Part shown: positions 1 through 64,000 of the stretch, one piece after another | How the letters are laid out: each line of letters starts with the position of its first letter | Numbering within the stretch: the stretch's first letter is position 1 | Source: Escherichia coli | GTDB taxonomy: Bacteria > Pseudomonadota > Gammaproteobacteria > Enterobacterales > Enterobacteriaceae | DNA length: 64,000 bases | Assembly: GCF_003790525.1 (NCBI RefSeq) | Contig: NZ_CP033635.1 | Strand: one strand, 5' to 3' | Translations under genes and position numbers: made by a program | Notes under the pieces: generated by a model | Seen by the model: the letters and a program-made list of their open reading frames with translations, nothing else | Database searches by the model: none | What the model was told of the DNA's origin: nothing

Positions 1-2
1 GT

Positions 3-272
3 GAAAACCTGATTGTTAATCGCCTCGCCATCCCACATTGCTGGAGCGAACAGGAGCGACGTTTTCGTGGATTTTTTATTACCCTCGCCCAACCGGTTGA
101 GGTGAATAACGAAGTAGTTAACCATGTACTGATCGCCTGTGCCGCCGCCGATGCGCGTCATGAGCTAAAAATATTTAGCTATCTGGCAAGCGTATTGTGC
201 CAGCATCCGGCAGAGGTTATTGCCGGGTTAACAGGATATGAGGCATTTATGGAGTTACTTCACAAGGGGTGA
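3..272 (+). CDS. C-terminal fragment (about 89 codons; 5' end outside window) of an ORF ending at TGA 270-272; by position probably the frv-operon regulator gene that neighbours yiiG
   Basis: Frame-3 open from window edge to stop; absent from ORF track because it has no in-window start; identity rests on remembered synteny only. Confidence 0.35.
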   Translation, partial: ENLIVNRLAIPHCWSEQERRFRGFFITLAQPVEVNNEVVNHVLIACAAADARHELKIFSYLASVLCQHPAEVIAGLTGYEAFMELLHKG

Positions 273-275
273 ACT

Positions 276-300
276 GTGTCGGATGCGCCGCATCCGACAC
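276..300. terminator. Inverted repeat GTGTCGGATGCG / CGCATCCGACAC between convergent ORFs
   Basis: Palindrome read directly; no strong U-run, so terminator function is uncertain. Confidence 0.35.
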
Positions 301-327
301 TGCATTTATCACCAAAATCAAAAACGT

Positions 328-1383
328 TTAACGCAAGCTATTATAGTCATCGACCATTTCGTTGTACTCGCGTAACGCTCGTGGAAATGAGTCGTCGACC
401 ATCCAGCTTGTGTTTGCATCCTGAAGTTGCTCTTTATCCCAGTCAGAATACGGAACTTTATCTCTGACGCGGCGAACATATTTTTTAGCCTCGAGTTGAT
501 ACTGGTCTGCCGAATTAATGAACGAGAAATTCATACCGCCTTTATCCGCTTCTTTGGCCTGCGCCACCAGCGTTTCCAGTTCAGACACTTTCTTCATTGC
601 CGCATCAACATCAAACTTCTCTTGCGATATCAGGTTATTAATTTGTTTCGCTGAAATCATGACTGCCAGAGAATAGTAGTGGAATGTTTTCCCTTCTCTT
701 TCTTCAATATTTTTCAGTTCCGCAAGCTGACGCTTATCATTAATTTCCTGGATCGCCGCATGATAAGATTCGGCTACAGGTTCAAAGGCTTCCAGATTTT
801 TTAAGAATGTCTGGTGCAGCGTTTTCCCTTTCGCAAACGCATCGTCTTTATAATTTTCCTGGGTGTAATATTTATCCATTTCGTTAATGGTATTACCCAA
901 CGCCACGGCAGCATCGATATAACTCACCGCTACGCCATCAATAGGTTGCAGCGCAGGCGTTAACGCCACAGCACTTTTTACGCCTTTTTCACACTCAGCG
1001 AGGCTGGATTCACTAAAGCCGTAGATGCCATAAACAGTACTCTCTTTACCGGTAGGCCCCTGTTTAAAATCTTTCAGCCAGTCAGCATAACGCGCCAGAC
1101 TGCGCTGTACCGGGATCTGTAACTTGTTGTAGCACTTGATATAGACATCCATTTTTTCGTCGAAAACCGCTTGTTCATCGACCACCGGTTGGGCAGGAGT
1201 TTCAGGTTTAACTTCTGCTTTTGCAACGGGAGCTTCAGCAGGTTTCGCTTCAGGAGCTGGTGCGGCAGGTTGACTATTGGCAGGCGGGGGCGTTTCTGTT
1301 TCGGCTTTTTTATCATCACAACCCGTGAGACCGAGGGCCATGATGGCGACTATAATAGCGGAAGATAATAAATTCCTTTTCAT
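328..1383 (-). CDS. yiiG: YiiG-family lipoprotein (DUF3829-like)
   Basis: 351-aa ORF; signal peptide with lipobox LTGC; Pro/Ala/Glu-rich linker; expected position relative to fdhD. Confidence 0.85.
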   Translation of the reverse strand: MKRNLLSSAIIVAIMALGLTGCDDKKAETETPPPANSQPAAPAPEAKPAEAPVAKAEVKPETPAQPVVDEQAVFDEKMDVYIKCYNKLQIPVQRSLARYADWLKDFKQGPTGKESTVYGIYGFSESSLAECEKGVKSAVALTPALQPIDGVAVSYIDAAVALGNTINEMDKYYTQENYKDDAFAKGKTLHQTFLKNLEAFEPVAESYHAAIQEINDKRQLAELKNIEEREGKTFHYYSLAVMISAKQINNLISQEKFDVDAAMKKVSELETLVAQAKEADKGGMNFSFINSADQYQLEAKKYVRRVRDKVPYSDWDKEQLQDANTSWMVDDSFPRALREYNEMVDDYNSLR

Positions 1384-1577
1384 TTAATTGCCTTATAAAT
1401 ATTTAGATAAGAGAGATAATATTTTAAATGAAAAAATGATCCGTCACTATACACATTTTGCTTATAAACAAACCGAAATCATTCACACTCCGAATAATTC
1501 CTGCGACTTAAAATATAAATCGCAGGAAGCGATTTTAATTACCCGCTCTACCACTGGCGCAGGATATAAACTCTCAC

Positions 1578-3884
1578 CTACATTCCATAACGTTCAGAAA
1601 TAGCAGCATGCTTCTCTTCATTCGCCCCGGCTTCTTTGGCAAGACGCCACCAGCACAACGGATGTTCCCAGTCAGCGGTCAATTCGTGCAAGGTCTTATC
1701 GATATCACCTTTAGAAACTGAACGCGGCGCGCTGATAACAAAGTAGAACGCGGGCAGCGGCTGTGCATCTTCTCCCTGCTGGCTGTCCGTTAACGTATAG
1801 TCCTCGTTACTGTTGCTCCAGTAGTACCAGTTTCGTTCACGGAGCGCCTCACGGAAGGCATTAAACTGTTCTTCACCAGGCATGACACCTTCGCAGAACC
1901 AGGACTCGCCGTACTCAGTCGGGATAATGGTTTGCAGGCAGGCATAAAGTGGCGTGAAATTCTTCCGTTCTTCCTCATCCTCTGGTTGGGTGTTCAATAT
2001 TTCCGCATCGAATACCACAACTTCATCAACATGTTGCGGATAATCGGTCCGGTAAGTTGGCTCAATGATCCTTGCTGTTACCGGCCCAATACGTTGAGCA
2101 TAGTAATAGCGGTATTCATAATTTTCCCGGAAGCGAATGTTTAGCAGTCCCCATTTTTCGTCGATAAAACCTTCACCTTCCGTAAGTTCGATTTCCAGTT
2201 CAGCTGCAATAGCACGAACCAAATCCCATTGTTGCAGGATGCTGGCGGTCGCCATGATATCCCACTGGATATTACGAATATCTTCTTCACGGCTAATCAT
2301 CAGTTGCTGCAATTGTTGTAAATAATCCAGCTGTCGATCCCAGGCTTCCTGTTTTTGTGCTGCCCAGGAGCACATGCGATAAACGCCGATCCACTCACGC
2401 CCTTTTTCGTTTTGCAGCAACTGGTGCCCAATCGACTCGAGTTCACTCCAGTCTTCCTGTTGGTTGATCACTCGCGCACGGAACCACAAGGCCATATGTA
2501 GCAGCCCCGCCTGTTCATACTGCTTCGCCAGGTGCTCAATGGTTTGCAGATCGTCACGGTGGAGCAATAAATCCAACAGATCGAAGCAAAGACCATTATC
2601 TTCCTGGATGTGGCTTTCGACGTAGCGTTGCAGAAGTTCAATCGACTCATCAATCGCATTACAGGCGTTTAACGCATTGACCAGTTTGCCCAGCAATTCC
2701 GCATCATCTGGCGCGTTCAGGTAAGCGCGGCGGAATGTTTCGACGTCTTTTTCTGGATCTGGCTGCGTTTCTTCATCGCTATTTTCAGGTACTTCTACAA
2801 CCGGACGAGCAAGCAACTCTGCTTCTTTGGCGGCGATTTTTTCACTCAGTTCGAGAAACTCACGATCAACCCCCAGTAACACGCGTAATTTTGGCATGTG
2901 TCGCTGGGCCAGTTTCATCGCTATTTTGGCAACCCAGACGGATTCACGCTCCAGCGCCAGGGTAATTTGCAGTTTCGCCAGATCAACCACTTTGCGGTGC
3001 GCTCCGGCCTGCGAGCGGTGCTCCAGCATTTTTTGGATGATGCGCGCCAGTTGCCAGTTGTTTCTTTGTGGATGACGGGGAAGTAACACAGTAATGATTT
3101 TCAGCCATGACCCCCATGAATGGGGAGTCAGATCTGACCAACGCGGTAATTCCTCCCAGACTTCTTCGTCCTGCCCGCATAACGCCATGATGTACAGTTT
3201 TTTGAGGTGATTACTAATGCGGTCGCGGCCCCAGTAATCATTGGCTTCTGTCAGCTCATCAATCAGTATGCGTGCTTCATCATAACGCTGAAGTTCAATC
3301 AGAATATCGGCACGAGTATAAAGTAATGCATCAATATCATCTTCCCCGGCTGCTTTAACTGCGTCGATTTGTCGATCCAGATAAGCCAGTGCCTCCTCTA
3401 TTCTTTTGGAATCTATCAGTGCACTGGCATATTCAGTGGACAAACACTGAAAACAGCTCCAGGTCGGATCAATCCGCGCGATGGTTTCTTCACATACCGC
3501 CATACGTTCATTCGCCCAGCCAGGTGCATCAATATTTTCGTAGCAGGCGGATAAATCCTGGGTAACGCAGATAGATTGTGGGCAATCTTTTGTCTCTTCC
3601 CGGTGCGCTTTTTCAAACAGCGCTACCACGTCTGGCAGCACCTTTTCACCTTCTTCATAGTTAGTCAGGCGATGACGCATTTCCCAGTGACCAATAAATA
3701 TTTCCAGCCACGGATTTTTTGCCACCTGGGTAAGTGCTTTTACTTCAGGTAACAGCGAATCGCACTTTTCCATTTGCAGGTGCATAACGCCTTCCGAATA
3801 ATCATCGATAAGTTGCGGAATATACTCCTGCCCGGCATCGCGTAACTCCTTAGTATATTTGTGATACCACTCCCATATATCCAT
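1578..3884 (-). CDS. 768-aa acidic, Trp-rich, predicted alpha-helical repeat (TPR-like) protein of unknown function; distal gene of the accessory Hsp90-like operon
   Basis: Long uninterrupted ORF; its ATG (3882-3884) lies 1 nt after the TAA (3886-3888) of the upstream gene, with SD-like AAGGAA just upstream; no catalytic motif recognised. Confidence 0.75.
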   Translation of the reverse strand: MDIWEWYHKYTKELRDAGQEYIPQLIDDYSEGVMHLQMEKCDSLLPEVKALTQVAKNPWLEIFIGHWEMRHRLTNYEEGEKVLPDVVALFEKAHREETKDCPQSICVTQDLSACYENIDAPGWANERMAVCEETIARIDPTWSCFQCLSTEYASALIDSKRIEEALAYLDRQIDAVKAAGEDDIDALLYTRADILIELQRYDEARILIDELTEANDYWGRDRISNHLKKLYIMALCGQDEEVWEELPRWSDLTPHSWGSWLKIITVLLPRHPQRNNWQLARIIQKMLEHRSQAGAHRKVVDLAKLQITLALERESVWVAKIAMKLAQRHMPKLRVLLGVDREFLELSEKIAAKEAELLARPVVEVPENSDEETQPDPEKDVETFRRAYLNAPDDAELLGKLVNALNACNAIDESIELLQRYVESHIQEDNGLCFDLLDLLLHRDDLQTIEHLAKQYEQAGLLHMALWFRARVINQQEDWSELESIGHQLLQNEKGREWIGVYRMCSWAAQKQEAWDRQLDYLQQLQQLMISREEDIRNIQWDIMATASILQQWDLVRAIAAELEIELTEGEGFIDEKWGLLNIRFRENYEYRYYYAQRIGPVTARIIEPTYRTDYPQHVDEVVVFDAEILNTQPEDEEERKNFTPLYACLQTIIPTEYGESWFCEGVMPGEEQFNAFREALRERNWYYWSNSNEDYTLTDSQQGEDAQPLPAFYFVISAPRSVSKGDIDKTLHELTADWEHPLCWWRLAKEAGANEEKHAAISERYGM

Positions 3885-3885
3885 T

Positions 3886-5721
3886 TTATTTTCCTTGATT
3901 AATTAAGACAGGAATAACCTGAGTAAAATCTTCCAGTGCCTGGTGTAAATCCCACTGCTGTTCTTTATTACCGCTGGAGCACAAAATCACTTTCAGCGAT
4001 TTTAATAAGCGTAATGCCGCTGCGGGCTGTTGCTGGTGTTGTAATGCCGTCACCAGTTGCATGATGCAAGGGTTATTAAGGTTGATGTATAAACTTGAGG
4101 TTTTCGTTTTTTGGATTTGTGAAGTAAATTGCCGCGCCAGCATTAACGCTGCGGTGCTGATGCGTTTATCTGCGTCATCCTGTTCGAGAATTTGTTTTAA
4201 TTCTGCTTCGCGGTCTGGCGTAACCACTAACGGTAAAACGGCGGGTTCGAAGCGGGAGATAATTAATTGCTCGCCATCGCAGAGATGCTCTTCCAGATAA
4301 GCTACCTGCTCTTCGGGTAATTCCGCCAGGCTGAACAACTGCTCATTACCTGTTTGCGTACCGACTTCGACAATCCGGCAGTGATATAACAGCGCCCAGC
4401 GACGTAAAAATGGCACGACGGCATAGCGATCGCCACGGGCAACGGGCCGTTGCAGAATGTGGAACAACATCTCTTCAAAACCGCCGTCGCGGCTTAACAG
4501 AATATGAATGCTGTTATTAACGCGTAAATCCTTCGCCAGCAACGCCCCTTTTGACGTTGGCACCTGCAAGCGATCTTTGAGCAAATCAAACAGACGGTCA
4601 TCACATAATGCCGCACCGAGCAACGCTTCGTTGTGGCGCATTAATACACGCCGCCAGATTTCTGGCTGATTTTGTGCGAGATCGGACAAACCAGAAATCA
4701 GCGCCTCTTTTAACGCCTCCTGCACCGCAACCCAGGTTTCGTCCCGCTGGAGATCTTCCCGGCTCGCCGTAGGCGTTAGTTTCGATGACTCAATCACGCC
4801 GCCAATAAATCCGGCCCAGGGAGGTAACAACTCACGCGCTTCATCATCCAGTAACATACCGCGCAAAAACAGCGACAGGTTGCGGTTATCGCTGGTGCCG
4901 TAGGTTGCGCCATCCTGAATCCATAAAATCCCAACCGCGTCGCTCATCCCCACGGGCACCACCGGAATGGTGCAAATCGGTTCGAAGGAGGATTCAAACT
5001 GGGCGGCAAAGGCGAGATTTTTACGCTGTACCAGCGCGCGGTGCATGGTTACGCCTTCGGGGGCAACTTCACGCCACGGTGGTTGAAGTTTATTTACCGG
5101 CTCGCTGGCATCGCCGACATAGACCGGTTCGTGCAGCAATATACAGTAGCGGGAAAGAACGCGGTTCAGCAAATTGTTACTCGCCAGATGGCTGTACTCT
5201 TCTTTGAGCGTCAGAATCACCTGCGTACCCGTTTCCGAGGACTGATGCGGCGTAACGGTATATTTTTGCCCGTCGGTAGAGTGGTATTTCCAGCTCTGAT
5301 CCGGCGTTTGCCAGGATGTGGTCAACACCGTGACCTCTTTCGCCAACACAAAGGCCGACAAAAAACCGAGGCCGAACATACCAATTAAACCGGTGTTGTC
5401 ATCCTGCTGGCGCAACATTCGGGTATAACCCACGCCTACTGTCGCCAGGAAGCCGTGAATTTCACTTTCTGTCAGTCCAGCGCCAGTATCGCTAATAGTG
5501 ATAGTGGACTTCGCCACGTCTGCCACCACACGAATCGCGTTATCCTTTGGTGCATCGGGCTGCTCAATCCTGCGGCGAACGATCGCATCATGGCCGTTCT
5601 GCACCAGCTCGCGCACGGCAACCACGGGAGTGGAGTAAAGATGCTTACTGAGCACCTCAATTAAGCCGTTTAAATTAACTTCTGTAGAATATGAACTACC
5701 AGGTAACTGTAATGTACTCAT
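3886..5721 (-). CDS. Divergent Hsp90/HtpG-family (GHKL) ATPase paralog, 611 aa
   Basis: Bergerat-fold motifs in order: E38xxxN42xxD45 (RELVQNGHDA), D78TGAG (ISDTGAGL), G114MFGLGFLSAF; middle-domain signature LPPWAGFIGGVIESSKLTPTASRE resembles Hsp90 FxRGVVDSEDLPLNISRE; shorter than canonical HtpG. Confidence 0.8.
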   Translation of the reverse strand: MSTLQLPGSSYSTEVNLNGLIEVLSKHLYSTPVVAVRELVQNGHDAIVRRRIEQPDAPKDNAIRVVADVAKSTITISDTGAGLTESEIHGFLATVGVGYTRMLRQQDDNTGLIGMFGLGFLSAFVLAKEVTVLTTSWQTPDQSWKYHSTDGQKYTVTPHQSSETGTQVILTLKEEYSHLASNNLLNRVLSRYCILLHEPVYVGDASEPVNKLQPPWREVAPEGVTMHRALVQRKNLAFAAQFESSFEPICTIPVVPVGMSDAVGILWIQDGATYGTSDNRNLSLFLRGMLLDDEARELLPPWAGFIGGVIESSKLTPTASREDLQRDETWVAVQEALKEALISGLSDLAQNQPEIWRRVLMRHNEALLGAALCDDRLFDLLKDRLQVPTSKGALLAKDLRVNNSIHILLSRDGGFEEMLFHILQRPVARGDRYAVVPFLRRWALLYHCRIVEVGTQTGNEQLFSLAELPEEQVAYLEEHLCDGEQLIISRFEPAVLPLVVTPDREAELKQILEQDDADKRISTAALMLARQFTSQIQKTKTSSLYINLNNPCIMQLVTALQHQQQPAAALRLLKSLKVILCSSGNKEQQWDLHQALEDFTQVIPVLINQGK

Positions 5722-6030
5722 TTTTCAATACTCATAATCCATCACCTACTATTGAAAATACATCGCTGTTTTTACAACCGGTGCAAGGTTTGTTATTTCA
5801 TTCACTCATCGGAAACATTTATTTATTGACGCGATGATTAAAACAAAATGTCTTATATAAATAATGATTAATTCTTAAAGGATTAATGCGACTGGAGTAT
5901 ATCGATATAACCCGGAGTTAACGAGATAATTTCTTGTGGTGAAATTATTATTTGAATGCTGAATAATATATTGAGGATTATTTAATAGAAAAATAAAACC
6001 GCAATCCAGAATCAGAATTGCGGTATTTCT

Positions 6031-6867
6031 TTAATTATGAATCAAACGCTGCGGATGGGTATAAACCGTTGCCCGACCCGGTTTACAAAAACCTACCAGT
6101 GTCAGATTACAGCGCTCAGCCACTTCTACAGCAAGCGTGGTCGCGGCAGACACCGCAAACAAAATCTCTACGCCGCACATCGCTGACTTTTGCACCATTT
6201 CATAACTGGCACGGCTGGAAACCAGCACCGCACCTTGCTGCCAGCTTTCCCCTTCTTGTGACCGGCGGCCTAACAGTTTGTCCAGCGCCACATGGCGACC
6301 CACGTCTTCATGCCCGCCGACCAGTTCGCCAGATGGCAACATCCAGGCGGCGGCGTGAGTACAACCGGTCAGTTGCCCCACTGGCTGAAAATCATTGAGA
6401 TGACGTAATGCATCATCCAGTTTGTTGAGATCAAACGTCTGGGTGAACGGTAGCGGCTGCACCGGTTTTCCGATGTCATTAAGTTGCTCCACGCCGCACA
6501 CGCCACATCCCGTACGTCCCGCCAGTGCCCGGCGACGCTCCTTCAACCCCATAAAGCGGCGGCTGGAAAGCTCAATTTGCACTTCCAGACCATTACAGGA
6601 AGGAACGACATCCATACCGAAGATATCGCGCGGACTTTCGATAATCCCCTCGGAAAGCGAAAAACCGAGCGCAAAGTACTCAAGGTCTTTGGGTGACGCC
6701 ATCATCACTACATGCGAAATGCCGTTGTAGACCAGCGCAACGGGAACCTCTTCCGCCACCTCATCTAACCGTGGGTGTTGTAAATCATCACGCCGCCATA
6801 ACTCAATTTGACGAACACCTGTGACACTTGTCACATTTTCGATTTCTTTTTGCTGTGTTTTTTTCAC
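6031..6867 (-). CDS. fdhD: FdhD, sulfurtransferase required for formate dehydrogenase activity
   Basis: 278-aa ORF with characteristic FdhD sequence; divergent from fdoG. Confidence 0.9.
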
Positions 6868-7060
6868 TTTCTCTTAACCAGATAAGAACACACACACCAA
6901 CATTATGGTATTCTGTTACAAACCCTTCCTGGATGGAGGGAAATTGAGCCAATTCTGGACCTTTGCGGCCCCTTCCGCAAAGAAAAATAACTCCCACTCC
7001 CTGCACACGCAGCAAGCGAATGTAAATGGGACGTGACAATGTCGAAACAAGGAGCAATCC

Positions 7061-10000
7061 ATGCAGGTCAGCAGAAGGCAGTTCTTTAAGATCTGCGCTG
7101 GCGGTATGGCAGGCACCACGGCAGCGGCACTGGGTTTTGCACCCAGCGTAGCACTCGCGGAAACCCGGCAGTATAAACTGCTGCGCACCCGCGAAACCCG
7201 TAATACCTGCACCTATTGTTCCGTAGGCTGTGGGCTGTTGATGTACAGCCTCGGTGACGGAGCAAAAAACGCCAAAGCATCTATCTTCCATATCGAAGGT
7301 GACCCGGATCACCCGGTCAACCGCGGAGCACTTTGTCCGAAAGGCGCTGGCCTGGTGGATTTCATCCACTCCGAAAGCCGCCTGAAGTTTCCGGAATACC
7401 GTGCGCCAGGTTCTGATAAATGGCAACAAATCAGTTGGGAAGAGGCGTTTGATCGCATCGCCAAACTGATGAAAGAAGACCGCGATGCGAACTACATTGC
7501 GCAAAACGCCGAAGGCGTGACTGTTAACCGCTGGCTCTCCACCGGGATGCTGTGTGCTTCCGCGTCGAGCAACGAAACCGGCTATTTAACACAAAAATTC
7601 TCCCGCGCGCTGGGTATGCTCGCGGTCGACAACCAGGCGCGTGTCTGACACGGACCAACGGTAGCAAGTCTTGCTCCAACATTTGGTCGCGGTGCGATGA
7701 CCAACCACTGGGTCGACATCAAGAATGCCAACCTCGTCGTGGTGATGGGCGGTAACGCCGCTGAAGCTCACCCGGTCGGGTTCCGCTGGGCGATGGAAGC
7801 CAAAATTCACAACGGCGCGAAGCTGATTGTGATCGATCCTCGCTTTACACGTACGGCGGCGGTGGCTGACTACTATGCCCCTATTCGTTCCGGGACTGAC
7901 ATTGCTTTCCTGTCAGGCGTATTGCTGTACCTGCTGAACAATGAAAAATTCAACCGCGAATACACCGAAGCCTATACCAACGCCAGCCTGATCGTGCGTG
8001 AGGATTACGGCTTTGAAGATGGCCTGTTCACCGGCTACGACGCGGAAAAACGCAAGTACGATAAATCCAGCTGGACCTACGAGCTGGACGAAAACGGCTT
8101 CGCCAAACGCGATACCACGCTGCAACATCCGCGCTGCGTGTGGAACTTGCTGAAACAGCACGTTTCCCGTTATACGCCAGATGTGGTTGAAAACATCTGT
8201 GGTACGCCGAAAGACGCGTTCCTGAAAGTCTGCGAATACATCGCAGAGACCAGTGCTCACGATAAAACTGCCTCGTTCCTTTACGCGCTCGGCTGGACGC
8301 AACACTCCATTGGTGCGCAAAACATTCGTACGATGGCGATGATCCAGCTGCTGCTCGGCAACATGGGGATGGCAGGCGGCGGCGTTAACGCCCTGCGCGG
8401 TCACTCCAATATTCAGGGGCTGACCGACCTGGGGCTGCTGTCGCAGAGTCTGCCAGGTTACATGACGTTGCCAAGCGAGAAGCAGACCGATCTGCAAACT
8501 TACCTTACCGCCAACACGCCGAAACCACTGCTGGAAGGCCAGGTTAACTACTGGGGCAATTACCCGAAATTCTTCGTCTCCATGATGAAGGCCTTCTTTG
8601 GTGATAAAGCGACGGCGGAAAATAACTGGGGCTTTGACTGGTTGCCGAAGTGGGATAAAGGCTACGACGTCCTGCAATACTTCGAGATGATGAAAGAGGG
8701 CAAGGTCAATGGCTATATCTGCCAGGGCTTTAACCCTGTTGCCTCATTCCCGAACAAAAACAAAGTGATCGGCTGTCTGTCGAAACTGAAGTTCCTCGTG
8801 ACCATCGACCCGCTGAACACTGAAACCTCTAACTTCTGGCAGAACCACGGTGAACTGAACGAAGTTGACTCGTCGAAGATCCAGACCGAAGTGTTCCGTC
8901 TGCCATCGACCTGCTTCGCGGAAGAGAACGGTTCAATCGTCAACTCTGGCCGCTGGTTGCAGTGGCACTGGAAAGGTGCGGACGCCCCGGGGATTGCGCT
9001 GACTGACGGCGAGATCCTCTCCGGTATCTTCCTGCGCTTGCGCAAGATGTATGCCGAACAGGGTGGCGCGAACCCGGACCAGGTGCTGAACATGACCTGG
9101 AACTACGCCATTCCGCATGAGCCATCTTCAGAAGAAGTGGCGATGGAGAGTAACGGTAAGGCGCTGGCCGATATTACCGATCCGGCAACCGGTGCGGTTA
9201 TCGTCAAGAAAGGCCAACAACTTAGCTCGTTCGCCCAACTGCGCGATGACGGTACAACCTCCTGTGGCTGCTGGATTTTCGCCGGTAGCTGGACGCCGGA
9301 AGGCAACCAGATGGCGCGTCGTGATAACGCCGATCCGTCTGGCCTCGGTAACACGCTGGGCTGGGCATGGGCATGGCCGCTTAACCGCCGCATTCTGTAT
9401 AACCGCGCCTCCGCAGATCCGCAGGGTAACCCATGGGATCCGAAGCGTCAGTTGCTGAAATGGGACGGCACTAAGTGGACCGGCTGGGATATTCCGGATT
9501 ACAGCGCAGCGCCTCCGGGCAGTGGCGTCGGGCCGTTTATCATGCAGCAGGAAGGCATGGGGCGTCTGTTTGCCCTCGATAAGATGGCGGAAGGTCCGTT
9601 CCCGGAACACTACGAGCCGTTTGAAACGCCGCTGGGAACTAACCCGCTGCATCCAAACGTTATCTCGAACCCGGCTGCGCGAATCTTTAAAGACGACGCC
9701 GAAGCATTGGGTAAAGCCGATAAGTTCCCGTATGTCGGAACCACCTATCGTCTGACCGAGCACTTCCACTACTGGACCAAACACGCGCTGTTGAACGCGA
9801 TTTTGCAACCAGAGCAGTTTGTGGAAATCGGGGAGTCGCTGGCGAATAAACTTGGCATTGCCCAGGGCGATACTGTGAAAGTCTCCTCCAACCGTGGCTA
9901 TATCAAAGCCAAAGCGGTAGTGACCAAACGTATTCGCACGCTGAAAGCAAACGGCAAAGATATCGATACCATCGGTATTCCGATTCACTGGGGCTATGAA

Positions 10001-10111
10001 GGTGTTGCGAAAAAAGGCTTTATTGCCAATACGTTGACGCCATTCGTCGGTGATGCGAACACGCAGACGCCGGAGTTTAAGTCCTTCCTTGTGAATGTGG
10101 AAAAGGTGTAA
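7061..10111 (+). CDS. fdoG: Formate dehydrogenase-O catalytic subunit; selenoprotein with in-frame TGA (Sec) at 7646-7648
   Basis: ORFs 7061-7648 and 7697-10111 are in the same frame, separated only by TGA; frame stays open through ...RVU-HGPTVASLAPTFGRGAM...; Tat signal RRQFFKICAGG at N-terminus. Confidence 0.92.
7646..7695 (+). promoter_or_regulatory. Selenocysteine insertion (SECIS) region immediately 3' of the fdoG UGA
   Basis: Position directly downstream of in-frame TGA; bacterial SECIS hairpins lie within about 40 nt 3' of UGA; exact structure not folded. Confidence 0.6.
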
Positions 10112-10123
10112 CGGAGACGACAT

Positions 10124-21384: not shown

Positions 21385-22281
21385 ATGGCAGCAATCGCGT
21401 TTATCGGTTTAGGACAAATGGGTTCGCCAATGGCGAGCAATTTATTGCAGCAAGGGCATCAACTTCGCGTCTTTGATGTGAACGCCGAAGCTGTGCGGCA
21501 TCTGGTAGACAAAGGTGCGACTCCCGCCGCCAACCCGGCGCAGGCCGCTAAAGATGCCGAATTTATCATTACCATGTTGCCGAATGGCGATCTGGTGCGC
21601 AGCGTGTTGTTCGGTGAAAACGGCGTTTGCGAAAGCTTATCTACCGATGCGCTGGTCATCGATATGTCGACCATCCATCCGCTGCAAACCGATAAATTGA
21701 TTGCCGATATGCAGGCCAGAGGCTTCAGCATGATGGATGTTCCGGTAGGCCGTACTTCTGCAAATGCCATTACCGGTACTCTGTTACTGCTGGCTGGCGG
21801 CACCGCTGAACAAGTTGAACGCGCCACACCGATCCTGATGGCGATGGGCAGCGAGTTGATCAACGCGGGCGGTCCGGGCATGGGGATCCGCGTTAAGCTT
21901 ATCAACAACTACATGAGCATCGCGCTCAATGCGTTGTCGGCAGAAGCCGCCGTTTTGTGCGAAGCCCTCAATCTTCCCTTCGATGTTGCCGTCAAGGTAA
22001 TGAGCGGTACTGCCGCCGGTAAAGGCCACTTCACCACTTCCTGGCCGAACAAAGTCCTCAGCGGGGATCTTTCTCCCGCCTTCATGATCGATCTTGCCCA
22101 TAAGGATCTTGGCATCGCCCTTGATGTCGCCAACCAGTTGCATGTGCCGATGCCACTGGGGGCCGCCTCACGGGAGGTTTATAGCCAGGCGCGCGCAGCG
22201 GGTCGCGGTCGCCAGGACTGGTCCGCCATTCTGGAGCAGGTCCGTGTCAGTGCCGGGATGACTGCCAAAGTAAAAATGTAA
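21385..22281 (+). CDS. yihU: 3-sulfolactaldehyde reductase (beta-hydroxyacid dehydrogenase family)
   Basis: N-terminal Rossmann motif [14 protein letters not shown]. Confidence 0.9.
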
Positions 22282-22304
22282 CGACTGGATAAAGGAATAA
22301 ATGA

Positions 22305-23183
22305 ATGAATAAGTACACCATCAACGACATTACGCGTGCATCGGGCGGTTTTGCCATGCTGGCGGTCGATCAGCGCGAAGCCATGCGCATGATGTTTGCC
22401 GCGGCTGGCGCACCCGCTCCAGTAGCCGATAGCGTTTTAACTGATTTCAAAGTTAACGCCGCGAAGACTCTTTCACCTTATGCATCGGCGATTCTGGTAG
22501 ATCAACAATTCTGCTACCGCCAGGTGGTTGAGCAAAACGCAATTGCCAAAAGCTGCGCCATGATCGTCGCTGCCGATGAATTTATTCCAGGCAACGGTAT
22601 TCCGGTGGATAGCGTAGTCATTGACCGCAAAATCAACCCGCAACAAATCAAACAAGACGGTGGCAAAGCCTTAAAACTGCTGGTGCTGTGGCGTAGTGAT
22701 GAAGATGCGCAGCAACGCCTGGATATGGTGAAAGAGTTCAATGAACTGTGCCACTCACACGGTCTGGTGAGCATCATTGAGCCAGTCGTTCGTCCGCCGC
22801 GTCGTGGCGATAAATTCGATCGCGAACAAGCAATCATCGATGCAGCCAAAGAGCTGGGTGATAGCGGTGCAGACCTCTACAAAGTTGAAATGCCGCTTTA
22901 CGGCAAAGGTCCGCAACAAGAGCTTCTCAGTGCTTCACAACGTTTGAATGACCATATCAATATGCCGTGGGTGATCCTCTCTTCCGGTGTCGACGAAAAA
23001 CTGTTCCCGCGTGCCGTACGCGTGGCAATGACGGCGGGCGCATCGGGATTCCTTGCAGGCCGTGCAGTCTGGGCATCGGTCGTCGGTTTACCAGACAACG
23101 AGTTGATGCTGCGTGACGTTTGCGCACCGAAATTACAACAACTTGGCGATATCGTCGACGAAATGATGGCTAAACGCCGTTAA
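22305..23183 (+). CDS. yihT: 6-deoxy-6-sulfofructose-1-phosphate aldolase
   Basis: 292-aa ORF in conserved cluster position. Confidence 0.88.
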
Positions 23184-23198
23184 GATGGGGATACAAAA

Positions 23199-24440
23199 AT
23201 GAAATGGTTTAACACCTTAAGTCACAACCGTTGGCTGGAACAGGAAACCGATCGCATCTTTGATTTTGGTAAAAATTCCGTGGTGCCGACTGGTTTTGGC
23301 TGGTTAGGCAATAAAGGGCAAATCAAAGAAGAGATGGGCACCCATCTGTGGATCACCGCCCGTATGTTACACGTTTATTCCGTTGCTGCGGCGATGGGTC
23401 GACCAGGCGCTTACTCGTTGGTTGATCACGGTATCAAAGCCATGAACGGCGCACTGCGCGATAAAAAATATGGCGGCTGGTATGCCTGTGTGAATGACGA
23501 GGGCGTGGTGGATGCCTCCAAACAGGGCTATCAACATTTCTTTGCCCTGCTGGGTGCCGCCAGTGCCGTCACAACGGGTCACCCGGAAGCGCGCAAGCTG
23601 CTCGATTACACCATTGAAATTATCGAGAAATACTTCTGGAGCGAAGAAGAGCAGATGTGCCTGGAATCCTGGGACGAAGCCTTCAGTAAAACCGAAGAGT
23701 ACCGCGGCGGCAACGCCAACATGCATGCGGTAGAAGCCTTCTTGATTGTTTATGACGTAACGCATGACAAAAAATGGCTGGATCGTGCGATTCGCGTAGC
23801 TTCCGTCATTATCCACGACGTCGCCAGAAATAATCATTATCGCGTTAACGAGCACTTCGATACCCAGTGGAATCCGCTGCCGGATTACAACAAAGATAAC
23901 CCGGCGCACCGCTTCCGCGCATTCGGAGGCACGCCGGGCCACTGGATCGAGTGGGGTCGTTTAATGCTGCACATCCATGCCGCCCTGGAAGCCCGCGGCG
24001 AACAGCCGCCAGCCTGGCTGTTAGAAGATGCCAAAGGTCTGTTCAACGCCACCGTGCGCGATGCCTGGGCGCCCGATGGTGCGGACGGGATTGTTTATAC
24101 CGTTGACTGGGAAGGAAAACCGGTCGTTCGCGAACGTGTGCGTTGGCCTATCGTCGAGGCGATGGGTACGGCTTACGCGCTCTACACCGTCACCGGCGAT
24201 CGCCAGTACGAAACCTGGTATCAGACATGGTGGGAGTACTGCATTAAGTACCTGATGGACTATGAAAATGGTTCCTGGTGGCAGGAGCTGGATGCGGACA
24301 ATAAGGTCACCACCAAAGTCTGGGACGGCAAACAGGATATTTATCACCTGCTGCATTGCCTGGTGATCCCGCGTATCCCGTTAGCCCCTGGTCTGGCTCC
24401 GGCAGTTGCGGCGGGGCTGCTGGACGTGAATGCCAAATAA
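23199..24440 (+). CDS. yihS: Sulfoquinovose isomerase (N-acyl-glucosamine 2-epimerase-like fold)
   Basis: 413-aa ORF in conserved cluster position. Confidence 0.88.
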
Positions 24441-24558
24441 CTGACTGAAAACCCTAACCCTCTCCCCAAAGGGGAGAGGGGACCGCCCGGCGCAGTTTTT
24501 TGGTTTGACATCAGCCTCATGGGAGGCTGTATACCGTTTTTTAATTAAGGTACCTCGT

Positions 24559-25458
24559 ATGCAAACCACCAATATGCATTGCAGTGGACAGACCGTTTCA
24601 CTCACCGCTGGGGATTATCACGCAACTATCGTGACGGTTGGCGCAGGTCTGGCTGAATTAACTTTTCAGGGCTGCCATTTAGTTATTCCGCATAAACCCG
24701 AAGAGATGCCGCTGGCACACCTGGGCAAAGTCCTTATTCCCTGGCCTAACCGGATTGCCAACGGCTGTTATCGCTATCAGGGGCAGGAATATCAGTTACC
24801 CATTAATGAACATGGTTCAAAAGCCGCTATTCACGGGCTGCTTGCCTGGCGTGACTGGCAAATAAGCGAACAAACCACCACCAGCGTCACATTAACGGCC
24901 TTTTTGCCGCCCAGTTACGGCTATCCGTTTATGCTGGCCTCGCAAGTTGTTTATTCGCTCAACGCACGCACGGGCCTTTCCGTTGAGATCGCAAGCCAGA
25001 ATATCGGCACTGTCGCAGCACCTTATGGTGTGGGTATTCATCCTTATTTAACCTGCAACTTAACGCCTGTTGATGACTATGTATTCCAGCTTCCAGCAGA
25101 ACAGGTTTATGCCGTCGAGCACGCGAATCCGACAACGCTTCACCACGTTGATGAGCTGGATTTAAATTTCACGCAGGCGAAAAAAATAGCCGCGACAAAA
25201 ATCGACCACACCTTTAAAACCGCTAATGATCTGTGGGAAATGACCATTACCCATCCACAACAGGTTCTTTCGGTAAGCCTTTGTTCCGATCAACCCTGGG
25301 TGCAGGTTTATAGCGGAGAAAAATTACAGCGCCAGGGCCTGGCAGTTGAACCTATGAGTTGCCCGCCTAACGCCTTTAATTCAGGTATCGACTTATTATT
25401 ACTGGAACCAGGAAAAACGCACCGCCTGTTTTTTAATATTTACGGACAGAGAAAATAA
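24559..25458 (+). CDS. yihR: Aldose 1-epimerase-family mutarotase; ORF opens at 24505, likely start MQTTNM
   Basis: ORF in conserved cluster position. Confidence 0.85.
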   Translation: MQTTNMHCSGQTVSLTAGDYHATIVTVGAGLAELTFQGCHLVIPHKPEEMPLAHLGKVLIPWPNRIANGCYRYQGQEYQLPINEHGSKAAIHGLLAWRDWQISEQTTTSVTLTAFLPPSYGYPFMLASQVVYSLNARTGLSVEIASQNIGTVAAPYGVGIHPYLTCNLTPVDDYVFQLPAEQVYAVEHANPTTLHHVDELDLNFTQAKKIAATKIDHTFKTANDLWEMTITHPQQVLSVSLCSDQPWVQVYSGEKLQRQGLAVEPMSCPPNAFNSGIDLLLLEPGKTHRLFFNIYGQRK

Positions 25459-25655
25459 CTTGTATTGATTAGCAGTCAAAATCATTGAAGAACATTTCAC
25501 TCGTAAAGGCAACGTTATGTATCTTCAATTTATTAAGTTAAAAAAAGCTCAGCTTCTGTAAAGTTTATATATATCAGTTTTATGAGAATCATTTTACATA
25601 AGCCTGTAATAACGGGAAGGAAACAATCTCGTCCTCAACTCTATGGAGATTATTT

Positions 25656-27692
25656 ATGGATACGCCACGCCCACAGCTATTAGATTTTCAATTTCATCAG
25701 AATAACGACAGTTTTACTCTACGTTTTCAAGACCGCCTTATTTTAATCCATAGCAAAGATAATCCTTGCTTATCGATTGGCTCAGGTATAGCGGATATCG
25801 ATATGTTCCGCGGTAATTTCAGCATTAAAGATAAATTGCAGGAGAAAATTGCGCTTACCGACGCCATCGTCAGCCAGTCACCGGATGGTTGGTTAATCCA
25901 TTTCAGCCGTGGTTCTGACATTAGCGCCACGCTGCGTATCTCTGCCGACGATCAGGGCCGTTTATTGCTGGAACTACAAAACGACAACCATCACCACAAC
26001 CGCATCTGGCTGCGTCTTGCCGCACAACCAGAGGACCATATCTACGGCTGCGGCGAACAATTCTCCTACTTTGATCTGCGCGGCAAACCGTTCCCGCTAT
26101 GGACCAGTGAACAAGGCGTTGGTCGCAACAAACAAACCTATGTCACCTGGCAGGCCGACTGCAAAGAGAACGCGGGCGGCGACTATTACTGGACTTTCTT
26201 CCCGCAGCCTACGTTTGTCAGCACGCAGAAGTATTACTGCCATGTTGATAACAGTTGCTATATGAACTTCGACTTTAGTGCCCCGGAATACCATGAACTG
26301 GCGCTGTGGGAAGAGAAAGCAACACTGCGTTTTGAATGTGCTGACACATACATCTCCCTGTTAGAAAAATTAACCGCCCTGCTGGGACGCCAGCCAGAAC
26401 TGCCCGACTGGATTTATGACGGGGTAACGCTCGGCATTCAGGGCGGGACTGAAGTGTGCCAGAAGAAACTGGACACCATGCGTAACGCGGGCGTGAAGGT
26501 CAACGGCATCTGGGCGCAGGACTGGTCCGGGATCCGTATGACCTCGTTTGGTAAACGTGTGATGTGGAACTGGAAGTGGAACAGCGAAAACTATCCGCAA
26601 CTGGATTCGCGTATTAAACAGTGGAACAAAGAAGGCGTGCAGTTCCTCGCCTACATCAACCCGTATGTTGCCAGCGATAAGGACCTCTGCGCCGAGGCGG
26701 CTTCACACGGCTATCTGGCAAAAGATGCCTCTGGCGGCGACTATCTGGTGGAGTTTGGCGAGTTCTATGGCGGCGTTGTCGATCTCACCAATCCAGAAGC
26801 CTACGCCTGGTTCAAGGAAGTGATCAAAAAGAACATGATTGAACTTGGCTGCGGCGGCTGGATGGCTGACTTCGGCGAGTATCTGCCCACCGACACGTAC
26901 CTGCATAACGGCGTCAGCGCGGAAATTATGCATAACGCCTGGCCTGCGCTGTGGGCGAAATGTAACTACGAAGCCCTTGAAGAAACAGGCAAGCTCGGCG
27001 AGCTCCTCTTCTTTATGCGCGCCGGTTCTACCGGTAGCCAGAAATACTCCACCATGATGTGGGCGGGCGACCAGAACGTTGACTGGAGTCTGGACGATGG
27101 ACTGGCGTCAGTCGTCCCGGCGGCGCTGTCTCTGGCAATGACCGGACATGGCCTGCATCACAGTGATATTGGCGGTTACACCACCCTGTTTGAGATGAAG
27201 CGCAGCAAAGAGCTGCTGCTGCGCTGGTGCGATTTCAGCGCCTTCACGCCGATGATGCGCACCCACGAAGGTAACCGTCCTGGCGACAACTGGCAGTTTG
27301 ATAGCGACGCGGAAACTATCGCCCATTTTGCCCGTATGACCACCGTCTTCACCACCCTGAAACCTTACCTGAAAGAGGCCGTCGCGCTGAATGCGAAGTC
27401 CGGCCTGCCGGTTATGCGCCCGCTGTTCCTGCATTACGAAGACGACGCGCAGACCTACACCCTGAAATATCAGTACCTGTTAGGCCGCGACATTCTGGTC
27501 GCTCCGGTGCATGAAGAAGGCCGTAGCGACTGGACGCTCTATCTGCCGGAGGATAACTGGGTCCATGCCTGGACGGGTGAAGCGTTCCGGGGCGGGGAAG
27601 TTACCGTTAATGCGCCCATCGGTAAACCGCCGGTCTTTTATCGCGCCGGTAGCGAATGGGCGGCACTGTTCGCCACGTTAAAAAGTATCTAA
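25656..27692 (+). CDS. yihQ: Sulfoquinovosidase (GH31 alpha-glycosidase)
   Basis: 678-aa ORF; GH31-like catalytic region (WNDMNE-like segment around GIWAQDWSG). Confidence 0.9.
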   Translation: MDTPRPQLLDFQFHQNNDSFTLRFQDRLILIHSKDNPCLSIGSGIADIDMFRGNFSIKDKLQEKIALTDAIVSQSPDGWLIHFSRGSDISATLRISADDQGRLLLELQNDNHHHNRIWLRLAAQPEDHIYGCGEQFSYFDLRGKPFPLWTSEQGVGRNKQTYVTWQADCKENAGGDYYWTFFPQPTFVSTQKYYCHVDNSCYMNFDFSAPEYHELALWEEKATLRFECADTYISLLEKLTALLGRQPELPDWIYDGVTLGIQGGTEVCQKKLDTMRNAGVKVNGIWAQDWSGIRMTSFGKRVMWNWKWNSENYPQLDSRIKQWNKEGVQFLAYINPYVASDKDLCAEAASHGYLAKDASGGDYLVEFGEFYGGVVDLTNPEAYAWFKEVIKKNMIELGCGGWMADFGEYLPTDTYLHNGVSAEIMHNAWPALWAKCNYEALEETGKLGELLFFMRAGSTGSQKYSTMMWAGDQNVDWSLDDGLASVVPAALSLAMTGHGLHHSDIGGYTTLFEMKRSKELLLRWCDFSAFTPMMRTHEGNRPGDNWQFDSDAETIAHFARMTTVFTTLKPYLKEAVALNAKSGLPVMRPLFLHYEDDAQTYTLKYQYLLGRDILVAPVHEEGRSDWTLYLPEDNWVHAWTGEAFRGGEVTVNAPIGKPPVFYRAGSEWAALFATLKSI

Positions 27693-27737
27693 TCATGTCC
27701 GCCCGTGGGGAAACTCACGGGCAAAGGGAGAACAACG

Positions 27738-29123
27738 ATGAGTCACATCACAACGGAAGATCCAGCAACTTTACGCCTGCCCTTTAAAGAGAAACTCTCT
27801 TACGGTATTGGCGACCTGGCCTCTAACATCCTGCTGGATATTGGTACGCTTTATCTTTTGAAGTTTTATACCGACGTTCTGGGGCTGCCTGGCACCTATG
27901 GTGGCATTATCTTTTTGATTTCAAAATTCTTTACTGCGTTTACCGATATGGGAACAGGCATCATGCTGGATTCCCGACGCAAGATCGGCCCAAAAGGCAA
28001 GTTCCGTCCTTTTATTCTGTATGCGTCATTCCCGGTCACCCTGCTGGCGATCGCCAACTTTATCGGTACGCCGTTCGATGTCACCGGTAAAACGGTGATG
28101 GCCACCATCCTGTTTATGCTTTACGGACTGTTTTTCAGCATGATGAACTGCTCGTATGGCGCGATGGTCCCCGCTATTACTAAAAACCCCAACGAACGTG
28201 CATCGCTGGCAGCATGGCGTCAGGGTGGCGCTACATTAGGCCTGCTGCTGTGTACGGTGGGATTCGTGCCGGTTATGAATCTTATCGAAGGTAATCAGCA
28301 ACTTGGCTATATCTTCGCCGCCACGCTGTTTTCACTGTTCGGCCTGCTGTTTATGTGGATCTGCTACTCGGGCGTGAAAGAGCGTTATGTCGAAACCCAA
28401 CCTACCAATCCGGCGCAAAAGCCTGGCTTGTTGCAGTCTTTCCGCGCGATTGCTGGTAACCGCCCACTGTTCATTCTGTGTATTGCCAACCTCTGCACTT
28501 TAGGGGCGTTTAACGTCAAGCTCGCCATTCAGGTCTATTACACCCAGTACGTGCTCAACGATCCCATCCTGTTGTCATATATGGGATTTTTCAGCATGGG
28601 CTGTATTTTCATCGGCGTGTTCCTGATGCCCGGCGCAGTCAGACGTTTTGGTAAGAAGAAGGTCTATATCGGCGGCCTGCTGATTTGGGTGCTTGGCGAT
28701 CTGCTCAACTATTTCTTTGGCGGCGGTTCGGTCAGCTTCGTGGCGTTCTCCTGCCTGGCATTCTTCGGCTCAGCGTTTGTTAACAGCCTGAACTGGGCGC
28801 TGGTTTCCGACACCGTCGAGTACGGCGAGTGGCGCACCGGTGTGCGTTCGGAAGGTACGGTCTACACCGGTTTCACCTTCTTTCGCAAAGTATCTCAGGC
28901 GCTGGCAGGTTTCTTCCCAGGCTGGATGCTGACGCAAATCGGCTATGTGCCAAACGTCGCCCAGGCTGACCACACTATCGAAGGGTTGCGCCAACTGATC
29001 TTCATCTACCCAAGCGCACTGGCAGTAGTCACCATCGTGGCAATGGGTTGCTTCTACAGTCTGAACGAGAAGATGTACGTCCGCATTGTTGAAGAGATAG
29101 AAGCCCGTAAACGCACGGCGTAA
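27738..29123 (+). CDS. yihP: GPH-family glycoside/sulfoquinovose:cation symporter; ORF opens at 27705
   Basis: 12-TM transporter; about 60% identical by eye to the next ORF (tandem paralogs). Confidence 0.88.
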   Translation: MSHITTEDPATLRLPFKEKLSYGIGDLASNILLDIGTLYLLKFYTDVLGLPGTYGGIIFLISKFFTAFTDMGTGIMLDSRRKIGPKGKFRPFILYASFPVTLLAIANFIGTPFDVTGKTVMATILFMLYGLFFSMMNCSYGAMVPAITKNPNERASLAAWRQGGATLGLLLCTVGFVPVMNLIEGNQQLGYIFAATLFSLFGLLFMWICYSGVKERYVETQPTNPAQKPGLLQSFRAIAGNRPLFILCIANLCTLGAFNVKLAIQVYYTQYVLNDPILLSYMGFFSMGCIFIGVFLMPGAVRRFGKKKVYIGGLLIWVLGDLLNYFFGGGSVSFVAFSCLAFFGSAFVNSLNWALVSDTVEYGEWRTGVRSEGTVYTGFTFFRKVSQALAGFFPGWMLTQIGYVPNVAQADHTIEGLRQLIFIYPSALAVVTIVAMGCFYSLNEKMYVRIVEEIEARKRTA

Positions 29124-29165
29124 TTATAATAAACAACGCCCTGCGGGGCGTTATAAGGAGTGATT

Positions 29166-30569
29166 ATGTCTGACCATAATCCACTGACATTAAGACTGAA
29201 TCTGCGGGAAAAAATCGCCTATGGTATGGGCGACGTCGGTTCGAATTTAATGCTCTGCATCGGTACTCTGTATCTCCTCAAATTTTATACCGATGAATTA
29301 GGGATGCCTGCTTACTATGGCGGGATTATCTTTCTGGTGGCGAAGTTTTTTACCGCATTTACCGATATGCTCACCGGATTTTTACTCGACTCGCGGAAAA
29401 ATATTGGGCCTAAAGGCAAATTTCGTCCCTTTATTTTATATGCAGCGGTTCCGGCGGCGTTAATTGCAACGCTCCAGTTTATCGCCACCACCTTTAGTTT
29501 GCCGGTTAAAACGACGATTGCCACCGCACTGTTTATGATGTTTGGACTTTCATACAGTCTGATGAACTGCTCGTATGGTGCGATGATCCCGGCCATTACC
29601 AAAAACCCCAATGAGCGCGCGCAGCTCGCGGCTTACCGCCAGGGTGGTGCAACCATAGGGCTATTGATTTGTACCGTGGCGTTTATTCCGTTGCAGTCGC
29701 TTTTTTCTGACTCAACCGTCGGTTATGCCTGTGCGGCACTGATGTTCTCCATTGGCGGCTTTATTTTTATGATGCTGTGCTACAGAGGCGTCAAAGAGCA
29801 TTATGTGGACACCACGCCAACCGGACATAAGGCCAGTATTCTCAAATCATTTTGCGCGATATTTCATAATCCACCTTTGCTGGTATTGTGCATTGCTAAC
29901 CTGTGTACTCTGGCGGCATTTAATATCAAACTGGCGATTCAGGTCTATTACACCCAGTATGTGCTGAATGATATTAATTTATTGTCGTGGATGGGATTTT
30001 TCAGTATGGGATGCATCCTCGTCGGCGTATTACTGGTGCCATTAACTGTAAAATGTTTTGGTAAAAAACAGGTTTATTTAGCTGGCATGGTGCTATGGGC
30101 GGTTGGTGATATCCTGAATTATTTCTGGGGAAGTAACTCTTTCACTTTCGTCATGTTCTCTTGTGTCGCCTTTTTTGGCACGGCCTTTGTAAACAGCCTG
30201 AACTGGGCACTGGTGCCAGATACCGTAGATTACGGTGAATGGAAAACCGGTATACGTGCCGAAGGTTCTGTTTATACCGGTTATACCTTCTTTCGTAAAA
30301 TTTCAGCCGCACTTGCTGGCTTCTTGCCAGGCATTATGCTGACGCAAATCGGTTATGTTCCCAACATCGCGCAAAGCGATGCGACATTACAGGGTTTGCG
30401 TCAGCTCATTTTTATCTGGCCTTGTGCGCTGGCAATGATTGCTGCATTGACGATGGGGTTCTTTTACACGCTCAATGAGAAACGGTTTGCACTGATTATT
30501 GAGGAAATTAACCAACGCAAAAATAAAGAAATTGAGACAGAAGAAAAAACGGCTTCCGTAACGTTATAA
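29166..30569 (+). CDS. yihO: GPH-family glycoside/sulfoquinovose:cation symporter; ORF opens at 29160
   Basis: Paralog of yihP, same motifs (GDxxSNxxL, KFYTDxLG). Confidence 0.88.
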   Translation: MSDHNPLTLRLNLREKIAYGMGDVGSNLMLCIGTLYLLKFYTDELGMPAYYGGIIFLVAKFFTAFTDMLTGFLLDSRKNIGPKGKFRPFILYAAVPAALIATLQFIATTFSLPVKTTIATALFMMFGLSYSLMNCSYGAMIPAITKNPNERAQLAAYRQGGATIGLLICTVAFIPLQSLFSDSTVGYACAALMFSIGGFIFMMLCYRGVKEHYVDTTPTGHKASILKSFCAIFHNPPLLVLCIANLCTLAAFNIKLAIQVYYTQYVLNDINLLSWMGFFSMGCILVGVLLVPLTVKCFGKKQVYLAGMVLWAVGDILNYFWGSNSFTFVMFSCVAFFGTAFVNSLNWALVPDTVDYGEWKTGIRAEGSVYTGYTFFRKISAALAGFLPGIMLTQIGYVPNIAQSDATLQGLRQLIFIWPCALAMIAALTMGFFYTLNEKRFALIIEEINQRKNKEIETEEKTASVTL

Positions 30570-30635
30570 ATGTCAATAGCCGCTATTTCCATCCTGGTGG
30601 GTGGCGGCCTCCCTACGCTTAAAAATGGACTTATT

Positions 30636-31328
30636 ATGAAAAAGATTAATGCAATAATTCTATTATCCTCTCTGACCTCTGCCTCGGTATTTGCTGGCGC
30701 ATACGTCGAAAACAGGGAGGCATATAATCTCGCCTCCGATCAGGGCGAGGTTATGCTACGTGTGGGTTATAACTTCGATATGGGCGCGGGTATTATGTTA
30801 ACCAATACCTACACCTTTCAGCGAGAAGATGAACTCAAACATGGATATAACGAAATCGAAGGTTGGTATCCGTTATTCAAACCAACCGATAAATTAACCA
30901 TCCAGCCCGGTGGCTTAATTAATGATAAGAGTATCGGTTCGGGTGGTGCTGTTTATCTGGATGTTAACTACAAATTTACTCCATGGTTTAACCTGACGGT
31001 ACGTAATCGTTTTAACCATAATAACTACAGCTCAACCGATTTGAACGGTGATCTGGATAATAATGACAGCTACGAGATTGGCAACTACTGGAACTTTATT
31101 ATTACCGATAAGTTCTCATATACCTTTGAACCGCATTATTTTTATAACATTAATGATTTCAATAGCAGCAATGGTACGAAGCATCACTGGGAAATCACTA
31201 ACACCTTCCGTTATCGCATTAATGAGCACTGGTTGCCCTATATTGAATTGCGCTGGTTAGATCGCAACGTAGAGCCGTACCACCGCGAGCAAAACCAGAT
31301 TCGTATCGGGACGAAGTATTTCTTCTGA
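30636..31328 (+). CDS. ompL: Outer membrane porin L; ORF opens at 30570, signal-peptide start MKKINAIILL at 30636
   Basis: Signal peptide, beta-strand-rich sequence, C-terminal aromatic residue (YFF). Confidence 0.85.
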   Translation: MKKINAIILLSSLTSASVFAGAYVENREAYNLASDQGEVMLRVGYNFDMGAGIMLTNTYTFQREDELKHGYNEIEGWYPLFKPTDKLTIQPGGLINDKSIGSGGAVYLDVNYKFTPWFNLTVRNRFNHNNYSSTDLNGDLDNNDSYEIGNYWNFIITDKFSYTFEPHYFYNINDFNSSNGTKHHWEITNTFRYRINEHWLPYIELRWLDRNVEPYHREQNQIRIGTKYFF

Positions 31329-31337
31329 TGTAAAACT

Positions 31338-31414
31338 GCCGGATGCGGCGAAAACGCCTTATCCGGCCTACGGTTGATACGGTTTCCGTTGGCCGGATTA
31401 AGCCACATCCGGCC
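31338..31414. repeat. REP/BIME palindromic elements
   Basis: GCCGGATGCGGCGAAAACGCCTTATCCGGCCTAC and GGCCGGATTAAGCCACATCCGGCC read directly. Confidence 0.8.
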
Positions 31415-31419
31415 ATTAA

Positions 31420-32685
31420 TTAAGCTTCAGCCGCCAGCATCTCTTTCTTACGTTGGCTAATACGCTTAACCAGCATTACGGAAACCACCGCACCACAGAA
31501 TGCGAAGCAGGCCATAATGCCAAACACGATTTTGTAGCCAATAATCCCCGGATTTAAATCCAGAATGTAGCCATACAGACTGAAGCAGAACATCGCCGGG
31601 GCGTAACCAATAAAGCTACCCAACGCCATCGCCGCGCCTGTTTTATTTTCAGCAATTTTTGCTTCGCCGATAGGTGCAAAAAATACGGCTCGCTGTGTAA
31701 AGACTATCGCGCCAAAGCCCAGCGTACATGCCATCCCTAAATAGACCGGCATACTTTCGTGCGGCAGCATAATCAACAGTACGAGCGCAGCGGTACTGAT
31801 GATAAAGGTGTAGCATAGATATTTACTCGGCGATTTCAGGATCTTATCTGAAATCATGCCACCAATCGGTCCACCAATCATTTTCAGACAGTATTGGTTA
31901 ATGATGCCGTAAGCCCCCACCAGCGCAACAGGCAATAGATAGATGTTTTTCAGGAATGGAATGAAGAATGTCAGGCCACAGTAAACCGCGTAAACGAAGA
32001 AGACGTTGAAAGCGATAAGCCAGATAGTTTTGTCTTTCAGCACCGAGGTCATACTGGTGTTTTTCGATGCTCCGTCTTCTTTTTTCACCTCAACGGACGG
32101 TGCCTCTTCTTTGTCATTCAGAACAAAGAAAATGATAATGCCTACGGCAATCACAATAAGGGAATAGAACCAGATGCCTGCTTTAAAACCCAATAAGCCA
32201 CTGCCAAACCAGGTAAATACTGCCAACGCAGAAAATGCCACCACGGTATCGACAATGCCACGCCCTGTTTCGAAGAAGCCAAACAACCGACCTTGTTGTT
32301 CGCTATTGCCCAATCGACTTACCGACTTGAGCAAGACCGGCCAGTTCATCATGTCGCAAGTAACGCCAAATAGCGCCCAGACAAAGAGGATGCCCCAATA
32401 CCCCGGCATTGTCGTCAAATAAACACCCAGTAATCCTGTCGCAATGAGTGAGAATGACATGGTGTATCTGCGCGGTAGTTTATCGGCAAAATAAATAGAC
32501 AGAAAAAAGCCCACTGTCGTGACAAATGAGTTTACCGACATAGCATTACCAATTTGACCATTGGTCAAATGGAAATATTCCTGCATCGGGATATAAAACG
32601 CATCTTTCAGCGACGGTAATTTATAAATTGTACCGCCACACAGTGTTAATAGACTAAATAACGCCCATTTCTTTTTCGTGAGCAT
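31420..32685 (-). CDS. yihN: MFS-family transporter
   Basis: 421-aa polytopic membrane ORF. Confidence 0.85.
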   Translation of the reverse strand: MLTKKKWALFSLLTLCGGTIYKLPSLKDAFYIPMQEYFHLTNGQIGNAMSVNSFVTTVGFFLSIYFADKLPRRYTMSFSLIATGLLGVYLTTMPGYWGILFVWALFGVTCDMMNWPVLLKSVSRLGNSEQQGRLFGFFETGRGIVDTVVAFSALAVFTWFGSGLLGFKAGIWFYSLIVIAVGIIIFFVLNDKEEAPSVEVKKEDGASKNTSMTSVLKDKTIWLIAFNVFFVYAVYCGLTFFIPFLKNIYLLPVALVGAYGIINQYCLKMIGGPIGGMISDKILKSPSKYLCYTFIISTAALVLLIMLPHESMPVYLGMACTLGFGAIVFTQRAVFFAPIGEAKIAENKTGAAMALGSFIGYAPAMFCFSLYGYILDLNPGIIGYKIVFGIMACFAFCGAVVSVMLVKRISQRKKEMLAAEA

Positions 32686-32786
32686 AACATCCCCTAAGCG
32701 ATTTTTAAAATCACTGTTTTAAAGGCAATAAGATACCGACCATTCATATGGAATGGTTTTATTAACAGCGTATGAGTTAAAACTTA

Positions 32787-33767
32787 TTAGTGGTTCAGAA
32801 GATGGTTTGCCTCTTGTTTGATTTGTTGTAGTACGTTACGCACATGATTTATCTGATTAATTGCATCTTCTTTTTCTTTACGTAACCGCGCATCCAGTAA
32901 ATGATTTTCTGGCAATGGTGTTTCACTCATCTGGCGATAAGGGATCCACGGATTATCATCTTCGTCTTCAAAGCGGAACGCCGGCGCATAGTAATCAACC
33001 TCTTCTTCCAGGCCATATGCCGTCACCTGCGGCTCATCATCACCCAGGCAGATAAGGTGCGTTAATAACGCTTTGAACGGCATATCACCCTGACCTGAAA
33101 TACAGGCTTTATGACCCAGGCCACCCTCTTCTTTAACGATCAAGGCATCTTTGATATGGACCTGGGTAATATGCGGTGCCATCGTTTTTAAAGCGTCGAT
33201 GGGATGCTCATTTGCATTGATCATGTTCGCAAAATCAAACAGTAAGGAAAGAGATTCCATCTCACTTTCTTTGACCAGCGACACCAGCTCATGGCTTTTT
33301 AAATCTTCATGCTGTTCGATCGTAAAAGTCAGGCCGCTGTCCTGATACGTTTCTCGTACATAGGCAATGTCGTTAGCGATAATCGATAATACATCGCGCA
33401 AATTACCTTCATAACGCGGATAAAAACGTACGGAGGATGCCCCAGTTTTCAACGCGATGGCGACGGCTTCGTCAATAGATTTTTTATCTGAGGCGCTGGT
33501 TTCAATATGAATATCAAGGTTCAGACGGCGGGCTTTATCCCCAAAGGCAGAGAGTTCTTTATCGTCCATATTACCAAGAGAAAAACGCTCTCCATCCAGA
33601 ACATGGATTTTGACGCCACGTAGATTATTTTCACTTGCGATATCAAGTAAATCAGCAGGCAACACTCTTTCCAGTCGCATATTTAAATGAAAGGCATAAG
33701 CATGTAAATAAAGAGGAAGAGTGTCGACACGTTGTAGAATCTTTCTTGCGTTATTTATTGTCACCAT
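32787..33767 (-). CDS. yihM: Sugar phosphate isomerase/epimerase (xylose-isomerase-like TIM barrel)
   Basis: 326-aa ORF; conserved position. Confidence 0.82.
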   Translation of the reverse strand: MVTINNARKILQRVDTLPLYLHAYAFHLNMRLERVLPADLLDIASENNLRGVKIHVLDGERFSLGNMDDKELSAFGDKARRLNLDIHIETSASDKKSIDEAVAIALKTGASSVRFYPRYEGNLRDVLSIIANDIAYVRETYQDSGLTFTIEQHEDLKSHELVSLVKESEMESLSLLFDFANMINANEHPIDALKTMAPHITQVHIKDALIVKEEGGLGHKACISGQGDMPFKALLTHLICLGDDEPQVTAYGLEEEVDYYAPAFRFEDEDDNPWIPYRQMSETPLPENHLLDARLRKEKEDAINQINHVRNVLQQIKQEANHLLNH

Positions 33768-33774
33768 AAAACAC

Positions 33775-34485
33775 CTACAGATTAATGATGAGGTCTACGG
33801 CCTCAAATCGCCAATATTCAATATCTATCTGGACAATATTGCCCTGCTGGTCGGCGCGATGCTTTTCAATTAAGATCGCTGGCATACCCGCAGAACCGCC
33901 AAGATACTTGCTGATATCGCCCGGCATTCTGACGGGTTTGAAAATCAATTTTTTTACTACCGTCTCTTTTTGGTAGCACTTTTCCCAGACTGCAGAAAAT
34001 GAGTGGTTTTCAAGTTGTTCAATAAAACCCGGGGCAACTTCAGGATTAATATATGTTTCGTGATAGAAAACTTTATGTCCTTCCAGCGCCCCCCAGCCGG
34101 TGATGCGATAGAGTTCAGTTGATGGTGTCACTGCAATCAGTGGCGCGAGCGTCTCGGGAATATCGCTGGTACGGTTTTTCTCGGTAAACCCCCAGGAAGG
34201 CTCTCGTCCTTGCTCAATTGCGGCCCGCTGAAAGCTCGCTGACAGCTCCGGACTGTAATTAAATCGCGGCTGGGTCACGAACCACCCCTTACGATCCTTA
34301 CGGAAGATTTTGGATTCTGCCTCGAGGTTCAACAACGCCTGGCGCAGCGTCATACGTTTAATGCCCAGCAGTTCTCCCAGCTCTCTTTCTGAAGGGAGTT
34401 TTCCACCCGGCGTGGTGATGCCATCTTTCAACCACCGATCCAGTTTCTCTTTTGCATTTTCTACGGTGGATTGATTCTCCGCCAT
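33775..34485 (-). CDS. yihL: GntR-family transcriptional regulator
   Basis: N-terminal wHTH (LPSERELGELLGIKRMTLRQAL) plus UTRA-like C-terminal domain. Confidence 0.85.
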   Translation of the reverse strand: MAENQSTVENAKEKLDRWLKDGITTPGGKLPSERELGELLGIKRMTLRQALLNLEAESKIFRKDRKGWFVTQPRFNYSPELSASFQRAAIEQGREPSWGFTEKNRTSDIPETLAPLIAVTPSTELYRITGWGALEGHKVFYHETYINPEVAPGFIEQLENHSFSAVWEKCYQKETVVKKLIFKPVRMPGDISKYLGGSAGMPAILIEKHRADQQGNIVQIDIEYWRFEAVDLIINL

Positions 34486-34651
34486 TGTTTAATCCTTTTG
34501 GTTTAAACCAGATGAAGCATCTTACGCTTACGCCAAAAAAGAAAGCAATTAACGGTGTATGACTTTGCAGATAATTGTGACAAAGCTCTCTATTGACGTA
34601 ATCACAGACTTATAAGGGAGATACTCGCATTGGTGTGCGCTCACGACAGGT

Positions 34652-34685
34652 AAAAAAAAACCTGCCAGCGATGGCAGGTTTTTTA
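34652..34685. terminator. Rho-independent terminator downstream of typA (A-run/hairpin/T-run, potentially bidirectional)
   Basis: AAAAAAAAA-CCTGCCAGCGATGGCAGG-TTTTTT read directly. Confidence 0.8.
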
Positions 34686-34701
34686 TAACTAAAAAACGAA
34701 A

Positions 34702-36525
34702 TTAATCGTCTTTCGGTGCGCGGTTGGCGCGACGACGATCGTTTTCCGTCAGGTGACGTTTACGAATACGGATAGAGGTCGGAGTCACTTCTACCAGTTC
34801 GTCATCATCGATGAACTCCAGAGCTTGTTCCAGAGTCATGCGGATAGGCGGAACCAGAACAACGGCTTCGTCAGTACCGGAAGCACGCATGTTGGTCAGT
34901 TTCTTACCGGTCAGGCAGTTTACAGTCAGGTCGTTAGAGCGGCTATGAATACCGATAATCTGACCTTCGTAAACTTCTGCACCGTGACCGAGGAACAGCT
35001 TACCGCGATCTTGCAGACCGAACAGCGCGAACGCGACCGCTTTACCCTGACCGTTAGAGATCAGTACGCCGTTCTGACGCTGACCCACTTCACCCGGACG
35101 TACGTCGTCGTAGTGGCTGAAGGTGGAGTACAGCAGACCAGTACCGGAAGTCATGGTCATGAACTCAGAACGGAAGCCAATCAGACCACGGCTTGGGATC
35201 ACGTAGTCGAGACGTACGCGGCCTTTACCGTCTGGATTCATGTTTTTCAGGTCGCCTTTACGTTCGCCCAGCGCCTGCATTACAGAACCCTGATGCTGTT
35301 CTTCAACGTCCAGAGTCACGTTTTCATACGGCTCTTGTTTACGACCGTCGATTTCACGGAAGATAACTTTCGGACGGGATACCGCCAGTTCGAAACCTTC
35401 ACGACGCATGTTTTCGATCAGAACAGACAGGTGCAGTTCGCCACGACCAGAAACGCGGAACGCATCGGCGTCTTCGGTTTCTTCTACGCGCAGCGCAACG
35501 TTGTGTACCAGTTCTTTGTTCAGACGATCCAGGATCTGACGAGACGTTACGAACTTACCTTCTTTACCGCAGAACGGCGAGGTGTTAACGCAGAAGAACA
35601 TAGAAACGGTCGGCTCATCAACGGAGAGTGCCGGCAGCGCTTCAACGTTTTGCGTGTCGCAAACGGTGTCAGAAATGTTCAGTTCGCCAAGGCCCGTGAT
35701 CGCAACGATATCGCCAGCTTCCGCCAGATCGGTTTCGATACGTTCCAGACCGAGGTGGCCCAGCACTTTACCGACTTTCGCGTTGCGGGTTTTGCCTTCG
35801 CTATCGATGATAGTGACCTGCTGGTTCGGCTTCACTTTACCGCGCTTGATGCGGCCAATGCCGATAACGCCAACATAGCTGTTGTAATCGAGCTGAGAAA
35901 TCTGCATCTGGAACGGACCGTCAAGGTCAACGTCCGGCGCAGGAACGTGGTCAACAATCGCCTGGTACAGCGGGGTCATGTCTTCCGCCATATCTTCGTG
36001 GTCCAGACCCGCGATACCGTTCAGCGCAGAAGCGTAAACGATCGGGAAGTCCAGCTGCTCGTCGGTCGCGTCGAGGTTAACGAACAGATCGAATACCTGA
36101 TCCACAACCCAATCAGGACGCGCGCCAGGGCGGTCAACTTTGTTGATAACAACAATCGGCTTCAGGCCGTAAGCAAACGCTTTTTTGGTTACGAAGCGCG
36201 TTTGCGGCATCGGGCCGTCAAATGCGTCAACCACCAGCAGCACTGAATCTACCATGGACATTACACGTTCAACTTCACCACCGAAGTCGGCGTGCCCCGG
36301 GGTATCAACGATGTTGATACGGTAATCATTCCATTTGATAGCGGTGTTTTTCGCGAGGATGGTAATCCCACGCTCTTTCTCCAAATCGTTGGAGTCCATC
36401 ACGCGCTCTTGGGTTTCGGCACGAGAGTCGAACGTACCGGATTGTTGGAGCAGCTTGTCTACCAGGGTGGTTTTACCATGGTCTACGTGCGCGATGATGG
36501 CGATATTACGCAATTTTTCGATCAC
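34702..36525 (-). CDS. typA: Translational GTPase TypA/BipA
   Basis: 607 aa; G motifs [20 protein letters not shown]-like architecture. Confidence 0.95.
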
Positions 36526-36676
36526 AACTTTGCCTCAGGCATTAGAAATAGCGCGTTATTGTACACGGATTAATCGCACTACAAAACAGGATCACAAACA
36601 TCCTCCGCAAACAAGTATTGCAGAGTCCCTTTGTGATCGCTTTCACGGAGCATAAAAAGGGTTATCCAAAGGTCAT

Positions 36677-36760
36677 TGCACCAATATGGTGCTTAATGTT
36701 TCCATTGAAGCACTATATTGGTGCAACATTCACATCATGGTGCAGCCCTTTTGCACGATG
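36677..36760 (+). promoter_or_regulatory. NtrC enhancer sites upstream of glnA (TGCACC-N5-GGTGCA type)
   Basis: TGCACCAATATGGTGCT (36677-36693), GCACTATATTGGTGCAA (36710-36726) and a further TGGTGCA...TTGCAC repeat. Confidence 0.8.
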
Positions 36761-36797
36761 TTAAGCATGATAACGCCTTTTAGGGGCAATTTAAAAG

Positions 36798-36815
36798 TTG
36801 GCACAGTTTTCGCTT
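36798..36815 (+). promoter_or_regulatory. glnAp2 sigma-54 promoter (-24 GG / -12 GC)
   Basis: TTGGCACAGTTTTCGCTT upstream of glnA start. Confidence 0.85.
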
Positions 36816-36897
36816 TATCTTTTTTACGGCGACACGGCCAAAATAATTGCAGATTTCGTTACCACGACGACCATGACCAATCCAGGAGAGTTAAAGT

Positions 36898-38307
36898 ATG
36901 TCCGCTGAACACGTACTGACGATGCTGAACGAGCACGAAGTGAAGTTTGTTGATTTGCGCTTCACCGATACCAAAGGTAAAGAACAGCACGTCACTATCC
37001 CTGCTCATCAGGTGAATGCCGAATTCTTCGAAGAAGGCAAAATGTTTGACGGCTCCTCGATTGGCGGCTGGAAAGGCATTAATGAATCCGATATGGTGCT
37101 GATGCCAGACGCATCCACCGCAGTGATTGACCCGTTCTTCGCCGATTCTACCCTGATTATCCGTTGCGACATCCTTGAACCTGGCACCCTGCAAGGCTAT
37201 GACCGTGACCCGCGCTCTATTGCGAAGCGCGCCGAAGATTACCTGCGTTCTACTGGCATTGCCGACACCGTACTGTTCGGGCCAGAACCTGAATTCTTCC
37301 TGTTCGATGACATCCGTTTCGGATCGTCTATCTCCGGTTCCCACGTTGCTATCGACGATATCGAAGGTGCATGGAACTCCTCCACCCAATACGAAGGTGG
37401 TAACAAAGGTCACCGTCCGGCAGTGAAAGGCGGTTACTTCCCGGTTCCGCCGGTAGACTCTGCTCAGGATATTCGTTCTGAAATGTGTCTGGTGATGGAA
37501 CAGATGGGTCTGGTGGTTGAAGCCCATCACCACGAAGTAGCGACTGCTGGTCAGAACGAAGTGGCTACCCGCTTCAATACCATGACCAAAAAAGCTGACG
37601 AAATTCAGATCTACAAATATGTTGTGCACAACGTAGCGCACCGCTTCGGTAAAACTGCGACCTTTATGCCAAAACCGATGTTCGGTGATAACGGTTCCGG
37701 TATGCACTGCCACATGTCGCTGTCTAAAAACGGCGTCAACCTGTTCGCAGGCGACAAATACGCAGGTCTGTCTGAGCAGGCGCTGTACTATATTGGCGGC
37801 GTAATCAAACACGCGAAAGCGATTAATGCCCTGGCAAACCCGACCACCAACTCTTACAAGCGTCTGGTCCCGGGCTACGAAGCACCGGTAATGCTGGCTT
37901 ACTCTGCGCGTAACCGTTCTGCGTCTATCCGTATTCCGGTGGTTTCTTCTCCGAAAGCACGTCGTATCGAAGTACGTTTCCCGGACCCGGCGGCTAACCC
38001 GTACCTGTGTTTTGCTGCCCTGCTGATGGCCGGTCTTGACGGTATCAAGAACAAGATCCATCCGGGCGAAGCCATGGACAAAAACCTGTATGACCTGCCG
38101 CCGGAAGAAGCGAAAGAGATCCCACAGGTTGCTGGTTCTCTGGAAGAAGCACTGAACGAACTGGATCTGGACCGCGAGTTCCTGAAAGCCGGTGGCGTGT
38201 TCACTGATGAAGCGATCGATGCGTACATCGCTCTGCGTCGCGAAGAAGATGACCGTGTGCGTATGACTCCGCATCCGGTAGAGTTTGAGCTGTACTACAG
38301 CGTCTAA
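36898..38307 (+). CDS. glnA: Glutamine synthetase
   Basis: 469 aa; starts [24 protein letters not shown]; adenylylation-site region present. Confidence 0.97.
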
Positions 38308-38368
38308 TAGTTGAAGTTGTACTACCCGGCGCAACAACGCTGGGATTTAGTTGCCGTGGAAACTTTCA

Positions 38369-38393
38369 GCCCATCTCTGCATGGGCTTTTTTC
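38369..38393 (+). terminator. Rho-independent terminator after glnA
   Basis: GCCCATCTCTGCATGGGC hairpin followed by TTTTTTCT. Confidence 0.8.
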
Positions 38394-38435
38394 TCCGTCA
38401 ATTCTCTGATGCTTCGCGCTTTTTATCCGTAAAAA

Positions 38436-38459
38436 GCTATAATGCACTAAAATGGTGCA
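38436..38459 (+). promoter_or_regulatory. glnL promoter (TATAAT -10) overlapped by an NtrC site TGCACTAAAATGGTGCA
   Basis: Sequence read directly upstream of glnL. Confidence 0.7.
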
Positions 38460-38480
38460 ACCTGTTCAGGAGACTGCTTT

Positions 38481-39530
38481 ATGGCAACAGGCACGCAGCC
38501 CGATGCTGGGCAGATCCTCAACTCGCTGATTAACAGTATTTTGTTAATTGATGACAATCTGGCGATCCATTACGCCAACCCCGCCGCGCAACAACTGCTC
38601 GCCCAAAGCTCCCGCAAATTGTTTGGTACGCCGTTACCGGAACTGTTGAGCTACTTCTCATTAAATATCGAGCTGATGCAAGAAAGTCTGGAGGCGGGGC
38701 AAGGCTTTACCGATAACGAAGTGACGCTGGTCATCGACGGGCGCTCGCATATCCTTTCTGTGACGGCTCAGCGTATGCCGGACGGCATGATCCTGCTGGA
38801 GATGGCACCGATGGATAACCAGCGCCGCTTAAGTCAGGAACAGCTACAGCACGCCCAGCAGGTTGCTGCCCGTGATTTAGTGCGCGGCCTGGCACATGAG
38901 ATTAAAAATCCGCTTGGCGGTTTACGTGGCGCGGCGCAGCTGCTCAGCAAAGCATTACCTGACCCGTCACTACTCGAATATACCAAAGTGATTATCGAAC
39001 AGGCGGACCGGCTGCGAAATCTGGTCGACCGTCTGTTGGGGCCGCAGCTGCCCGGTACGCGTATTACCGAAAGTATTCACAAAGTGGCTGAACGCGTGGT
39101 GACGCTGGTGTCGATGGAACTGCCGAGCAACGTGCGGTTGATTCGGGATTACGACCCCAGCCTGCCGGAACTGGCGCACGACCCGGATCAAATTGAACAG
39201 GTCTTGCTGAATATTGTGCGCAATGCGCTACAGGCGCTGGGGCCGGAGGGTGGTGAAATCATTCTGCGTACCCGCACCGCGTTTCAACTGACCTTACACG
39301 GCGAGCGTTATCGGCTGGCGGCGCGAATTGATGTGGAAGATAACGGGCCAGGTATTCCGCCTCATTTGCAGGATACGCTGTTTTACCCGATGGTCAGCGG
39401 CCGCGAAGGTGGCACCGGGCTTGGCTTATCCATCGCCCGTAATTTGATTGATCAGCATTCAGGCAAAATTGAATTTACCAGTTGGCCAGGTCATACCGAG
39501 TTCTCGGTTTACCTGCCTATCAGGAAATAA
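38481..39530 (+). CDS. glnL: Nitrogen-regulation sensor histidine kinase NtrB
   Basis: 349 aa; H-box [11 protein letters not shown] and HATPase N/G boxes. Confidence 0.95.
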
Positions 39531-39541
39531 AGGTGACGTTT

Positions 39542-40951
39542 ATGCAACGAGGGATAGTCTGGGTAGTCGATGACGATAGTTCCATCCGTTGGGTGCTTGA
39601 ACGTGCGCTCGCTGGAGCGGGTTTAACCTGTACGACATTTGAGAACGGCGCGGAAGTACTGGAGGCGCTGGCGAGCAAAACGCCGGATGTGCTGCTTTCA
39701 GATATCCGTATGCCGGGAATGGACGGGCTGGCGCTGCTCAAGCAGATTAAACAGCGCCATCCGATGCTTCCGGTCATCATTATGACCGCACATTCCGATC
39801 TGGATGCTGCCGTCAGCGCCTATCAACAAGGGGCGTTTGATTATCTGCCCAAACCGTTTGATATCGACGAAGCCGTCGCGCTGGTTGAGCGCGCCATCAG
39901 TCATTACCAGGAACAGCAGCAGCCGCGTAATGTTCAGCTTAACGGCCCAACGACCGATATCATCGGCGAAGCGCCAGCCATGCAGGACGTGTTCCGTATT
40001 ATCGGTCGGCTTTCGCGTTCTTCTATTAGCGTGCTGATTAACGGCGAATCCGGCACCGGTAAAGAACTGGTCGCTCATGCCCTGCATCGCCACAGTCCGC
40101 GAGCCAAAGCGCCATTTATCGCGCTGAATATGGCTGCTATCCCGAAGGATTTGATCGAATCAGAACTGTTTGGTCACGAGAAAGGCGCATTTACCGGCGC
40201 GAATACCATTCGTCAGGGGCGTTTTGAACAGGCTGATGGCGGTACATTATTCCTCGATGAAATTGGCGATATGCCGCTGGATGTGCAGACGCGTTTGCTG
40301 CGCGTGCTGGCAGACGGTCAGTTTTATCGCGTTGGCGGCTATGCGCCGGTGAAAGTGGATGTGCGGATTATCGCTGCCACTCACCAGAATCTTGAACAGC
40401 GGGTGCAGGAAGGTAAGTTCCGTGAGGATCTGTTCCACCGCCTGAACGTTATCCGCGTTCATCTGCCGCCATTGCGTGAGCGTCGGGAAGATATTCCCCG
40501 TCTGGCACGCCATTTTTTACAGGTTGCCGCGCGCGAACTGGGCGTAGAAGCGAAGTTGCTGCATCCGGAAACCGAAGCCGCGCTGACGCGCCTGGCGTGG
40601 CCAGGCAACGTGCGCCAGCTGGAAAACACCTGTCGCTGGCTAACGGTGATGGCCGCCGGGCAGGAAGTGTTGATTCAGGATTTGCCCGGTGAACTGTTTG
40701 AATCAACGGTTGCGGAGAGTACTTCGCAAATGCAACCGGACAGTTGGGCGACACTTTTAGCGCAGTGGGCAGACAGAGCGCTGCGTTCCGGTCATCAAAA
40801 CCTGCTTTCCGAAGCGCAGCCTGAGCTGGAGCGGACGTTACTGACGACCGCGTTGCGACATACGCAGGGGCATAAACAGGAAGCGGCGCGGCTACTCGGC
40901 TGGGGCCGCAACACCCTGACGCGTAAGTTAAAAGAGCTAGGGATGGAGTGA
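39542..40951 (+). CDS. glnG: Nitrogen-regulation response regulator NtrC (sigma-54 activator); ORF opens at 39482 overlapping glnL
   Basis: Receiver domain (VWVVDDD), AAA+ sigma-54 interaction domain ([14 protein letters not shown]), C-terminal HTH. Confidence 0.95.
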
Positions 40952-41062
40952 TTCACGGCTTGTGAGTAAAGATTGATTATTGAGCGCAAATTGCTGGTAT
41001 TTTGCGCTTTACTGTTCCGATAAGTTCAGTATGATCTTGCCCGGAAAACGGGGAGAGTCATT

Positions 41063-41173
41063 ATGCTGGAATCAATAATTAATCTGGTATCGAGTGGCGC
41101 AGTTGACAGCCACACACCACAAACTGCCGTTGCTGCCGTGCTGTGTGCCGCGATGATTGGGCTGTTTAGTTGA
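41063..41173 (+). CDS. yshB: 36-codon small hydrophobic protein ORF (MLESIINLVSSGAVDSHTPQTAVAAVLCAAMIGLFS)
   Basis: ATG 41063 to TGA 41171-41173, translated by hand; below ORF-track size cut-off; my recollection places small-protein gene yshB between glnG and hemN. Confidence 0.5.
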   Translation: MLESIINLVSSGAVDSHTPQTAVAAVLCAAMIGLFS

Positions 41174-41206
41174 GTTTCAGATTGCTGATGAAGTGCTCTT
41201 TGTTCA

Positions 41207-41297
41207 TGCCGGATGCGGCGTGAACGCCTTATCCGGCCTGCAAAAGCAATATTTTCAACAGGTTTTGTAGGCCTGATAAGCGTAGCGCATCAGGCAA
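41207..41297. repeat. REP/BIME palindromic elements
   Basis: GCCGGATGCGGCGTGAACGCCTTATCCGGCCTG and GTAGGCCTGATAAGCGTAGCGCATCAGGC read directly. Confidence 0.8.
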
Positions 41298-41362
41298 TCT
41301 TGTTCTCAGCACATTGATGGCGCTTTCGTTTTCTACTTTGTAAACGAAGCGCCATTCACTAT

Positions 41363-42736
41363 TTAAATCACCCGTGAGAACTGCTGCATCCGCGCTTTCT
41401 GGCGCAGATAGGTATCAAAGCACATGCAAATGTTGCGGATCAGCAAGCGACCTTTCGCCGTCACCTGAATCCCCTTCTCATCCACATCCACCAGCCCATC
41501 TTTTGCTAACGGGGCGAGCAGCTTGAGATCTTCCGCAAAGTAATCAGCGAAGTGCAAATCCCACTGTTGCTCAATGGGAGCGTAATCCAGACGGAAGTTG
41601 CAGATGAGCGACTTAATCACATCGCGGCGAATACAGTCATCACGCGTTAGCGCAATACCACGCCACAGCGCGTTGCCTTGTTCATCCACTTGCTGATAGT
41701 AGTGCTTCAACTCTTTCTGGTTCTGCGCGTAGCAGTCGCCAATCATACTGATGGCGGAAACGCCCATCCCCAGCAGATCGGTATCGCCCTGAGTGGTGTA
41801 GCCCTGGAAGTTACGATGCAGCACGCCTTCACGCTGGGCCACCGCCAGCTCGTCATCCGGGCGGGCAAAGTGATCCATCCCGATAAACTGATAGCCCGAT
41901 TGCGTCAGGAAGGCAATGGTTTCCTGCAGGATATCGAGTTTTTGCTGCGGACTCGGCAGGTCAGCATCTTTGATTTTGCGCTGAGCAGCAAAAATGGTCG
42001 GCAAATGCGCGTAGTTAAAGACGCTCAGACGATCGGGGTTCAGCTCCGCCACACGTTTCAGGGTAAAGGCAAAACTTTCCGGCGTCTGTTTCGGCAGACC
42101 GTAAATCAGGTCGATGTTGGTGGAGGTAAAGCCAATCTCACGCGCATGGTTAAGCAGTGCAAAGATGAACTCTTCATCCTGCTCGCGGTTAACCAGACGC
42201 TGTACTTCTTTGTTGAAGTCCTGCACGCCCATGCTCAGGCGATTAAAGTCCTCGGCGCGTAAATGATCGAGTACATCCAGTTCGATTTCGCGCGGATCGA
42301 CTTCGATCGAAATCTCCGCATCGGCATTGAACTGGAAGTTTTCGCGCAGCAGCTTCATCAGACGGCTGATTTGCGCTTTGTTCAGATACGTCGGCGTACC
42401 ACCGCCCCAGTGCAGCTGGCTCACCTTGCGCCCGGCAAAAAGCGGTGCACGATGGACGATTTCTTGCTCCAGCGCGTCCAGATACTGATCGGCCTTGTGC
42501 TGCTGGCGAGTAACTATCTTATTGCAACCGCAGAAGTAACAAAGCTTATGGCAGAACGGAATATGTACGTAGAGAGATAATGGACGCTCAGGATAGCGCG
42601 CCACGGCTTGTAAAAACGCCTGTTCGCCGAAGTCTTCTGAAAACTCCAGCGCGGTCGGGTACGAGGTGTATCGTGGCCCGGAATAGTTATATTTCTGGAT
42701 CAGGGCCAGATCCCAGTCGATTTGCTGTACAGACAT
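41363..42736 (-). CDS. hemN: Oxygen-independent coproporphyrinogen III oxidase (radical SAM); ORF extends to 42742
   Basis: Radical-SAM CxxxCxxC (CHKLCYFCGC). Confidence 0.95.
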   Translation of the reverse strand: MSVQQIDWDLALIQKYNYSGPRYTSYPTALEFSEDFGEQAFLQAVARYPERPLSLYVHIPFCHKLCYFCGCNKIVTRQQHKADQYLDALEQEIVHRAPLFAGRKVSQLHWGGGTPTYLNKAQISRLMKLLRENFQFNADAEISIEVDPREIELDVLDHLRAEDFNRLSMGVQDFNKEVQRLVNREQDEEFIFALLNHAREIGFTSTNIDLIYGLPKQTPESFAFTLKRVAELNPDRLSVFNYAHLPTIFAAQRKIKDADLPSPQQKLDILQETIAFLTQSGYQFIGMDHFARPDDELAVAQREGVLHRNFQGYTTQGDTDLLGMGVSAISMIGDCYAQNQKELKHYYQQVDEQGNALWRGIALTRDDCIRRDVIKSLICNFRLDYAPIEQQWDLHFADYFAEDLKLLAPLAKDGLVDVDEKGIQVTAKGRLLIRNICMCFDTYLRQKARMQQFSRVI

Positions 42737-42924
42737 GCTCACTCCTTCCGATGGCGTCTCTGGCGGCTACGGCGTACCGGCGGATGCCCGTTTCGGGTCA
42801 TCAGCCGGTTGCGCAGCCACTTTTGTCGCCGCGACAACCGCTGTAGTTTAACGAATAACCACACCAGATAACATATAACCGGAAGGGTTATCAGCAGAAC
42901 GGGAAGGCCCACGGCGGCAATCCG

Positions 42925-43434
42925 TTAGTTGCCCCGCAGCAGACGCATCATGTCTTCTTGCTTCTCGTCTTCTTCCTCTTCTTCGTCATCGTCATAAGAG
43001 AGGCCGAGTTTCTGCATCAACTCATCAATACGATCCAGTTTAGCATCCACCCAGGATTGCTCTTCGGCGCTCAGGGTTTCGCCTGCTTCCAGACGTTCCA
43101 GCAGCGCATCCAGACGCTCATCCGTTTCCAGTAATTCCAACTCCGCCTGCGGTGAAAGCATAGGTTTCTCACTCTTCGGTTTGTGCTGTTTGGTGACTTT
43201 TTCAGTCACGCCCAATGGAATAGGGGTTTTACTGCCAATACGTGGATCTTTTGGTGCGTTCTGGCCTTTGCTGCCTGACGAGGTGTTACCGCCCGCTGCG
43301 CGGCTGCCCGGCGCATGACCACGACGTTTTTTCTGACGCTTACGGTCACGAGCTTCCTGATCCAGCTCCTCGCGTGTTTTTCGACGCGCTTTTGCATGAC
43401 CTTTGCTGCGTGAGTTTGAAGATGATGGTTTCAT
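42925..43434 (-). CDS. yihI: Der GTPase-activating protein YihI; ORF extends to 43497, likely start MKPSSS
   Basis: Basic N-terminus and acidic C-terminus typical of YihI. Confidence 0.88.
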
Positions 43435-43502
43435 AATGGTTCGTCTTTTAGCCGTTTTATTCAGTATAGATTTGCGGCGGAATCTAACAGAAAGCAAGCA
43501 AA

Positions 43503-43745
43503 GAAAAAAGGCGACAGATTACTCTGTCGCCTTTTTTCCTGACTCATAACCCTTAACGGGTCTTACAATCCTTGCAGGCCGCCAACACACCCTGTTTTTC
43601 CATTAGCCGGAACAATCCGTGTTGATTCCATTTCCGTTTAATTACGTCTCCGGACGTTTGTCTTCCTGACAATCCTCTGTCTTCGCCTCCTGGCGCTCCT
43701 GACCCTCATCCTGAGTCATTGTTCCTGTTAGCGTCCTCGCTCTAT
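43503..43745 (-). ncRNA. csrC: CsrC small RNA (CsrA-sequestering)
   Basis: Reverse complement begins ATAGAGCGAGGACGCTAACAGGAACAATGACTCAGGATGAGGGTCAGGAGCGCCAGGAGG with multiple GGA motifs and ends in terminator GGCGACAGAGTAATCTGTCGCCTTTTTTCTT; matches remembered CsrC sequence and its position between engB and yihI. Confidence 0.9.
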
Positions 43746-44015
43746 GGGTGCTACTTTACGCCTTTGCTTTAAACAAACAATCAACCGCCATCAGTATTTG
43801 CACATTTTCAGAGTTTTATATAAAAGCAATTAACTGATTTATATAGCTTATTTGACATGCGTCGCAGAATTTTCTCTGCTATTTCGCATAAAGACTATCG
43901 GCAATGTCTCACAAAGCGTATGGCTTTTACTTACAACGCTCACGCCGAAAAATCCGCCTTTTATTATGGTTCAGGTATAATCGCCGCAAAGCTTTGACTG
44001 ACGGAGACGACCGCT

Positions 44016-44648
44016 TTGACTAATTTGAATTATCAACAGACGCATTTTGTGATGAGTGCGCCTGATATTCGCCACCTACCTTCCGATACCGGAATTGAAG
44101 TGGCTTTTGCAGGCCGTTCCAACGCAGGTAAATCCAGCGCGCTGAACACGCTGACTAACCAGAAAAGCCTGGCGCGGACCTCAAAAACCCCAGGGCGCAC
44201 CCAGCTTATCAACCTGTTTGAAGTGGCTGACGGCAAGCGTCTGGTTGACTTGCCTGGGTACGGTTATGCGGAAGTCCCGGAAGAGATGAAGCGCAAATGG
44301 CAGCGCGCGCTCGGCGAGTACCTCGAAAAACGTCAGAGCCTGCAAGGTCTGGTGGTGCTAATGGATATTCGCCATCCGCTGAAAGATTTGGATCAGCAGA
44401 TGATTGAGTGGGCGGTAGACAGCAATATCGCCGTGCTGGTGCTGCTGACCAAAGCGGACAAACTGGCAAGCGGCGCACGTAAAGCGCAATTGAATATGGT
44501 GCGTGAAGCGGTGCTGGCGTTTAACGGTGATGTGCAGGTTGAAACCTTCTCTTCACTGAAGAAACAAGGCGTGGACAAGCTGCGGCAGAAACTGGATACC
44601 TGGTTTAGCGAGATGCAGCCTGTAGAAGAAACGCAGGACGGCGAATAA
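44016..44648 (+). CDS. engB: Ribosome-biogenesis GTPase EngB/YihA (TTG start)
   Basis: 210 aa; G motifs [20 protein letters not shown]. Confidence 0.93.
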
Positions 44649-44669
44649 TTTTCTTGCCTTAATGCTTGT

Positions 44670-60004: not shown

Positions 60005-61456
60005 TCATTCACGCCAGAAAGTCGGGGTAAAGAGCACCAGCAATGTAAAGACCTCGAGACGACCAAACAGCATGTTGGCAATCAGGATCCATTTAGCCAC
60101 CGGGTTCATACTGGTAAAGTTATCAGCAACCACACCAAGCCCTGGCCCCAGGTTATTCAATGTCGCAACAACCGAGGCAAAGGCAGAAAAGTCATCCACG
60201 CCCGTGGCGATAATCGCCAGCATACTGACAATAAACACCAATGCATAGGCGGAGAAAAATCCCCACACGGCTTCGAGGATACGTTCCGGCAGTGCGCGAT
60301 TCCCCAGCTTAATGCTATAGACGGCGTTCGGATGCACCAGTCGTTTCAGCTCACGGTTCCCCTGCTTAAACAGCAGCAGGATGCGGATCACTTTCAGGCC
60401 ACCGCCCGTTGACCCGGCACAACCGCCGATAAAAGCTGAACATAAGAGCAGTACCGGCAAAAAGAGCGGCCAGCGGGCAATGCTGTCAGTTGTAAACCCG
60501 GCGGTTGTCGCCATCGACACCACCTGGAAAAACGCCTGGTTAATTGTCATCAGCGCCGAACTGTAGACATTATGAAACCACAGTACGAGTGTACAAATAA
60601 CCACCAGTGAAAACTGTACGCCGATAAACATGCGAAATTCCGGATCGCGCCAATAAACCTTCAGACTACGCCCACTTAACAGTGAAAAGTGCAGACCGTA
60701 GTTACAGCCAGAGATCAGCAGGAAGATAGCAATGATAGTGTTAATAGTCGGGCTGTCGAAATAACCGATACTGGCATCATGTGTCGAGAAGCCGCCAATA
60801 GCGATAGTCGCAAAGCTATGGCCGATGGCATCAAAGGCATCCATTCCAGCAAACCACAACGCCAGCGCACAGGCGACGGTCAGCAAGACATAAATCAACC
60901 ACAGGGTTTTCGCCGTTTCCGCAATTCGCGGGCGCATTTTGTTATCTTTCAGCGGGCCGGGCATTTCTGCGCGATAGAGCTGCATCCCACCCACGCCGAG
61001 GATAGGCAGTATCGCAACCGCCAACACGATGATCCCCATCCCGCCAAACCATTGCAGCATCTGGCGATAAAAGAGGATGGCATGAGGGAGCGAATCCAGC
61101 CCCACCAGCGTAGTGGCTCCCGTGGTGGTCAGGCCAGAGAAAGATTCAAAAAACGCATCGGTAATCGTGAGGTTCGGGCTTTCCGAGAAGATAAAAGGGA
61201 GCGCACCGACACTACCCAGCACGGTCCAGAACAGCACCACTATCAGAAACCCCTCACGGGATTTCAGTTCGCCCTTCTCTTTGCGGTTCGGCCACCACAG
61301 CATAGAGCCAATGGCGAGGGCGACAAAAAAGGTCTGGGTAAAAGCGCGGCCCGCTCCATCCCGGTAGATGAGTGCTACCAGCCCAGGGATAATCATGGTC
61401 CCTGAAAATAAGATGACCAGTAGTCCAACGATTCGGGTAATGGCGCGAAAATGCAT
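60005..61456 (-). CDS. trkH: Trk system potassium uptake protein
   Basis: 483-aa polytopic membrane protein. Confidence 0.93.
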   Translation of the reverse strand: MHFRAITRIVGLLVILFSGTMIIPGLVALIYRDGAGRAFTQTFFVALAIGSMLWWPNRKEKGELKSREGFLIVVLFWTVLGSVGALPFIFSESPNLTITDAFFESFSGLTTTGATTLVGLDSLPHAILFYRQMLQWFGGMGIIVLAVAILPILGVGGMQLYRAEMPGPLKDNKMRPRIAETAKTLWLIYVLLTVACALALWFAGMDAFDAIGHSFATIAIGGFSTHDASIGYFDSPTINTIIAIFLLISGCNYGLHFSLLSGRSLKVYWRDPEFRMFIGVQFSLVVICTLVLWFHNVYSSALMTINQAFFQVVSMATTAGFTTDSIARWPLFLPVLLLCSAFIGGCAGSTGGGLKVIRILLLFKQGNRELKRLVHPNAVYSIKLGNRALPERILEAVWGFFSAYALVFIVSMLAIIATGVDDFSAFASVVATLNNLGPGLGVVADNFTSMNPVAKWILIANMLFGRLEVFTLLVLFTPTFWRE

Positions 61457-61494
61457 CTCTGCCGCTTCCTTAGTTCTGCAAAACGAAGTGGGGA

Positions 61495-62109
61495 TTATTC
61501 TTCAATCGCTAACAATTGCAATGAACCACGGCTAAAATCCGCCAGCTTTGCGGAAAATTCAGCCACTTTCGCCGCCGGAAGCGCCACCCGCAGCAGAACG
61601 AATGCCTGATAATCACTGTTGATAATTTTGCCGTCACACTGCCCCAGCAACGCTTCAATGCCGGTTAACTGACTATATTCACATTGCAAAGTATATTCGG
61701 TTAATGGCGTCTTGCGTTGGGTCGTTAGCTGGCGCAGCGCCTGATTCACGCCGCCGCCATACGCTTTCACTAACCCACTGGTGCCAAGCAATATGCCGCC
61801 GTAGTAGCGCACCACCACGGCGGTAATTTCCCCGACGCCGCTGCCCATCAGTTGGGCGAGCATCGGTTTACCTGCCGTTCCCGCCGGTTCCCCGTCGTCA
61901 GAGAAACCCAACTGTTGTGAATCATCCGGCGCACCCGCCACCCACGCCACGCAATGGTGGCGGGCATCGGGGTGTTCTGCCCGCACCGATTCAACAAACG
62001 CTTTCGCCGCCTCAACGCCATCGGTATGCGCCAACATCGTTATAAAGCGGCTCTTTTTGATCTCTTCAACAACCGTGACCGGTGCCGCAGGAATTATCCA
62101 GCTTTCCAT
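61495..62109 (-). CDS. yigZ: IMPACT-family protein YigZ; ORF extends to 62112
   Basis: 204/205 aa; overlaps pepQ stop. Confidence 0.88.
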   Translation of the reverse strand: MESWIIPAAPVTVVEEIKKSRFITMLAHTDGVEAAKAFVESVRAEHPDARHHCVAWVAGAPDDSQQLGFSDDGEPAGTAGKPMLAQLMGSGVGEITAVVVRYYGGILLGTSGLVKAYGGGVNQALRQLTTQRKTPLTEYTLQCEYSQLTGIEALLGQCDGKIINSDYQAFVLLRVALPAAKVAEFSAKLADFSRGSLQLLAIEE

Positions 62110-63440
62110 CACGCCAGTTTCAGATCCCGGGTCATGTTTTCCACGTTGTTTTCGTGGATCACCACGTTGTCTTCGATACGAATGCCGCCGAACGGTTTCA
62201 GTGCTTCAATTTTCTGCCAGTTGAAGTGTTTGCTGAACTGCCCTTCACGCCACGGCGCCAGCAGCGATTCGATGAAGTAGATACCCGGTTCGATGGTTAA
62301 CACCATGCCTGGCTGGAGAATACGGGTGCAGCGCAGGTACGGATATTTTGCCGGTGCCGCGAGGTGCGTACCGCTATCATCTTGCATAAAGCCAGCTACG
62401 TCATGCACCTGCAGGCCCAGCGGATGACCGATACCGTGCGGCATAAACGGTCCGGTGAGATCGTTTTCGACCATCGCTTCTTCACTCATATCGGTGATGA
62501 TTTGATGTTTACGCAGCAATTTGGCGATGCGCTGATGGAACTGGATGTGGTAATCCACATAGCTGACGCCAGCTTTCATGGTGGCGATCAGCGCAAGTTG
62601 TTCATCATTTACGTCTTTCACCAGCTGTGCGTAGTCGTTGTCGCTTTTTGCCGACCAGGTACGGGTCAGGTCAGCCGCATAGCCGTTATATTCGGCCCCG
62701 GCATCCAGCAGGAAGCTGCGCATCTCTTCCGGTGCCTGGTGGTCCAATTTGGTGTAATGCAGCACCGCAGCGTGTTCGTTAAGCGCCACAATGTTGCTGT
62801 AAGGTACGTCGGTATCACGATGACCGGTCGCGGTCAGATAGGCAATATTGATATCAAACTCGCTCATGCCAGAACGGAACGCTTCTTCTGCCGCGCGATG
62901 ACCGTTGACCGCCATTTTCTGCGCTTCACGCATACAGGCCAGTTCGTACTCGGTTTTGAAGGAGCGGTAGTAATGCAGGTAGTCGATCACCCCTTTCGGA
63001 TTGATGTTGCTGGCCTCAATACCCAGTTGCAGCGCACGTTCCGGCACCGGACCGATATAACCGATATTGCCGCGCGCAGCAGGCAGCAGGCTACCAATGC
63101 CATCGGCTTTCGGCAGCGCGATCACTTCCACATCTTCAGTCCAGAAGGAGTTCGGCAGCGGTTCGACGTTGTGCCAGTAATCAACCGGCAGATAAAACCA
63201 CAGTTTCGGCTTGTTCACGCCATCCACCAGCAGCCAGCAGTTTGGCACCTGAGTTACCGGCACCCACGCTTTGAATTGCGGGTTCACTTTAAACGGATAG
63301 GGATGATCGTCGAGAAAAACGTTGAACAGTTCGCCGGAGTGAATAAGTAACGCATCCAGCTTGAAGCGCGCCAGCGCATCGCGAGTCCGTTCCTGTAAGG
63401 TAGCTATATGATTTTTATAGAGCGAGGCCAGTGATTCCAT
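62109..63440 (-). CDS. pepQ: Xaa-Pro dipeptidase (prolidase)
   Basis: 443 aa; M24 metallopeptidase fold residues (HGIGH, EPG). Confidence 0.95.
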
Positions 63441-63629
63441 TTTTTACCCTTCTGTTTTTTTGACCTTAAGTCTCCGCATCTTAGCACATCGTTCATCCAG
63501 AGCGTGATTTCTGCCGAGCGTGATCAGATCGGCATTTCTTTAATCTTTTATTTGCATATTTTTAACACAAAATACACACTTCGATGCATCTGGTACGACC
63601 AGATCACCTTGCGGATTCAGGAGACTGAC

Positions 63630-64000
63630 ATGCTTTACAAAGGCGACACCCTGTACCTTGACTGGCTGGAAGATGGCATTGCCGAACTGGTATTTGATGC
63701 CCCAGGTTCAGTTAATAAACTCGACACTGCCACCGTCGCCAGCCTCGGCGAGGCCATCGGCGTGCTGGAACAGCAATCAGATCTAAAAGGGCTGCTGCTG
63801 CGTTCGAACAAAGCAGCCTTTATCGTCGGTGCTGATATCACCGAATTTTTGTCCCTGTTCCTCGTTCCTGAAGAACAGTTAAGTCAGTGGCTGCACTTTG
63901 CCAATAGCGTGTTTAATCGCCTGGAAGATCTGCCGGTGCCGACCATTGCTGCCGTCAACGGCTATGCGCTGGGCGGTGGCTGCGAATGCGTGCTGGCGAC
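63630..64000 (+). CDS. fadB: Fatty-acid oxidation complex alpha subunit, N-terminal part (continues beyond window)
   Basis: Starts [32 protein letters not shown]; enoyl-CoA hydratase domain; no stop in window. Confidence 0.93.

What the first reader, a model, noticed from the sequence alone, without database searches (positions are those of the whole stretch)
1578..5721. Accessory two-gene operon: divergent Hsp90 paralog plus 768-aa helical-repeat partner, inserted between yiiG and fdhD
Seen in sequence: the 611-aa protein carries the full set of GHKL/Bergerat ATP-binding motifs in Hsp90 order (RELVQNGHDA, ISDTGAGL, GMFGLGFLSAF) and a middle-domain segment (FIGGVIESSKLTPTASRE) that parallels the Hsp90 catalytic-loop region, yet it is far shorter than HtpG and lacks an obvious canonical C-terminal dimerisation tail. 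It is followed 1 nt later by a 768-aa acidic, Trp-rich protein with TPR-like helical repeats and no recognisable enzymatic motif. Established knowledge (memory): yiiG and fdhD are adjacent in K-12, and the canonical htpG sits elsewhere, so this is a second, accessory Hsp90-like module. Inference: a dedicated chaperone/client or chaperone/co-chaperone pair, or an ATPase-plus-effector module of the kind seen in stress or anti-phage systems. Bacteria are generally considered to lack Hsp90 co-chaperones, so an Hsp90 paralog hard-wired to a TPR-like partner is unusual.
Basis: partly seen in the sequence, partly recalled or inferred. Interest (0 to 1): 0.85.

Follow-up and report, generated by a model that had tools for sequence, protein, structure and literature searches.

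The report
Bacterial Hsp90 paralog with dedicated TPR partner
This E. coli strain carries, besides the normal Hsp90 chaperone, a second, divergent Hsp90 that across several bacterial phyla is almost always encoded next to one particular 90-kDa helical-repeat protein, which suggests an unstudied two-protein chaperone machine in organisms thought to have no Hsp90 helper proteins.

Summary
Both ORFs are real and lie at the stated coordinates in E. coli SMS-3-5: a 611-aa HSP90-family ATPase and, 1 nt downstream, a 768-aa acidic, Trp-rich TPR protein.

- The paralog is not "far shorter" than HtpG (611 vs 624 aa).
- The segment is probably ancestral, not inserted. It sits at the same locus in E. marmotae, E. 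fergusonii and ST131, and near fdhD in a Salmonella strain. Its divergence resembles that of the flanks. K-12 therefore looks like a deletion.

The Hsp90 paralogs form their own subfamily, below NCBIfam cut-offs for both HtpG and PRK14083, with every ATPase residue invariant.

Linkage holds in both directions: 75 of 76 partner loci have the paralog upstream, and 50 of 51 paralog loci have the partner downstream. No third gene is shared.

The partner has a conserved N-terminal Cys4 module, two TPR solenoids and an unmatched C-terminal α/β domain. The three Cys4-less homologs examined have no Hsp90 neighbour.

There are no defence, plasmid or phage signals. No functional study was found; the P. 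aeruginosa orthologs are PA1068/PA1069.

Most likely this is a dedicated Hsp90 plus adaptor/co-chaperone module that does not use EEVD. The mechanism is inferred, not shown.

The parts
3886..5721 (-). 611-aa divergent HSP90-family ATPase ('Hsp90p'; RefSeq WP_000105771.1, annotated 'ATP-binding protein')
   Evidence: ORF and annotation. Pfam HATPase_c_3 plus HSP90 middle domain. NCBIfam PRK14083 288.5 bits (cut-off 455) and HtpG 197.5 bits (cut-off 371). PDB hits TRAP1/HtpG at E about 5e-30. E38, N42, D78, G82, G114/117/119 and R321 are invariant in 74 sequences: the window protein plus 73 paralogs from partner-bearing loci. dN/dS is 0.024-0.040.
1578..3884 (-). 768-aa, 90-kDa acidic TPR-solenoid partner protein (WP_000355938.1, 'hypothetical protein')
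   Evidence: ORF. AF2 model with mean pLDDT 91.7. TPR profile hits. Homologs at 25-95% identity in several phyla. dN/dS is 0.09-0.11.
3405..3884 (-). Partner N-terminal helical module (aa 1-160), the most conserved part of the protein
   Evidence: Mean column identity is 0.61-0.68 for aa 41-160, against about 0.35-0.45 in the TPR body, over 208 sequences. Positions at least 90% identical there include W59, H66, W67, D110, Y115, D119, E133 and E151.
3444..3584 (-). Cys4 motif C101-P-Q-S-x-C106 ... C144-x-x-C147, a probable metal (Zn) or redox site
   Evidence: Invariant in alignment A1. Present in 202 of 207 full-length homologs and in all 93 assessable non-identical Hsp90-linked partners. Lost in the three homologs that have no Hsp90 neighbour. 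Metal binding is inferred, not tested.
2199..3437 (-). Two TPR-like alpha-solenoids (aa about 150-360 and 377-562) joined by an acidic low-confidence linker (aa about 360-376)
   Evidence: AF2 secondary structure and pLDDT dip at residues 361-376. Profile hits to TPR/PPR structures map to positions 154-283 and 374-547. Foldseek hits are all TPR scaffolds.
1581..2150 (-). Partner C-terminal alpha/beta domain (aa about 579-768) of unknown function
3892..3896 (-). Shine-Dalgarno-like AAGGA for the partner, inside the last codons of the Hsp90p gene, 7 nt before the ATG
   Evidence: Read from the sequence CAAGGAAAATAAAATG. Translational coupling is an inference.
5718..5735 (-). 5-codon upstream ORF (ATGAGTATTGAAAAATGA, MSIEK*) whose stop overlaps the Hsp90p start codon (ATGA)
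   Evidence: The 18 nt are identical in E. marmotae, E. fergusonii, E. whittamii and ST131, although the spacer as a whole is only 76% identical to E. marmotae. The purine-rich GGTGATGG lies upstream of the uORF ATG, and I saw no Shine-Dalgarno-like sequence before the main ATG. In Superficieibacter the upstream ATG is in frame.
5722..6030 (-). AT-rich spacer between fdhD and Hsp90p; presumed promoter region, with no recognisable sigma-32 -10 element
   Evidence: GC 0.38-0.39. No sigma-70-like site on the minus strand in this spacer. No CCCCAT.
5998..6024 (-). Terminator-like hairpin directly after fdhD, inside the variable segment
1517..1535 (-). Terminator-like hairpin downstream of the partner gene, in sequence shared with K-12
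   Evidence: and the K-12 alignment.
1534..1541 (.). Left copy of the 8-bp direct repeat TTTAATTA bounding the segment that K-12 lacks
6030..6037 (.). Right copy of TTTAATTA, overlapping the fdhD stop codon

Best explanation
The two genes encode a self-contained, ATP-driven chaperone module.

- The 611-aa protein is a working Hsp90-type split ATPase of a distinct bacterial subfamily.
- The 768-aa protein is its dedicated adaptor/co-chaperone. It is made with the ATPase from one operon with a very short spacer.
- The partner probably docks on the Hsp90 paralog through its highly conserved N-terminal Cys4-containing helical module.
- It then uses its two TPR solenoids and its C-terminal α/β domain to hold or deliver clients that are still unknown. 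The Cys4 site may tie this to metal or redox state.
- It would work like eukaryotic Hsp90-TPR co-chaperone pairs, but not by recognising a C-terminal EEVD peptide.

**Shown:** family assignment, intact catalytic residues, two-way gene linkage, purifying selection, domain architecture, and the fact that Cys4 presence tracks Hsp90 linkage.

**Inferred:** physical complex, docking site, metal binding, adaptor role.
For: - **Hsp90 identity.** Pfam HATPase_c_3 plus HSP90 middle domain. NCBIfam's two HSP90 models are the top hits over nearly the whole length. TRAP1, HtpG and Grp94 are the best PDB matches.
- **Intact ATPase.** All ATPase residues, including the middle-domain Arg (R321, equivalent to HtpG R336), are invariant in 74 sequences.
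- **Coherent separate subfamily.** Paralogs from Xanthomonas, P. aeruginosa, Holophaga, a Chloroflexi MAG and unnamed metagenome contigs all score 261-292 bits on PRK14083 and 181-200 bits on HtpG. All are below both cut-offs.
- **Linkage from the partner side.** The paralog lies directly upstream on the same strand in 75 of 76 assessable species genomes and in 6 of 6 assessable look-ups.
- **Linkage from the Hsp90 side.** 49 of 51 assessable metagenome loci have the partner directly downstream, and one more has it 3.2 kb downstream.
- **Operon spacing.** The median spacer is 24 nt and 10 of 94 pairs overlap. In E. coli the spacer is 1 nt, with an SD-like AAGGA inside the upstream gene.
- **No third component.** Only these two genes recur among 27 loci from different lineages.
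- **Inherited and lost together.** All 254 E. coli genomes with any match cover at least 80% of the two-gene query.
- **Selection.** dN/dS is 0.02-0.04 for the paralog and about 0.1 for the partner.
- **Cys4 tracks linkage.** All 93 assessable non-identical linked partners have the motif. All 3 Cys4-less homologs examined lack an Hsp90 neighbour.
- **Expression.** PA1069 protein is detected in P. aeruginosa proteomes (PMC4053335, PMC5541441).
Against: - No direct evidence of binding. No complex prediction could be run.
- The Hsp90 paralog has no conserved C-terminal peptide for a TPR clamp.
- Thorsellia has a Cys4-bearing partner with no Hsp90 gene within 4.7 kb upstream or about 6 kb downstream. 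The more distant actinobacterial-type homologs also stand alone, so the partner scaffold can exist without an adjacent Hsp90.
- The three Cys4-less cases are probably only one or two independent lineages. The genome scan pattern itself contained CPQSxC, which is an ascertainment bias.
- No client is known.
- The operon is not heat-induced in P. aeruginosa: PA1069 falls about 4-fold at 46 °C while htpG rises (PMC4957987). Its role is therefore not classical heat-shock proteostasis.
Confidence: 0.45

Rival explanations
1. Private chaperone and obligate client. The 90-kDa partner is the thing being folded or matured, for example by loading or maintaining its Cys4 metal site. The Hsp90 paralog exists only to make it functional, and the partner carries the real but unknown activity.
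For: The linkage, spacing and joint-loss data fit this equally well. The Hsp90 neighbour disappears exactly where the Cys4 site is lost, as expected if that site is what needs the chaperone. The partner is large, multidomain and Trp-rich.
Against: AF2 predicts a confident, regular solenoid with no obviously problematic fold. No catalytic domain or conserved catalytic constellation was found in the partner. Thorsellia keeps a Cys4-bearing partner without an adjacent Hsp90 gene.
Confidence: 0.25
2. Stress-sensing switch. The partner is a redox- or metal-sensitive regulator, loosely comparable to Hsp33, which to my recollection uses a Cys4 zinc centre. It would gate the Hsp90 paralog under oxidative, metal or biofilm-type stress rather than deliver clients.
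For: The conserved Cys4 motif sits in the most conserved module. The operon is not heat-induced in P. aeruginosa. PA1069 abundance changes with Ca2+, biofilm growth and surface adhesion, and PA1069 lies next to an AmrZ ChIP peak.
Against: No test of metal binding or redox sensitivity was possible. The omics associations are incidental list entries. The Cys spacing differs from the Hsp33 spacing I recall.
Confidence: 0.12
3. Anti-phage or other conflict system made of a GHKL ATPase plus a TPR sensor/effector.
For: The distribution is patchy: at least 157 of 100,044 species genomes, in several phyla, and 4.7% of complete E. coli genomes. GHKL ATPases occur in some defence proteins (PMC12137116). 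There are weak N-domain-only PADLOC hits to TmtA and a type II restriction enzyme.
Against: There are no real PADLOC matches: the ATPase hits are E 5.7e-6 or weaker and confined to the N-domain, and the partner has none. No nuclease, toxin or other effector domain was detected. Neighbours are ordinary metabolic or regulatory genes and differ between taxa. The locus is inherited vertically at a fixed position in Escherichia. The family is essentially absent from plasmids and phages: three hits in the plasmid collection, two in records of 0.85 and 11.85 Mb and one in a 29-kb Xanthomonas record, and one hit in the phage collection, in a Salmonella genome contig. Purifying selection on the ATPase is very strong.
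Confidence: 0.07
4. Two functionally unrelated genes that merely share an operon.
For: None specific. No interaction has been shown.
Against: Adjacency is maintained in both directions across Proteobacteria, Acidobacteriota and Chloroflexota while every other neighbour changes.
Confidence: 0.03

Closest known systems
Bacterial HtpG (Hsp90 group A; NCBIfam PRK05218)
   Same: Same three-domain HSP90 family. Length is similar (611 vs 624 aa) and the two align end to end. The catalytic residues are identical (E34, N38, D80, the Gly-rich motif and R336 equivalents).
   Different: Only 24% identical. It scores 197.5 bits against a cut-off of 371. It lacks HtpG residues 478-503 and carries its own insertions. 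It is present in 4.7% rather than about 100% of complete E. coli genomes. It has a dedicated downstream partner gene. Its P. aeruginosa operon is repressed, not induced, by heat.
Divergent bacterial HSP90 lineages: HtpG groups B and C of Chen et al. 2006 (PMC1525184), the hsp90B/hsp90C of Press et al. 2013 (PMC3708813); NCBIfam PRK14083 'HSP90 family protein'
   Same: PRK14083 is the best-scoring curated model, aligned over residues 13-571. Long-branching Hsp90 paralogs that coexist with group A copies in one genome are already recognised, and group C includes gamma-proteobacterial members.
   Different: Every partner-linked paralog tested scores 261-292 bits, well below the 455-bit cut-off. 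By NCBI's criterion it is therefore a sister subfamily rather than a member. Neither paper mentions a conserved partner gene in the passages I read. I could not place it on a tree with groups B and C.
Eukaryotic Hsp90 TPR co-chaperones (Hop/Sti1, PP5, CHIP, UNC-45, Tah1, Tom70 class; recalled from general knowledge)
   Same: A TPR-repeat protein functionally tied to an Hsp90. It is a large scaffold with an extra non-TPR domain, as in UNC-45 or PP5.
   Different: These proteins recognise the C-terminal MEEVD of Hsp90 through a carboxylate clamp. The paralog's C-terminal tails are variable and non-acidic. There is no sequence homology beyond generic TPR. The link here is operon-encoded and close to one-to-one.
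Hsp33 redox-switch zinc centre (recalled from general knowledge, as a comparison for the Cys4 motif)
   Same: Two closely spaced Cys, then about 30-40 residues, then CxxC, in a protein linked to chaperone function.
   Different: The spacing is CxxxxC...CxxC, not the CxC...CxxC I recall. The fold is different (helical repeat). Metal binding and redox sensitivity are untested.
P. aeruginosa PA1068 / PA1069
   Same: Orthologous pair: about 57% and 41% identity in strain PA7. The gene order next to the braG-type ABC genes and flgB in locus L005 matches the PAO1 numbering I recall. PA1069 is described as apparently operonic with an Hsp90 gene (PMC4053335).
   Different: It appears only as an entry in omics tables. 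I found no functional study.

Membership tests
HSP90 family | N-terminal GHKL/Bergerat ATP-binding domain with the catalytic Glu, Mg-binding Asn, adenine-binding Asp and Gly-rich lid motifs | tested here: met
   Pfam HATPase_c_3 E 3.2e-9. E38, N42, D45, D78, G80/G82 and G114/G117/G119 align to HtpG and are invariant in 74 sequences.
HSP90 family | Hsp90-type middle domain carrying the catalytic-loop Arg (yeast R380 / HtpG R336) in the SRE motif | tested here: met
   Pfam HSP90 on residues 274-353, E 1.1e-7. S320-R321-E322 align to HtpG S335-R336-E337, and R321 is invariant. PDB alignments to TRAP1 and HtpG run through residue about 359.
HSP90 family | C-terminal dimerisation domain | tested here: inconclusive
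   The PRK14083 profile aligns to residue 571 of 611 (profile position 562 of 604). MAFFT aligns it to the end of HtpG, but at low identity. No structure of the paralog was predicted, and dimerisation cannot be tested here.
HtpG (NCBIfam PRK05218 equivalog) | Score at or above the curated cut-off of 371 bits | tested here: not met
   197.5 bits. E. coli HtpG itself scores 861.7 bits.
NCBIfam PRK14083 'HSP90 family protein' equivalog | Score at or above the curated cut-off of 455 bits | tested here: not met
   288.5 bits for the E. coli protein and 261-292 bits for seven other partner-linked paralogs.
   All top PDB and NCBIfam hits are Hsp90s. The only non-Hsp90 hits are N-domain-only and weak: BbrUII/HgiDII restriction enzyme 37 bits, sacsin 30 bits, TmtA 23 bits.
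Eukaryote-type TPR co-chaperones of Hsp90 | TPR repeats | tested here: met
   Weak Pfam TPR_12/TPR_19 hits. The family profile hits TPR structures down to E 5.6e-53. Helical solenoid in the AF2 model and Foldseek hits to TPR scaffolds.
Eukaryote-type TPR co-chaperones of Hsp90 | A conserved acidic C-terminal (M)EEVD-type peptide on the Hsp90 for the TPR clamp to bind | tested here: not met
   The paralogs' C-terminal tails are variable and carry no conserved acidic motif. The last 11 columns have a mean identity of 0.43.
Eukaryote-type TPR co-chaperones of Hsp90 | Physical binding to Hsp90 and modulation of its ATPase cycle | not testable with these tools
   No multimer prediction or experiment was available. 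Gene linkage is the only evidence.
Known or candidate anti-phage defence systems (PADLOC-DB 2.0) | Match to a defence-protein model | tested here: not met
   The partner has no hits. The ATPase has only weak N-domain hits (best E 5.7e-6).
Known or candidate anti-phage defence systems (PADLOC-DB 2.0) | Location in defence islands or on mobile elements | tested here: not met
   Neighbours are metabolic or regulatory genes and vary between taxa. The position is fixed in Escherichia. The family is essentially absent from plasmid and phage collections.
Zinc or redox Cys4 centres (Hsp33-like switch) | Four conserved Cys that coordinate a metal | tested here: inconclusive
   The four Cys are conserved in 202 of 207 homologs. 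Model coordinates could not be read and metal binding cannot be tested.

The most novel reading that the evidence does not exclude
This is the first prokaryotic Hsp90 with an obligate, genetically hard-wired TPR co-chaperone. The partner docks through a Cys4 metal/redox-sensing module and couples the Hsp90 ATPase cycle to a specific set of clients under non-thermal stress. Hsp90-co-chaperone partnerships would then not be a purely eukaryotic invention.
Probability: 0.3. Interest if true: 0.8.

Novelty: new variant of a known kind. Interest (0 to 1): 0.62.

Why it matters
As I recall the field's view, bacterial Hsp90 works without co-chaperones, and its clients and physiological role remain poorly defined. 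Divergent bacterial Hsp90 lineages were set aside in at least one large analysis (PMC3708813).

Here a distinct Hsp90 subfamily is tied almost one-to-one to a single TPR protein, across Proteobacteria, Acidobacteriota and Chloroflexota. That offers a simple two-gene system for asking how an Hsp90 is directed to its targets.

The pair is present in organisms that are easy to work with or clinically relevant: E. coli ST131 and SMS-3-5, P. aeruginosa (PA1068/PA1069), Stenotrophomonas maltophilia, Xanthomonas and some Salmonella. K-12 is a natural null background.

If the partner proves to be a true co-chaperone, or a redox- or metal-gated one, it would change the picture of how Hsp90 regulation evolved.

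Tried and rejected
1. **Known defence system.** PADLOC gave nothing meaningful, and the plasmid and phage searches were essentially empty. Rejected as the leading idea.
2. **MutL/MORC-type GHKL.** Rejected on profile and PDB hits.
3. **Recent insertion or mobile island.** There are no mobility genes. Synteny holds across Escherichia species, near fdhD in a Salmonella strain, and divergence resembles the flanks. Reinterpreted as an ancestral locus lost in K-12. The 8-bp repeat at both ends fits a deletion, but the junction sequences are not identical, so this is only suggestive.
5. **Other architectures containing the C-terminal domain.** None were seen among the 150 listed of 433 representatives.
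6. **A conserved third gene.** None.
7. **Heat-shock promoter.** No CCCCAT and no minus-strand sigma-70-like site in the upstream spacer. The promoter is unassigned.
8. **Literature.** Searches by name, locus tag and accession found no functional study.
9. **More Cys4-less neighbourhoods.** One look-up found no record. A further plasmid search added nothing.
10. **Cys4 geometry.** Model coordinates are not exposed.
11. **DnaK- and client-contact residues.** The HtpG positions I recalled from memory are mostly not conserved in the paralog. The positions are unverified and the alignment there is weak, so I draw no conclusion.

Full report
**What is in the window**

The window is 100% identical to the E. 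coli SMS-3-5 chromosome. On the minus strand lie a 611-aa ORF (3886-5721) and a 768-aa ORF (1578-3884). A single nucleotide separates the stop codon of the first from the ATG of the second.

An AAGGA sits 7 nt before the second ATG, inside the last codons of the first gene. RefSeq calls the two products 'ATP-binding protein' and 'hypothetical protein'.

The 768-aa protein weighs 90 kDa, has pI 4.70 and contains 27 Trp. A K-12 derivative has yiiG and fdhD 152 nt apart. Relative to it, SMS-3-5 has about 4.49 kb extra (about 1542-6029), bounded by an 8-bp direct repeat TTTAATTA.

**Corrections to the observation**

E. coli HtpG is 624 aa, so the 611-aa paralog is not 'far shorter'. The two proteins align end to end at 24% identity. 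The NCBIfam PRK14083 profile aligns to residue 571 of 611, so nothing indicates that the C-terminal domain is missing.

The word 'inserted' is probably the wrong polarity.
- The same order, fdhD - Hsp90 paralog - partner - yiiG, occurs in E. marmotae and in one E. fergusonii contig, where yiiG is split. A second E. fergusonii contig has the pair but no yiiG. E. coli ST131 has the same order.
- The paralog also lies directly upstream of the partner in E. whittamii and unnamed Escherichia species.
- Salmonella Infantis SARB27 has the pair four annotated genes downstream of fdhD.
- Nucleotide identity to E. marmotae is 91.6% for the paralog and 87.8% for the partner, against 88.7% for fdhD and 90.1% for yiiG.
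- Synonymous divergence from E. marmotae is 0.43-0.56 for the pair, against 0.59 for fdhD and 0.30 for yiiG.

This pattern fits vertical inheritance followed by loss in most E. coli. Of 5426 complete E. coli genomes, 254 carry the pair. It is always chromosomal, always single-copy and always present as both genes. htpG is found in 5424 of the 5426.

**The ATPase is an Hsp90, in a subfamily of its own**

Pfam finds HATPase_c_3 plus the HSP90 middle domain. The best PDB sequence matches are TRAP1, HtpG and Grp94, across residues about 10-359 (E about 5e-30).

NCBIfam ranks PRK14083 'HSP90 family protein' first (288.5 bits, cut-off 455) and HtpG second (197.5 bits, cut-off 371). Seven other partner-linked paralogs give the same sub-threshold scores, 261-292 and 181-200 bits. 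They come from Xanthomonas, P. aeruginosa, Holophaga, a Rhodocyclaceae MAG, a Chloroflexi MAG and two unnamed metagenome contigs.

This is therefore a coherent lineage, nearer to the divergent bacterial Hsp90s than to HtpG. Divergent lineages of that kind are already recognised: groups B and C of PMC1525184, ignored in the analysis of PMC3708813. By NCBI's cut-offs the protein belongs to neither curated family.

In 74 sequences (the window protein plus 73 paralogs from partner-bearing loci) the following are invariant:
- E38, N42 and D78
- the Gly-rich motif
- the middle-domain Arg R321, equivalent to HtpG R336

dN/dS is 0.024-0.040. The C-terminal tails vary and carry no EEVD-like motif.

**The partner**

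Pfam gives only weak TPR hits. A profile built from 34 homologs hits TPR and PPR structures over positions about 154-283 and 374-547.

The AF2 model (mean pLDDT 91.7) shows four parts:
- a helical region covering residues 1-360
- an acidic, low-confidence linker (about 360-376)
- a second TPR solenoid (377-562)
- an α/β domain (about 579-768)

The most conserved region is residues 41-160. It contains C101-P-Q-S-x-C106 ... C144-x-x-C147, conserved in 202 of 207 full-length homologs, along with conserved Trp, His and acidic residues. A metal or redox site is a reasonable inference, but I could not test it. dN/dS for the partner is about 0.1.

**Linkage**

*From the partner side.* A scan of one genome per species found the partner in at least 157 of 100,044 species. 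Among the 80 loci kept:
- Enterobacterales: Escherichia, Superficieibacter, Phytobacter, Kosakonia, Budvicia
- Xanthomonas, Stenotrophomonas and Lysobacter
- P. aeruginosa
- several Betaproteobacteria
- an alphaproteobacterial MAG
- Holophaga
- a Chloroflexi MAG

The paralog lies directly upstream on the same strand in 75 of 76 assessable loci. The same was true of all six assessable metagenome or genome look-ups. A seventh look-up returned no DNA.

*From the Hsp90 side.* I scanned metagenomes for DNA encoding the subfamily-specific peptide TYGTSDNRNL. This gave 61 loci, all of which encode the paralog. Of the 51 assessable loci:
- 49 have the partner directly downstream
- one has it 3.2 kb downstream on the same strand
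- one is a fragmentary remnant without a partner

*Spacing and neighbours.* Across 94 non-identical pairs the median spacer is 24 nt and 10 pairs overlap. Among 27 loci from different lineages, only these two genes recur.

**A correlation that bears on mechanism**

All 93 assessable non-identical Hsp90-linked partners carry the Cys4 motif. The three Cys4-less homologs whose neighbourhoods I could read have no Hsp90-like gene within 5-6 kb on either side. They are from Nonomuraea and from two assemblies whose organisms the tools did not name.

This suggests that the N-terminal Cys4 module is the part functionally tied to the Hsp90 paralog. Three caveats apply.
- The three cases are likely one or two lineages.
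- The genome scan pattern contained CPQSxC.
- Thorsellia keeps the motif without an adjacent paralog.

**What it is probably not**

- PADLOC gives no meaningful hit.
- No effector-like domain was found.
- Neighbours are ordinary and vary between taxa.
- Plasmid and phage collections contain essentially no copies.

A defence role is therefore unlikely.

It is also not a classical heat-shock gene. The upstream spacer has no CCCCAT element. In P. aeruginosa, PA1069 falls about 4-fold at 46 °C while htpG rises (PMC4957987).

**Existing knowledge**

The P. aeruginosa orthologs are PA1068 and PA1069. The gene order next to the braG-type ABC genes and flgB matches the PAO1 numbering I recall. PA1069 is noted to appear operonic with an Hsp90 gene (PMC4053335). 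It otherwise appears only in proteome, ChIP-seq and pull-down tables. Some database records call the E. coli protein 'Hsp90xo protein' or 'heat shock protein (Hsp90-family)'. No paper in the searchable library treats the pair as a system.

**Verdict**

This is a real, selectively maintained two-gene module: a distinct Hsp90 subfamily plus a dedicated TPR/Cys4 partner. It is ancestral at this locus in Escherichia and lost from K-12.

The best-supported mechanism is a dedicated Hsp90-adaptor/co-chaperone machine that does not use EEVD recognition (confidence about 0.45). An obligate-client relationship is the main rival (about 0.25). The physical interaction, the metal site and the clients are all inferred.

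It is a new variant of a known kind, and of moderate to high interest because bacterial Hsp90 is generally held to lack co-chaperones.

Noticed in passing
window 5718-5735 (-): A 5-codon uORF (MSIEK*) ends in an ATGA overlap with the Hsp90-paralog start codon. Its 18 nt are identical in E. marmotae, E. fergusonii, E. whittamii and ST131. The purine-rich GGTGATGG precedes the uORF ATG, and I saw no Shine-Dalgarno-like sequence before the main ATG. In Superficieibacter the upstream ATG is in frame with the gene. This may reflect termination-reinitiation coupling or a mis-set start codon.
   Followed up: partly
window 1-1577 (frvR 3' end, yiiG and spacer) versus L099, L015, L016: The yiiG/frvR side of the locus is unusually divergent within E. 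coli. Between SMS-3-5 and ST131, yiiG is 83.4% identical, the frvR end 87.9% and the partner 89.3%, while fdoG is 97.6%. Complete genomes carry two allele classes of the pair: at least 99% identity in 77 genomes and 90-95% in 163. In one E. fergusonii contig yiiG is split into two DUF3829 fragments, and in another it is absent. This suggests an old polymorphism or introgression.
   Followed up: partly
window 6030-6040 versus L002 2530-2545: The boundary of the segment missing from K-12 falls on the fdhD stop codon. FdhD ends ...QRLIHN* in SMS-3-5 (278 aa) and ...QRLSN* in K-12 (277 aa). In SMS-3-5 fdhD has its own hairpin (5998-6024). In K-12 it is followed by the hairpin that lies downstream of the partner gene in SMS-3-5.
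   Followed up: partly
L133 1534-8843: A metagenome variant has about 3.2 kb, with two or three ORFs lacking any NCBIfam match, between the Hsp90 paralog and the partner. Another partner homolog (P0365, no DNA available) has a 507-aa gene reaching the contig end and a 434-aa gene with no Pfam hit upstream, plus an HSP20 gene downstream. A longer form of the operon may exist.
   Followed up: partly
L080 (Thorsellia anophelis) 4755-7061: A Cys4-bearing partner homolog has no Hsp90-like gene within 4.7 kb upstream or about 6 kb downstream. The upstream genes are nicotinate phosphoribosyltransferase and a PRPP-synthetase-like gene. Whether a paralog lies elsewhere in that genome is unknown.
   Followed up: partly
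L109 6662-7081: A metagenome contig holds only a fragment of the paralog (residues about 258-397), followed by unrelated genes including a flippase-like membrane protein. It is probably a decayed copy.
   Followed up: no
L101 (Salmonella Infantis SARB27): The pair (paralog 91%, partner 76% identical to SMS-3-5) lies four annotated genes downstream of fdhD. Neither gene's annotation carries an LT2 (STM) locus-tag cross-reference, unlike several neighbouring genes, so the pair may be variable in Salmonella too. The record sits in the 'phages' collection although it is a 156-kb genome contig.
   Followed up: partly
window 7061-10111 (+): The gene annotated 'fdnG' (formate dehydrogenase-N subunit alpha), beside fdhD, appears as two ORFs (195 aa and 804 aa). 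RefSeq annotates one CDS beginning at window 7061 that runs beyond the fetched stretch; the E. fergusonii counterpart is called as 1016 aa. From general knowledge this fits the in-frame UGA selenocysteine codon. It is ordinary.
   Followed up: no
L003/L004 12067-17486 (Xanthomonas hortorum): In Xanthomonas the pair has an AraC-type regulator upstream. Downstream, after an Old-Yellow-Enzyme-type reductase, comes an RsbR/STAS - STAS - HATPase_c - SpoIIE - histidine-kinase cluster that resembles a partner-switching or stressosome module. Neither is conserved outside Xanthomonas.
   Followed up: no
H51, H53 (plasmid collection): Two of the three 'plasmid' hits are in very large records: an 847-kb P. 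aeruginosa record and the 11.85-Mb Nonomuraea 'plasmid I'. They probably do not count as evidence of mobility.
   Followed up: no

What the first reader, a model, noticed from the sequence alone, without database searches (positions are those of the whole stretch)
3880..3900. Translational coupling between the Hsp90-like gene and its partner
On the minus strand the TAA stop of the Hsp90-like ORF (3886-3888) is separated by a single nucleotide from the ATG of the 768-aa ORF (3882-3884), and an SD-like AAGGAA lies inside the last codons of the upstream gene. This argues for co-transcription and stoichiometric co-expression, i.e. the two proteins act together.
Basis: seen in the sequence. Interest (0 to 1): 0.4.

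Follow-up and report, generated by a model that had tools for sequence, protein, structure and literature searches.

The report
Hsp90 paralog and TPR partner operon
In a minority of E. coli strains, a second, non-canonical Hsp90 chaperone gene and a large uncharacterised TPR-repeat gene lie one base apart; the same two genes sit side by side in about 30 bacterial genera, so they almost certainly work as a pair, but nobody knows what the pair does.

Summary
On the minus strand the 611-aa Hsp90-like ORF ends TAA (3888-3886). One A follows, then the ATG (3884-3882) of the 768-aa ORF. AAGGAA (3896-3891) lies in the last codons of the upstream gene, 7 nt before the ATG.

The ATG is the true start. 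No other start codon exists upstream in that frame, and the N-terminus MDIWxW is conserved in homologues down to 28% identity.

The window is E. coli SMS-3-5. The two genes form a 4.6-kb insert between fdhD and yiiG, present in 254 of 5,426 complete E. coli genomes and always as a pair.

The claim that the proteins act together is strongly supported, but by synteny rather than by the junction. The Hsp90-like gene sits directly upstream of the partner in 75 of 80 loci from 26 genera. No third gene is conserved, and one lineage has the gene order swapped.

The tight junction is lineage-specific: the gap ranges from -4 to +122 nt (median 24) and is 4 nt or less in 8 of 26 genera. The junction RNA is unstructured, so re-initiation is plausible but not obligatory.

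The orthologues appear to be P. aeruginosa PA1068/PA1069, which are uncharacterised. The junction itself is ordinary. The gene pair is an unstudied Hsp90-plus-TPR module.

The parts
3882..3888 (-). Cistron junction TAA-A-ATG: stop of the Hsp90-like gene, one spacer base, start of the partner gene
   Evidence: Read directly. Same arrangement in Escherichia alleles and species.
3891..3896 (-). Shine-Dalgarno-like AAGGAA for the partner gene, inside codons 609-611 of the Hsp90-like gene; 7 nt between the GGA core and the ATG
   Evidence: Purine-rich SD at the same distance in all homologous junctions printed.
3886..5721 (-). Hsp90-family paralog, 611 aa, RefSeq WP_000105771.1 'ATP-binding protein'. 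GHKL ATPase N-domain plus Hsp90 middle domain; divergent C-terminal part; no EEVD-type tail.
   Evidence: Pfam HATPase_c_3 and HSP90. NCBIfam NF010683 'HSP90 family protein' 288 bits (cutoff 455) and HtpG 197 bits. PDB TRAP1/HtpG E about 5e-30 over residues 10-359, with the RELxxNxxDA, GxFGxGFxSAF and SRE motifs aligned. Family conservation and variable tails. dN/dS 0.02-0.03.
1578..3884 (-). Partner gene, 768 aa, RefSeq WP_000355938.1 'hypothetical protein'; a multi-domain TPR scaffold protein
   Evidence: ORF. Full-length family of about 750-790 aa: 107 hits and 548 representatives at E<=1e-30. AF2 model pLDDT 91.3. dN/dS 0.08-0.12.
3435..3884 (-). Partner residues 1-150: family-specific helical module and the most conserved part of the protein. 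It holds invariant C101, C106, C144, C147 (codons 3584-3582, 3569-3567, 3455-3453, 3446-3444) plus H66 and W67. Inferred metal (Zn) or redox site.
   Evidence: Invariant columns (20 of 33 invariant columns lie in the first 160 residues). Segment CPQSIC...CFQC translated. No PDB sequence match to this part. Metal binding is inference only.
2199..2756 (-). Partner residues 377-562: canonical TPR array
   Evidence: Family profile vs PDB matches engineered and consensus TPR proteins, E 1.8e-43, over query positions 377-539. Helical repeats in the AF2 model. Foldseek returns only generic TPR solenoids.
1581..2162 (-). Partner residues 575-768: C-terminal alpha/beta domain (ferredoxin-like/ACT-like topology) with no recognisable enzyme or effector fold
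5718..5747 (-). Leader of the first cistron: SD AGGTGA (5747-5742), then a 5-codon mini-ORF ATG AGT ATT GAA AAA TGA (MSIEK*, 5735-5718). Its TGA overlaps the ATG (5721-5719) of the Hsp90-like gene as ATGA.
   Evidence: Conserved in all Escherichia alleles and in Salmonella Infantis. In Superficieibacter electus the two ATGs are in frame.
5998..6024 (-). Terminator-like hairpin plus T-run just after fdhD, upstream of the pair; it is absent from the K-12 fdhD-yiiG spacer
   Evidence: 10-bp stem, TTTATTTTT. K-12 comparison.
1517..1535 (-). Terminator-like hairpin about 45 nt after the partner's TAG stop. It is homologous to the hairpin that follows fdhD in K-12, so the two genes are inserted between fdhD and its ancestral terminator.
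   Evidence: Alignment and sequence comparison with K-12.

Best explanation
The junction is the internal boundary of a two-gene operon. The operon encodes a dedicated protein pair.

The first protein is a deep-branching, ATPase-competent paralog of Hsp90, distinct from the housekeeping HtpG. The second is a 768-aa scaffold protein. It has a family-specific N-terminal helical module with four invariant cysteines, two TPR arrays, and a C-terminal alpha/beta domain. The pair appears orthologous to P. aeruginosa PA1068/PA1069.

In Escherichia and its close relatives the second cistron starts 1-4 nt after the first one's stop, and its Shine-Dalgarno sequence is written into the last codons of the Hsp90-like gene. 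A ribosome terminating on the first gene can therefore re-initiate on the second. Because the site is unstructured, free ribosomes can also initiate there.

Functionally, the partner is most likely an adaptor or co-chaperone, or an obligate client, of this specialised Hsp90. It would use its TPR surfaces to bind the chaperone and/or substrates.

Shown here: the sequence anatomy, the true start codon, the conserved pairing, purifying selection on both genes, and the domain architecture. Inferred: co-transcription, re-initiation, physical complex formation, metal binding by the cysteines, and the chaperone/adaptor role.
For: Junction and SD are read directly. The start codon is fixed by the upstream in-frame stop and by N-terminal conservation.

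Pairing:
- The Hsp90-like gene is directly upstream on the same strand in 75 of 80 genome loci, from 26 genera.
- Metagenomic members show -4 or -1 overlaps.
- The order is swapped in L088/L089.
- The two genes stay neighbours despite an inserted kinase gene in L097.
- No third conserved neighbour was found among 30 genera.
- In E. coli the two genes always occur together, at one locus, in 254 of 5,426 genomes.

Both genes are intact and under purifying selection: dN/dS is 0.02-0.03 for the Hsp90-like gene and 0.08-0.12 for the partner.

The Hsp90 catalytic motifs are conserved.

Partner architecture comes from confident models and a strong TPR profile match.

Terminator-like hairpins bracket the pair and no promoter-like site lies near the second gene.

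The surrounding genes are housekeeping, with no mobile or defence genes. The pair does not occur in any record that is actually a phage or a small plasmid: the three 'plasmid' matches include an 11.85-Mb replicon and an 847-kb one, and the one 'phage' match is a Salmonella genome contig.

Literature: PA1069 'appears operonic' with the Hsp90 gene (PMC4053335).
Against: No transcript, protein or interaction data exist for E. coli.

The tight junction is not a conserved feature of the family: the median gap is 24 nt and it reaches 122 nt.

The junction RNA is unstructured, so the second gene does not need the first to be translated.

The C-terminal tails of the Hsp90-like proteins are not conserved and carry no EEVD-like motif. 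The classical way TPR co-chaperones dock on Hsp90 therefore does not apply.

Two partner homologues have no Hsp90-like gene nearby: Thorsellia L064 and Nonomuraea L084.

In P. aeruginosa, PA1069 fell at 46 C (PMC4957987). The pair therefore does not behave as a classical heat-shock operon there. PA1069 may also be regulated on its own (PMC3003667, PMC3946381).

The identification with PA1068/PA1069 rests on gene context plus PMC4053335, not on a direct sequence comparison with PAO1.
Confidence: 0.6

Rival explanations
1. Same operon and same functional pair, but translation of the partner is essentially independent. Its own accessible SD recruits free ribosomes, and the 1-nt spacing is only genome compaction. 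Expression ratios would be set by separate initiation rates or by separate regulation, not by coupling.
For: The junction RNA is unstructured, with SD and AUG unpaired. Every family member has its own SD, and most have gaps of 20-50 nt. In P. aeruginosa, PA1069 has a predicted Crc target motif and rose 4.3-fold in a crc mutant proteome (PMC3003667). An AmrZ ChIP peak was assigned to PA1069 (PMC3946381).
Against: Junctions of 4 nt or less, or overlaps (ATGA, TGATG), recur in 8 of 26 genera and in further metagenomic members. This repeated pattern suggests selection for tight linkage. Within Enterobacteriaceae the 1-4 nt spacing is kept although the partner has diverged to about 40% identity. 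Re-initiation at such distances is well documented in general (established knowledge).
Confidence: 0.25
2. The pair is a conflict or anti-phage defence system. A GHKL-type ATPase acts as switch or motor, and a fast-evolving TPR protein senses a phage component.
For: Distribution in E. coli is patchy (4.7% of genomes). The alleles are divergent, and the partner's dN is 3-6 times that of the ATPase. There are weak N-terminal GHKL hits to Tiamat TmtA and to a restriction-enzyme family. TPR sensors are common in bacterial immune proteins (general knowledge).
Against: No PADLOC model matches either protein beyond the generic ATPase fold, and none matches the partner at all. No nuclease, protease, TIR, pore or other effector fold was found in either protein. 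The ATPase is a true Hsp90 with a middle domain, not MORC-like. The pair sits at a fixed chromosomal site among housekeeping genes and looks core in P. aeruginosa, Xanthomonas and Stenotrophomonas. It has no flanking repeats or mobile genes. The pair does not occur in any record that is actually a phage or a small plasmid. dN/dS is well below 1. No paper links such a pair to defence.
Confidence: 0.1
3. The two genes are merely neighbours with unrelated functions.
For: Two partner homologues were found without an adjacent Hsp90-like gene.
Against: Adjacency is kept in 75 of 80 loci across Proteobacteria, Acidobacteriota (Holophaga) and a Chloroflexi MAG. It survives a swap of gene order and the insertion of a foreign gene. 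Only these two genes are conserved in the neighbourhood.
Confidence: 0.03

Closest known systems
Translationally coupled cistron junctions in bacterial operons (for example the -4 ATGA overlaps of fdoH-fdoI-fdhE and yihY-dtd in this same window)
   Same: Same strand, a stop-start distance of a few nucleotides, and the SD of the downstream gene embedded in the end of the upstream gene.
   Different: The gap is +1 rather than an overlap. No RBS-masking structure is present. Dependence of the second cistron on the first was not tested.
Eukaryotic Hsp90 with TPR co-chaperones (Hop/Sti1, PP5, FKBP51/52, CHIP, SGT1 with the zinc-binding CHORD protein RAR1, UNC-45)
   Same: An Hsp90-family ATPase paired with a TPR-containing multi-domain protein. 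The partner also has a Cys-rich, possibly metal-binding module, loosely reminiscent of SGT1/RAR1.
   Different: No homology beyond the generic TPR fold. The Hsp90 paralog has no conserved EEVD-type tail for a carboxylate clamp. Physical interaction is untested. Bacterial Hsp90s are generally held to lack co-chaperones (established knowledge, restated in 10.1101/562637 for Hop).
Housekeeping bacterial HtpG (Hsp90Ec) working with DnaK
   Same: Same protein family. N- and M-domains align with E about 1e-28, and the catalytic motifs are present.
   Different: It is a distant paralog. The match to the NCBIfam HtpG model is 197 bits against a cutoff of 371 and covers residues 14-385 only. The C-terminal region is divergent. 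It is encoded with a dedicated partner, and in P. aeruginosa it is not heat-induced (PMC4957987).
Deep bacterial Hsp90 paralogs (HTPG Groups B and C of Chen, Zhong and Monteiro 2006, PMC1525184; Stechmann and Cavalier-Smith 2004)
   Same: Second, shorter (about 590-615 aa) Hsp90 copies in some bacteria, including gamma-proteobacteria. NCBIfam's 'HSP90 family protein' PRK14083 is the nearest model.
   Different: Assignment to Group C was not tested here. Within the text I searched (term searches), that paper does not mention a TPR partner gene or gene neighbourhood.
P. aeruginosa PA1068 (probable Hsp90-family protein) / PA1069 (hypothetical protein)
   Same: Apparent orthologues. Identity is 57% and 41%, the order is the same, and the context is LysR-pair-braG/livG...flgB. 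PA1069 is described as operonic with the Hsp90 gene (PMC4053335).
   Different: The gap is 36 nt there and the pair is core in that species. Only omics mentions exist and no function has been assigned.
GHKL-ATPase defence proteins (Tiamat TmtA, MORC-like, BbrUII/HgiDII restriction enzymes)
   Same: They share the N-terminal GHKL ATP-binding fold (weak hits).
   Different: Those lack the Hsp90 middle domain and carry effector or DNA-binding modules. No such module is present here.

Membership tests
Translationally coupled gene pair | Same strand; the stop of the upstream gene lies within a few nt of, or overlaps, the downstream start | tested here: met
   TAA-A-ATG, gap +1. The annotated CDS ends agree.
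Translationally coupled gene pair | Downstream SD located inside the upstream coding sequence at a functional distance | tested here: met
   AAGGAA at 3896-3891, with 7 nt from the GGA core to the ATG.
Translationally coupled gene pair | Downstream RBS masked by mRNA structure that upstream translation must open (the 'facilitated' type of coupling) | tested here: not met
   The 101-nt junction folds no better than shuffles (z = +1.01), and SD and AUG are unpaired. Only termination-reinitiation coupling remains possible.
Translationally coupled gene pair | Downstream translation depends on upstream translation | not testable with these tools
   Needs reporter fusions with premature stop codons.
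Operon (co-transcription) | One transcript spans both genes, with no terminator or promoter between them | tested here: inconclusive
   The consensus scan finds hairpin+T sites after fdhD and after the partner. Inside the genes it finds only weak 5-6 bp candidates. No minus-strand promoter-like site lies within 1.4 kb of the second ATG, but none was found upstream of the first gene either. No RNA data are available.
Hsp90 family | GHKL N-domain with the catalytic Glu, Asn and Asp and the GxxGxG lid motifs | tested here: met
   VRELVQNGHDA, ISDTGAGL and GMFGLGFLSAF align with the TRAP1 motifs. These positions are invariant or nearly invariant in 25 family members.
Hsp90 family | Hsp90 middle domain with the catalytic-loop Arg (SRE motif) | tested here: met
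   Pfam HSP90 hit at residues 274-353. TPTASREDLQ aligns with NLSRELLQ of TRAP1.
Hsp90 family | C-terminal dimerisation domain | tested here: inconclusive
   HtpG and PDB alignments stop at about residue 360-385. Only NCBIfam PRK14083 covers up to residue 571, and it scores below its cutoff.
Canonical HtpG (NCBIfam NF003555 equivalog) | Score at or above the curated cutoff (371 bits) | tested here: not met
   197.5 bits. It is a paralog, not HtpG.
EEVD-clamp TPR co-chaperone of Hsp90 | TPR domain present | tested here: met
   Pfam TPR_19. Profile match to consensus TPR at E 1.8e-43. AF2 solenoid.
EEVD-clamp TPR co-chaperone of Hsp90 | The cognate Hsp90 ends in a conserved acidic EEVD-like tail that the TPR clamp binds | tested here: not met
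   The tails of 25 family members are unrelated (…NQGK, …IVEH, …LLAR, and so on).
EEVD-clamp TPR co-chaperone of Hsp90 | Direct binding to Hsp90 and modulation of its ATPase or client cycle | not testable with these tools
Biochemistry is needed.
Known anti-phage defence systems (PADLOC-DB 2.0) | Significant match of the component proteins to a system model | tested here: not met
   The partner has no hit. The ATPase has only weak N-terminal hits to TmtA (best E 5.7e-6 over about 120 aa of a 1,302-position model).
Known anti-phage defence systems (PADLOC-DB 2.0) | Location in defence islands or mobile elements, and an effector domain | tested here: not met
   Neighbours are housekeeping genes in the annotated loci. 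No flanking repeats. The pair does not occur in any record that is actually a phage or a small plasmid. No effector fold. Only a handful of neighbourhoods were read in detail.

The most novel reading that the evidence does not exclude
The 768-aa protein is a dedicated co-chaperone or adaptor of a bacterial Hsp90. On this reading the pair is a prokaryotic Hsp90-TPR machine that docks without an EEVD tail. It would be switched by a Cys4 metal or redox site in the conserved N-terminal module and would serve a specific client set, possibly linked to biofilm, calcium or carbon-source responses as hinted for PA1069. This would overturn the textbook view that bacterial Hsp90s act without co-chaperones.
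Probability: 0.3. Interest if true: 0.7.

Novelty: new variant of a known kind. Interest (0 to 1): 0.45.

Why it matters
The junction itself is routine operon anatomy. What it points to is more useful: a widespread two-gene module that nobody has studied. The partner family has 548 clusters at 50% identity. The module looks core in P. aeruginosa, Xanthomonas and Stenotrophomonas and is patchy in enterics.

Bacterial Hsp90 biology is poorly understood. Few clients are known and no co-chaperones. An Hsp90 paralog that is genetically tied to one specific TPR protein gives a tractable entry point, because the partner is either the long-missing bacterial co-chaperone type or a defined obligate client. 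Mutants already exist in Pseudomonas transposon libraries.

For annotation, the result also corrects labels. 'ATP-binding protein', 'molecular chaperone HtpG' and 'hypothetical protein' should be read as a paired Hsp90-paralog/TPR-partner system.

Tried and rejected
- Downstream Met34 or Met38 as the true start: rejected. Homologues conserve residues 1-6.
- Known defence system: the PADLOC scan was negative, and literature searches for Hsp90-like or TPR defence pairs found nothing relevant.
- Mobile element or plasmid/phage cargo: no flanking direct or inverted repeats. The plasmid and phage 'hits' are an 11.85-Mb replicon, an 847-kb one, a 29-kb Xanthomonas plasmid and a Salmonella genome contig.
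- Foreign base composition: GC is 0.44-0.54 across the two genes, dropping to 0.38 only in the spacer upstream of the Hsp90-like gene.
- RNA element in the leader or at the junction: no Rfam match at E<=1. No stable junction structure.
- Third conserved gene: none among 30 genera. Many apparent 'clusters' were shadow ORFs in GC-rich genomes.
- Function from the partner's fold: the full-length Foldseek search gave only generic TPR solenoids. The C-terminal domain gave only a hypothetical Neisseria protein and generic ferredoxin-like folds. The sequence profile against PDB was not significant. The afdb50 library was unavailable.
- Literature by RefSeq accession found nothing. 'Hsp90xo', a name some records give the ATPase, led only to a genome announcement.
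- Simple sigma-70 scan for the operon promoter: no minus-strand hit in the 309-nt upstream spacer.
- Complex prediction of the two proteins was not possible, because of the chain-length limit and the quota.

Full report
**Where we are.** The first 8 kb of the window are 100% identical to the chromosome of Escherichia coli SMS-3-5 (NC_010498.1). RefSeq annotates the region as frvR, yiiG, a 'hypothetical protein' (WP_000355938.1, 768 aa), an 'ATP-binding protein' (WP_000105771.1, 611 aa), fdhD, and fdoG (labelled fdnG in the record). In K-12, fdhD and yiiG are separated by 152 bp. In SMS-3-5 they are separated by 4.6 kb that contain just these two genes.

**The observation.** On the minus strand the sequence reads ...ATT AAT CAA GGA AAA TAA A ATG GAT ATA TGG.
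- The stop is at 3888-3886, one spacer base at 3885, and the ATG at 3884-3882.
- AAGGAA is at 3896-3891, inside the last three sense codons of the upstream gene. Seven nucleotides separate its GGA core from the ATG, a normal Shine-Dalgarno distance.
- In the frame of the downstream gene, a TAA lies at 3905-3903 with no start codon between it and 3884. The ATG is therefore the first possible start.

**The start codon.** An alignment of 28 full-length homologues (28-77% identity) begins at this Met. M1 and W4 are nearly invariant and W6 is invariant (consensus MDIWxW). All 107 database relatives of normal length cover 100% of the query. The start is right.

**Is the junction special?** Not statistically. 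In 50 kb of this window, 5 of 30 same-strand neighbouring gene pairs are 4 nt or less apart or overlap: yihX-yihY, yihY-dtd, fdhE-fdoI, fdoI-fdoH, and this pair. All five lie in operons. A 1-nt gap is thus a good operon indicator but an ordinary one.
- The 101 nt around the junction fold no better than shuffled sequence (z = +1.0), and SD and AUG are unpaired. There is no RBS-masking structure of the kind that makes downstream translation strictly dependent on upstream translation.
- What remains is termination-reinitiation, which is plausible at this spacing (general knowledge), alongside ordinary de novo initiation.

**Transcription unit.**
- A good terminator-like hairpin with a T-run follows fdhD (6024-5998). 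Another follows the 768-aa gene (1535-1517).
- The second hairpin and the sequence after it are homologous to the hairpin that follows fdhD in K-12. The two genes therefore sit between fdhD and its ancestral terminator and bring a new terminator for fdhD with them.
- Inside the pair only weak 5-6 bp candidates were found. On the minus strand the only promoter-like match is 1.5 kb upstream of the junction.
- No match was found in the 309-nt AT-rich spacer (GC 0.38) in front of the first gene either, so the promoter remains unidentified.
- There is no Rfam family and no flanking repeat.

**What the two proteins are: the upstream protein.** It is a genuine Hsp90-family member, not just a GHKL ATPase.
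- Pfam finds HATPase_c_3 plus the Hsp90 domain.
- NCBIfam places it nearest 'HSP90 family protein' PRK14083 (288 bits, below the 455 cutoff) and then HtpG (197 bits, cutoff 371).
- TRAP1 and HtpG structures match at E about 5e-30 over residues 10-359. The catalytic Glu/Asn/Asp motif (RELVQNGHDA), the GxFGxGFxSAF lid motif and the middle-domain SRE arginine are all aligned, and all are conserved across 25 genera.
- It is therefore a second, deep-branching Hsp90 paralog. Deep paralogy of bacterial HtpG (Groups A, B and C, with gamma-proteobacteria in A and C) has been described (PMC1525184). I did not test which group this one belongs to.
- Its C-terminal tails are unrelated between genera and carry no EEVD-like motif.

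**What the two proteins are: the downstream protein.** It has only a TPR_19 Pfam hit, but it models with high confidence (pLDDT 91.3).
- Residues 1-150 form a helical N-terminal module, followed by TPR-like repeats to about residue 360.
- A short disordered linker follows, then a canonical TPR array at 377-562. The family profile matches consensus TPR proteins at E 1.8e-43.
- Residues 575-768 form an alpha/beta domain.
- The N-terminal 160 residues hold 20 of the 33 invariant columns, including C101, C106, C144, C147 (CPQSxC...CxxC) and H66/W67. Four invariant cysteines in a cytoplasmic protein suggest a metal or redox site. This is inference, not a test.
- No enzymatic or toxic effector domain is apparent in either protein.

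**Do they belong together?** This is where the evidence is strong.
- A scan of one genome per species returned 80 loci with a partner homologue.
- In 75 of them the Hsp90-like gene lies directly upstream on the same strand. Three of the five exceptions have under 330 nt of upstream sequence held and one begins inside the partner gene. Only Thorsellia is a real exception.
- The loci span Enterobacterales, Pseudomonas, Xanthomonas/Stenotrophomonas/Lysobacter, beta- and alpha-proteobacteria, Holophaga and a Chloroflexi MAG.
- Clustering all ORFs in these loci shows that no other gene is shared by more than 4 of 30 genera. The conserved unit is exactly two genes.
- More distant metagenomic members show -4 overlaps (L095, L096) and a -1 overlap (L094). 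One lineage has the order reversed, with the partner first and the Hsp90-like gene 45 nt downstream (L088/L089). One has a histidine-kinase gene inserted between them on the other strand (L097).
- A 26%-identical actinobacterial homologue (Nonomuraea) has no recognisable Hsp90 gene within 7 kb.
- Linkage that survives inversion of order and insertion is classic evidence of functional coupling.

**The junction across the family.** The stop-to-start distance ranges from -4 to +122 nt, with a median of 24.
- It is 4 nt or less in 16 of 75 loci and 8 of 26 genera: Escherichia 1; Superficieibacter 2; Phytobacter 1-4; Kosakonia 4; several Lysobacteraceae, a Pseudoxanthomonas and an alphaproteobacterial MAG -4; a betaproteobacterium -1.
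- It is about 24 nt in 26 Xanthomonas loci, 35-50 nt in Stenotrophomonas, and 36 nt in P. aeruginosa.
- Salmonella Infantis has a 2-nt gap.
- Every junction has its own purine-rich SD 6-10 nt before the start.
- Tight coupling is therefore recurrent and is conserved within Enterobacteriaceae, but it is not a defining property of the system.

**Within E. coli.**
- The 4.6-kb insert is present in 254 of 5,426 complete genomes, always with both genes, single-copy, chromosomal, and at the fdhD-yiiG site.
- There are three allele classes (>=99%, 95-99%, and 90-95% DNA identity). dS is 0.19-0.42 between classes, and the same 1-nt junction is present in all.
- dN/dS is 0.02-0.03 for the Hsp90-like gene and 0.08-0.12 for the partner. 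Both are maintained by selection, and the partner evolves 3-6 times faster in dN.
- The pair also occurs in E. fergusonii, E. marmotae, E. ruysiae and E. whittamii.

**What is known.**
- In P. aeruginosa the pair lies between a LysR-family gene and the braG/livG-braC cluster upstream of flgB. By my knowledge of the PAO1 map, that position corresponds to PA1068/PA1069. The proteins occur on at least 1,000 contigs each.
- One paper notes that PA1069 'appears operonic' with the Hsp90 gene and that the protein is Ca2+- and biofilm-induced (PMC4053335).
- Other papers list PA1069 as reduced at 46 C (PMC4957987), raised in a crc mutant with a predicted Crc site (PMC3003667), AmrZ-activated with a ChIP peak (PMC3946381), and co-precipitated with BatR (PMC13411936).
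- None assigns a function. I found no paper on the pair itself or on the E. coli accessions.

**Interpretation.**
- The best reading is a bicistronic operon for a dedicated Hsp90-paralog/TPR-partner module, with re-initiation coupling in the enteric lineage.
- The partner is most plausibly an adaptor or co-chaperone, or an obligate client. The classical EEVD-clamp mode of TPR docking is excluded by the unconserved tails.
- A defence-system reading is not excluded, but it is disfavoured. PADLOC gives no match, no effector fold is present, and the neighbourhoods are housekeeping genes at a fixed site. The pair also looks core in several genera, and it does not occur in any record that is actually a phage or a small plasmid.
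- The finding as stated (a coupled junction) is correct and ordinary. Its value is that it flags an unstudied, widely conserved Hsp90-plus-TPR pair.

Noticed in passing
window 5718-5747 (minus strand): The Hsp90-like gene has no SD at the usual distance. Instead a good SD (AGGTGA) precedes a 5-codon mini-ORF (MSIEK*). The mini-ORF's TGA overlaps the gene's ATG as ATGA. This is conserved in all Escherichia alleles and in Salmonella (MSVEK*). In Superficieibacter electus the two ATGs are in frame. The first cistron may itself be started by re-initiation.
   Followed up: partly
window 1490-1540 and 5998-6024, versus L082 2850-2960: The two-gene insert sits between the fdhD stop and the hairpin that terminates fdhD in K-12. 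That ancestral hairpin now follows the 768-aa gene, and a different hairpin+T-run now follows fdhD. There are no target-site duplications or terminal repeats.
   Followed up: partly
L086, L087 versus window 1578-5721: E. coli carries three allele classes of the insert that differ by up to 8% in DNA (dS 0.19-0.42). This is far more than typical E. coli core-gene divergence. The alleles resemble those of E. whittamii and cryptic Escherichia clades, which suggests an old polymorphism or inter-species recombination at this locus.
   Followed up: partly
L087 167-2484 (E. coli 6EVA): In one carrier strain, yiiG next to the pair is split by an IS3-family element, while the pair itself stays intact.
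   Followed up: no
L064 (Thorsellia anophelis) and L084 (Nonomuraea gerenzanensis): These partner homologues have no Hsp90-like gene within the fetched flanks. In Thorsellia the neighbours are NAPRTase, PRPP-synthetase-like and HD/AAA_33 genes. Either the ATPase is encoded elsewhere or the partner can act alone.
   Followed up: partly
window 7061-10111 (plus strand): The formate dehydrogenase alpha-subunit gene appears as two ORFs (7061-7648 and 7697-10111) in the mechanical ORF list, but RefSeq annotates it as one CDS. This is consistent with the known in-frame UGA selenocysteine codon of fdoG/fdnG (own knowledge).
   Followed up: no
window about 14288-16102 (record 4373462-4375276): A truncated hypothetical gene and a transposase gene lie between fabY and yiiE. 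This looks like an IS remnant unrelated to the finding.
   Followed up: no
one search hit list: Public records name the same Hsp90-like protein in several ways: 'ATP-binding protein', 'molecular chaperone HtpG', 'heat shock protein (Hsp90-family)' and 'Hsp90xo protein'. The last name hints at an older Xanthomonas oryzae entry that I could not trace in the paper library.
   Followed up: partly

What the first reader, a model, noticed from the sequence alone, without database searches (positions are those of the whole stretch)
5722..6030. Scarless insert: AT-rich leader of the accessory operon, no mobility genes or repeats at either border
The ~300-bp region upstream of the Hsp90-like gene is strongly AT-rich with candidate -10/-35 elements and abuts an fdhD terminator hairpin (CCGCAATCCAGAATCAGAATTGCGG, about 5996-6028). 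Neither this border nor the yiiG side (1384-1577, with an imperfect inverted repeat around 1497-1530) shows an integrase, transposase, tRNA or obvious direct repeats. The operon's base composition looks similar to the core genome. Inference: an old or recombination-mediated acquisition, or differential loss in K-12-like lineages, rather than a recent mobile-element insertion.
Basis: partly seen in the sequence, partly recalled or inferred. Interest (0 to 1): 0.3.

Follow-up and report, generated by a model that had tools for sequence, protein, structure and literature searches.

The report
Old operon leader with border scar
The AT-rich stretch is the conserved control region of an old two-gene Hsp90-like operon that most Escherichia species carry between fdhD and yiiG and about 95% of E. 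coli lack, and its far border carries a decayed copy of the end of fdhD, so it is not scarless.

Summary
The window is E. coli SMS-3-5. The 309-bp leader is the most AT-rich stretch in the 64 kb (GC 0.294). The fdhD terminator hairpin lies at 5999-6023 and a second hairpin at 1498-1528. There is no integrase, transposase or tRNA, and the operon's composition matches the core genome.

Two points fail. Promoter-like hexamers are no more frequent than chance. The insert is not scarless: between hairpin 1 and the stop codon of the TPR gene lies a degenerate copy of the last 37-57 nt of fdhD (window 1539-1577), in register with the K-12-type fdhD end.

The same operon sits at the same site in E. 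fergusonii, E. marmotae, E. ruysiae, E. whittamii and a further Escherichia species. A divergent Escherichia lineage keeps a remnant of the leader. The operon lies directly downstream of fdhD in Superficieibacter and about 3 kb downstream of it in one Salmonella strain. In E. coli, 254 of 5426 complete genomes carry it and 5146 have one shared K-12-type junction.

Best reading: an ancient recombinational insertion, inherited vertically, then probably lost secondarily in most E. coli. The leader is more conserved than neighbouring synonymous sites. This is an ordinary but neat piece of locus history; interest is low to moderate.

The parts
328..1383 (-). yiiG (DUF3829 lipoprotein-family gene). 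It lies downstream of the operon here, and a yiiG ortholog also follows the operon in Salmonella Infantis and in one Superficieibacter genome.
   Evidence: Pfam DUF3829, E 3.6e-102; RefSeq annotation; linkage in other genera.
1384..1497 (-). Upstream region of yiiG, homologous to the yiiG-proximal part of the 152-bp fdhD-yiiG spacer of K-12-type genomes.
   Evidence: blastn aligns the empty site L002 2001-3369 to window 194-1571; multiple alignment.
1498..1528 (-). Hairpin 1. It is the same hairpin that follows fdhD directly in K-12-type genomes. Here it follows the TPR gene and probably terminates the operon, although its U-tract is weak.
   Evidence: Inverted repeat I19; terminator-like site; dG -22.3, z -5.6, against -19.9 for the K-12 homolog; alignment.
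1539..1577 (-). Pseudo-fdhD 3' end (psi): a degenerate copy of the last 36 nt plus stop codon of a K-12-type fdhD. It abuts the TPR stop codon (1578-1580) on one side and the 3'UTR and hairpin 1 on the other.
   Evidence: 24/39 ungapped matches, right-anchored on the TAA, binomial p 1.3e-5; semiglobal score exceeded by 1 of 2000 shuffles. Best nhmmer hits of a psi profile in 112 kb are the fdhD 3' ends of three loci. Long (56-58 nt) versions occur in other alleles.
1578..3884 (-). 768-aa partner protein: an all-helical TPR-like solenoid (about residues 125-565) plus an unassigned C-terminal domain.
   Evidence: Pfam TPR_19; AlphaFold model with mean pLDDT 69, and Foldseek hits only to TPR superhelices; no PADLOC, NCBIfam or PDB sequence family.
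3886..5721 (-). 611-aa Hsp90-family paralog (GHKL ATPase N-domain plus Hsp90 middle domain). One nucleotide separates its stop codon from the partner gene's ATG.
   Evidence: Pfam HATPase_c_3 and HSP90; NCBIfam 'HSP90 family protein' at 288 bits, below its cut-off; TRAP1/HtpG chains at E 5e-30; junction sequence.
5718..5747 (-). Strong Shine-Dalgarno AGGTGA (5747-5742) followed by a 5-codon upstream ORF, ATGAGTATTGAAAAATGA (MSIEK*, 5735-5718). Its stop overlaps the Hsp90-paralog start codon (ATGA).
   Evidence: Sequence. Invariant in seven Escherichia alleles. Conserved as MSVEK* in Salmonella. Fused in frame in Superficieibacter.
5722..5839 (-). Proximal leader core, the part conserved between Escherichia and Salmonella. 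It presumably holds the promoter and 5'UTR; the transcription start is not mapped.
   Evidence: Local alignment score 113.5 against a shuffle maximum of 44.5; coordinates; no significant RNA structure (z -0.22).
5840..5984 (-). Distal leader. It is specific to Escherichia and 96.5-98% identical between E. coli, E. fergusonii and E. ruysiae. It contains the 12-nt palindrome TATATCGATATA (5898-5909).
   Evidence: A remnant corresponding to window 5930-5821 survives in the operon-less locus L013.
5985..6023 (-). fdhD intrinsic terminator: hairpin 2 (5999-6023) plus U-run (5998-5985).
   Evidence: Conserved in all operon-bearing Escherichia and in the operon-less L013.
6031..6090 (-). Functional fdhD 3' end (...QRLIHN*), the proximal copy of the repeat.
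   Evidence: Identical to the K-12-type end up to ...CGTTTGA, then different.
6031..6867 (-). fdhD (278 aa here, 277 aa in K-12-type genomes).
   Evidence: Pfam FdhD-NarQ; annotations.

Best explanation
Window 5722-6030 has two parts. The first is the intrinsic terminator of fdhD (hairpin 2 plus U-run, 5985-6023). The second is the roughly 260-bp 5' control region of a two-gene operon: an Hsp90-family paralog and a TPR-solenoid partner. Translation of the first gene is probably coupled to a 5-codon upstream ORF that has a strong ribosome-binding site (inferred).

The operon is an old chromosomal resident of the genus Escherichia, not a recent mobile-element insertion (shown).

It reached this exact position by insertion into the last roughly 57 nt of fdhD, in a genome that already had fdhD-hairpin 1-yiiG. 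The incoming DNA brought a replacement fdhD 3' end (...QRLIHN*), hairpin 2, the leader and the two genes. The original fdhD 3' end was displaced to the far border, where it survives as a decayed pseudo-copy (1539-1577). The scar is shown; the mechanism is inferred. The most likely mechanism is recombination with homology on the fdhD side only and an illegitimate join right after the TPR stop codon, from a donor in which the operon already lay directly downstream of fdhD, as in Superficieibacter.

The arrangement was then inherited vertically with frequent allelic recombination. The K-12-type arrangement found in about 95% of E. coli most likely arose secondarily, by an in-register deletion between the functional fdhD end and the pseudo-copy. 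That deletion put hairpin 1 back behind fdhD and gave K-12-type FdhD its unusual ...QRLSN* end (inferred).
For: Anatomy:
- Terminator.
- The two genes are tightly packed, with a 1-nt gap.
- Shine-Dalgarno plus upstream ORF are conserved in Escherichia and Salmonella.

Leader under constraint:
- It is 96.5-98% identical between E. coli, E. fergusonii and E. ruysiae, and at least 95% identical in all 254 E. coli carriers (lowest row listed 96.1%).
- Third-codon positions of the adjoining genes are only 72-92% identical, and the whole operon falls to 92%.

Age and vertical descent:
- The order fdhD-leader-operon-yiiG is the same in E. fergusonii, E. marmotae and E. ruysiae and in E. whittamii and Escherichia sp. 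MOD1-EC7003.
- The operon-less Escherichia lineage L013 keeps hairpin 2 and about 110 nt of leader (score 88 against a shuffle maximum of 34.5).
- Third-position identity of the operon genes (0.75-0.92) matches that of fdhD (0.72-0.88) for the same genome pairs, and first and second positions are 0.92-0.997 identical, which indicates purifying selection.
- Composition is core-like.
- In E. coli the operon is always chromosomal and single-copy.
- The operon lies in the same neighbourhood in Salmonella Infantis (Hsp90 paralog 91% aa) and Superficieibacter (87-88% aa).

Scar:
-. It is present in both a 'short' and a 'long' form and is always collinear with hairpin 1 and the K-12-type stop codon.

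Secondary loss:
- One junction is shared by 5146 of 5426 E. coli genomes.
- The K-12-type spacer nests inside the 'long-scar' allele family. It is 95.9% identical to an operon-bearing E. coli B2 allele, 87.7-89.0% to other species and 75-79% to the short family.
- Its 3'UTR, TAATTAAAATAAGT, is identical to those of E. whittamii and E. coli strain 100117 (L098), and differs at one base in 2013C-4282 (L094).
- The fdhD sequence is identical up to ...CGTTTGA and then breaks abruptly.
- FdhD ends in ...QRLI-x-x in 20 of the 22 non-Escherichia FdhD C-termini read (the other two ...QRLT-x-x), but in ...QRLSN only in K-12-type E. coli.
- The locus demonstrably undergoes microhomology deletions. Clone D i2 lost the yiiG 5' half between two AACGCCAC copies. 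E2348/69 lost yiiG altogether.
Against: - The pseudo-copy is now only 45-62% identical to fdhD. An in-register crossover with it is hard to obtain today, so the deletion would have to be old. That weakens the contrast with the rival in which the K-12-type allele is a direct survivor.
- No extant pseudo-copy carries the exact K-12 tail AGCAATTAA.
- Empty B2 alleles have B2-type flanks within about 20 nt of a K-12-type junction, which requires very short recombination tracts.
- Only one or two genomes per non-coli species were examined. Three of those species were found by searching with the operon's own protein, so an empty allele in them is not excluded.
- The species names of L005-L010 come from the sources' names for the identical protein.
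- No promoter was identified. No transcript or protein data were available.
- The insertion mechanism cannot be read from a scar this old.
Confidence: 0.6

Rival explanations
1. The K-12-type arrangement (fdhD-hairpin 1-yiiG) is the original, never-inserted allele. It has persisted alongside the operon-bearing allele since before the Escherichia radiation as a long-lived presence/absence polymorphism and now predominates in E. coli. The operon-bearing state is derived, and there was no secondary loss.
For: - The pseudo-copy shows that a K-12-like arrangement is older than the operon-bearing one.
- In every allele the pseudo-copy has the K-12-type length, with two codons after Leu.
- An in-register 'crossover' needs no explanation if none occurred.
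- The locus does carry ancient haplotypes shared across species: the short and long scar families are only 72-79% identical in the spacer, and both occur within E. coli.
Against: - This needs the empty allele to survive at least five speciation events and yet appear only in E. coli among the lineages sampled.
- The K-12-type spacer nests within the long-scar family next to an E. coli B2 operon-bearing allele, instead of lying outside all operon-bearing alleles.
- The fdhD sequence adjacent to the junction shows no excess divergence: 98.5% to SMS-3-5 over the last 200 nt.
Confidence: 0.25
2. The operon entered on a small integrative element through a site-specific recombinase that targets the 3' end of fdhD. 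The functional end and the pseudo-copy are attR and attL, and the integrase was later lost.
For: - The architecture is the classical one for islands that target the 3' end of a gene: a replacement 3' end at the proximal border and the displaced original end at the distal border.
- The same region is occupied in three genera.
- Homologs at 57-60% identity occur on Xanthomonas and Pseudomonas plasmids.
Against: - There is no room for a decayed integrase. The 4.45 kb between the repeats is filled by two intact genes, a 1-nt gap and the 309-bp leader, and the pseudo-copy abuts the TPR stop codon.
- No identical core is conserved between the two copies across alleles. The shared exact string varies from 5 to 8 nt.
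- There is no pseudo-copy in Superficieibacter or Salmonella, and in Salmonella the operon is not adjacent to fdhD.
- Composition is core-like.
Confidence: 0.08
3. This is a recent horizontal insertion of a mobile element into the SMS-3-5 lineage.
For: Only 254 of 5426 E. coli genomes carry it. The leader is strikingly AT-rich, as in many acquired genes.
Against: - It occupies the same site in at least six Escherichia lineages, with divergence equal to that of core flanks.
- Three allele classes within E. coli differ by up to 8%.
- There are no mobility genes or tRNA and no compositional deviation.
- It is never on E. coli plasmids and was not found in any genuine phage record.
Confidence: 0.02
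4. The similarity of 1539-1577 to the fdhD end is chance, and the insert is truly scarless.
For: The region is short and AT-biased. For two alleles (E. whittamii, MOD1-EC7003) the gapped-alignment test is not significant on its own (282 and 650 of 2000 shuffles).
Against: - The register is fixed by hairpin 1 and the stop codon. It gives 24/39 (p 1e-5) in two alleles and 26-29 of 56-58 (p 3e-4 to 3e-3) in four others.
- The top hits of a profile search fall on the fdhD 3' ends of three different loci.
- blastn itself extends the empty-site alignment 33 nt into fdhD at the left border.
Confidence: 0.05

Closest known systems
Genomic islands and integrative elements that insert into the 3' end of a tRNA or protein-coding gene and carry a replacement 3' end (attL/attR direct repeats)
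   Same: The target gene stays intact through a substituted 3' end plus terminator. The displaced original 3' end remains as a direct repeat at the distal border. Presence is variable among strains.
   Different: There is no integrase and no space for a decayed one. The cargo is only 4.45 kb and two genes. Composition is core-like. No identical repeat core is conserved. The arrangement is fixed across a genus rather than strain-specific.
Homology-facilitated illegitimate recombination (one-sided homologous anchor plus illegitimate join), as described for foreign DNA uptake in Acinetobacter and Streptococcus. This comparison is from my own knowledge and was not tested here.
   Same: It predicts exactly this product: homologous replacement on the fdhD side, an abrupt non-homologous join at the other end (right after the TPR stop codon), and a retained piece of recipient sequence.
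   Different: The mechanism has not been demonstrated for this locus or this genus. The junction is too old to show its microhomology.
Deletion between short direct repeats or microhomologies in enterobacterial chromosomes
   Same: The K-12-type junction is collinear with both repeat copies. A second deletion at the same locus, between two AACGCCAC copies, is seen in clone D i2.
   Different: The repeats are now far too diverged for homologous recombination, so the timing is uncertain.
Bacterial Hsp90 paralogs outside the HtpG (hsp90A) group: hsp90B and hsp90C of Chen et al. 2006 (PMC1525184) and Press et al. 2013 (PMC3708813)
   Same: The first gene has the GHKL N-domain and Hsp90 middle domain and matches TRAP1/HtpG structures at E 5e-30. 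It is a second, non-HtpG Hsp90 in the genome.
   Different: Assignment to the B or C group was not tested. It scores below NCBIfam's cut-off for 'HSP90 family protein'. The obligatory TPR partner, and the yiiG linkage seen so far in three enterobacterial genera, are not described in those papers.
AT-rich, H-NS-type silenced promoter regions of accessory genes in enterobacteria (from my own knowledge, not tested here)
   Same: The leader is an extremely AT-rich upstream region (GC 0.294) in a genome of 50% GC.
   Different: The downstream genes are not AT-rich. No binding data exist. The leader is strongly conserved rather than fast-evolving.

Membership tests
Integrase-mediated genomic island at the 3' end of a gene | Tyrosine or serine recombinase gene at one border | tested here: not met
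   Only two ORFs lie between the borders (an Hsp90 paralog and a TPR protein), with no recombinase domain. No ORF remnant lies in the spacers.
Integrase-mediated genomic island at the 3' end of a gene | Flanking direct repeats derived from the target gene's 3' end | tested here: met
   The pseudo-fdhD end at 1539-1577 pairs with the functional end at 6031-6090. It is degenerate, and no identical core is conserved.
Integrase-mediated genomic island at the 3' end of a gene | Atypical base composition or codon usage | tested here: not met
   GC and GC3 lie within 1 SD of the window's long ORFs.
IS or transposon insertion | Transposase, terminal inverted repeats and a target-site duplication of fixed length | tested here: not met
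   There is no transposase. No terminal inverted repeats appear among the reported repeats. The TTTAATTA pair at 1534/6030 shrinks to 5 nt in other alleles and is part of the homologous stop-codon region.
Intrinsic (Rho-independent) terminator | GC-rich stem-loop immediately followed by a U-run, just downstream of a stop codon | tested here: met
   Hairpin 2 (5999-6023) has 10 base pairs, dG -15.1 and z -4.2, and is followed by UUUUAUUUUU. It starts 7 nt after the fdhD stop codon. Hairpin 1 has a strong stem but a weak U-tract.
Sigma-70 promoter | -35 and -10 hexamers with 16-18 nt spacing on the operon's strand, more frequent than expected by chance | tested here: inconclusive
   None at 9/12. 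At 8/12 there are 12 sites against 7.8 +/- 3.5 in shuffles. The transcription start is unmapped.
Structured cis-regulatory RNA (riboswitch, thermometer) | Rfam match, or a fold more stable than shuffles | tested here: not met
   No Rfam match in the leader. The proximal 151 nt fold with z -0.22.
Hsp90 family | GHKL/Bergerat ATPase N-domain followed by the Hsp90 middle domain | tested here: met
   Pfam HATPase_c_3 (residues 32-174) and HSP90 (274-353), both above their cut-offs. TRAP1/HtpG chains align over residues 10-359 at E 5e-30.
Known anti-phage defence systems (PADLOC-DB v2) | Match of both proteins to the models of one system | tested here: not met
   Only weak N-terminal ATPase hits to TmtA (E 6e-6) for the first protein, and none for the partner.
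Homology-facilitated illegitimate recombination product | Homologous replacement on one side, a non-homologous join on the other, and a retained recipient segment | tested here: inconclusive
   The architecture fits. The donor, the crossover in fdhD and the junction microhomology cannot be recovered from alleles this diverged.

The most novel reading that the evidence does not exclude
The locus records a loss, regain and loss cycle, and the functional unit is larger than the operon.

The block Hsp90 paralog-TPR partner-YiiG lipoprotein is conserved in three genera (Escherichia, Salmonella, Superficieibacter). It would be one dedicated chaperone, co-chaperone and client (or envelope-stress) system. 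Its expression would be set by an unusually constrained AT-rich leader and by a 5-codon upstream ORF coupled to the start codon.

In addition, the last two codons of K-12 FdhD, a much-studied protein, would be encoded by DNA that spent a long period as a non-functional pseudo-copy.
Probability: 0.2. Interest if true: 0.5.

Novelty: new member of a known kind. Interest (0 to 1): 0.3.

Why it matters
- It shows how a 'scarless' accessory operon in a core-gene neighbourhood can be dated and polarised from raw sequence. A 39-nt fossil of the neighbouring gene's end gives the order of events, and outgroup genomes show that the common laboratory arrangement (K-12) is probably the derived one.
- It explains why K-12-type FdhD ends in ...QRLSN while other enterobacteria end in ...QRLI-x-x.
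- It marks the leader (5722-5984) as constrained regulatory DNA for an uncharacterised second Hsp90 that is carried by clinically important lineages (ST131, phylogroup F). That gives a defined target for promoter and upstream-ORF experiments.
- None of this overturns current understanding.

Tried and rejected
- **Defence system.** PADLOC gave only weak ATPase hits and nothing for the partner.
- **Structured RNA in the leader.** Rfam found nothing there, and folding is no better than shuffles.
- **Sigma-70 promoter.** Not above chance. Hand inspection for sigma-32-like or extended -10 motifs gave nothing conserved between Escherichia, E. marmotae and Salmonella.
- **Target-site duplication.** The 8-nt TTTAATTA pair is not conserved across alleles.
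- **Pseudo-copy in other genera.** Absent downstream of the TPR gene in Superficieibacter and Salmonella.
- **Precursor of the K-12 tail.** Five further E. coli alleles (L093, L094, L095, L098, L099) were read to find a pseudo-copy with exactly the K-12 tail. None has it.
- **Which fdhD downstream flank is orthologous to other genera.** The test (hairpin 1 side against hairpin 2 side) gave an ambiguous alignment.
- **Cluster look-up of FdhD variants.** Uninformative about non-coli species.
- **Structure of the TPR partner.** Only generic TPR superhelix matches; the C-terminal domain is modelled with low confidence. Relaxed Pfam scans of its ends found nothing.
- **Literature.** No paper in the library holds both 'fdhD' and 'yiiG'.
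Full report
**What the window is.** Window 1200-6300 is 100% identical to the E. coli SMS-3-5 chromosome. All relevant genes are on the minus strand:
- yiiG, 328-1383
- a 194-bp spacer
- a 768-aa ORF, 1578-3884
- a 611-aa ORF, 3886-5721
- the 309-bp region of the finding, 5722-6030
- fdhD, 6031-6867

fdoG follows on the plus strand. The 611-aa protein belongs to the Hsp90 family: Pfam HATPase_c_3 and HSP90, and TRAP1/HtpG structures at E 5e-30. The 768-aa protein is a long TPR-type helical solenoid with an unassigned C-terminal domain. One nucleotide separates the two genes. The pairing is conserved in distant relatives: a homolog at 47% identity whose partner overlaps it by 4 nt, and a Xanthomonas plasmid pair at 58%.

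**Checking the observation.**
- The leader has GC 0.294 and is the only 309-nt stretch in the 64 kb at or below 0.30.
With its U-run it is a canonical intrinsic terminator starting 7 nt after the fdhD stop codon.
- The inverted repeat at 1498-1528 is real and stable.
- There is no tRNA, no mobility domain and no ORF remnant in the spacers.
- The leader is single-copy in every genome that has it.
- Operon GC and GC3 lie within one standard deviation of the window's long ORFs.
- The claimed promoter hexamers fail. No site at 9/12 lies on the operon's strand. At 8/12 there are 12 sites against 7.8 +/- 3.5 in shuffles, and more on the wrong strand.

**The insert is not scarless.** I aligned an 'empty' E. 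coli locus (L002, fdhD and yiiG 152 bp apart) to the window. The left alignment runs through the whole spacer and hairpin 1 and continues 33 nt into the empty locus's fdhD. The right alignment starts 5 nt before that gene's stop codon. So 38 nt of the empty site match both borders.

Hairpin 1 of the window is the hairpin that directly follows fdhD in K-12-type genomes. Between it and the TPR stop codon lies a decayed copy of the fdhD 3' end.
- In the register fixed by the hairpin and the stop-like TAA, SMS-3-5 and E. fergusonii match the K-12-type end at 24 of 39 positions (p about 1e-5).
- Escherichia sp. MOD1-EC7003, which carries the same short form, matches at 21 of 39 (p 6e-4).
- The E. 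coli B2, E. marmotae, E. ruysiae and E. whittamii alleles carry a longer version of 56-58 nt, with 26-29 matches (p 3e-4 to 3e-3). It still reads ...PQRLN(Y/C)* in E. coli B2 and E. marmotae.
- A profile of these copies, searched against 112 kb, gives its best hits at the fdhD 3' ends of three separate loci.
- The copy abuts the TPR stop codon directly.
- TTTAATTA occurs only at 1534 and 6030 in the first 7 kb. It is part of the homologous stop-codon region and shrinks to 5 nt in other alleles, so it is not a target-site duplication.

**Distribution.**
- *Within E. coli.* The operon is present in 254 of 5426 complete genomes, always chromosomal and single-copy. There are three allele classes. 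77 genomes are at least 99% identical to the window. 14 are 95-99% identical, including 2013C-4282 (96.9%). 163 are 90-95% identical, including O127:H6 (94.8%), SE15 and ST131. One K-12-type junction is shared by 5146 genomes.
- *Other Escherichia.* The identical gene order occurs in genomes whose identical protein the sources name E. fergusonii, E. marmotae and E. ruysiae. It also occurs in the GTDB representatives of E. whittamii and Escherichia sp. MOD1-EC7003.
- *A lineage that lost the operon differently.* Locus L013 is labelled E. coli but is about 91% identical to E. coli across sodA-kdgT, and its rha genes are deleted. It lacks the operon, yet keeps ...QRLIAN*, hairpin 2 and about 110 nt of leader. 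It therefore lost the operon through a different deletion.
- *Other genera.* Two Superficieibacter species carry the operon directly downstream of fdhD (87-88% and 73% aa identity for the two proteins), one of them followed by a yiiG homolog. Salmonella Infantis SARB27 carries it about 3 kb downstream of fdhD (91% and 76% aa). There it is preceded by about 140 nt homologous to the proximal leader and followed by a yiiG ortholog. The other 74 enterobacterial species representatives have neither the operon nor yiiG within up to 7 kb (less where the contig ends) downstream of fdhD. In several of them fdhD faces frvR directly.

**Age.** Third-codon-position identity between SMS-3-5 and the other alleles is 0.78-0.92 for the Hsp90 paralog, 0.75-0.78 for the TPR gene and 0.72-0.88 for fdhD. 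First and second positions are 0.92-0.997 identical. So the operon has diverged in step with its core flank, under purifying selection. A recent mobile-element insertion is excluded.

**The leader is constrained.** It is 96.5-98% identical between E. coli, E. fergusonii and E. ruysiae, and at least 95% identical in all 254 E. coli carriers (the lowest row listed is 96.1%). The operon as a whole falls to 92%, and neighbouring synonymous sites to 72-92%.
- The last 60 nt are almost invariant across all seven Escherichia alleles. They hold AGGTGA, a 6-nt spacer and the mini-ORF ATGAGTATTGAAAAATGA, whose stop overlaps the annotated start codon.
- Salmonella keeps this arrangement (MSVEK*). Superficieibacter has one extra base that fuses the two frames.
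- E. marmotae has a 145-nt REP-type insertion 45 nt upstream of the start codon.
- No conserved RNA structure or Rfam family was found.
- The promoter remains unmapped. I infer that it lies in 5722-5984.

**History.** The pseudo-copy is collinear with hairpin 1 and has the K-12-type length (two codons after Leu) in every allele. An arrangement with fdhD directly followed by hairpin 1 and yiiG must therefore predate the operon-bearing arrangement.

The incoming DNA supplied a new fdhD end. That end (...QRLIHN*) has the ...QRLI-x-x pattern typical of other genera, whereas K-12-type ...QRLSN* is an outlier. It also supplied hairpin 2, the leader and the two genes, ending exactly at the TPR stop codon. 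There is no room for an integrase. I therefore favour recombination anchored by homology in fdhD with an illegitimate join at the far end, from a donor that already had fdhD next to the operon. An integrase-mediated event is a weaker alternative.

For the K-12-type state there are two readings: secondary in-register deletion, or direct survival of the pre-insertion allele.

Points for deletion:
- the genus-wide distribution of the operon
- the nesting of the K-12-type spacer inside the long-scar family, next to an operon-bearing E. coli B2 allele (95.9%, against 87.7-89.0% and 75-79%)
- a 3'UTR identical to the E. whittamii and E. coli strain 100117 alleles, and one base different from 2013C-4282
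- no excess divergence of fdhD next to the junction
- proven microhomology deletions at the same locus

Points against deletion:
- the present degeneracy of the pseudo-copy, which makes a late in-register event unlikely
- the absence of an exact precursor tail
- clear evidence that this locus carries old haplotypes shared across species

I put secondary loss at about 0.6 and survival at about 0.25.

**Comparison with known kinds.** The architecture mimics an island that targets the 3' end of a gene, but it fails the integrase and composition tests. It is not an IS or transposon. It matches no PADLOC defence system. The first gene belongs to the little-studied non-HtpG bacterial Hsp90 paralogs (PMC1525184, PMC3708813). 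No paper in the library holds both 'fdhD' and 'yiiG'.

**Verdict.** The finding is largely real and largely ordinary: an old, vertically inherited accessory operon with a constrained AT-rich leader. Two corrections apply. The border does carry a scar, and the promoter claim is unsupported. I rate it a new member of a known kind, with interest about 0.3.

Noticed in passing
window 5718-5747 (minus strand): A strong Shine-Dalgarno sequence (AGGTGA) precedes a 5-codon upstream ORF (MSIEK*) whose TGA overlaps the ATG of the Hsp90 paralog. The paralog's own start has no good Shine-Dalgarno sequence. The arrangement is conserved in all Escherichia alleles and in Salmonella (MSVEK*), and is fused in frame in Superficieibacter. 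This suggests translational coupling.
   Followed up: partly
L007 about 5811-5956 (E. marmotae leader): A 145-nt insertion carrying two REP-type palindromes (gtcggatgcggcg...cgcctcatccgac and aggcctgataagcgcagcgcatcaggc) sits 45 nt upstream of the operon's start codon. Elsewhere the E. marmotae leader is only 76% identical to the other alleles.
   Followed up: partly
L003 7364-7918 (E. coli clone D i2, B2): The site is empty and also has a separate 478-bp deletion that removes the yiiG 5' half and promoter. The deletion lies exactly between two AACGCCAC copies (L002 2763 and 3241) and leaves a yiiG pseudogene.
   Followed up: yes
L093 1502-1600 (E. coli O127:H6, derived from E2348/69): The operon is present, but the pseudo-copy, hairpin 1 and the whole of yiiG are missing. 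The TPR gene lies 97 bp from frvR, with a REP-like sequence in between.
   Followed up: partly
L096 5152-13835 (Salmonella Infantis SARB27): Three DUF3829 (YiiG-family) paralogs surround the operon. The record's notes give LT2 locus tags for the flanking genes but none for the operon, so it may also be present in some Salmonella strains and absent from others.
   Followed up: partly
window 1578-3884, and L099 1601-3907: The TPR partner evolves much faster than the Hsp90 paralog (about 90% against 98-99% aa identity across Escherichia). The SMS-3-5 allele is about equally distant from all the others. In strain LP5-1 the gene is annotated as a pseudogene with an internal stop.
   Followed up: no
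window 6892-7090 (plus strand): A sub-threshold Rfam match to the FdoG-1 5'UTR thermometer (RF02778; 32 bits against a gathering score of 50; E 3.7e-5) lies in the fdhD-fdoG divergent region.
   Followed up: no
window 276-300: A REP-like perfect palindrome (gtgtcggatgcgccgcatccgacac) lies in the 55-bp gap between frvR and yiiG.
   Followed up: no
window 5898-5909: The perfect 12-nt palindrome TATATCGATATA in the distal leader is conserved in E. coli, E. fergusonii and E. ruysiae but not in E. marmotae. It could be an operator or chance in AT-rich DNA.
   Followed up: no
L097 10834-13812 (Xanthomonas vasicola plasmid pXVH29): The distant Hsp90-paralog/TPR pair is preceded by an HTH regulator. 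It is followed by STAS-domain proteins and an anti-sigma-factor-type kinase, a stressosome-like gene set.
   Followed up: no
H139 (NZ_CP103562.1) and H99 (NZ_OX637959.1): Genomes labelled O25b:H4-ST131 occur both with the operon and with the K-12-type junction, so presence varies within a single sequence type.
   Followed up: no

What the first reader, a model, noticed from the sequence alone, without database searches (positions are those of the whole stretch)
7640..7700. Selenocysteine recoding site in fdoG
The two ORF-track pieces of fdoG are in the same frame, separated only by TGA at 7646-7648, followed by the expected SECIS-bearing sequence. A stop-codon-based gene caller will split or truncate this gene. 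Known biology, listed because it explains a feature that looks anomalous in the ORF track.
Basis: partly seen in the sequence, partly recalled or inferred. Interest (0 to 1): 0.25.

Follow-up and report, generated by a model that had tools for sequence, protein, structure and literature searches.

The report
Selenocysteine UGA recoding site in fdoG
The in-frame TGA at 7646-7648 is the well-known selenocysteine codon (Sec196) of the E. coli formate dehydrogenase-O catalytic subunit gene fdoG, followed by its SECIS hairpin; it is ordinary textbook biology that only looks odd because stop-codon-based gene callers split the gene in two.

Summary
Confirmed, and already known. ORFs 7061-7648 and 7697-10111 share one frame, and the TGA at 7646-7648 is the only stop between them. 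Read through, they give a 1016-aa protein that is 99.8% identical to E. coli K-12 FdoG (b3894). The TGA is codon 196, as in K-12 fdoG and fdnG. The gene sits in the canonical locus: fdhD on the opposite strand, then fdoG-fdoH-fdoI-fdhE. Rfam SECIS_3 matches 7643-7701 at 84.3 bits (gathering score 63). The apical hairpin (7660-7677) starts 11 nt after the UGA, with bulged U17 and loop G23/U24 in the same register as the fdhF SECIS.

Independent support:
- The longest identical run between the paralogues fdoG and fdnG (75% identical overall) is 71 nt, at 7643-7713.
- Across 74 distinct Sec-type homologues, the apical stem is 96.7% paired and 4 of its 7 pairs show compensatory changes.
- The synonymous sites at G15 and U24 are nearly invariant.
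- Five Cys (TGY) homologues lack the hairpin and score only 38-48 bits.
- selAB and selC are present in more than 99.9% of complete E. coli genomes.
- The split 195-aa and 804-aa products are common in public databases, so the gene-caller warning is correct.

Interest is low.

The parts
7061..10111 (+). fdoG, formate dehydrogenase-O alpha (catalytic) subunit: one 1016-codon CDS with Sec at codon 196
   Evidence: Continuous translation with a single internal TGA. 99.8% aa identity to K-12 FdoG b3894, which has the same length and coordinates pattern. TIGR01553 scores 1575 bits against a cutoff of 814. Aligns end to end with PDB 1KQF FdnG. RefSeq annotates one 3051-nt CDS here in strain SMS-3-5.
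7061..7159 (+). Twin-arginine (Tat) signal peptide region (MQVSRRQFFK...ALA)
   Evidence: The S-R-R-x-F-F-K motif is visible in the translation. The extent (33 aa) is inferred from what is established for FdnG/FdoG and was not tested here.
7646..7648 (+). UGA codon 196, decoded as selenocysteine
   Evidence: Same codon position and context (NQARV-U-HGPTVASL) as K-12 fdoG and fdnG. Aligned with X in 1KQF. TGA in 111 of 116 homologous loci retrieved; the other 5 have Cys TGT/TGC.
7643..7701 (+). SECIS element as delimited by the Rfam model (SECIS_3)
   Evidence: 84.3 bits against gathering score 63, full-length model match 1-59. Lies inside the 71-nt longest identical run between fdoG and fdnG, 7643-7713.
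7660..7677 (+). Apical SECIS hairpin GGUAGCAAGUCUUGCUCC: stem G15-G16/C31-C32, bulged U17 (7662), 5-bp stem, loop G23 U24 C25 (7668-7670). This is the SelB-binding part
   Evidence: Present in the MFE and centroid folds. Begins 11 nt after the UGA, as the fdhF element does. 96.7% paired across 74 distinct homologues, with 4 of 7 pairs showing compensatory change. Determinants as listed in PMC8659212.
7651..7691 (+). Lower helix of the SECIS (7651-7658 pairing with 7683-7688 and 7690-7691 in the MFE fold)
   Evidence: In E. coli its register is slipped by one relative to the Rfam consensus. Covariation support is weak: 83.5% paired and no double-sided changes.
10124..11026 (+). fdoH, beta (Fe-S) subunit
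   Evidence: TIGR01582 scores 479 bits. RefSeq annotation.
11023..11658 (+). fdoI, cytochrome b556 gamma subunit
   Evidence: NF007924 scores 450 bits against a cutoff of 341; the FdnI model falls below its cutoff. Annotation.
11655..12584 (+). fdhE, formate dehydrogenase accessory protein
   Evidence: NF002925 scores 604 bits. Annotation.
6031..6867 (-). fdhD, accessory sulfurtransferase, divergently transcribed
   Evidence: TIGR00129 scores 339 bits. Annotation.

Best explanation
Window 7061-10111 is the single gene fdoG. It encodes the catalytic molybdopterin subunit of the respiratory formate dehydrogenase-O of Escherichia coli. Codon 196 (UGA, 7646-7648) is not a terminator. It is recoded as selenocysteine, the residue that ligates the molybdenum at the active site. 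The mechanism is the established bacterial pathway, inferred here rather than measured. The mRNA immediately 3' of the UGA folds into a SECIS hairpin. Its apical part (7660-7677, bulged U17, loop G23/U24, 11 nt from the UGA) is bound by the specialised elongation factor SelB. SelB carries Sec-tRNA(Sec) (selC product, anticodon UCA) to the ribosomal A site and outcompetes release factor 2. Translation then continues to the TAA at 10109-10111 and gives a 1016-aa Tat-exported selenoprotein. The same nucleotides also encode the conserved active-site peptide HGPTVASLAPTFGRGAM, so protein and RNA constraints overlap there.
For: Shown by tools here. The single in-frame TGA and continuous frame. 99.8% identity to K-12 FdoG with TGA at the same codon 196. 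The TGA splits a single Pfam domain: PF00384 profile positions 1-67 lie before it and 97-300 after it. End-to-end alignment with the selenoprotein FdnG structure 1KQF places the query's Sec position (entered as X) on X. Rfam SECIS_3 scores 84.3 bits against gathering score 63. The MFE fold contains the apical hairpin with a bulged U and a GUC loop, in the same register as fdhF. A 71-nt run at 7643-7713 is the longest identity between fdoG and fdnG; the paralogues are 75% identical overall and 56% at third positions, against 100% over codons 195-217. In 74 distinct Sec-type homologues the apical stem is 96.7% paired, 4 of 7 pairs have compensatory changes, and 59 double-change cells compare with 21 +/- 4 in shuffles, 0 of 500 reaching the observed value. 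Some amino-acid changes keep pairing, for example A-S-L-A to S-S-L-G. Among 111 Sec-type sequences the synonymous third positions at G15 (110/111 G) and U24 (111/111 T) are almost invariant, whereas neighbouring four-fold sites carry 1.0-1.8 bits of entropy. Five Cys-codon homologues form 2-5 of the 7 apical pairs, their forced hairpin energy averages +5.4 against -5.6 kcal/mol, and they score 38-48 bits, below the gathering score. The machinery is present: selAB in 5425 and selC in 5424 of 5426 complete E. coli genomes, and the recoding site in 5425 of 5426. Literature: the SECIS determinants (17-nt apical element 11 nt from the UGA, U17, G23, U24) come from PMC8659212. [quoted passage not shown]
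Against: Nothing contradicts it. Four caveats apply. The hairpin is not thermodynamically exceptional (z = -0.21 for 55 nt, -1.63 for 47 nt), so stability alone would not identify it. About half of the Rfam score comes from coding conservation, since Cys homologues still score about 40-48 bits. The lower stem of the Rfam consensus has two non-canonical pairs in this sequence and no covariation support. Selenium incorporation and SelB binding were not measured for this sequence.
Confidence: 0.97

Rival explanations
1. The TGA is a genuine nonsense mutation or sequencing error, so fdoG is a pseudogene in this strain.
For: Naive ORF calling yields two pieces. Truncated products are deposited in databases.
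Against: The same TGA is present in K-12 fdoG, fdnG and fdhF. The 86-nt site is found in 5425 of 5426 complete E. coli genomes at >=95% identity. TGA occurs in 111 of 116 homologues from many phyla. A covarying SECIS follows it. The downstream 820 codons remain open and 99.8% conserved.
Confidence: 0.005
2. Two separate genes: a 195-aa Fe-S/Tat-signal protein terminated at the TGA, and an 804-aa protein started at ATG 7697.
For: An ATG exists at 7697, and gene callers emit both products.
Against: The TGA interrupts a single Pfam molybdopterin domain. The 16 codons 7649-7696 are in frame, open and invariant at protein level across phyla. The crystal-structure chain 1KQF_A is continuous across the site. 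RefSeq and K-12 annotate one CDS.
Confidence: 0.005
3. The UGA is read through by a mechanism not specific to Sec, such as near-cognate tRNA-Trp or Cys-tRNA(Sec), with the hairpin acting only as a pause or stimulatory element.
For: Low-level SECIS-dependent UGA suppression without selenium has been described for fdhF (title of Liu et al. 1999, listed among the references of PMC8659212). No tool result here distinguishes which amino acid is inserted.
Against: The conserved features are exactly the SelB-binding determinants: U17, G23, U24 and the 11-nt spacing. selAB and selC are universally present. FdnG, with the identical 71-nt sequence, was solved as a selenoprotein.
Confidence: 0.02

Closest known systems
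E. coli K-12 fdoG (b3894), formate dehydrogenase-O alpha subunit, Sec196
   Same: Same gene. 1014/1016 aa and 2984/3051 nt identical, TGA at codon 196, and an identical 66-nt sequence around the TGA. Same operon context, with fdhD divergent and fdoG-fdoH-fdoI-fdhE.
   Different: Only strain-level polymorphism (67 nt differences, one of them near the site at gene position 666). The window matches strain SMS-3-5 and others at 100% over 6.6 kb. RefSeq/PGAP labels this gene 'fdnG' in those strains, which is a naming artefact of the TIGR01553 equivalog.
E. coli fdnG SECIS (formate dehydrogenase-N; structure 1KQF)
   Same: The 71 nt from 3 nt before the UGA are identical to those of fdoG. Sec is at codon 196 and the active-site peptide is the same.
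   Different: A paralogue: 77% aa and 75% nt identity overall, at a different locus (fdnGHI) under nitrate/anaerobic regulation (established knowledge; regulation not tested here).
E. coli fdhF SECIS (formate dehydrogenase-H), the experimentally dissected prototype; Rfam SECIS_2-like
   Same: UGA followed by CACGG..., with the apical hairpin starting at nt 15, bulged U17 and G23 U24 in the loop, in the same register.
   Different: Different stem sequence (UGCA/UGCA with a 4-nt GGUC loop, against AGCAA/UUGCU with a 3-nt GUC loop). Sec is at codon 140 of a 715-aa cytoplasmic enzyme that is only 34% identical. The window scores only 28 bits on SECIS_2.

Membership tests
Bacterial SECIS element (Rfam RF01989 SECIS_3; FdnG/FdoG type) | Covariance-model score at or above the curated gathering score | tested here: met
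   84.3 bits against 63, full-length match 1-59. Cys-codon homologues used as a negative control score 38-48 bits.
Bacterial SECIS element (Rfam RF01989 SECIS_3; FdnG/FdoG type) | In-frame UGA immediately 5' of the hairpin, inside a coding sequence | tested here: met
   TGA at 7646-7648 is codon 196 of a 1016-codon frame.
Bacterial SECIS element (Rfam RF01989 SECIS_3; FdnG/FdoG type) | Apical stem-loop of about 17 nt beginning 11 nt 3' of the UGA, with bulged U17 and G23/U24 in the loop (criteria as in PMC8659212) | tested here: met
   GGUAGCAAGUCUUGCUCC occupies nt 15-32 (7660-7677). U17 is unpaired and the loop is G23 U24 C25 in the MFE and centroid folds. The register is the same as in fdhF.
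Bacterial SECIS element (Rfam RF01989 SECIS_3; FdnG/FdoG type) | Structure maintained by selection (compensatory changes; constraint on synonymous sites) | tested here: met
   The apical helix is 96.7% paired and 4 of 7 pairs have double-sided changes; no shuffle in 500 reached the observed covariation score. Third positions at G15 and U24 are invariant or nearly so. The lower helix has no compensatory changes, so it is inconclusive.
Bacterial SECIS element (Rfam RF01989 SECIS_3; FdnG/FdoG type) | Binds SelB and directs Sec insertion dependent on selenium, selB and selC | not testable with these tools
   Indirect evidence only. selAB and selC are present in more than 99.9% of complete E. coli genomes. 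FdnG carries the identical sequence and has been solved as a selenoprotein.
FdoG (formate dehydrogenase-O alpha subunit; DMSO-reductase-family molybdoenzyme) | Orthology to E. coli b3894 rather than to the paralogue FdnG | tested here: met
   99.8% identity to FdoG against 77% to FdnG. Followed by fdoH, then fdoI (the FDH-O-specific b556 model passes its cutoff and the FdnI model fails), then fdhE; preceded by divergent fdhD.
FdoG (formate dehydrogenase-O alpha subunit; DMSO-reductase-family molybdoenzyme) | Domain architecture: Tat signal, Fe4S4 domain, molybdopterin oxidoreductase domain, molybdopterin-dinucleotide-binding domain | tested here: met
   SRRQFFK motif. PF04879, PF00384 (split by the TGA) and PF01568. 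TIGR01553 scores 1575 bits against a cutoff of 814.
FdoG (formate dehydrogenase-O alpha subunit; DMSO-reductase-family molybdoenzyme) | Sec at the Mo-ligand position followed by His (U-H motif) | tested here: met
   The ARV-U-HGPTVASL context is identical to that of FdnG 1KQF, with Sec (X) in the same column.
FdoG (formate dehydrogenase-O alpha subunit; DMSO-reductase-family molybdoenzyme) | Formate-oxidising activity coupled to quinone reduction | not testable with these tools
   Rests on established knowledge of E. coli FDH-O.

The most novel reading that the evidence does not exclude
Conservation here goes well beyond the 17-nt minimal SECIS. Seventy-one nucleotides (7643-7713) are identical between the paralogues fdoG and fdnG. 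The 62-nt core is also identical across many Enterobacterales genera, including Providencia, Photorhabdus, Yersinia, Citrobacter, Enterobacter, Klebsiella and Superficieibacter. This could mean the extended element has a further role that has not been dissected, such as tuning recoding efficiency, ribosome pausing or RF2 competition through the lower helix and 3' flank. It could also reflect recurrent gene conversion between fdoG and fdnG. Neither possibility is excluded by my data. Both would be modest refinements of known biology.
Probability: 0.12. Interest if true: 0.3.

Novelty: already known. Interest (0 to 1): 0.05.

Why it matters
This matters for annotation quality, not for discovery. 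It explains an apparent split gene in the ORF track. It also shows that the split really propagates: the exact 195-aa and 804-aa halves are deposited on hundreds to thousands of contigs, and some are misnamed, for example 'sulfate ABC transporter substrate-binding protein'. Any pipeline working on this window should merge 7061-10111 into one CDS with transl_except Sec at 7646-7648. The Sec-versus-Cys homologue comparison also illustrates how an RNA signal embedded in a coding sequence can be told apart from protein-level conservation.

Tried and rejected
1. Thermodynamic stability as a criterion. The 55-nt fold has z = -0.21 against shuffles and the 47-nt fold z = -1.63. Stability does not discriminate, so I relied on the covariance model, register and covariation.
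2. Taking the Rfam consensus lower stem at face value. In this sequence two of its pairs (model positions 8-48 and 12-44) are non-canonical, and the MFE uses a register slipped by one. Across homologues the lower helix shows no double-sided changes. I therefore claim only the apical hairpin as structurally supported.
3. Treating the SECIS_3 score as pure RNA evidence. I rejected this because Cys-type homologues still score 38-48 bits from coding conservation. Only the excess of about 36-46 bits is specific to the SECIS.
4. The sub-threshold Rfam hit 'FdoG1_thermometer' at 6892-7090 (32 bits against gathering score 50). Only the part covering the Shine-Dalgarno sequence and first codons aligns well, so it is not claimed.
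5. The primary papers on the minimal SECIS (PMC147357) are not held in the library. A full-text search for fdoG together with UGA and 'formate dehydrogenase O' found nothing. I used the review PMC8659212 and PMC8124441 instead.
6. The pseudogene, two-gene and sequencing-error readings are rejected; see the rival explanations.

Full report
**Observation.** Window 7640-7649 reads cgtgtcTGAc, so the TGA sits at 7646-7648 as reported. The mechanical ORF list has 7061..7648 (195 aa, ending at that TGA) and 7697..10111 (804 aa), in the same frame. Translating 7061-10111 in one frame gives 1016 sense positions, a single internal stop at codon 196 and a terminal TAA. The frame is open from 7649 onward; 7697 is only the first ATG after the stop.

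**Identity of the gene.** The 6.6 kb around the site is 100% identical to E. coli SMS-3-5 and several other strains. It is present at >=95% identity in 5424 of 5426 complete E. coli genomes.
- The read-through product is 1014/1016 identical to K-12 FdoG (b3894), 77% identical to FdnG and 34% identical to FdhF. In all three K-12 genes the only internal stop is a TGA followed by CACGG.
- NCBIfam TIGR01553 (FDH-N/O alpha) scores 1575 bits against a cutoff of 814.
- The neighbours are fdhD (6031-6867, minus strand), fdoH (10124-11026), fdoI (11023-11658) and fdhE (11655-12584). For fdoI the FDH-O b556 model passes its cutoff at 450 bits, while the FdnI model, at 240 bits, does not. This is the K-12 fdo locus layout.
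- RefSeq annotates a single 3051-nt CDS here, although PGAP names it 'fdnG'.
- Pfam shows that the TGA cuts one domain in two. PF00384 profile positions 1-67 lie before it and 97-300 after it. PF04879 (Fe4S4) lies upstream and PF01568 at the C-terminus.
- The protein aligns end to end with the FdnG crystal-structure sequence 1KQF_A. I entered the query's Sec position as X, and it falls on the X of that chain.

**The RNA element.** Rfam SECIS_3 (RF01989) matches 7643-7701 over the full model at 84.3 bits (gathering score 63). E is 8.9e-20 locally and 1.4e-18 for the whole window, and it is the only SECIS hit in 64 kb.
- The MFE and centroid folds of the 47-55 nt starting at the UGA contain the apical hairpin GGUAGCAAGUCUUGCUCC (7660-7677). 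It has a GG/CC base, a bulged U and a 5-bp stem closing a GUC loop.
- Counting the U of UGA as 1, the hairpin starts at nt 15, which is 11 nt after the codon. The bulged U is U17 and the loop holds G23 and U24.
- The fdhF prototype has the same register, with GGUUGCAGGUCUGCACC at nt 15-31.
- These are the determinants the literature lists for SelB recognition (PMC8659212, which cites Liu et al. 1998 and Fourmy et al. 2002).
- Stability alone is unremarkable: z = -0.21 for 55 nt and -1.63 for 47 nt.

**Is the structure selected, or is it just a conserved peptide?** The SECIS overlaps the codons for the conserved active-site peptide HGPTVASLAPTFGRGAM, so I ran three independent tests.

*Test 1: paralogue comparison.* The window's fdoG and K-12 fdnG are 75.3% identical in nucleotides and 56% identical at third codon positions. 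Their longest identical run is 71 nt at 7643-7713, starting 3 nt before the UGA; the next longest is 36 nt. Third-position identity is 100% over codons 195-217.

*Test 2: distant homologues.* I made one DNA-pattern scan of 100,044 species genomes with CARGCNCGNGTNTGHCAYGGNCC. The pattern constrains only the QARV-[U/C]-HGP codons and leaves the hairpin free. Of these, 116 were usable: 111 with TGA and 5 with TGT/TGC.
- On 74 distinct TGA sequences, including the window, the Rfam structure is 89.3% paired overall. It falls to 28-50% when the 3' partners are slid by 1-3 columns.
- The apical helix is 96.7% paired, and 4 of its 7 pairs change on both sides (for example A-U to C-G in 30 sequences, and G-C to U-G, A-U or C-G).
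- There are 59 double-change cells against 21 +/- 4 in shuffles, and 0 of 500 shuffles reach the observed value.
- Some lineages change the encoded amino acids (A-S-L-A to S-S-L-G) in a way that keeps pairing.
- The lower helix is 83.5% paired and has no double-sided changes. In E. coli it uses a register slipped by one, so it is only weakly supported.
- Across the 111 Sec-type sequences, the third position of Thr+4 (G15) is G in 110 of 111. The third position of codon +7 (U24) is T in 111 of 111. Neighbouring four-fold degenerate sites carry 1.0-1.8 bits of entropy.

*Test 3: negative control.* The five Cys-codon homologues encode nearly the same peptide.
- They form only 2-5 of the 7 apical pairs.
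- Four of the five lack the GU loop.
- Forced into the hairpin, they average +5.4 kcal/mol, against -5.6 for the Sec genes.
- They score 38-48 bits on SECIS_3, below the gathering score.

Roughly half of the model score therefore comes from coding conservation, and the rest is specific to genes that carry the UGA.

**Machinery.** The window does not contain selA, selB, selC or selD. Using K-12 sequences as queries, selAB is found in 5425 and selC (tRNA-Sec, UCA) in 5424 of 5426 complete E. coli genomes. The 86-nt recoding site occurs in 5425 genomes, typically at two places per genome, fdoG and fdnG.

**Mechanism.** The mechanism is inferred from established knowledge and is consistent with all the results above. 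SelB-GTP carrying Sec-tRNA(Sec) binds the apical hairpin as the ribosome approaches. It delivers Sec to the UGA in competition with RF2. The helix is then unwound and read as codons 197-212. The product is the Tat-exported (SRRQFFK) selenomolybdoenzyme subunit, which pairs with FdoH and FdoI. PMC8124441 likewise describes fdoGHI as encoding a membrane-bound FDH-O with a catalytic Sec.

**Rivals.** Three other readings were considered.
- A pseudogene or sequencing error is excluded by the universal conservation of the TGA and by the covarying hairpin.
- Two separate genes are excluded by the split Pfam domain, the open and conserved linker codons, and the continuous chain in the structure.
- Read-through not specific to Sec cannot be excluded as a minor pathway. 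It does not explain why the SelB determinants, specifically, are conserved.

**The gene-caller claim.** This is verified empirically. The exact 195-aa N-terminal piece is in the public protein collection on at least 1000 contigs, in a cluster of 3382 members. The exact 804-aa piece is on 516 contigs, in a cluster of 6687 members, with GenBank accessions. Some N-terminal pieces carry wrong names.

**Verdict.** This is a well-known case of selenocysteine recoding, so the novelty class is 'already known' and interest is about 0.05. The only mildly open point is why conservation extends over 71 nt, well beyond the minimal SECIS. This holds between the paralogues and, for the 62-nt core, across Enterobacterales genera.

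Noticed in passing
window 1578-5721 (minus strand): Two ORFs lie between fdhD and yiiG (DUF3829, 328-1383), which are adjacent genes in K-12. One is a 768-aa TPR-containing protein (1578-3884). The other is a 611-aa GHKL/HSP90-like ATPase (3886-5721; Pfam HATPase_c_3 and HSP90). This is a strain-variable two-gene island of unknown function. PADLOC gave only weak N-terminal TmtA-like hits and no known defence system.
   Followed up: partly
window 7061-10111; RefSeq NC_010498.1 ECSMS35_RS21575: PGAP names the alpha subunit of the fdo locus 'fdnG / formate dehydrogenase-N subunit alpha' in thousands of E. coli genomes, while its neighbours are named fdoH and fdoI. This is a naming artefact, because one equivalog model (TIGR01553) covers both paralogues.
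   Followed up: yes
window 7061-7645 and 7697-10108 (products): The split halves of this selenoprotein gene are widespread in public protein databases. N-terminal halves from Cronobacter malonaticus and Hafnia alvei are annotated 'sulfate ABC transporter substrate-binding protein', an evident annotation error.
   Followed up: partly
window 6892-7090 (+), fdoG 5' UTR and first codons: Sub-threshold Rfam match to RF02778 'FdoG-1 5' UTR thermometer' (32 bits against gathering score 50, E = 2.6e-5). Only the Shine-Dalgarno and start-codon-proximal part aligns well. This is not evidence for a thermometer here.
   Followed up: no
L030 4123-4184 (-) and L061 756-817 (+) (Desulfovibrionaceae MAGs): These two TGA-containing homologues (peptide HGPTVPALAESFGRG) form only 2-3 of the 7 apical pairs in the E. 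coli register and have a CUC loop. Their SECIS presumably has a different shape or register.
   Followed up: no
e.g. NZ_CP159530.1 197035-197117 (298.8-kb plasmid record): Seven of the 10,830 matches to the 86-nt recoding site in complete E. coli genomes lie on plasmids, annotated fdnG. So plasmid-borne copies of a Sec-type formate dehydrogenase gene exist.
   Followed up: no
window 12787-12829, 34649-34717, 36607-36714, 43492-43745, 44774-44892, 53978-59071 (all minus strand): Other Rfam hits at gathering threshold: ES036 (CssrF), STnc370, ES222, CsrC, Spot 42, and a complete rrn operon. The operon comprises 5S, 23S, StyR-44, two spacer tRNAs and 16S. These are consistent with the E. coli chromosome region of about 4.03-4.09 Mb in K-12 coordinates.
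   Followed up: no
window 7643-7704 and loci L022, L025, L027, L033, L038, L042, L043, L052, L053, L055, L056, L067, L069, L071-L073, L113, L114, L117: The 62-nt core around the UGA is identical, synonymous sites included, in fdoG/fdnG-type genes of many Enterobacterales genera: Providencia, Photorhabdus, Citrobacter, Enterobacter, Escherichia albertii, Superficieibacter, Yersinia and Klebsiella. That is more conservation than the 17-nt minimal SECIS would require.
   Followed up: partly

What the first reader, a model, noticed from the sequence alone, without database searches (positions are those of the whole stretch)
38308..38393. glnA 3' UTR ending in a strong terminator: candidate 3'UTR-derived sRNA
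An ~85-nt untranslated tail follows glnA and ends in a GC-rich hairpin plus U-run. 3'UTR-derived sRNAs from glnA (GlnZ) have been described in enterobacteria; the geometry here is compatible with one. I cannot confirm sequence identity from memory.
Basis: inference. Interest (0 to 1): 0.2.

Follow-up and report, generated by a model that had tools for sequence, protein, structure and literature searches.

The report
Known GlnZ/EsrF small RNA after glnA

Summary
Observation confirmed. glnA (36898-38307, +) is followed by an 85-nt untranslated tail (38308-38392). The tail ends in a 7-bp hairpin (38368-38387) and a U6 run. The terminator is moderate, not strong: -9.5 kcal/mol and 4 G-C pairs.

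Interpretation supported. The tail is 84/85 identical to the E. coli O157:H7 glnA 3'UTR. That UTR is the published 85-nt "O157-type"/Class I GlnZ, also called EsrF. The window carries the exact published seed 5'-UUGCCGUGGAAA-3' (38351-38362) just upstream of the conserved terminator. The single difference, T38341, turns a G-C pair into G-U in the 5' hairpin.

I sampled 118 gammaproteobacterial glnA 3' ends, chosen only by the GlnA C-terminal coding sequence. The exact 12-mer is present in 82 and a one-mismatch copy in 11. UTR length in these ranges from 51 to 363 nt.

The seed region pairs with the K-12 sucA, glnP and aceE leaders at -18 to -21 kcal/mol.

Most likely mechanism: NtrC/sigma-54-driven glnA mRNA is terminated here, cut by RNase E, bound by Hfq, and represses sucA, glnP and aceE under nitrogen limitation.

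Novelty: already known. Interest is low. Side notes: Rfam's Ysr49 is the Yersinia homolog, and E. coli has a weakened terminator stem.

The parts
36799..36814 (+). sigma-54-type promoter element upstream of glnA (TGGCAC-N5-TCGCT), matching glnAp2. It is the likely source of the nitrogen-limitation signal that drives the parental mRNA.
   Evidence: Read directly from the sequence. The assignment as glnAp2 rests on established knowledge of the glnALG operon and on PMC9731577. It was not tested here.
36898..38307 (+). glnA coding sequence (glutamine synthetase, 469 aa). This is the parental mRNA of the sRNA.
   Evidence: ORF list. The protein is identical to WP_001271717.1, which is annotated glutamate--ammonia ligase in the records of four E. 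coli strains.
38282..38286 (+). AGUUU, a match to the RNase E consensus RN|WUU inside the end of glnA. Cleavage here would give a 109-nt precursor.
   Evidence: Motif scan. PMC9731577 reports a conserved upstream RNase E site near the glnA stop codon in K-12 and Salmonella. That this motif is that site is inference.
38308..38392 (+). Full-length GlnZ (O157-type / Class I; synonym EsrF): the entire 85-nt glnA 3'UTR.
   Evidence: 84/85 identical to the O157:H7 3'UTR and 100% identical to strain 2014C-3075. Length and boundaries equal the published 85 nt (PMC9731577, PMC8092317).
38325..38344 (+). 5' hairpin CCCGGCG-CAACAA-CGCUGGG (7 bp, -11.6 kcal/mol). T38341 makes a G-U pair where O157:H7 has G-C.
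   Evidence: Enterobacter species have an equivalent hairpin in front of the seed, with G-U or G-C at the corresponding pair.
38342..38350 (+). GGGAUUUAG, the motif reported to pair with the flhB leader in the EsrF study. GGAUU/GAUUU (38343-38348) also match the RNase E consensus; cleavage there would leave a 47-48-nt seed-plus-terminator form.
   Evidence: Motif named in PMC8092317 and present in the window. RNase E motif scan. G38342-G38344 are predicted to be paired in the 5' hairpin, with P(unpaired) about 0.
38351..38362 (+). Seed UUGCCGUGGAAA, the base-pairing region for sucA, glnP and aceE.
   Evidence: Exact match to the seed published in PMC9731577. The identical 12-mer is present downstream of glnA in 82 of 118 sampled species, and with one mismatch in 11 more. 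Duplexes with K-12 target leaders are -18.4 to -20.8 kcal/mol.
38368..38392 (+). Rho-independent terminator: hairpin 38368-38387 (7 bp, 6-nt loop, -9.5 kcal/mol) plus U6 (38387-38392). It forms the 3' end of glnA mRNA and of GlnZ and is the expected Hfq-binding module.
   Evidence: The stem columns are 99-100% conserved across 86 distinct sequences, with some G-C to G-U changes and one G-C to A-U double change. Hfq binding is taken from the literature (PMC8092317, PMC9731577), not tested here.

Best explanation
The segment is glnZ, the O157-type (Class I) allele also published as EsrF. It is an Hfq-dependent small RNA made from the 3' end of the glutamine synthetase mRNA.

Proposed mechanism, step by step:
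1. Under nitrogen limitation, NtrC and sigma-54 drive glnA transcription. This is established knowledge; the promoter element is visible at 36799-36814.
2. Part of the transcripts stop at the moderate intrinsic terminator at 38368-38392. The sequence shows this directly.
3. RNase E cuts the mRNA near the stop codon and possibly at GA|UUU (38345/38346). This releases an ~85-nt RNA and a shorter ~47-nt RNA, both carrying the seed and the terminator. This step is inferred from motifs here and from experiments on K-12 and Salmonella alleles.
4. Hfq binds the terminator hairpin and U-tail (literature).
5. The largely single-stranded seed UUGCCGUGGAAA (38351-38362), with the flanking AUUUAG, pairs with the leaders of sucA, glnP and, in E. 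coli, aceE, and represses them. The complementarity is shown here. The regulation was shown in the literature with the O157 allele and compensatory mutants.

The net effect is to hold back 2-oxoglutarate consumption and glutamine import while glutamine synthetase is induced. In cis, the same hairpin also ends and stabilises the glnA message while letting some transcription read through into glnLG.
For: - Position, strand and length: 85 nt directly after the glnA stop codon.
- 84/85 identity to the O157:H7 3'UTR. The one change preserves a base pair (G-C to G-U).
- Exact published seed and terminator (against PMC9731577).
- About half of 5,419 complete E. coli genomes carry this short form.
- In a sample of 118 glnA 3' ends chosen only by the GlnA C-terminal coding sequence, 82 have the exact 12-mer and 11 a one-mismatch copy. 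In 89 of these 93 loci it lies 0-12 nt upstream of the conserved terminator, while UTR length in those 89 varies from 51 to 363 nt. The roughly 19 non-Enterobacterales loci lack it.
- Seed-region duplexes with K-12 leaders: sucA -20.4 kcal/mol (9/500 shuffles as good), glnP -18.4 (17/500), aceE -20.8 (2/500).
- The sucA leader is 100% identical between K-12 and O157:H7 strains.
- The central seed bases 38355-38360 are predicted to be about 90% unpaired.
- Published experiments: O157 GlnZ/EsrF is induced by low nitrogen and represses glnP, sucA and aceE with compensatory mutants (10.1101/2022.04.01.486790). An O157-type GlnZ of 3'UTR size was detected by northern blot, RNase E and Hfq were required for the K-12 and Salmonella alleles, and U41 matters for aceE (PMC9731577). 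Loss of EsrF in an hfq mutant is reported in PMC8092317.
Against: - Nothing here measures RNA in the strain the window comes from.
- The targets are not in the window, so pairing was tested against K-12 leaders only.
- No RN|WUU motif sits exactly at the mapped 5' end (38308).
- One study reports that the 85-nt RNA is a primary transcript with opposite nitrogen regulation (PMC8092317).
- The shuffle controls for the duplexes are modest (2-17 of 500), as expected for a 12-nt seed.
- Rfam 15 has no family that reaches threshold here, and RefSeq annotates no ncRNA at this locus.
Confidence: 0.93

Rival explanations
1. EsrF model. The same 85-nt RNA is an independently transcribed sRNA with its own promoter inside the end of glnA. 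It is repressed by NtrC and higher in high ammonium. It acts through GGGAUUUAG (38342-38350) on the flhB leader to raise flagellar gene expression, motility and virulence.
For: - PMC8092317 reports RACE ends identical to 38308-38392, TEX resistance, and unchanged levels in a glnA promoter deletion. It also reports a gel shift with flhB that is lost when the motif is mutated.
- The motif is present in the window.
- The K-12 flhB leader contains CCCUAAAUCCCGCC, and the duplex is -20.4 kcal/mol, or -21.3 with the O157 base.
Against: - No sigma-70-like site of at least 9/12 matches lies upstream of 38308. The best relaxed candidate scores 8/12 and is placed for a start at 38313-38315.
- Two independent groups found O157 EsrF/GlnZ induced by low, not high, nitrogen and explicitly disagree with this report (10.1101/2022.04.01.486790; PMC9731577).
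- The flhB duplex is no better than shuffled controls (65/500 and 53/500).
- The three G of the motif are locked in the 5' hairpin, with P(unpaired) about 0.
Confidence: 0.12
2. The tail is only a cis element: a terminator and 3' stabiliser of glnA mRNA, and an attenuator that sets read-through into glnLG. It has no trans-acting function.
For: - Hairpin plus U6 at the end of glnA, upstream of the separate glnL promoter region.
- Deleting the terminator slightly lowers GlnA (PMC9731577).
- The stem is weaker in E. coli than in other Enterobacterales, which would fit a tuned partial terminator.
Against: - A terminator does not need the 12-nt single-stranded block that stays invariant while the rest of the UTR changes length from 51 to 363 nt.
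- In K-12-type alleles the block sits 145-153 nt away from the terminator and is still conserved.
- Published seed and compensatory mutants show trans regulation.
- The cis role is real, but it adds to the sRNA role rather than replacing it.
Confidence: 0.04

Closest known systems
GlnZ, O157-type (Miyakoshi et al. 2022) = Class I GlnZ (Walling et al. 2022) = EsrF (Jia et al. 2021) of E. coli O157:H7
   Same: Same locus, strand, length (85 nt) and boundaries. Same seed, terminator and 5' hairpin. 84/85 nt identical.
   Different: One base differs: T38341 instead of C, a G-C to G-U change in the 5' hairpin. It lies inside the 18-nt stretch that Jia et al. predicted to pair with flhB, where it would replace a G-C with a G-U. 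This exact allele is rare: only the top row of 60 evenly spaced rows from 5,419 genomes carries it.
GlnZ, K-12 type (Class III, 194-197 nt)
   Same: Same seed 12-mer, same terminator, same glnA-glnL context.
   Different: In K-12 the seed lies 10 nt after the stop codon. A stretch of about 150 nt that includes a REP element separates the seed from the terminator. The window has no REP insertion, and its seed is adjacent to the terminator.
GlnZ of Salmonella enterica (Class II, 185 nt; GlnZ1/GlnZ2)
   Same: The seed sits directly upstream of the terminator. A short ~50-nt processed form is reported, which is analogous to the 47-48-nt form predicted here from the GA|UUU motif.
   Different: [quoted passage not shown] It also has an extra G next to the seed that abolishes aceE regulation and enables deoD regulation (PMC9731577). 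The window has the E. coli U at 3'UTR position 41 (38348).
Ysr49 (Rfam RF02766, Yersinia sRNA 49)
   Same: In Yersinia similis, Ysr49 covers exactly the glnA 3'UTR: it starts 1 nt after the stop codon and ends at the U-run (151 bits). It contains the same seed and terminator. It is therefore the Yersinia counterpart.
   Different: The window scores only 32 bits against a gathering score of 95, and only the seed-plus-terminator part aligns. The 5' two thirds are unrelated. The window is not a member of that Rfam family as currently modelled.
Other 3'UTR-derived Hfq sRNAs released by RNase E (SroC from gltI, CpxQ from cpxP, SdhX from sdhCDAB-sucABCD)
   Same: Same general design: the mRNA's own terminator serves as the Hfq module, a seed lies upstream, and the sRNA acts in the same pathway as the parent gene.
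   Different: Unrelated sequences and targets.

Membership tests
GlnZ (glnA 3'UTR-derived sRNA of Enterobacterales) | Lies immediately downstream of the glnA stop codon, on the glnA strand, upstream of glnL | tested here: met
   glnA 36898-38307, tail 38308-38392, glnL from 38481.
GlnZ (glnA 3'UTR-derived sRNA of Enterobacterales) | Conserved seed 5'-UUGCCGUGGAAA-3' | tested here: met
   Exact match at 38351-38362. The same 12-mer is present in 82 of 118 sampled glnA 3' ends.
GlnZ (glnA 3'UTR-derived sRNA of Enterobacterales) | Conserved Rho-independent terminator (GCCCAU...AUGGGC + U6) at the 3' end | tested here: met
   38368-38392. Identical in O157, O111 and K-12 alleles. Stem columns are 99-100% conserved.
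GlnZ (glnA 3'UTR-derived sRNA of Enterobacterales) | Seed complementary to the sucA and glnP leaders (and aceE in E. coli) | tested here: met
   Duplexes of -20.4, -18.4 and -20.8 kcal/mol with K-12 leaders, with 9, 17 and 2 of 500 shuffles as good. The sucA leader is identical in O157:H7 strains. Targets of the source strain itself are not in the window.
GlnZ (glnA 3'UTR-derived sRNA of Enterobacterales) | Stable small RNA that accumulates under nitrogen limitation, needs Hfq, and is released by RNase E | not testable with these tools
   Known only from the literature for near-identical or related alleles (PMC9731577; 10.1101/2022.04.01.486790; PMC8092317). RNase E-type motifs are at 38282-86 and 38343-48.
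O157-type / Class I GlnZ (EsrF) | 85-nt 3'UTR, seed adjacent to the terminator, no REP or 98-nt insertion | tested here: met
   85 nt. Gapless alignment with O157:H7 F1273 with one substitution. The O111 and K-12 alleles need insertions of 145 and 112 nt.
Rfam RF02766 Ysr49 | Score at or above the family's gathering threshold (95 bits) | tested here: not met
   32.3 bits, E = 0.0014, with only the seed-plus-terminator part aligned with confidence. Yersinia similis scores 151 bits.

The most novel reading that the evidence does not exclude
The most novel reading my evidence does not exclude concerns two features of the short E. coli allele that may be functional tuning rather than neutral drift. 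The first is the E. coli-specific loss of the eighth stem pair of the terminator: C38380 where 82 of 86 distinct enterobacterial sequences have G. This could set the ratio of GlnZ release to glnLG read-through. The second is the 5' hairpin with its GGGAUUUAG motif, which could form a second, strain-type-specific targeting module (flhB/motility) that REP-containing K-12-type alleles lack. If so, the three E. coli glnZ alleles would wire nitrogen status to different outputs.
Probability: 0.08. Interest if true: 0.35.

Novelty: already known. Interest (0 to 1): 0.1.

Why it matters
GlnZ links nitrogen assimilation to carbon flux. When glutamine synthetase is induced, its own mRNA tail represses 2-oxoglutarate dehydrogenase, pyruvate dehydrogenase and the glutamine importer. 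For this window, the result simply means that a known but unannotated regulator can be labelled. RefSeq shows no ncRNA at this locus, and Rfam 15 has no E. coli GlnZ family.

The practical points are for annotation:
- The short allele is the commonest form in sequenced E. coli, at about half of complete genomes.
- A single covariance model built on the seed plus terminator would cover Escherichia, Enterobacter, Yersinia (now filed separately as Ysr49) and most other Enterobacterales.

Tried and rejected
- **Rfam scan of 36000-39500 at E <= 10.** No GlnZ family. There was only a sub-threshold hit to Ysr49 and chance hits (anti-hemB, miRNA models).
- **Rfam at gathering threshold on Yersinia artesiana, Y. 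nurmii and Entomohabitans loci.** Nothing found. Their UTRs are too short for the 124-nt Ysr49 model. Y. similis then gave the decisive hit.
- **RNAduplex with the whole 85-nt RNA against the target leaders.** It gave long, meaningless duplexes of -46 to -53 kcal/mol because intramolecular structure is ignored. Only the seed-region runs with shuffle controls were used.
- **Internal promoter for an independent esrF transcript.** None at 9/12 or better. The best relaxed candidate scores 8/12 and is misplaced.
- **flhB pairing.** Present, but no better than shuffled sequence.
- **Whole-tail folding.** z = -1.74, with 12 of 200 shuffles as good. Overall folding energy is therefore not the argument; conservation is.
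- **Minus-strand ORF 38322-38447 (41 aa) and plus-strand ORF 38351-38533 (60 aa).** I treated them as chance ORFs across a non-coding spacer and did not pursue them.
- **Strain identification.** The window is not the same strain as 2014C-3075. An ungapped comparison over 6,251 nt gave 252 mismatches. I did not follow this up.

Full report
**What is in the sequence**

The window carries the E. coli typA-glnA-glnL-glnG region.
- glnA is the ORF 36898-38307 on the + strand (469 aa). Its product is identical to RefSeq GlnA WP_001271717.1. The stop codon TAA is at 38305-38307, and glnL starts at 38481.
- The stretch 38308-38392 is 85 nt long. It reads UAGUUGAAGUUGUACUACCCGGCGCAACAACGCUGGGAUUUAGUUGCCGUGGAAACUUUCAGCCCAUCUCUGCAUGGGCUUUUUU.
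- It holds two hairpins. The first is CCCGGCG-CAACAA-CGCUGGG at 38325-38344 (7 bp, -11.6 kcal/mol). The second is the terminator AGCCCAU-CUCUGC-AUGGGCU at 38368-38387 (7 bp, 4 G-C pairs, -9.5 kcal/mol), followed by U6 ending at 38392.

'Strong' and 'GC-rich' are overstatements. The whole tail does not fold much better than shuffled sequence (z = -1.74), so the case rests on identity and conservation, not on energy.

**Identity**

A megablast of 38250-38500 against 5,426 complete E. coli genomes matched 5,425 of them at the glnA-glnL junction, in three length classes. Alignment with representatives gave these results:
- The window is collinear with E. coli O157:H7 (strain F1273). There is one substitution in the 3'UTR: T38341 where O157:H7 has C.
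- The O111:H8 allele carries a 145-nt insertion relative to the window.
- The K-12 allele has a different, 112-nt-longer middle part. In K-12 the block GUUGCCGUGGAAAC sits right after the stop codon.

These are the three published types: 85 nt in O157, 230 nt in O111 and 197 nt in K-12 (PMC9731577). In the other nomenclature they correspond to Class I and Class III (bioRxiv 10.1101/2022.04.01.486790). The same RNA was mapped by 5'/3' RACE in EDL933 as EsrF. It is 'exactly 85 nt' and starts at the T next to the glnA stop codon (PMC8092317).

The published seed 5'-UUGCCGUGGAAA-3' is present without change at 38351-38362. The T38341 change converts a G-C pair of the first hairpin into G-U. Enterobacter species have an equivalent hairpin in front of the seed, with G-U or G-C at the corresponding pair. 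I therefore read the change as neutral.

**How common is this form**

I sampled 60 evenly spaced rows from the ranking of 5,419 genomes:
- 31 rows are of the short type (about 52%).
- 11 rows are of the O111 type (about 18%).
- 18 rows match only the terminator, that is the K-12 type (about 30%).
- Only the top row is 100% identical to the window, so the exact T38341 allele is rare (below about 2%).

These are sampling estimates, not counts.

**Conservation beyond E. coli**

I wanted a sample that was not conditioned on the UTR. I therefore scanned one genome per species for a degenerate pattern encoding the GlnA C-terminus [11 protein letters not shown]. This returned 120 loci (titles).
- 118 loci had at least 100 nt downstream of the stop codon.
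- 82 contain the exact 12-mer within 340 nt of the stop codon, 11 have one mismatch, none has two, and 25 have three or more.
- The chance expectation for an exact 12-mer in 330 nt is about 2e-5 per locus.
- The 25 without it include about 19 non-Enterobacterales (Cellvibrio, Idiomarina, Marinomonas, Marinobacter, Salinicola and others). The remainder are a few Enterobacterales, among them insect symbionts, Rosenbergiella and Enterobacter sp. BIGb0383.
- In 89 loci the seed lies 0-12 nt upstream of the same terminator, while the UTR length ranges from 51 to 363 nt.
- In four loci (E. albertii, Citrobacter sp. FP75, S. enterica subsp. diarizonae and subsp. arizonae) the arrangement is K-12-like: the seed is at the stop codon and the terminator lies 80-153 nt further on.

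In the alignment of the 90 adjacent-type sequences (86 of them distinct), the flanks that were not used for selection are informative. There is a U-rich run before the seed (60-96% U), then a G (94%), then UUU (69-100% U) between the seed and the terminator.

The stem pairs are nearly invariant. There are 7 G-C to G-U changes and one G-C to A-U double change at the second pair, and 6 A-U to G-U changes at the first pair. The seed and stem columns were partly fixed by my selection filter, so their near-100% values in that alignment are not independent evidence. The 82/118 figure is.

**Mechanism**

The shown and inferred steps are these:
- A sigma-54-type element TGGCAC-N5-TCGCT lies at 36799-36814, upstream of glnA. 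This fits the known NtrC/sigma-54 control of glnA, which is established knowledge and was not tested here.
- Transcripts ending at 38392 carry the seed and an Hfq-type 3' module (hairpin plus U6).
- Matches to the RNase E consensus RN|WUU lie at 38282-38286 in the coding end (109-nt product), at 38343-38348 (47-48-nt product) and at 38362-38366. PMC9731577 shows that RNase E and Hfq are needed to release the K-12 and Salmonella GlnZ. It also shows that release from the mRNA is needed for activity in K-12. For the short allele this step is inferred.
- In the predicted ensemble, the central seed bases 38355-38360 are 86-96% unpaired.

Pairing of the seed region (38345-38367) with K-12 leaders:

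| Target | sRNA / target bases | Target site starts (nt before AUG) | kcal/mol | Shuffles as good (of 500) |
|---|---|---|---|---|
| sucA | AUUUAGUUGCCGUGGAAACUU / UAGUAUCCACGGCGAAGUAAGC | 48 | -20.4 | 9 |
| glnP | AGUUGCCGUGGA / ACCACGGUAACA | 22 | -18.4 | 17 |
| aceE | AUUUAGUUGCCGUGG / GCGCGGCAACUAAAC | 105 | -20.8 | 2 |

- The aceE duplex uses U38346-U38348. This agrees with the published finding that a U41G change in O157 GlnZ weakens aceE regulation (PMC9731577); 3'UTR position 41 is 38348.
- The 360-nt sucA leader is 100% identical between K-12 and several O157:H7 strains.
- Direct regulation of glnP, sucA and aceE by the O157 allele, with seed and compensatory mutants, is published (10.1101/2022.04.01.486790).

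**The rival EsrF account**

PMC8092317 describes the same RNA as a primary transcript from a promoter inside glnA. It reports the RNA as higher in high ammonium and as an activator of flhB through GGGAUUUAG. What I found:
- The motif is present at 38342-38350.
- The consensus scan finds no sigma-70-like site upstream of 38308. A relaxed search gives at best 8/12, placed for a start at 38313-38315.
- The flhB duplex (-20.4 kcal/mol) is matched by 65 of 500 shuffles.
- The three G of the motif are buried in the first hairpin.
- Two later studies found induction by low nitrogen and say so explicitly.

I give this account 0.12 as the main explanation. An additional flhB effect is not excluded.

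**Comparison with databases**

- Rfam 15 has no family that reaches threshold here. RefSeq annotates no ncRNA between glnA and glnL in the four E. coli records inspected.
- The best Rfam match to this region is Ysr49 (RF02766) at 32 bits against a gathering score of 95, and it aligns only over the seed and terminator.
- In Yersinia similis, Ysr49 scores 151 bits at L105 5303-5426. That interval begins one base after the glnA stop codon (5300-5302) and ends at the U-run. Ysr49 is therefore the Yersinia form of GlnZ.
- Neither GlnZ paper mentions Ysr49. Of the two papers in the library that contain the string Ysr49 (one of them an unrelated psychiatry review), the one that concerns the sRNA does not mention glnA or GlnZ.

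**Verdict**

The element is a known sRNA allele. It is not novel and is of low interest beyond correct annotation.

Noticed in passing
L105 5303-5426 (Yersinia similis); window 38288-38392: Rfam family Ysr49 (RF02766) covers exactly the glnA 3'UTR in Yersinia (151 bits) and shares the GlnZ seed and terminator. It appears to be the Yersinia GlnZ homolog filed under another name. The GlnZ papers do not mention it, and the window scores only 32 bits against it.
   Followed up: yes
window 38375 and 38380: E. coli has C at 38380 where 82 of 86 distinct enterobacterial sequences have G. That G pairs with C38375. The E. coli terminator therefore has 7 bp with a 6-nt loop (-9.5 kcal/mol) instead of 8 bp with a UUCG/UCCG tetraloop (-13.5 to -14.5 kcal/mol). 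This may relate to read-through into glnLG.
   Followed up: partly
window 36607-36714 (-): Full-length, above-threshold Rfam hit to ES222 sRNA (RF02755, 133 bits against a gathering score of 62). It lies on the minus strand in the typA-glnA divergent spacer. It is upstream of typA and reaches into the start of the palindrome-rich region upstream of glnA.
   Followed up: no
window 38393-38480: The spacer between the terminator and glnL carries TATAAT at 38438-38443. It is abutted by TGCACTAAAATGGTGCA (38443-38459), a palindrome of the kind that NtrC is known to bind. This fits the known autoregulated glnL promoter. The spacer is invariant among the four E. coli alleles compared.
   Followed up: no
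L019 (Enterobacter sp. BIGb0383), L022 and L030 (Rosenbergiella): These Enterobacterales keep the conserved terminator after glnA, but the seed has diverged by 3-5 mismatches. They are possible natural losses or retargeting of GlnZ.
   Followed up: no
L014, L021, L096, L126: The K-12-like arrangement, with the seed 2-10 nt after the stop codon and the terminator 80-153 nt further on, also occurs in E. albertii, Citrobacter sp. FP75 and S. enterica subsp. diarizonae and subsp. arizonae. The insertion between seed and terminator is therefore not confined to E. coli.
   Followed up: partly
L006 107-466 (K-12 sdhB-sucA spacer): The sucA leader query hit a median of 39 places per E. coli genome because of a repeated (REP-type) element in its first ~135 nt. 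The part holding the predicted GlnZ site (query 253-274) lies in the unique segment, which matched at 99% identity or better in most sampled rows. About ten of the 40 rows (for example ATCC 25922) matched at only 91-93% overall, so the site was not confirmed intact in those strains.
   Followed up: no
window 38250-38500 against E. coli genomes: Two of the 5,425 matches to the glnA-glnL junction are on records classed as plasmids rather than chromosomes.
   Followed up: no

What the first reader, a model, noticed from the sequence alone, without database searches (positions are those of the whole stretch)
41063..41173. 36-codon hydrophobic small ORF between glnG and hemN
A short ORF encoding MLESIINLVSSGAVDSHTPQTAVAAVLCAAMIGLFS lies in the glnG-hemN intergenic region upstream of a REP cluster. 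It falls below the ORF-track cut-off. I recall a small-protein gene (yshB) at this position in K-12, but cannot verify the sequence.
Basis: partly seen in the sequence, partly recalled or inferred. Interest (0 to 1): 0.2.

Follow-up and report, generated by a model that had tools for sequence, protein, structure and literature searches.

The report
Known small-protein gene yshB

Summary
It is yshB (b4686 in K-12 MG1655).

- **Annotation:** RefSeq annotates it as "YshB family small membrane protein" in every record listed. The DNA is present once in 5425 of 5426 complete E. coli genomes.
- **Identity:** The protein is identical to the K-12 protein. It scores 72.1 bits against NCBIfam NF033841, whose cut-off is 34.
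- **Refutation test fails:** In 60 complete orthologous loci from about 20 genera, the ATG, the stop position and the frame are all kept. Lengths are 35, 36 or 40 aa. pN/pS is about 0.23, and glnG-yshB-hemN synteny is nearly universal.
- **Expression signals:** A -35/-10 promoter, a Shine-Dalgarno sequence and a downstream terminator palindrome are conserved.
- **Published evidence:** Ribo-seq quantification, top-down mass-spectrometric detection, RseP cleavage of tagged YshB, and a virulence role for the Salmonella homolog.
- **Likely mechanism (inferred):** A tail-anchored inner-membrane peptide that modulates an unknown partner through an invariant small-residue helix face.

Novelty: already known. 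Interest: low.

The parts
39542..40951 (+). glnG (ntrC), the upstream neighbour on the same strand. Context only; not co-regulated with yshB according to the literature.
   Evidence: The RefSeq table of identical strain SMS-3-5 mapped onto the window and the ORF list. glnG lies upstream on the same strand in 59 of 61 orthologous loci, with a spacer of about 110 nt.
41008..41035 (+). Candidate sigma-70 promoter of yshB: -35 TTTACT (41008-41013), 16-nt spacer, -10 TATGAT (41030-41035).
   Evidence: It is the only promoter-like site in 40850-41450 on either strand. CTTTAC is invariant and GTATGAT nearly invariant in 21 genera, from E. coli to Brenneria. [quoted passage not shown] The transcription start site was not determined here.
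41050..41057 (+). Shine-Dalgarno sequence GGGGAGAG. GGAG ends 7 nt before the ATG.
   Evidence: Read from the sequence. A G-rich SD sits at the same distance in all 60 complete orthologous loci.
41063..41173 (+). yshB coding sequence, 36 codons plus TGA.
   Evidence: RefSeq annotation. NCBIfam NF033841 at 72.1 bits against a cut-off of 34. Frame conservation and pN/pS of 0.23.
41202..41245 (.). REP unit 1 (GCCGGATGCGGCGTGAACGCCTTATCCGGCCTGC).
   Evidence: Inverted repeat with arms at 41200-41221 and 41224-41245. Sub-threshold naRNA4 (REP-derived) match at 41202-41238. Multi-copy in E. coli genomes.
41267..41295 (.). REP unit 2, in the opposite orientation (GTAGGCCTGATAAGCGTAGCGCATCAGGC). It pairs with unit 1 in the RNA fold.
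   Evidence: Fold of 41166-41365, z = -9.15. This stretch is variable against K-12.
41317..41355 (.). Palindrome abutting the hemN stop codon (ATGGCGCTTTCGTTT ... AAACGAAGCGCCAT). Probably the shared 3'-end hairpin of the convergent yshB and hemN transcripts.
   Evidence: Stem in the fold. Identical in K-12. In genera without REPs, the whole yshB-hemN spacer (27-81 nt) is dominated by one strong GC-rich palindrome of unrelated sequence. The scan did not score it as a canonical terminator because it lacks a T-run.
41363..42736 (-). hemN, the convergent downstream neighbour (context).
   Evidence: hemN is convergent downstream in 60 of 61 orthologous loci.

Best explanation
The ORF is the known gene yshB, a compact monocistronic unit. 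It has its own sigma-70-type promoter, a 5' leader that can be no longer than the 27 nt between the -10 and the ATG, a Shine-Dalgarno sequence, 36 codons, and a 3' hairpin shared with convergent hemN. It is translated into a 36-residue peptide with no Lys or Arg. The peptide has a short amphipathic N-terminal helix (residues 2-12), a variable linker (13-16), and a 19-residue C-terminal helix (17-35) whose hydrophobic core runs to the C-terminus.

My inferred mechanism follows. The peptide inserts post-translationally as a tail-anchored, N-in/C-out single-pass inner-membrane protein. It acts by packing its invariant small-residue helix face against a larger membrane protein or against itself, as other bacterial small membrane proteins do. 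That face is H17-T-P-Q-T-A22, A25, C28, A29, all within a 120-degree arc of the helix. Its level is trimmed by the site-2 protease RseP. The partner and the cellular process in E. coli are unknown. In Salmonella the homolog supports intracellular replication.

What is shown: the gene's identity, its conservation, its expression signals, and (from the literature) translation, detection of the protein and RseP cleavage. What is inferred: topology, partner binding and physiological role.
For: Identity:
- RefSeq annotates yshB under the match in all records listed, and the DNA is present once in 5425 of 5426 genomes.
- It is b4686 in MG1655.
- The protein is identical to the K-12 protein, and the only 3 nucleotide differences in the ORF are synonymous.
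- NF033841 equivalog at 72.1 bits against a cut-off of 34.

Coding selection:
- 60 complete orthologs all have the ATG at the same site, the same stop position, and lengths of 35, 36 or 40 aa.
- Divergence by codon position is 0.19, 0.074 and 0.459. Mean pS is 0.553, pN is 0.129, and the ratio is 0.23.
- Synteny holds in 59 of 61 loci (glnG) and 60 of 61 (hemN).

Expression signals:
- The -35 and -10 are conserved.
- A hairpin fills the 3' spacer in every genus examined.

Literature:
- Ribo-seq and RNA-seq quantification of yshB (PMC10746267 Table S8).
- More than 11,000 copies per cell, predicted from ribosome profiling, as cited by PMC7549839 and PMC10502375.
- The intact protein was seen by top-down MS (PMC12529367).
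- Tagged YshB was cleaved by RseP in all four assays, including chromosomal-level RseP and purified enzyme (PMC10470546). The same paper says RseP substrates are generally type II, N-in/C-out.

Peptide anatomy:
- GRAVY 1.12, no K or R, best hydrophobic window at residues 21-35.
- AlphaFold model with helices 2-12 and 17-35, pLDDT 75.
- The 4-residue insertion of the 40-aa orthologs falls in the linker.
- Invariant H17 T18 P19 Q20 T21 A22 A25 C28 A29.
Against: - No partner, phenotype or localisation for E. coli YshB appears in any paper I could read. MG1655 still calls it 'uncharacterized protein'.
- The strongly hydrophobic core is only 15-17 residues, which is short for a transmembrane span.
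- With no positive charges, the positive-inside rule gives no topology.
- The proteomics paper lists YshB separately from the 'small membrane proteins'.
- All RseP data use N-terminally tagged constructs, and those authors warn that tags may alter topology.
- Invariance of residues 16-25 among the 61 loci is partly forced by the retrieval pattern [SAT]HT[PS]QTAx[AV]A. C28 and A29 lay outside that pattern, and the unbiased phmmer hits show the same core.
- The AlphaFold model has only moderate confidence (pLDDT 75, pTM 0.36).
Confidence: 0.9

Rival explanations
1. The ORF is a chance reading frame, and the conservation belongs to something else: a non-coding RNA or a gene on the antisense strand.
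For: ORFs of this size are common by chance (63 ORFs of at least 20 aa in 4.5 kb). One antisense frame stays open in 51 of 61 orthologs. By my own coordinate arithmetic on the ORF positions, that frame shares its wobble position with the sense frame. Codon-position periodicity alone therefore cannot separate the two.
Against: - The antisense ORF has no conserved start, stop or length. Lengths range from 0 to 189 aa and start offsets are scattered.
- The sense ORF keeps its ATG, SD and stop position in every complete locus, and all length changes are in frame.
- Promoter-like elements point in the sense direction, and none was found on the - strand.
- No Rfam family matches the ORF.
- The intact YshB protein has been detected by top-down MS, and Ribo-seq quantifies it.
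Confidence: 0.01
2. yshB is a dual-function locus. Besides encoding the peptide, the short, abundant transcript acts as a base-pairing regulatory RNA.
For: - The unit is a short monocistronic transcript with a strong 3' hairpin.
- In Pseudomonas, an sRNA (NrsZ) lies downstream of ntrBC, in what PMC9731577 calls the corresponding locus.
- From my memory of the Bomjan 2019 abstract (the paper is not held), YshB was found during a screen for Salmonella small RNAs.
Against: - There is no Rfam match.
- Substitutions concentrate at synonymous sites, which is the opposite of what a conserved seed within the ORF would give.
- The putative 5' stem-loop is no better than shuffled sequence.
- No paper found reports RNA targets.
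Confidence: 0.05
3. YshB is a membrane-damaging toxin-like peptide of the type I toxin kind (Hok, Ldr, Ibs, TisB), rather than a regulator of another protein.
For: It is small and hydrophobic. In the RseP screen it falls in the same 'class I' substrate group as HokB and HokE.
Against: - No antisense promoter and no conserved antisense element was found.
- It is predicted to be present at more than 11,000 copies per cell without harm.
- It sits at a single fixed chromosomal position with universal synteny, not as a multi-copy mobile module: one place per genome and conserved synteny.
- It has no cationic residues.
- The Salmonella homolog is beneficial to the bacterium.
Confidence: 0.04

Closest known systems
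E. coli K-12 YshB (b4686, YP_002791260.1 / WP_000893994.1; NCBIfam NF033841 'YshB family small membrane protein')
   Same: The 36-aa sequence is identical. It occupies the same position between glnG and hemN, and has the same promoter, SD, start and stop.
   Different: There are three synonymous nucleotide differences in the ORF. The REP complement downstream also differs: K-12 has an extra block of about 49 nt and lacks a 10-nt stretch.
Salmonella enterica YshB (Bomjan et al. 2019, as cited in PMC10470546 and PMC9731577)
   Same: It is an ortholog at the same locus. Identity is 86-94% in the subsp. arizonae and diarizonae loci, at 36 aa. Against the window, pN is 0.03-0.07 and pS about 0.6.
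   Different: A role in intracellular replication and virulence is reported for Salmonella. No phenotype for E. coli appears in the papers I could read.
Small inner-membrane regulators such as MgrB (PhoQ), Blr (divisome) and CydX (cytochrome bd), cited in PMC10470546
   Same: It is a single predicted membrane helix of fewer than 50 aa, it is a substrate or candidate substrate of RseP, and it has a conserved helix face suited to helix-helix packing.
   Different: No sequence relationship was found, and Pfam has no family for it. No partner is known for YshB. YshB has no Lys or Arg at all, and its hydrophobic segment is at the extreme C-terminus. It is not present in any solved structure.

Membership tests
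YshB family small membrane protein (NCBIfam NF033841, equivalog) | Whole-protein HMM score above the curated cut-off | tested here: met
   72.1 bits against a cut-off of 34, E = 2.4e-20, covering residues 1-36 on profile positions 1-40.
YshB family small membrane protein (NCBIfam NF033841, equivalog) | Sequence identity with the type member, E. coli K-12 b4686 | tested here: met
   The translation of the DH1 yshB gene is identical. SMS-3-5 and DH1 share accession WP_000893994.1. MG1655 b4686 sits at the syntenic position. The sequence printed in PMC10746267 Table S8 is identical.
YshB family small membrane protein (NCBIfam NF033841, equivalog) | Conserved genomic position downstream of glnLG and convergent with hemN | tested here: met
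   glnG lies upstream in 59 of 61 loci and hemN is convergent downstream in 60 of 61.
YshB family small membrane protein (NCBIfam NF033841, equivalog) | Reading frame maintained under purifying selection in related species | tested here: met
   The ATG and the stop position are conserved, lengths are 35, 36 or 40 aa, and pN/pS is 0.23.
YshB family small membrane protein (NCBIfam NF033841, equivalog) | The protein is actually synthesised | not testable with these tools
   Literature on K-12 only: Ribo-seq quantification, top-down MS detection, and copy number from ribosome profiling as cited. The promoter, SD and CDS in this window are near-identical to K-12.
YshB family small membrane protein (NCBIfam NF033841, equivalog) | Integral membrane localisation | tested here: inconclusive
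   A C-terminal helix at 17-35 is predicted, but the hydrophobic core is only 15-17 residues and there are no flanking charges. RseP cleavage of tagged YshB implies membrane insertion. The primary localisation paper (Fontaine 2011) is not held.
Type I toxin-antitoxin peptides (Hok/Ldr/Ibs/TisB kind) | An overlapping or adjacent antisense RNA antitoxin, with the toxin normally kept off | tested here: not met
   No promoter-like site on the - strand in 40850-41450. No conserved antisense ORF or element. The literature cites high steady-state expression.
Peptide leader / regulatory upstream ORF | A co-directional downstream gene whose expression the short ORF controls | tested here: not met
   The next gene, hemN, is convergent and separated by a hairpin. 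The amino-acid sequence is itself under selection.

The most novel reading that the evidence does not exclude
The evidence does not exclude that YshB has a specific and still undiscovered membrane partner. It would contact that partner through the invariant His17...Cys28 small-residue face, and its abundance would be set by RseP proteolysis. That would make YshB a conserved Enterobacterales regulator linking envelope-stress proteolysis to some core membrane function. A further possibility is that the transcript doubles as a regulatory RNA. Either would be new biology for a known gene, not a new genetic element.
Probability: 0.3. Interest if true: 0.35.

Novelty: already known. Interest (0 to 1): 0.08.

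Why it matters
As a scan result it matters little. The ORF is a textbook case of a genuine gene that falls below ORF-length cut-offs, and it is already in RefSeq, EcoCyc-type gene lists (b4686) and NCBIfam.

Its remaining value is as an open functional question. YshB is highly conserved from Escherichia to Erwinia and Brenneria, reportedly abundant, an RseP substrate, and needed for Salmonella intracellular growth, yet it has no known partner or mechanism in E. coli. The conservation analysis here picks out the residues to mutate: H17, T21, A25, C28 and A29 on one helix face, with a variable linker at 13-16.

Tried and rejected
- **Word-indexed protein search:** I used the exhaustive HMMER library instead.
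- **Family and structure libraries:** Pfam, PADLOC and PDB sequence search with the family profile returned nothing. Rfam returned only the REP-derived sub-threshold hit.
- **Primary papers not held:** Hemm 2008, Hemm 2010, Fontaine 2011, Bomjan 2019, Li 2014, Thomason 2015 and Weaver 2019. Their content is cited only second-hand, or flagged as memory.
- **Other literature look-ups:** the search for 'b4686' gave only irrelevant catalogue numbers. No supplementary text is held for PMC11429745.
- **5' hairpin:** I suspected a conserved stem-loop (CCCG-GAAAA-CGGG, 41040-41053) with compensatory changes. RNAalifold found 0 pairs. Per-sequence shuffles showed no excess: mean z was -0.78, and the best stem was 4.30 bp against 4.29 bp in shuffles. 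Rejected as unsupported.
- **Sigma-54 promoter:** by eye, the stretch upstream of yshB has no GG-N10-GC arrangement. This agrees with the literature statement that the gene is not nitrogen-induced.
- **Antisense ORF 41026..41115(-):** rejected.
- **Neighbouring ORFs:** 41157..41270 and 41213..41317 lie inside REPs and are not conserved.
- **Fold search:** not run, because a 36-residue two-helix model is uninformative for that purpose.

Full report
**Observation**

An ATG at 41063 opens a 36-codon frame that ends with TGA at 41171-41173. It encodes MLESIINLVSSGAVDSHTPQTAVAAVLCAAMIGLFS. It lies 111 nt downstream of the glnG stop codon and 189 nt from the stop codon of convergent hemN.

A 36-codon ORF is not remarkable in itself. 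The same 4.5 kb holds 63 ORFs of at least 20 aa. Two of similar size (41157..41270 and 41213..41317) lie inside the REP elements and are not conserved outside Escherichia.

**Identity**

- A 501-nt query around the ORF hits 5425 of 5426 complete E. coli genomes. Every listed record carries the annotation "yshB: YshB family small membrane protein".
- The yshB-only 181-nt query is present exactly once per genome at 95-100% identity.
- In a strain with 100% identity (SMS-3-5), the CDS coordinates map exactly to window 41063..41173, and the protein is WP_000893994.1.
- The K-12 derivative DH1 carries the same accession, and its gene translates to the identical 36 residues.
- MG1655 annotates it as yshB, b4686, YP_002791260.1, "uncharacterized protein YshB", at 4053647..4053757 (-), between hemN and glnG.
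- The peptide scores 72.1 bits (E = 2.4e-20) against the NCBIfam equivalog model NF033841 small_YshB, whose curated cut-off is 34. Pfam has no family for it.

**Is it a real gene?

The exhaustive HMMER search of 1.84 billion representatives found only 15 hits. All are YshB-like and share an HTPQTA..A..CA core. Several are clearly frameshifted or mis-started calls of the same gene.

A profile-guided scan of one genome per species returned 61 loci. They come from Escherichia, Salmonella, Citrobacter, Enterobacter, Klebsiella indica, Kosakonia, Trabulsiella, Phytobacter, Pluralibacter, Leclercia, Franconibacter, Mangrovibacter, Pseudenterobacter, and, outside the Enterobacteriaceae, Izhakiella, Erwinia and Brenneria.

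In all 60 loci that are not truncated by a contig end:
- The ATG is at the homologous position.
- A G-rich Shine-Dalgarno sequence lies 5-9 nt upstream.
- The stop follows the same C-terminal residue.
- The length is 35, 36 or 40 aa, so every indel is a multiple of three.

All 61 coding sequences (the window plus these 60) differ at the DNA level but give only 37 distinct proteins. Mean pairwise divergence is 0.19, 0.074 and 0.459 at codon positions 1, 2 and 3. Mean pS is 0.553 and pN is 0.129, a ratio of 0.23. Against the Salmonella loci, pN is 0.03-0.07 at a pS of about 0.6. Against K-12, the only three differences inside the ORF are synonymous, while the REP region just downstream differs by indels.

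Synteny is nearly universal. glnG lies upstream on the same strand in 59 of 61 loci, and the other two are cut off at the yshB end. hemN is convergent downstream in 60 of 61, with Brenneria the exception.

One caveat needed checking. An antisense frame stays open in 51 of 61 loci, and by coordinate arithmetic it shares the wobble position with the sense frame. Periodicity alone does not exclude it. That antisense ORF (41026..41115 in the window), however, has no conserved start, stop or length, which ranges from 0 to 189 aa. It is a shadow of the sense-strand constraint.

**Expression signals**

- *Promoter.* The only sigma-70-like site in 40850-41450 on either strand is TTTACT-16 nt-TATGAT at 41008-41035. 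In an alignment of 21 genera, CTTTAC is invariant and GTATGAT nearly so. These are the best-conserved non-coding columns of the spacer. [quoted passage not shown]
- *3' end.* In genera without REPs, the yshB-hemN spacer is 27-81 nt. It is dominated by one strong GC-rich palindrome (-15 to -47 kcal/mol) whose sequence differs from genus to genus. Some are textbook bidirectional terminators, such as AAAAGGCGGG...CCCGCCTTTT in Franconibacter.
- *In the window.* The spacer has been expanded by two oppositely oriented REP units, followed by a palindrome at 41317-41355 that abuts the hemN stop. The whole 200 nt folds with z = -9.15. The simple terminator scan scored none here, so the exact 3' end is inferred.

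**Published experimental evidence** (what I could read)

- *Translation.* A Ribo-seq study lists yshB under "Previously known sORFs" with exactly this sequence. It gives ribosome-footprint and RNA fold-changes under acid stress. At pH 5.8 against pH 7.6, the RIBO log2FC is 0.61. In a second comparison it is -1.67 with padj 0.0011 (PMC10746267 Table S8).
- *Abundance.* Two papers cite ribosome-profiling-based estimates of more than 11,000 YshB copies per cell (PMC7549839, PMC10502375).
- *Protein detection.* Intact YshB was detected by top-down proteomics. The authors note that it lacks tryptic sites (PMC12529367), which matches my count of zero Lys or Arg.
- *Proteolysis.* N-terminally tagged YshB is a "class I" substrate of the site-2 protease RseP. 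It was cleaved in all four assays, including with chromosomal RseP and with purified enzyme. It is also clipped periplasmically by unidentified proteases (PMC10470546). RseP substrates are generally type II, N-in/C-out, although the authors caution that tags may alter topology.
- *Salmonella homolog.* It is reported to promote intracellular replication and virulence (Bomjan et al. 2019, cited).
- *Core-genome status.* A smORF survey found the family in the core genomes of E. coli, K. pneumoniae, S. enterica and S. sonnei.
- *Negative or neutral notes.* C-terminally His-tagged YshB was not detectable in one study. An SNP in the yshB-glnG spacer was not among the three mutations found to improve phloroglucinol tolerance in an evolved strain. 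yshB was down-regulated in a mouse colitis model.
- *Not held.* The discovery paper (Hemm et al. 2008) and the localisation paper (Fontaine et al. 2011) are not held. My recollection that Hemm et al. confirmed synthesis by chromosomal SPA tagging is memory, not a tool result.

**Anatomy of the peptide and likely mechanism**

The peptide has a GRAVY of 1.12, two acidic residues, one His, one Cys, and no Lys or Arg. The only strongly hydrophobic stretch is residues 21-35, and it runs to the C-terminus. Residues 1-12 are moderately amphipathic, with a hydrophobic moment of about 0.5.

AlphaFold2, using 26 orthologs, gives helices at 2-12 and 17-35 with a break at 13-16 (mean pLDDT 75, pTM 0.36). 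The 4-residue insertion of the 40-aa orthologs falls exactly in that break.

The invariant columns are M1, H17, T18, P19, Q20, T21, A22, A25, C28 and A29. By helical-wheel arithmetic at 100 degrees per residue, positions 18, 21, 22, 25, 28 and 29 fall within one 120-degree arc. This gives a face of small residues with 3-4 spacing, which is typical of tight helix-helix packing in membranes.

One caveat applies. Residues 16-25 were part of the retrieval pattern for the 61 loci, so their invariance there is partly forced. C28 and A29 were not in the pattern, and the unbiased phmmer hits show the same core.

From this I infer a tail-anchored, post-translationally inserted, N-in/C-out inner-membrane peptide. 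It would work by binding a larger membrane protein, or by self-associating, through that face, and it would be turned over by RseP. I put the gene's identity and reality at about 0.99. I put this mechanistic picture at roughly 0.5. The partner and the physiological role in E. coli are unknown. No solved structure contains it.

**Rivals**

- *Chance ORF, antisense gene or pure non-coding RNA.* Excluded.
- *Type I toxin.* Disfavoured. There is no antisense element, the gene sits at a single fixed locus, abundance is cited as high, the peptide has no cationic residues, and the Salmonella homolog is beneficial.
- *Leader peptide.* Excluded, because the next gene is convergent and the peptide sequence is itself selected.
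- *Dual-function RNA.* Cannot be excluded, but nothing supports it.

**Verdict**

The element is the already known gene yshB. It is ordinary as a scan finding. Its only residual interest is the unsolved function of a well-conserved small protein.

Noticed in passing
window 41040-41053: A small stem-loop, CCCG-GAAAA-CGGG, sits between the -10 and the SD and recurs across genera. It has seemingly compensatory variants: CGCG/CGCG in Franconibacter and CCGGT/ACCGG in UBA5654. RNAalifold found no consensus pairs, and the stems are no longer than in shuffled sequence (4.30 vs 4.29 bp; mean z = -0.78). Depending on the TSS, the 5' arm may not even be transcribed.
   Followed up: yes
window 41174-41300 vs L002 (K-12 DH1) 775-1000: The REP complement between yshB and hemN is polymorphic within E. 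coli. K-12 carries an extra block of about 49 nt holding a REP just after the yshB stop, and lacks a 10-nt stretch of the second REP. The yshB promoter and CDS and the hemN-proximal palindrome are conserved almost perfectly.
   Followed up: partly
window 40961-41006: Two conserved non-coding blocks lie between the glnG stop and the yshB -35. One is TGTGTAAAGATT-like, at about 40961-40975. The other is AGCGCAAAnTGCTGnTATTTTGCG, at about 40990-41006. Both are kept from E. coli to Mangrovibacter, and the glnG-yshB spacing is constant at about 110 nt. They could be a glnALG terminator, an UP element or a regulator binding site. By eye there is no sigma-54 GG-N10-GC arrangement.
   Followed up: no
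window 41026-41115 (-): A 29-aa antisense ORF overlaps the yshB start. Its frame shares the wobble position with yshB and stays open in 51 of 61 orthologs, so it mimics coding conservation. It has no conserved start, stop or length.
   Followed up: yes
L013-L021, L040, L058, L060-L063 (Kosakonia, Brenneria, Franconibacter, Mangrovibacter): A 40-aa YshB variant carries a 4-residue insertion (for example AGVE or HSAE). The insertion falls exactly in the predicted inter-helix linker, which suggests the two helices are separate functional modules.
   Followed up: partly
P0002, P0005-P0008: Several YshB 'representatives' in the large protein library are frameshifted, read-through or mis-started versions of the same gene, for example a 60-aa protein that reads into the REP region. 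These are gene-calling or assembly artefacts, not family diversity.
   Followed up: no
summary: Two of the 5425 yshB matches in complete E. coli genomes are on records labelled as plasmids. They are probably mislabelled chromosomal replicons or large chromosomal segments.
   Followed up: no
window 42736-42742 (-): The mechanical ORF list starts hemN at a GTG at 42742. RefSeq starts it two codons downstream, at 42736 (MSVQQIDW...).
   Followed up: no
L040 (Brenneria sp. 4F2): This is the only locus where hemN is not convergent downstream of yshB, and the glnG-yshB spacer is longer (266 nt against about 110 nt). The yshB promoter hexamers and ORF are still intact.
   Followed up: no
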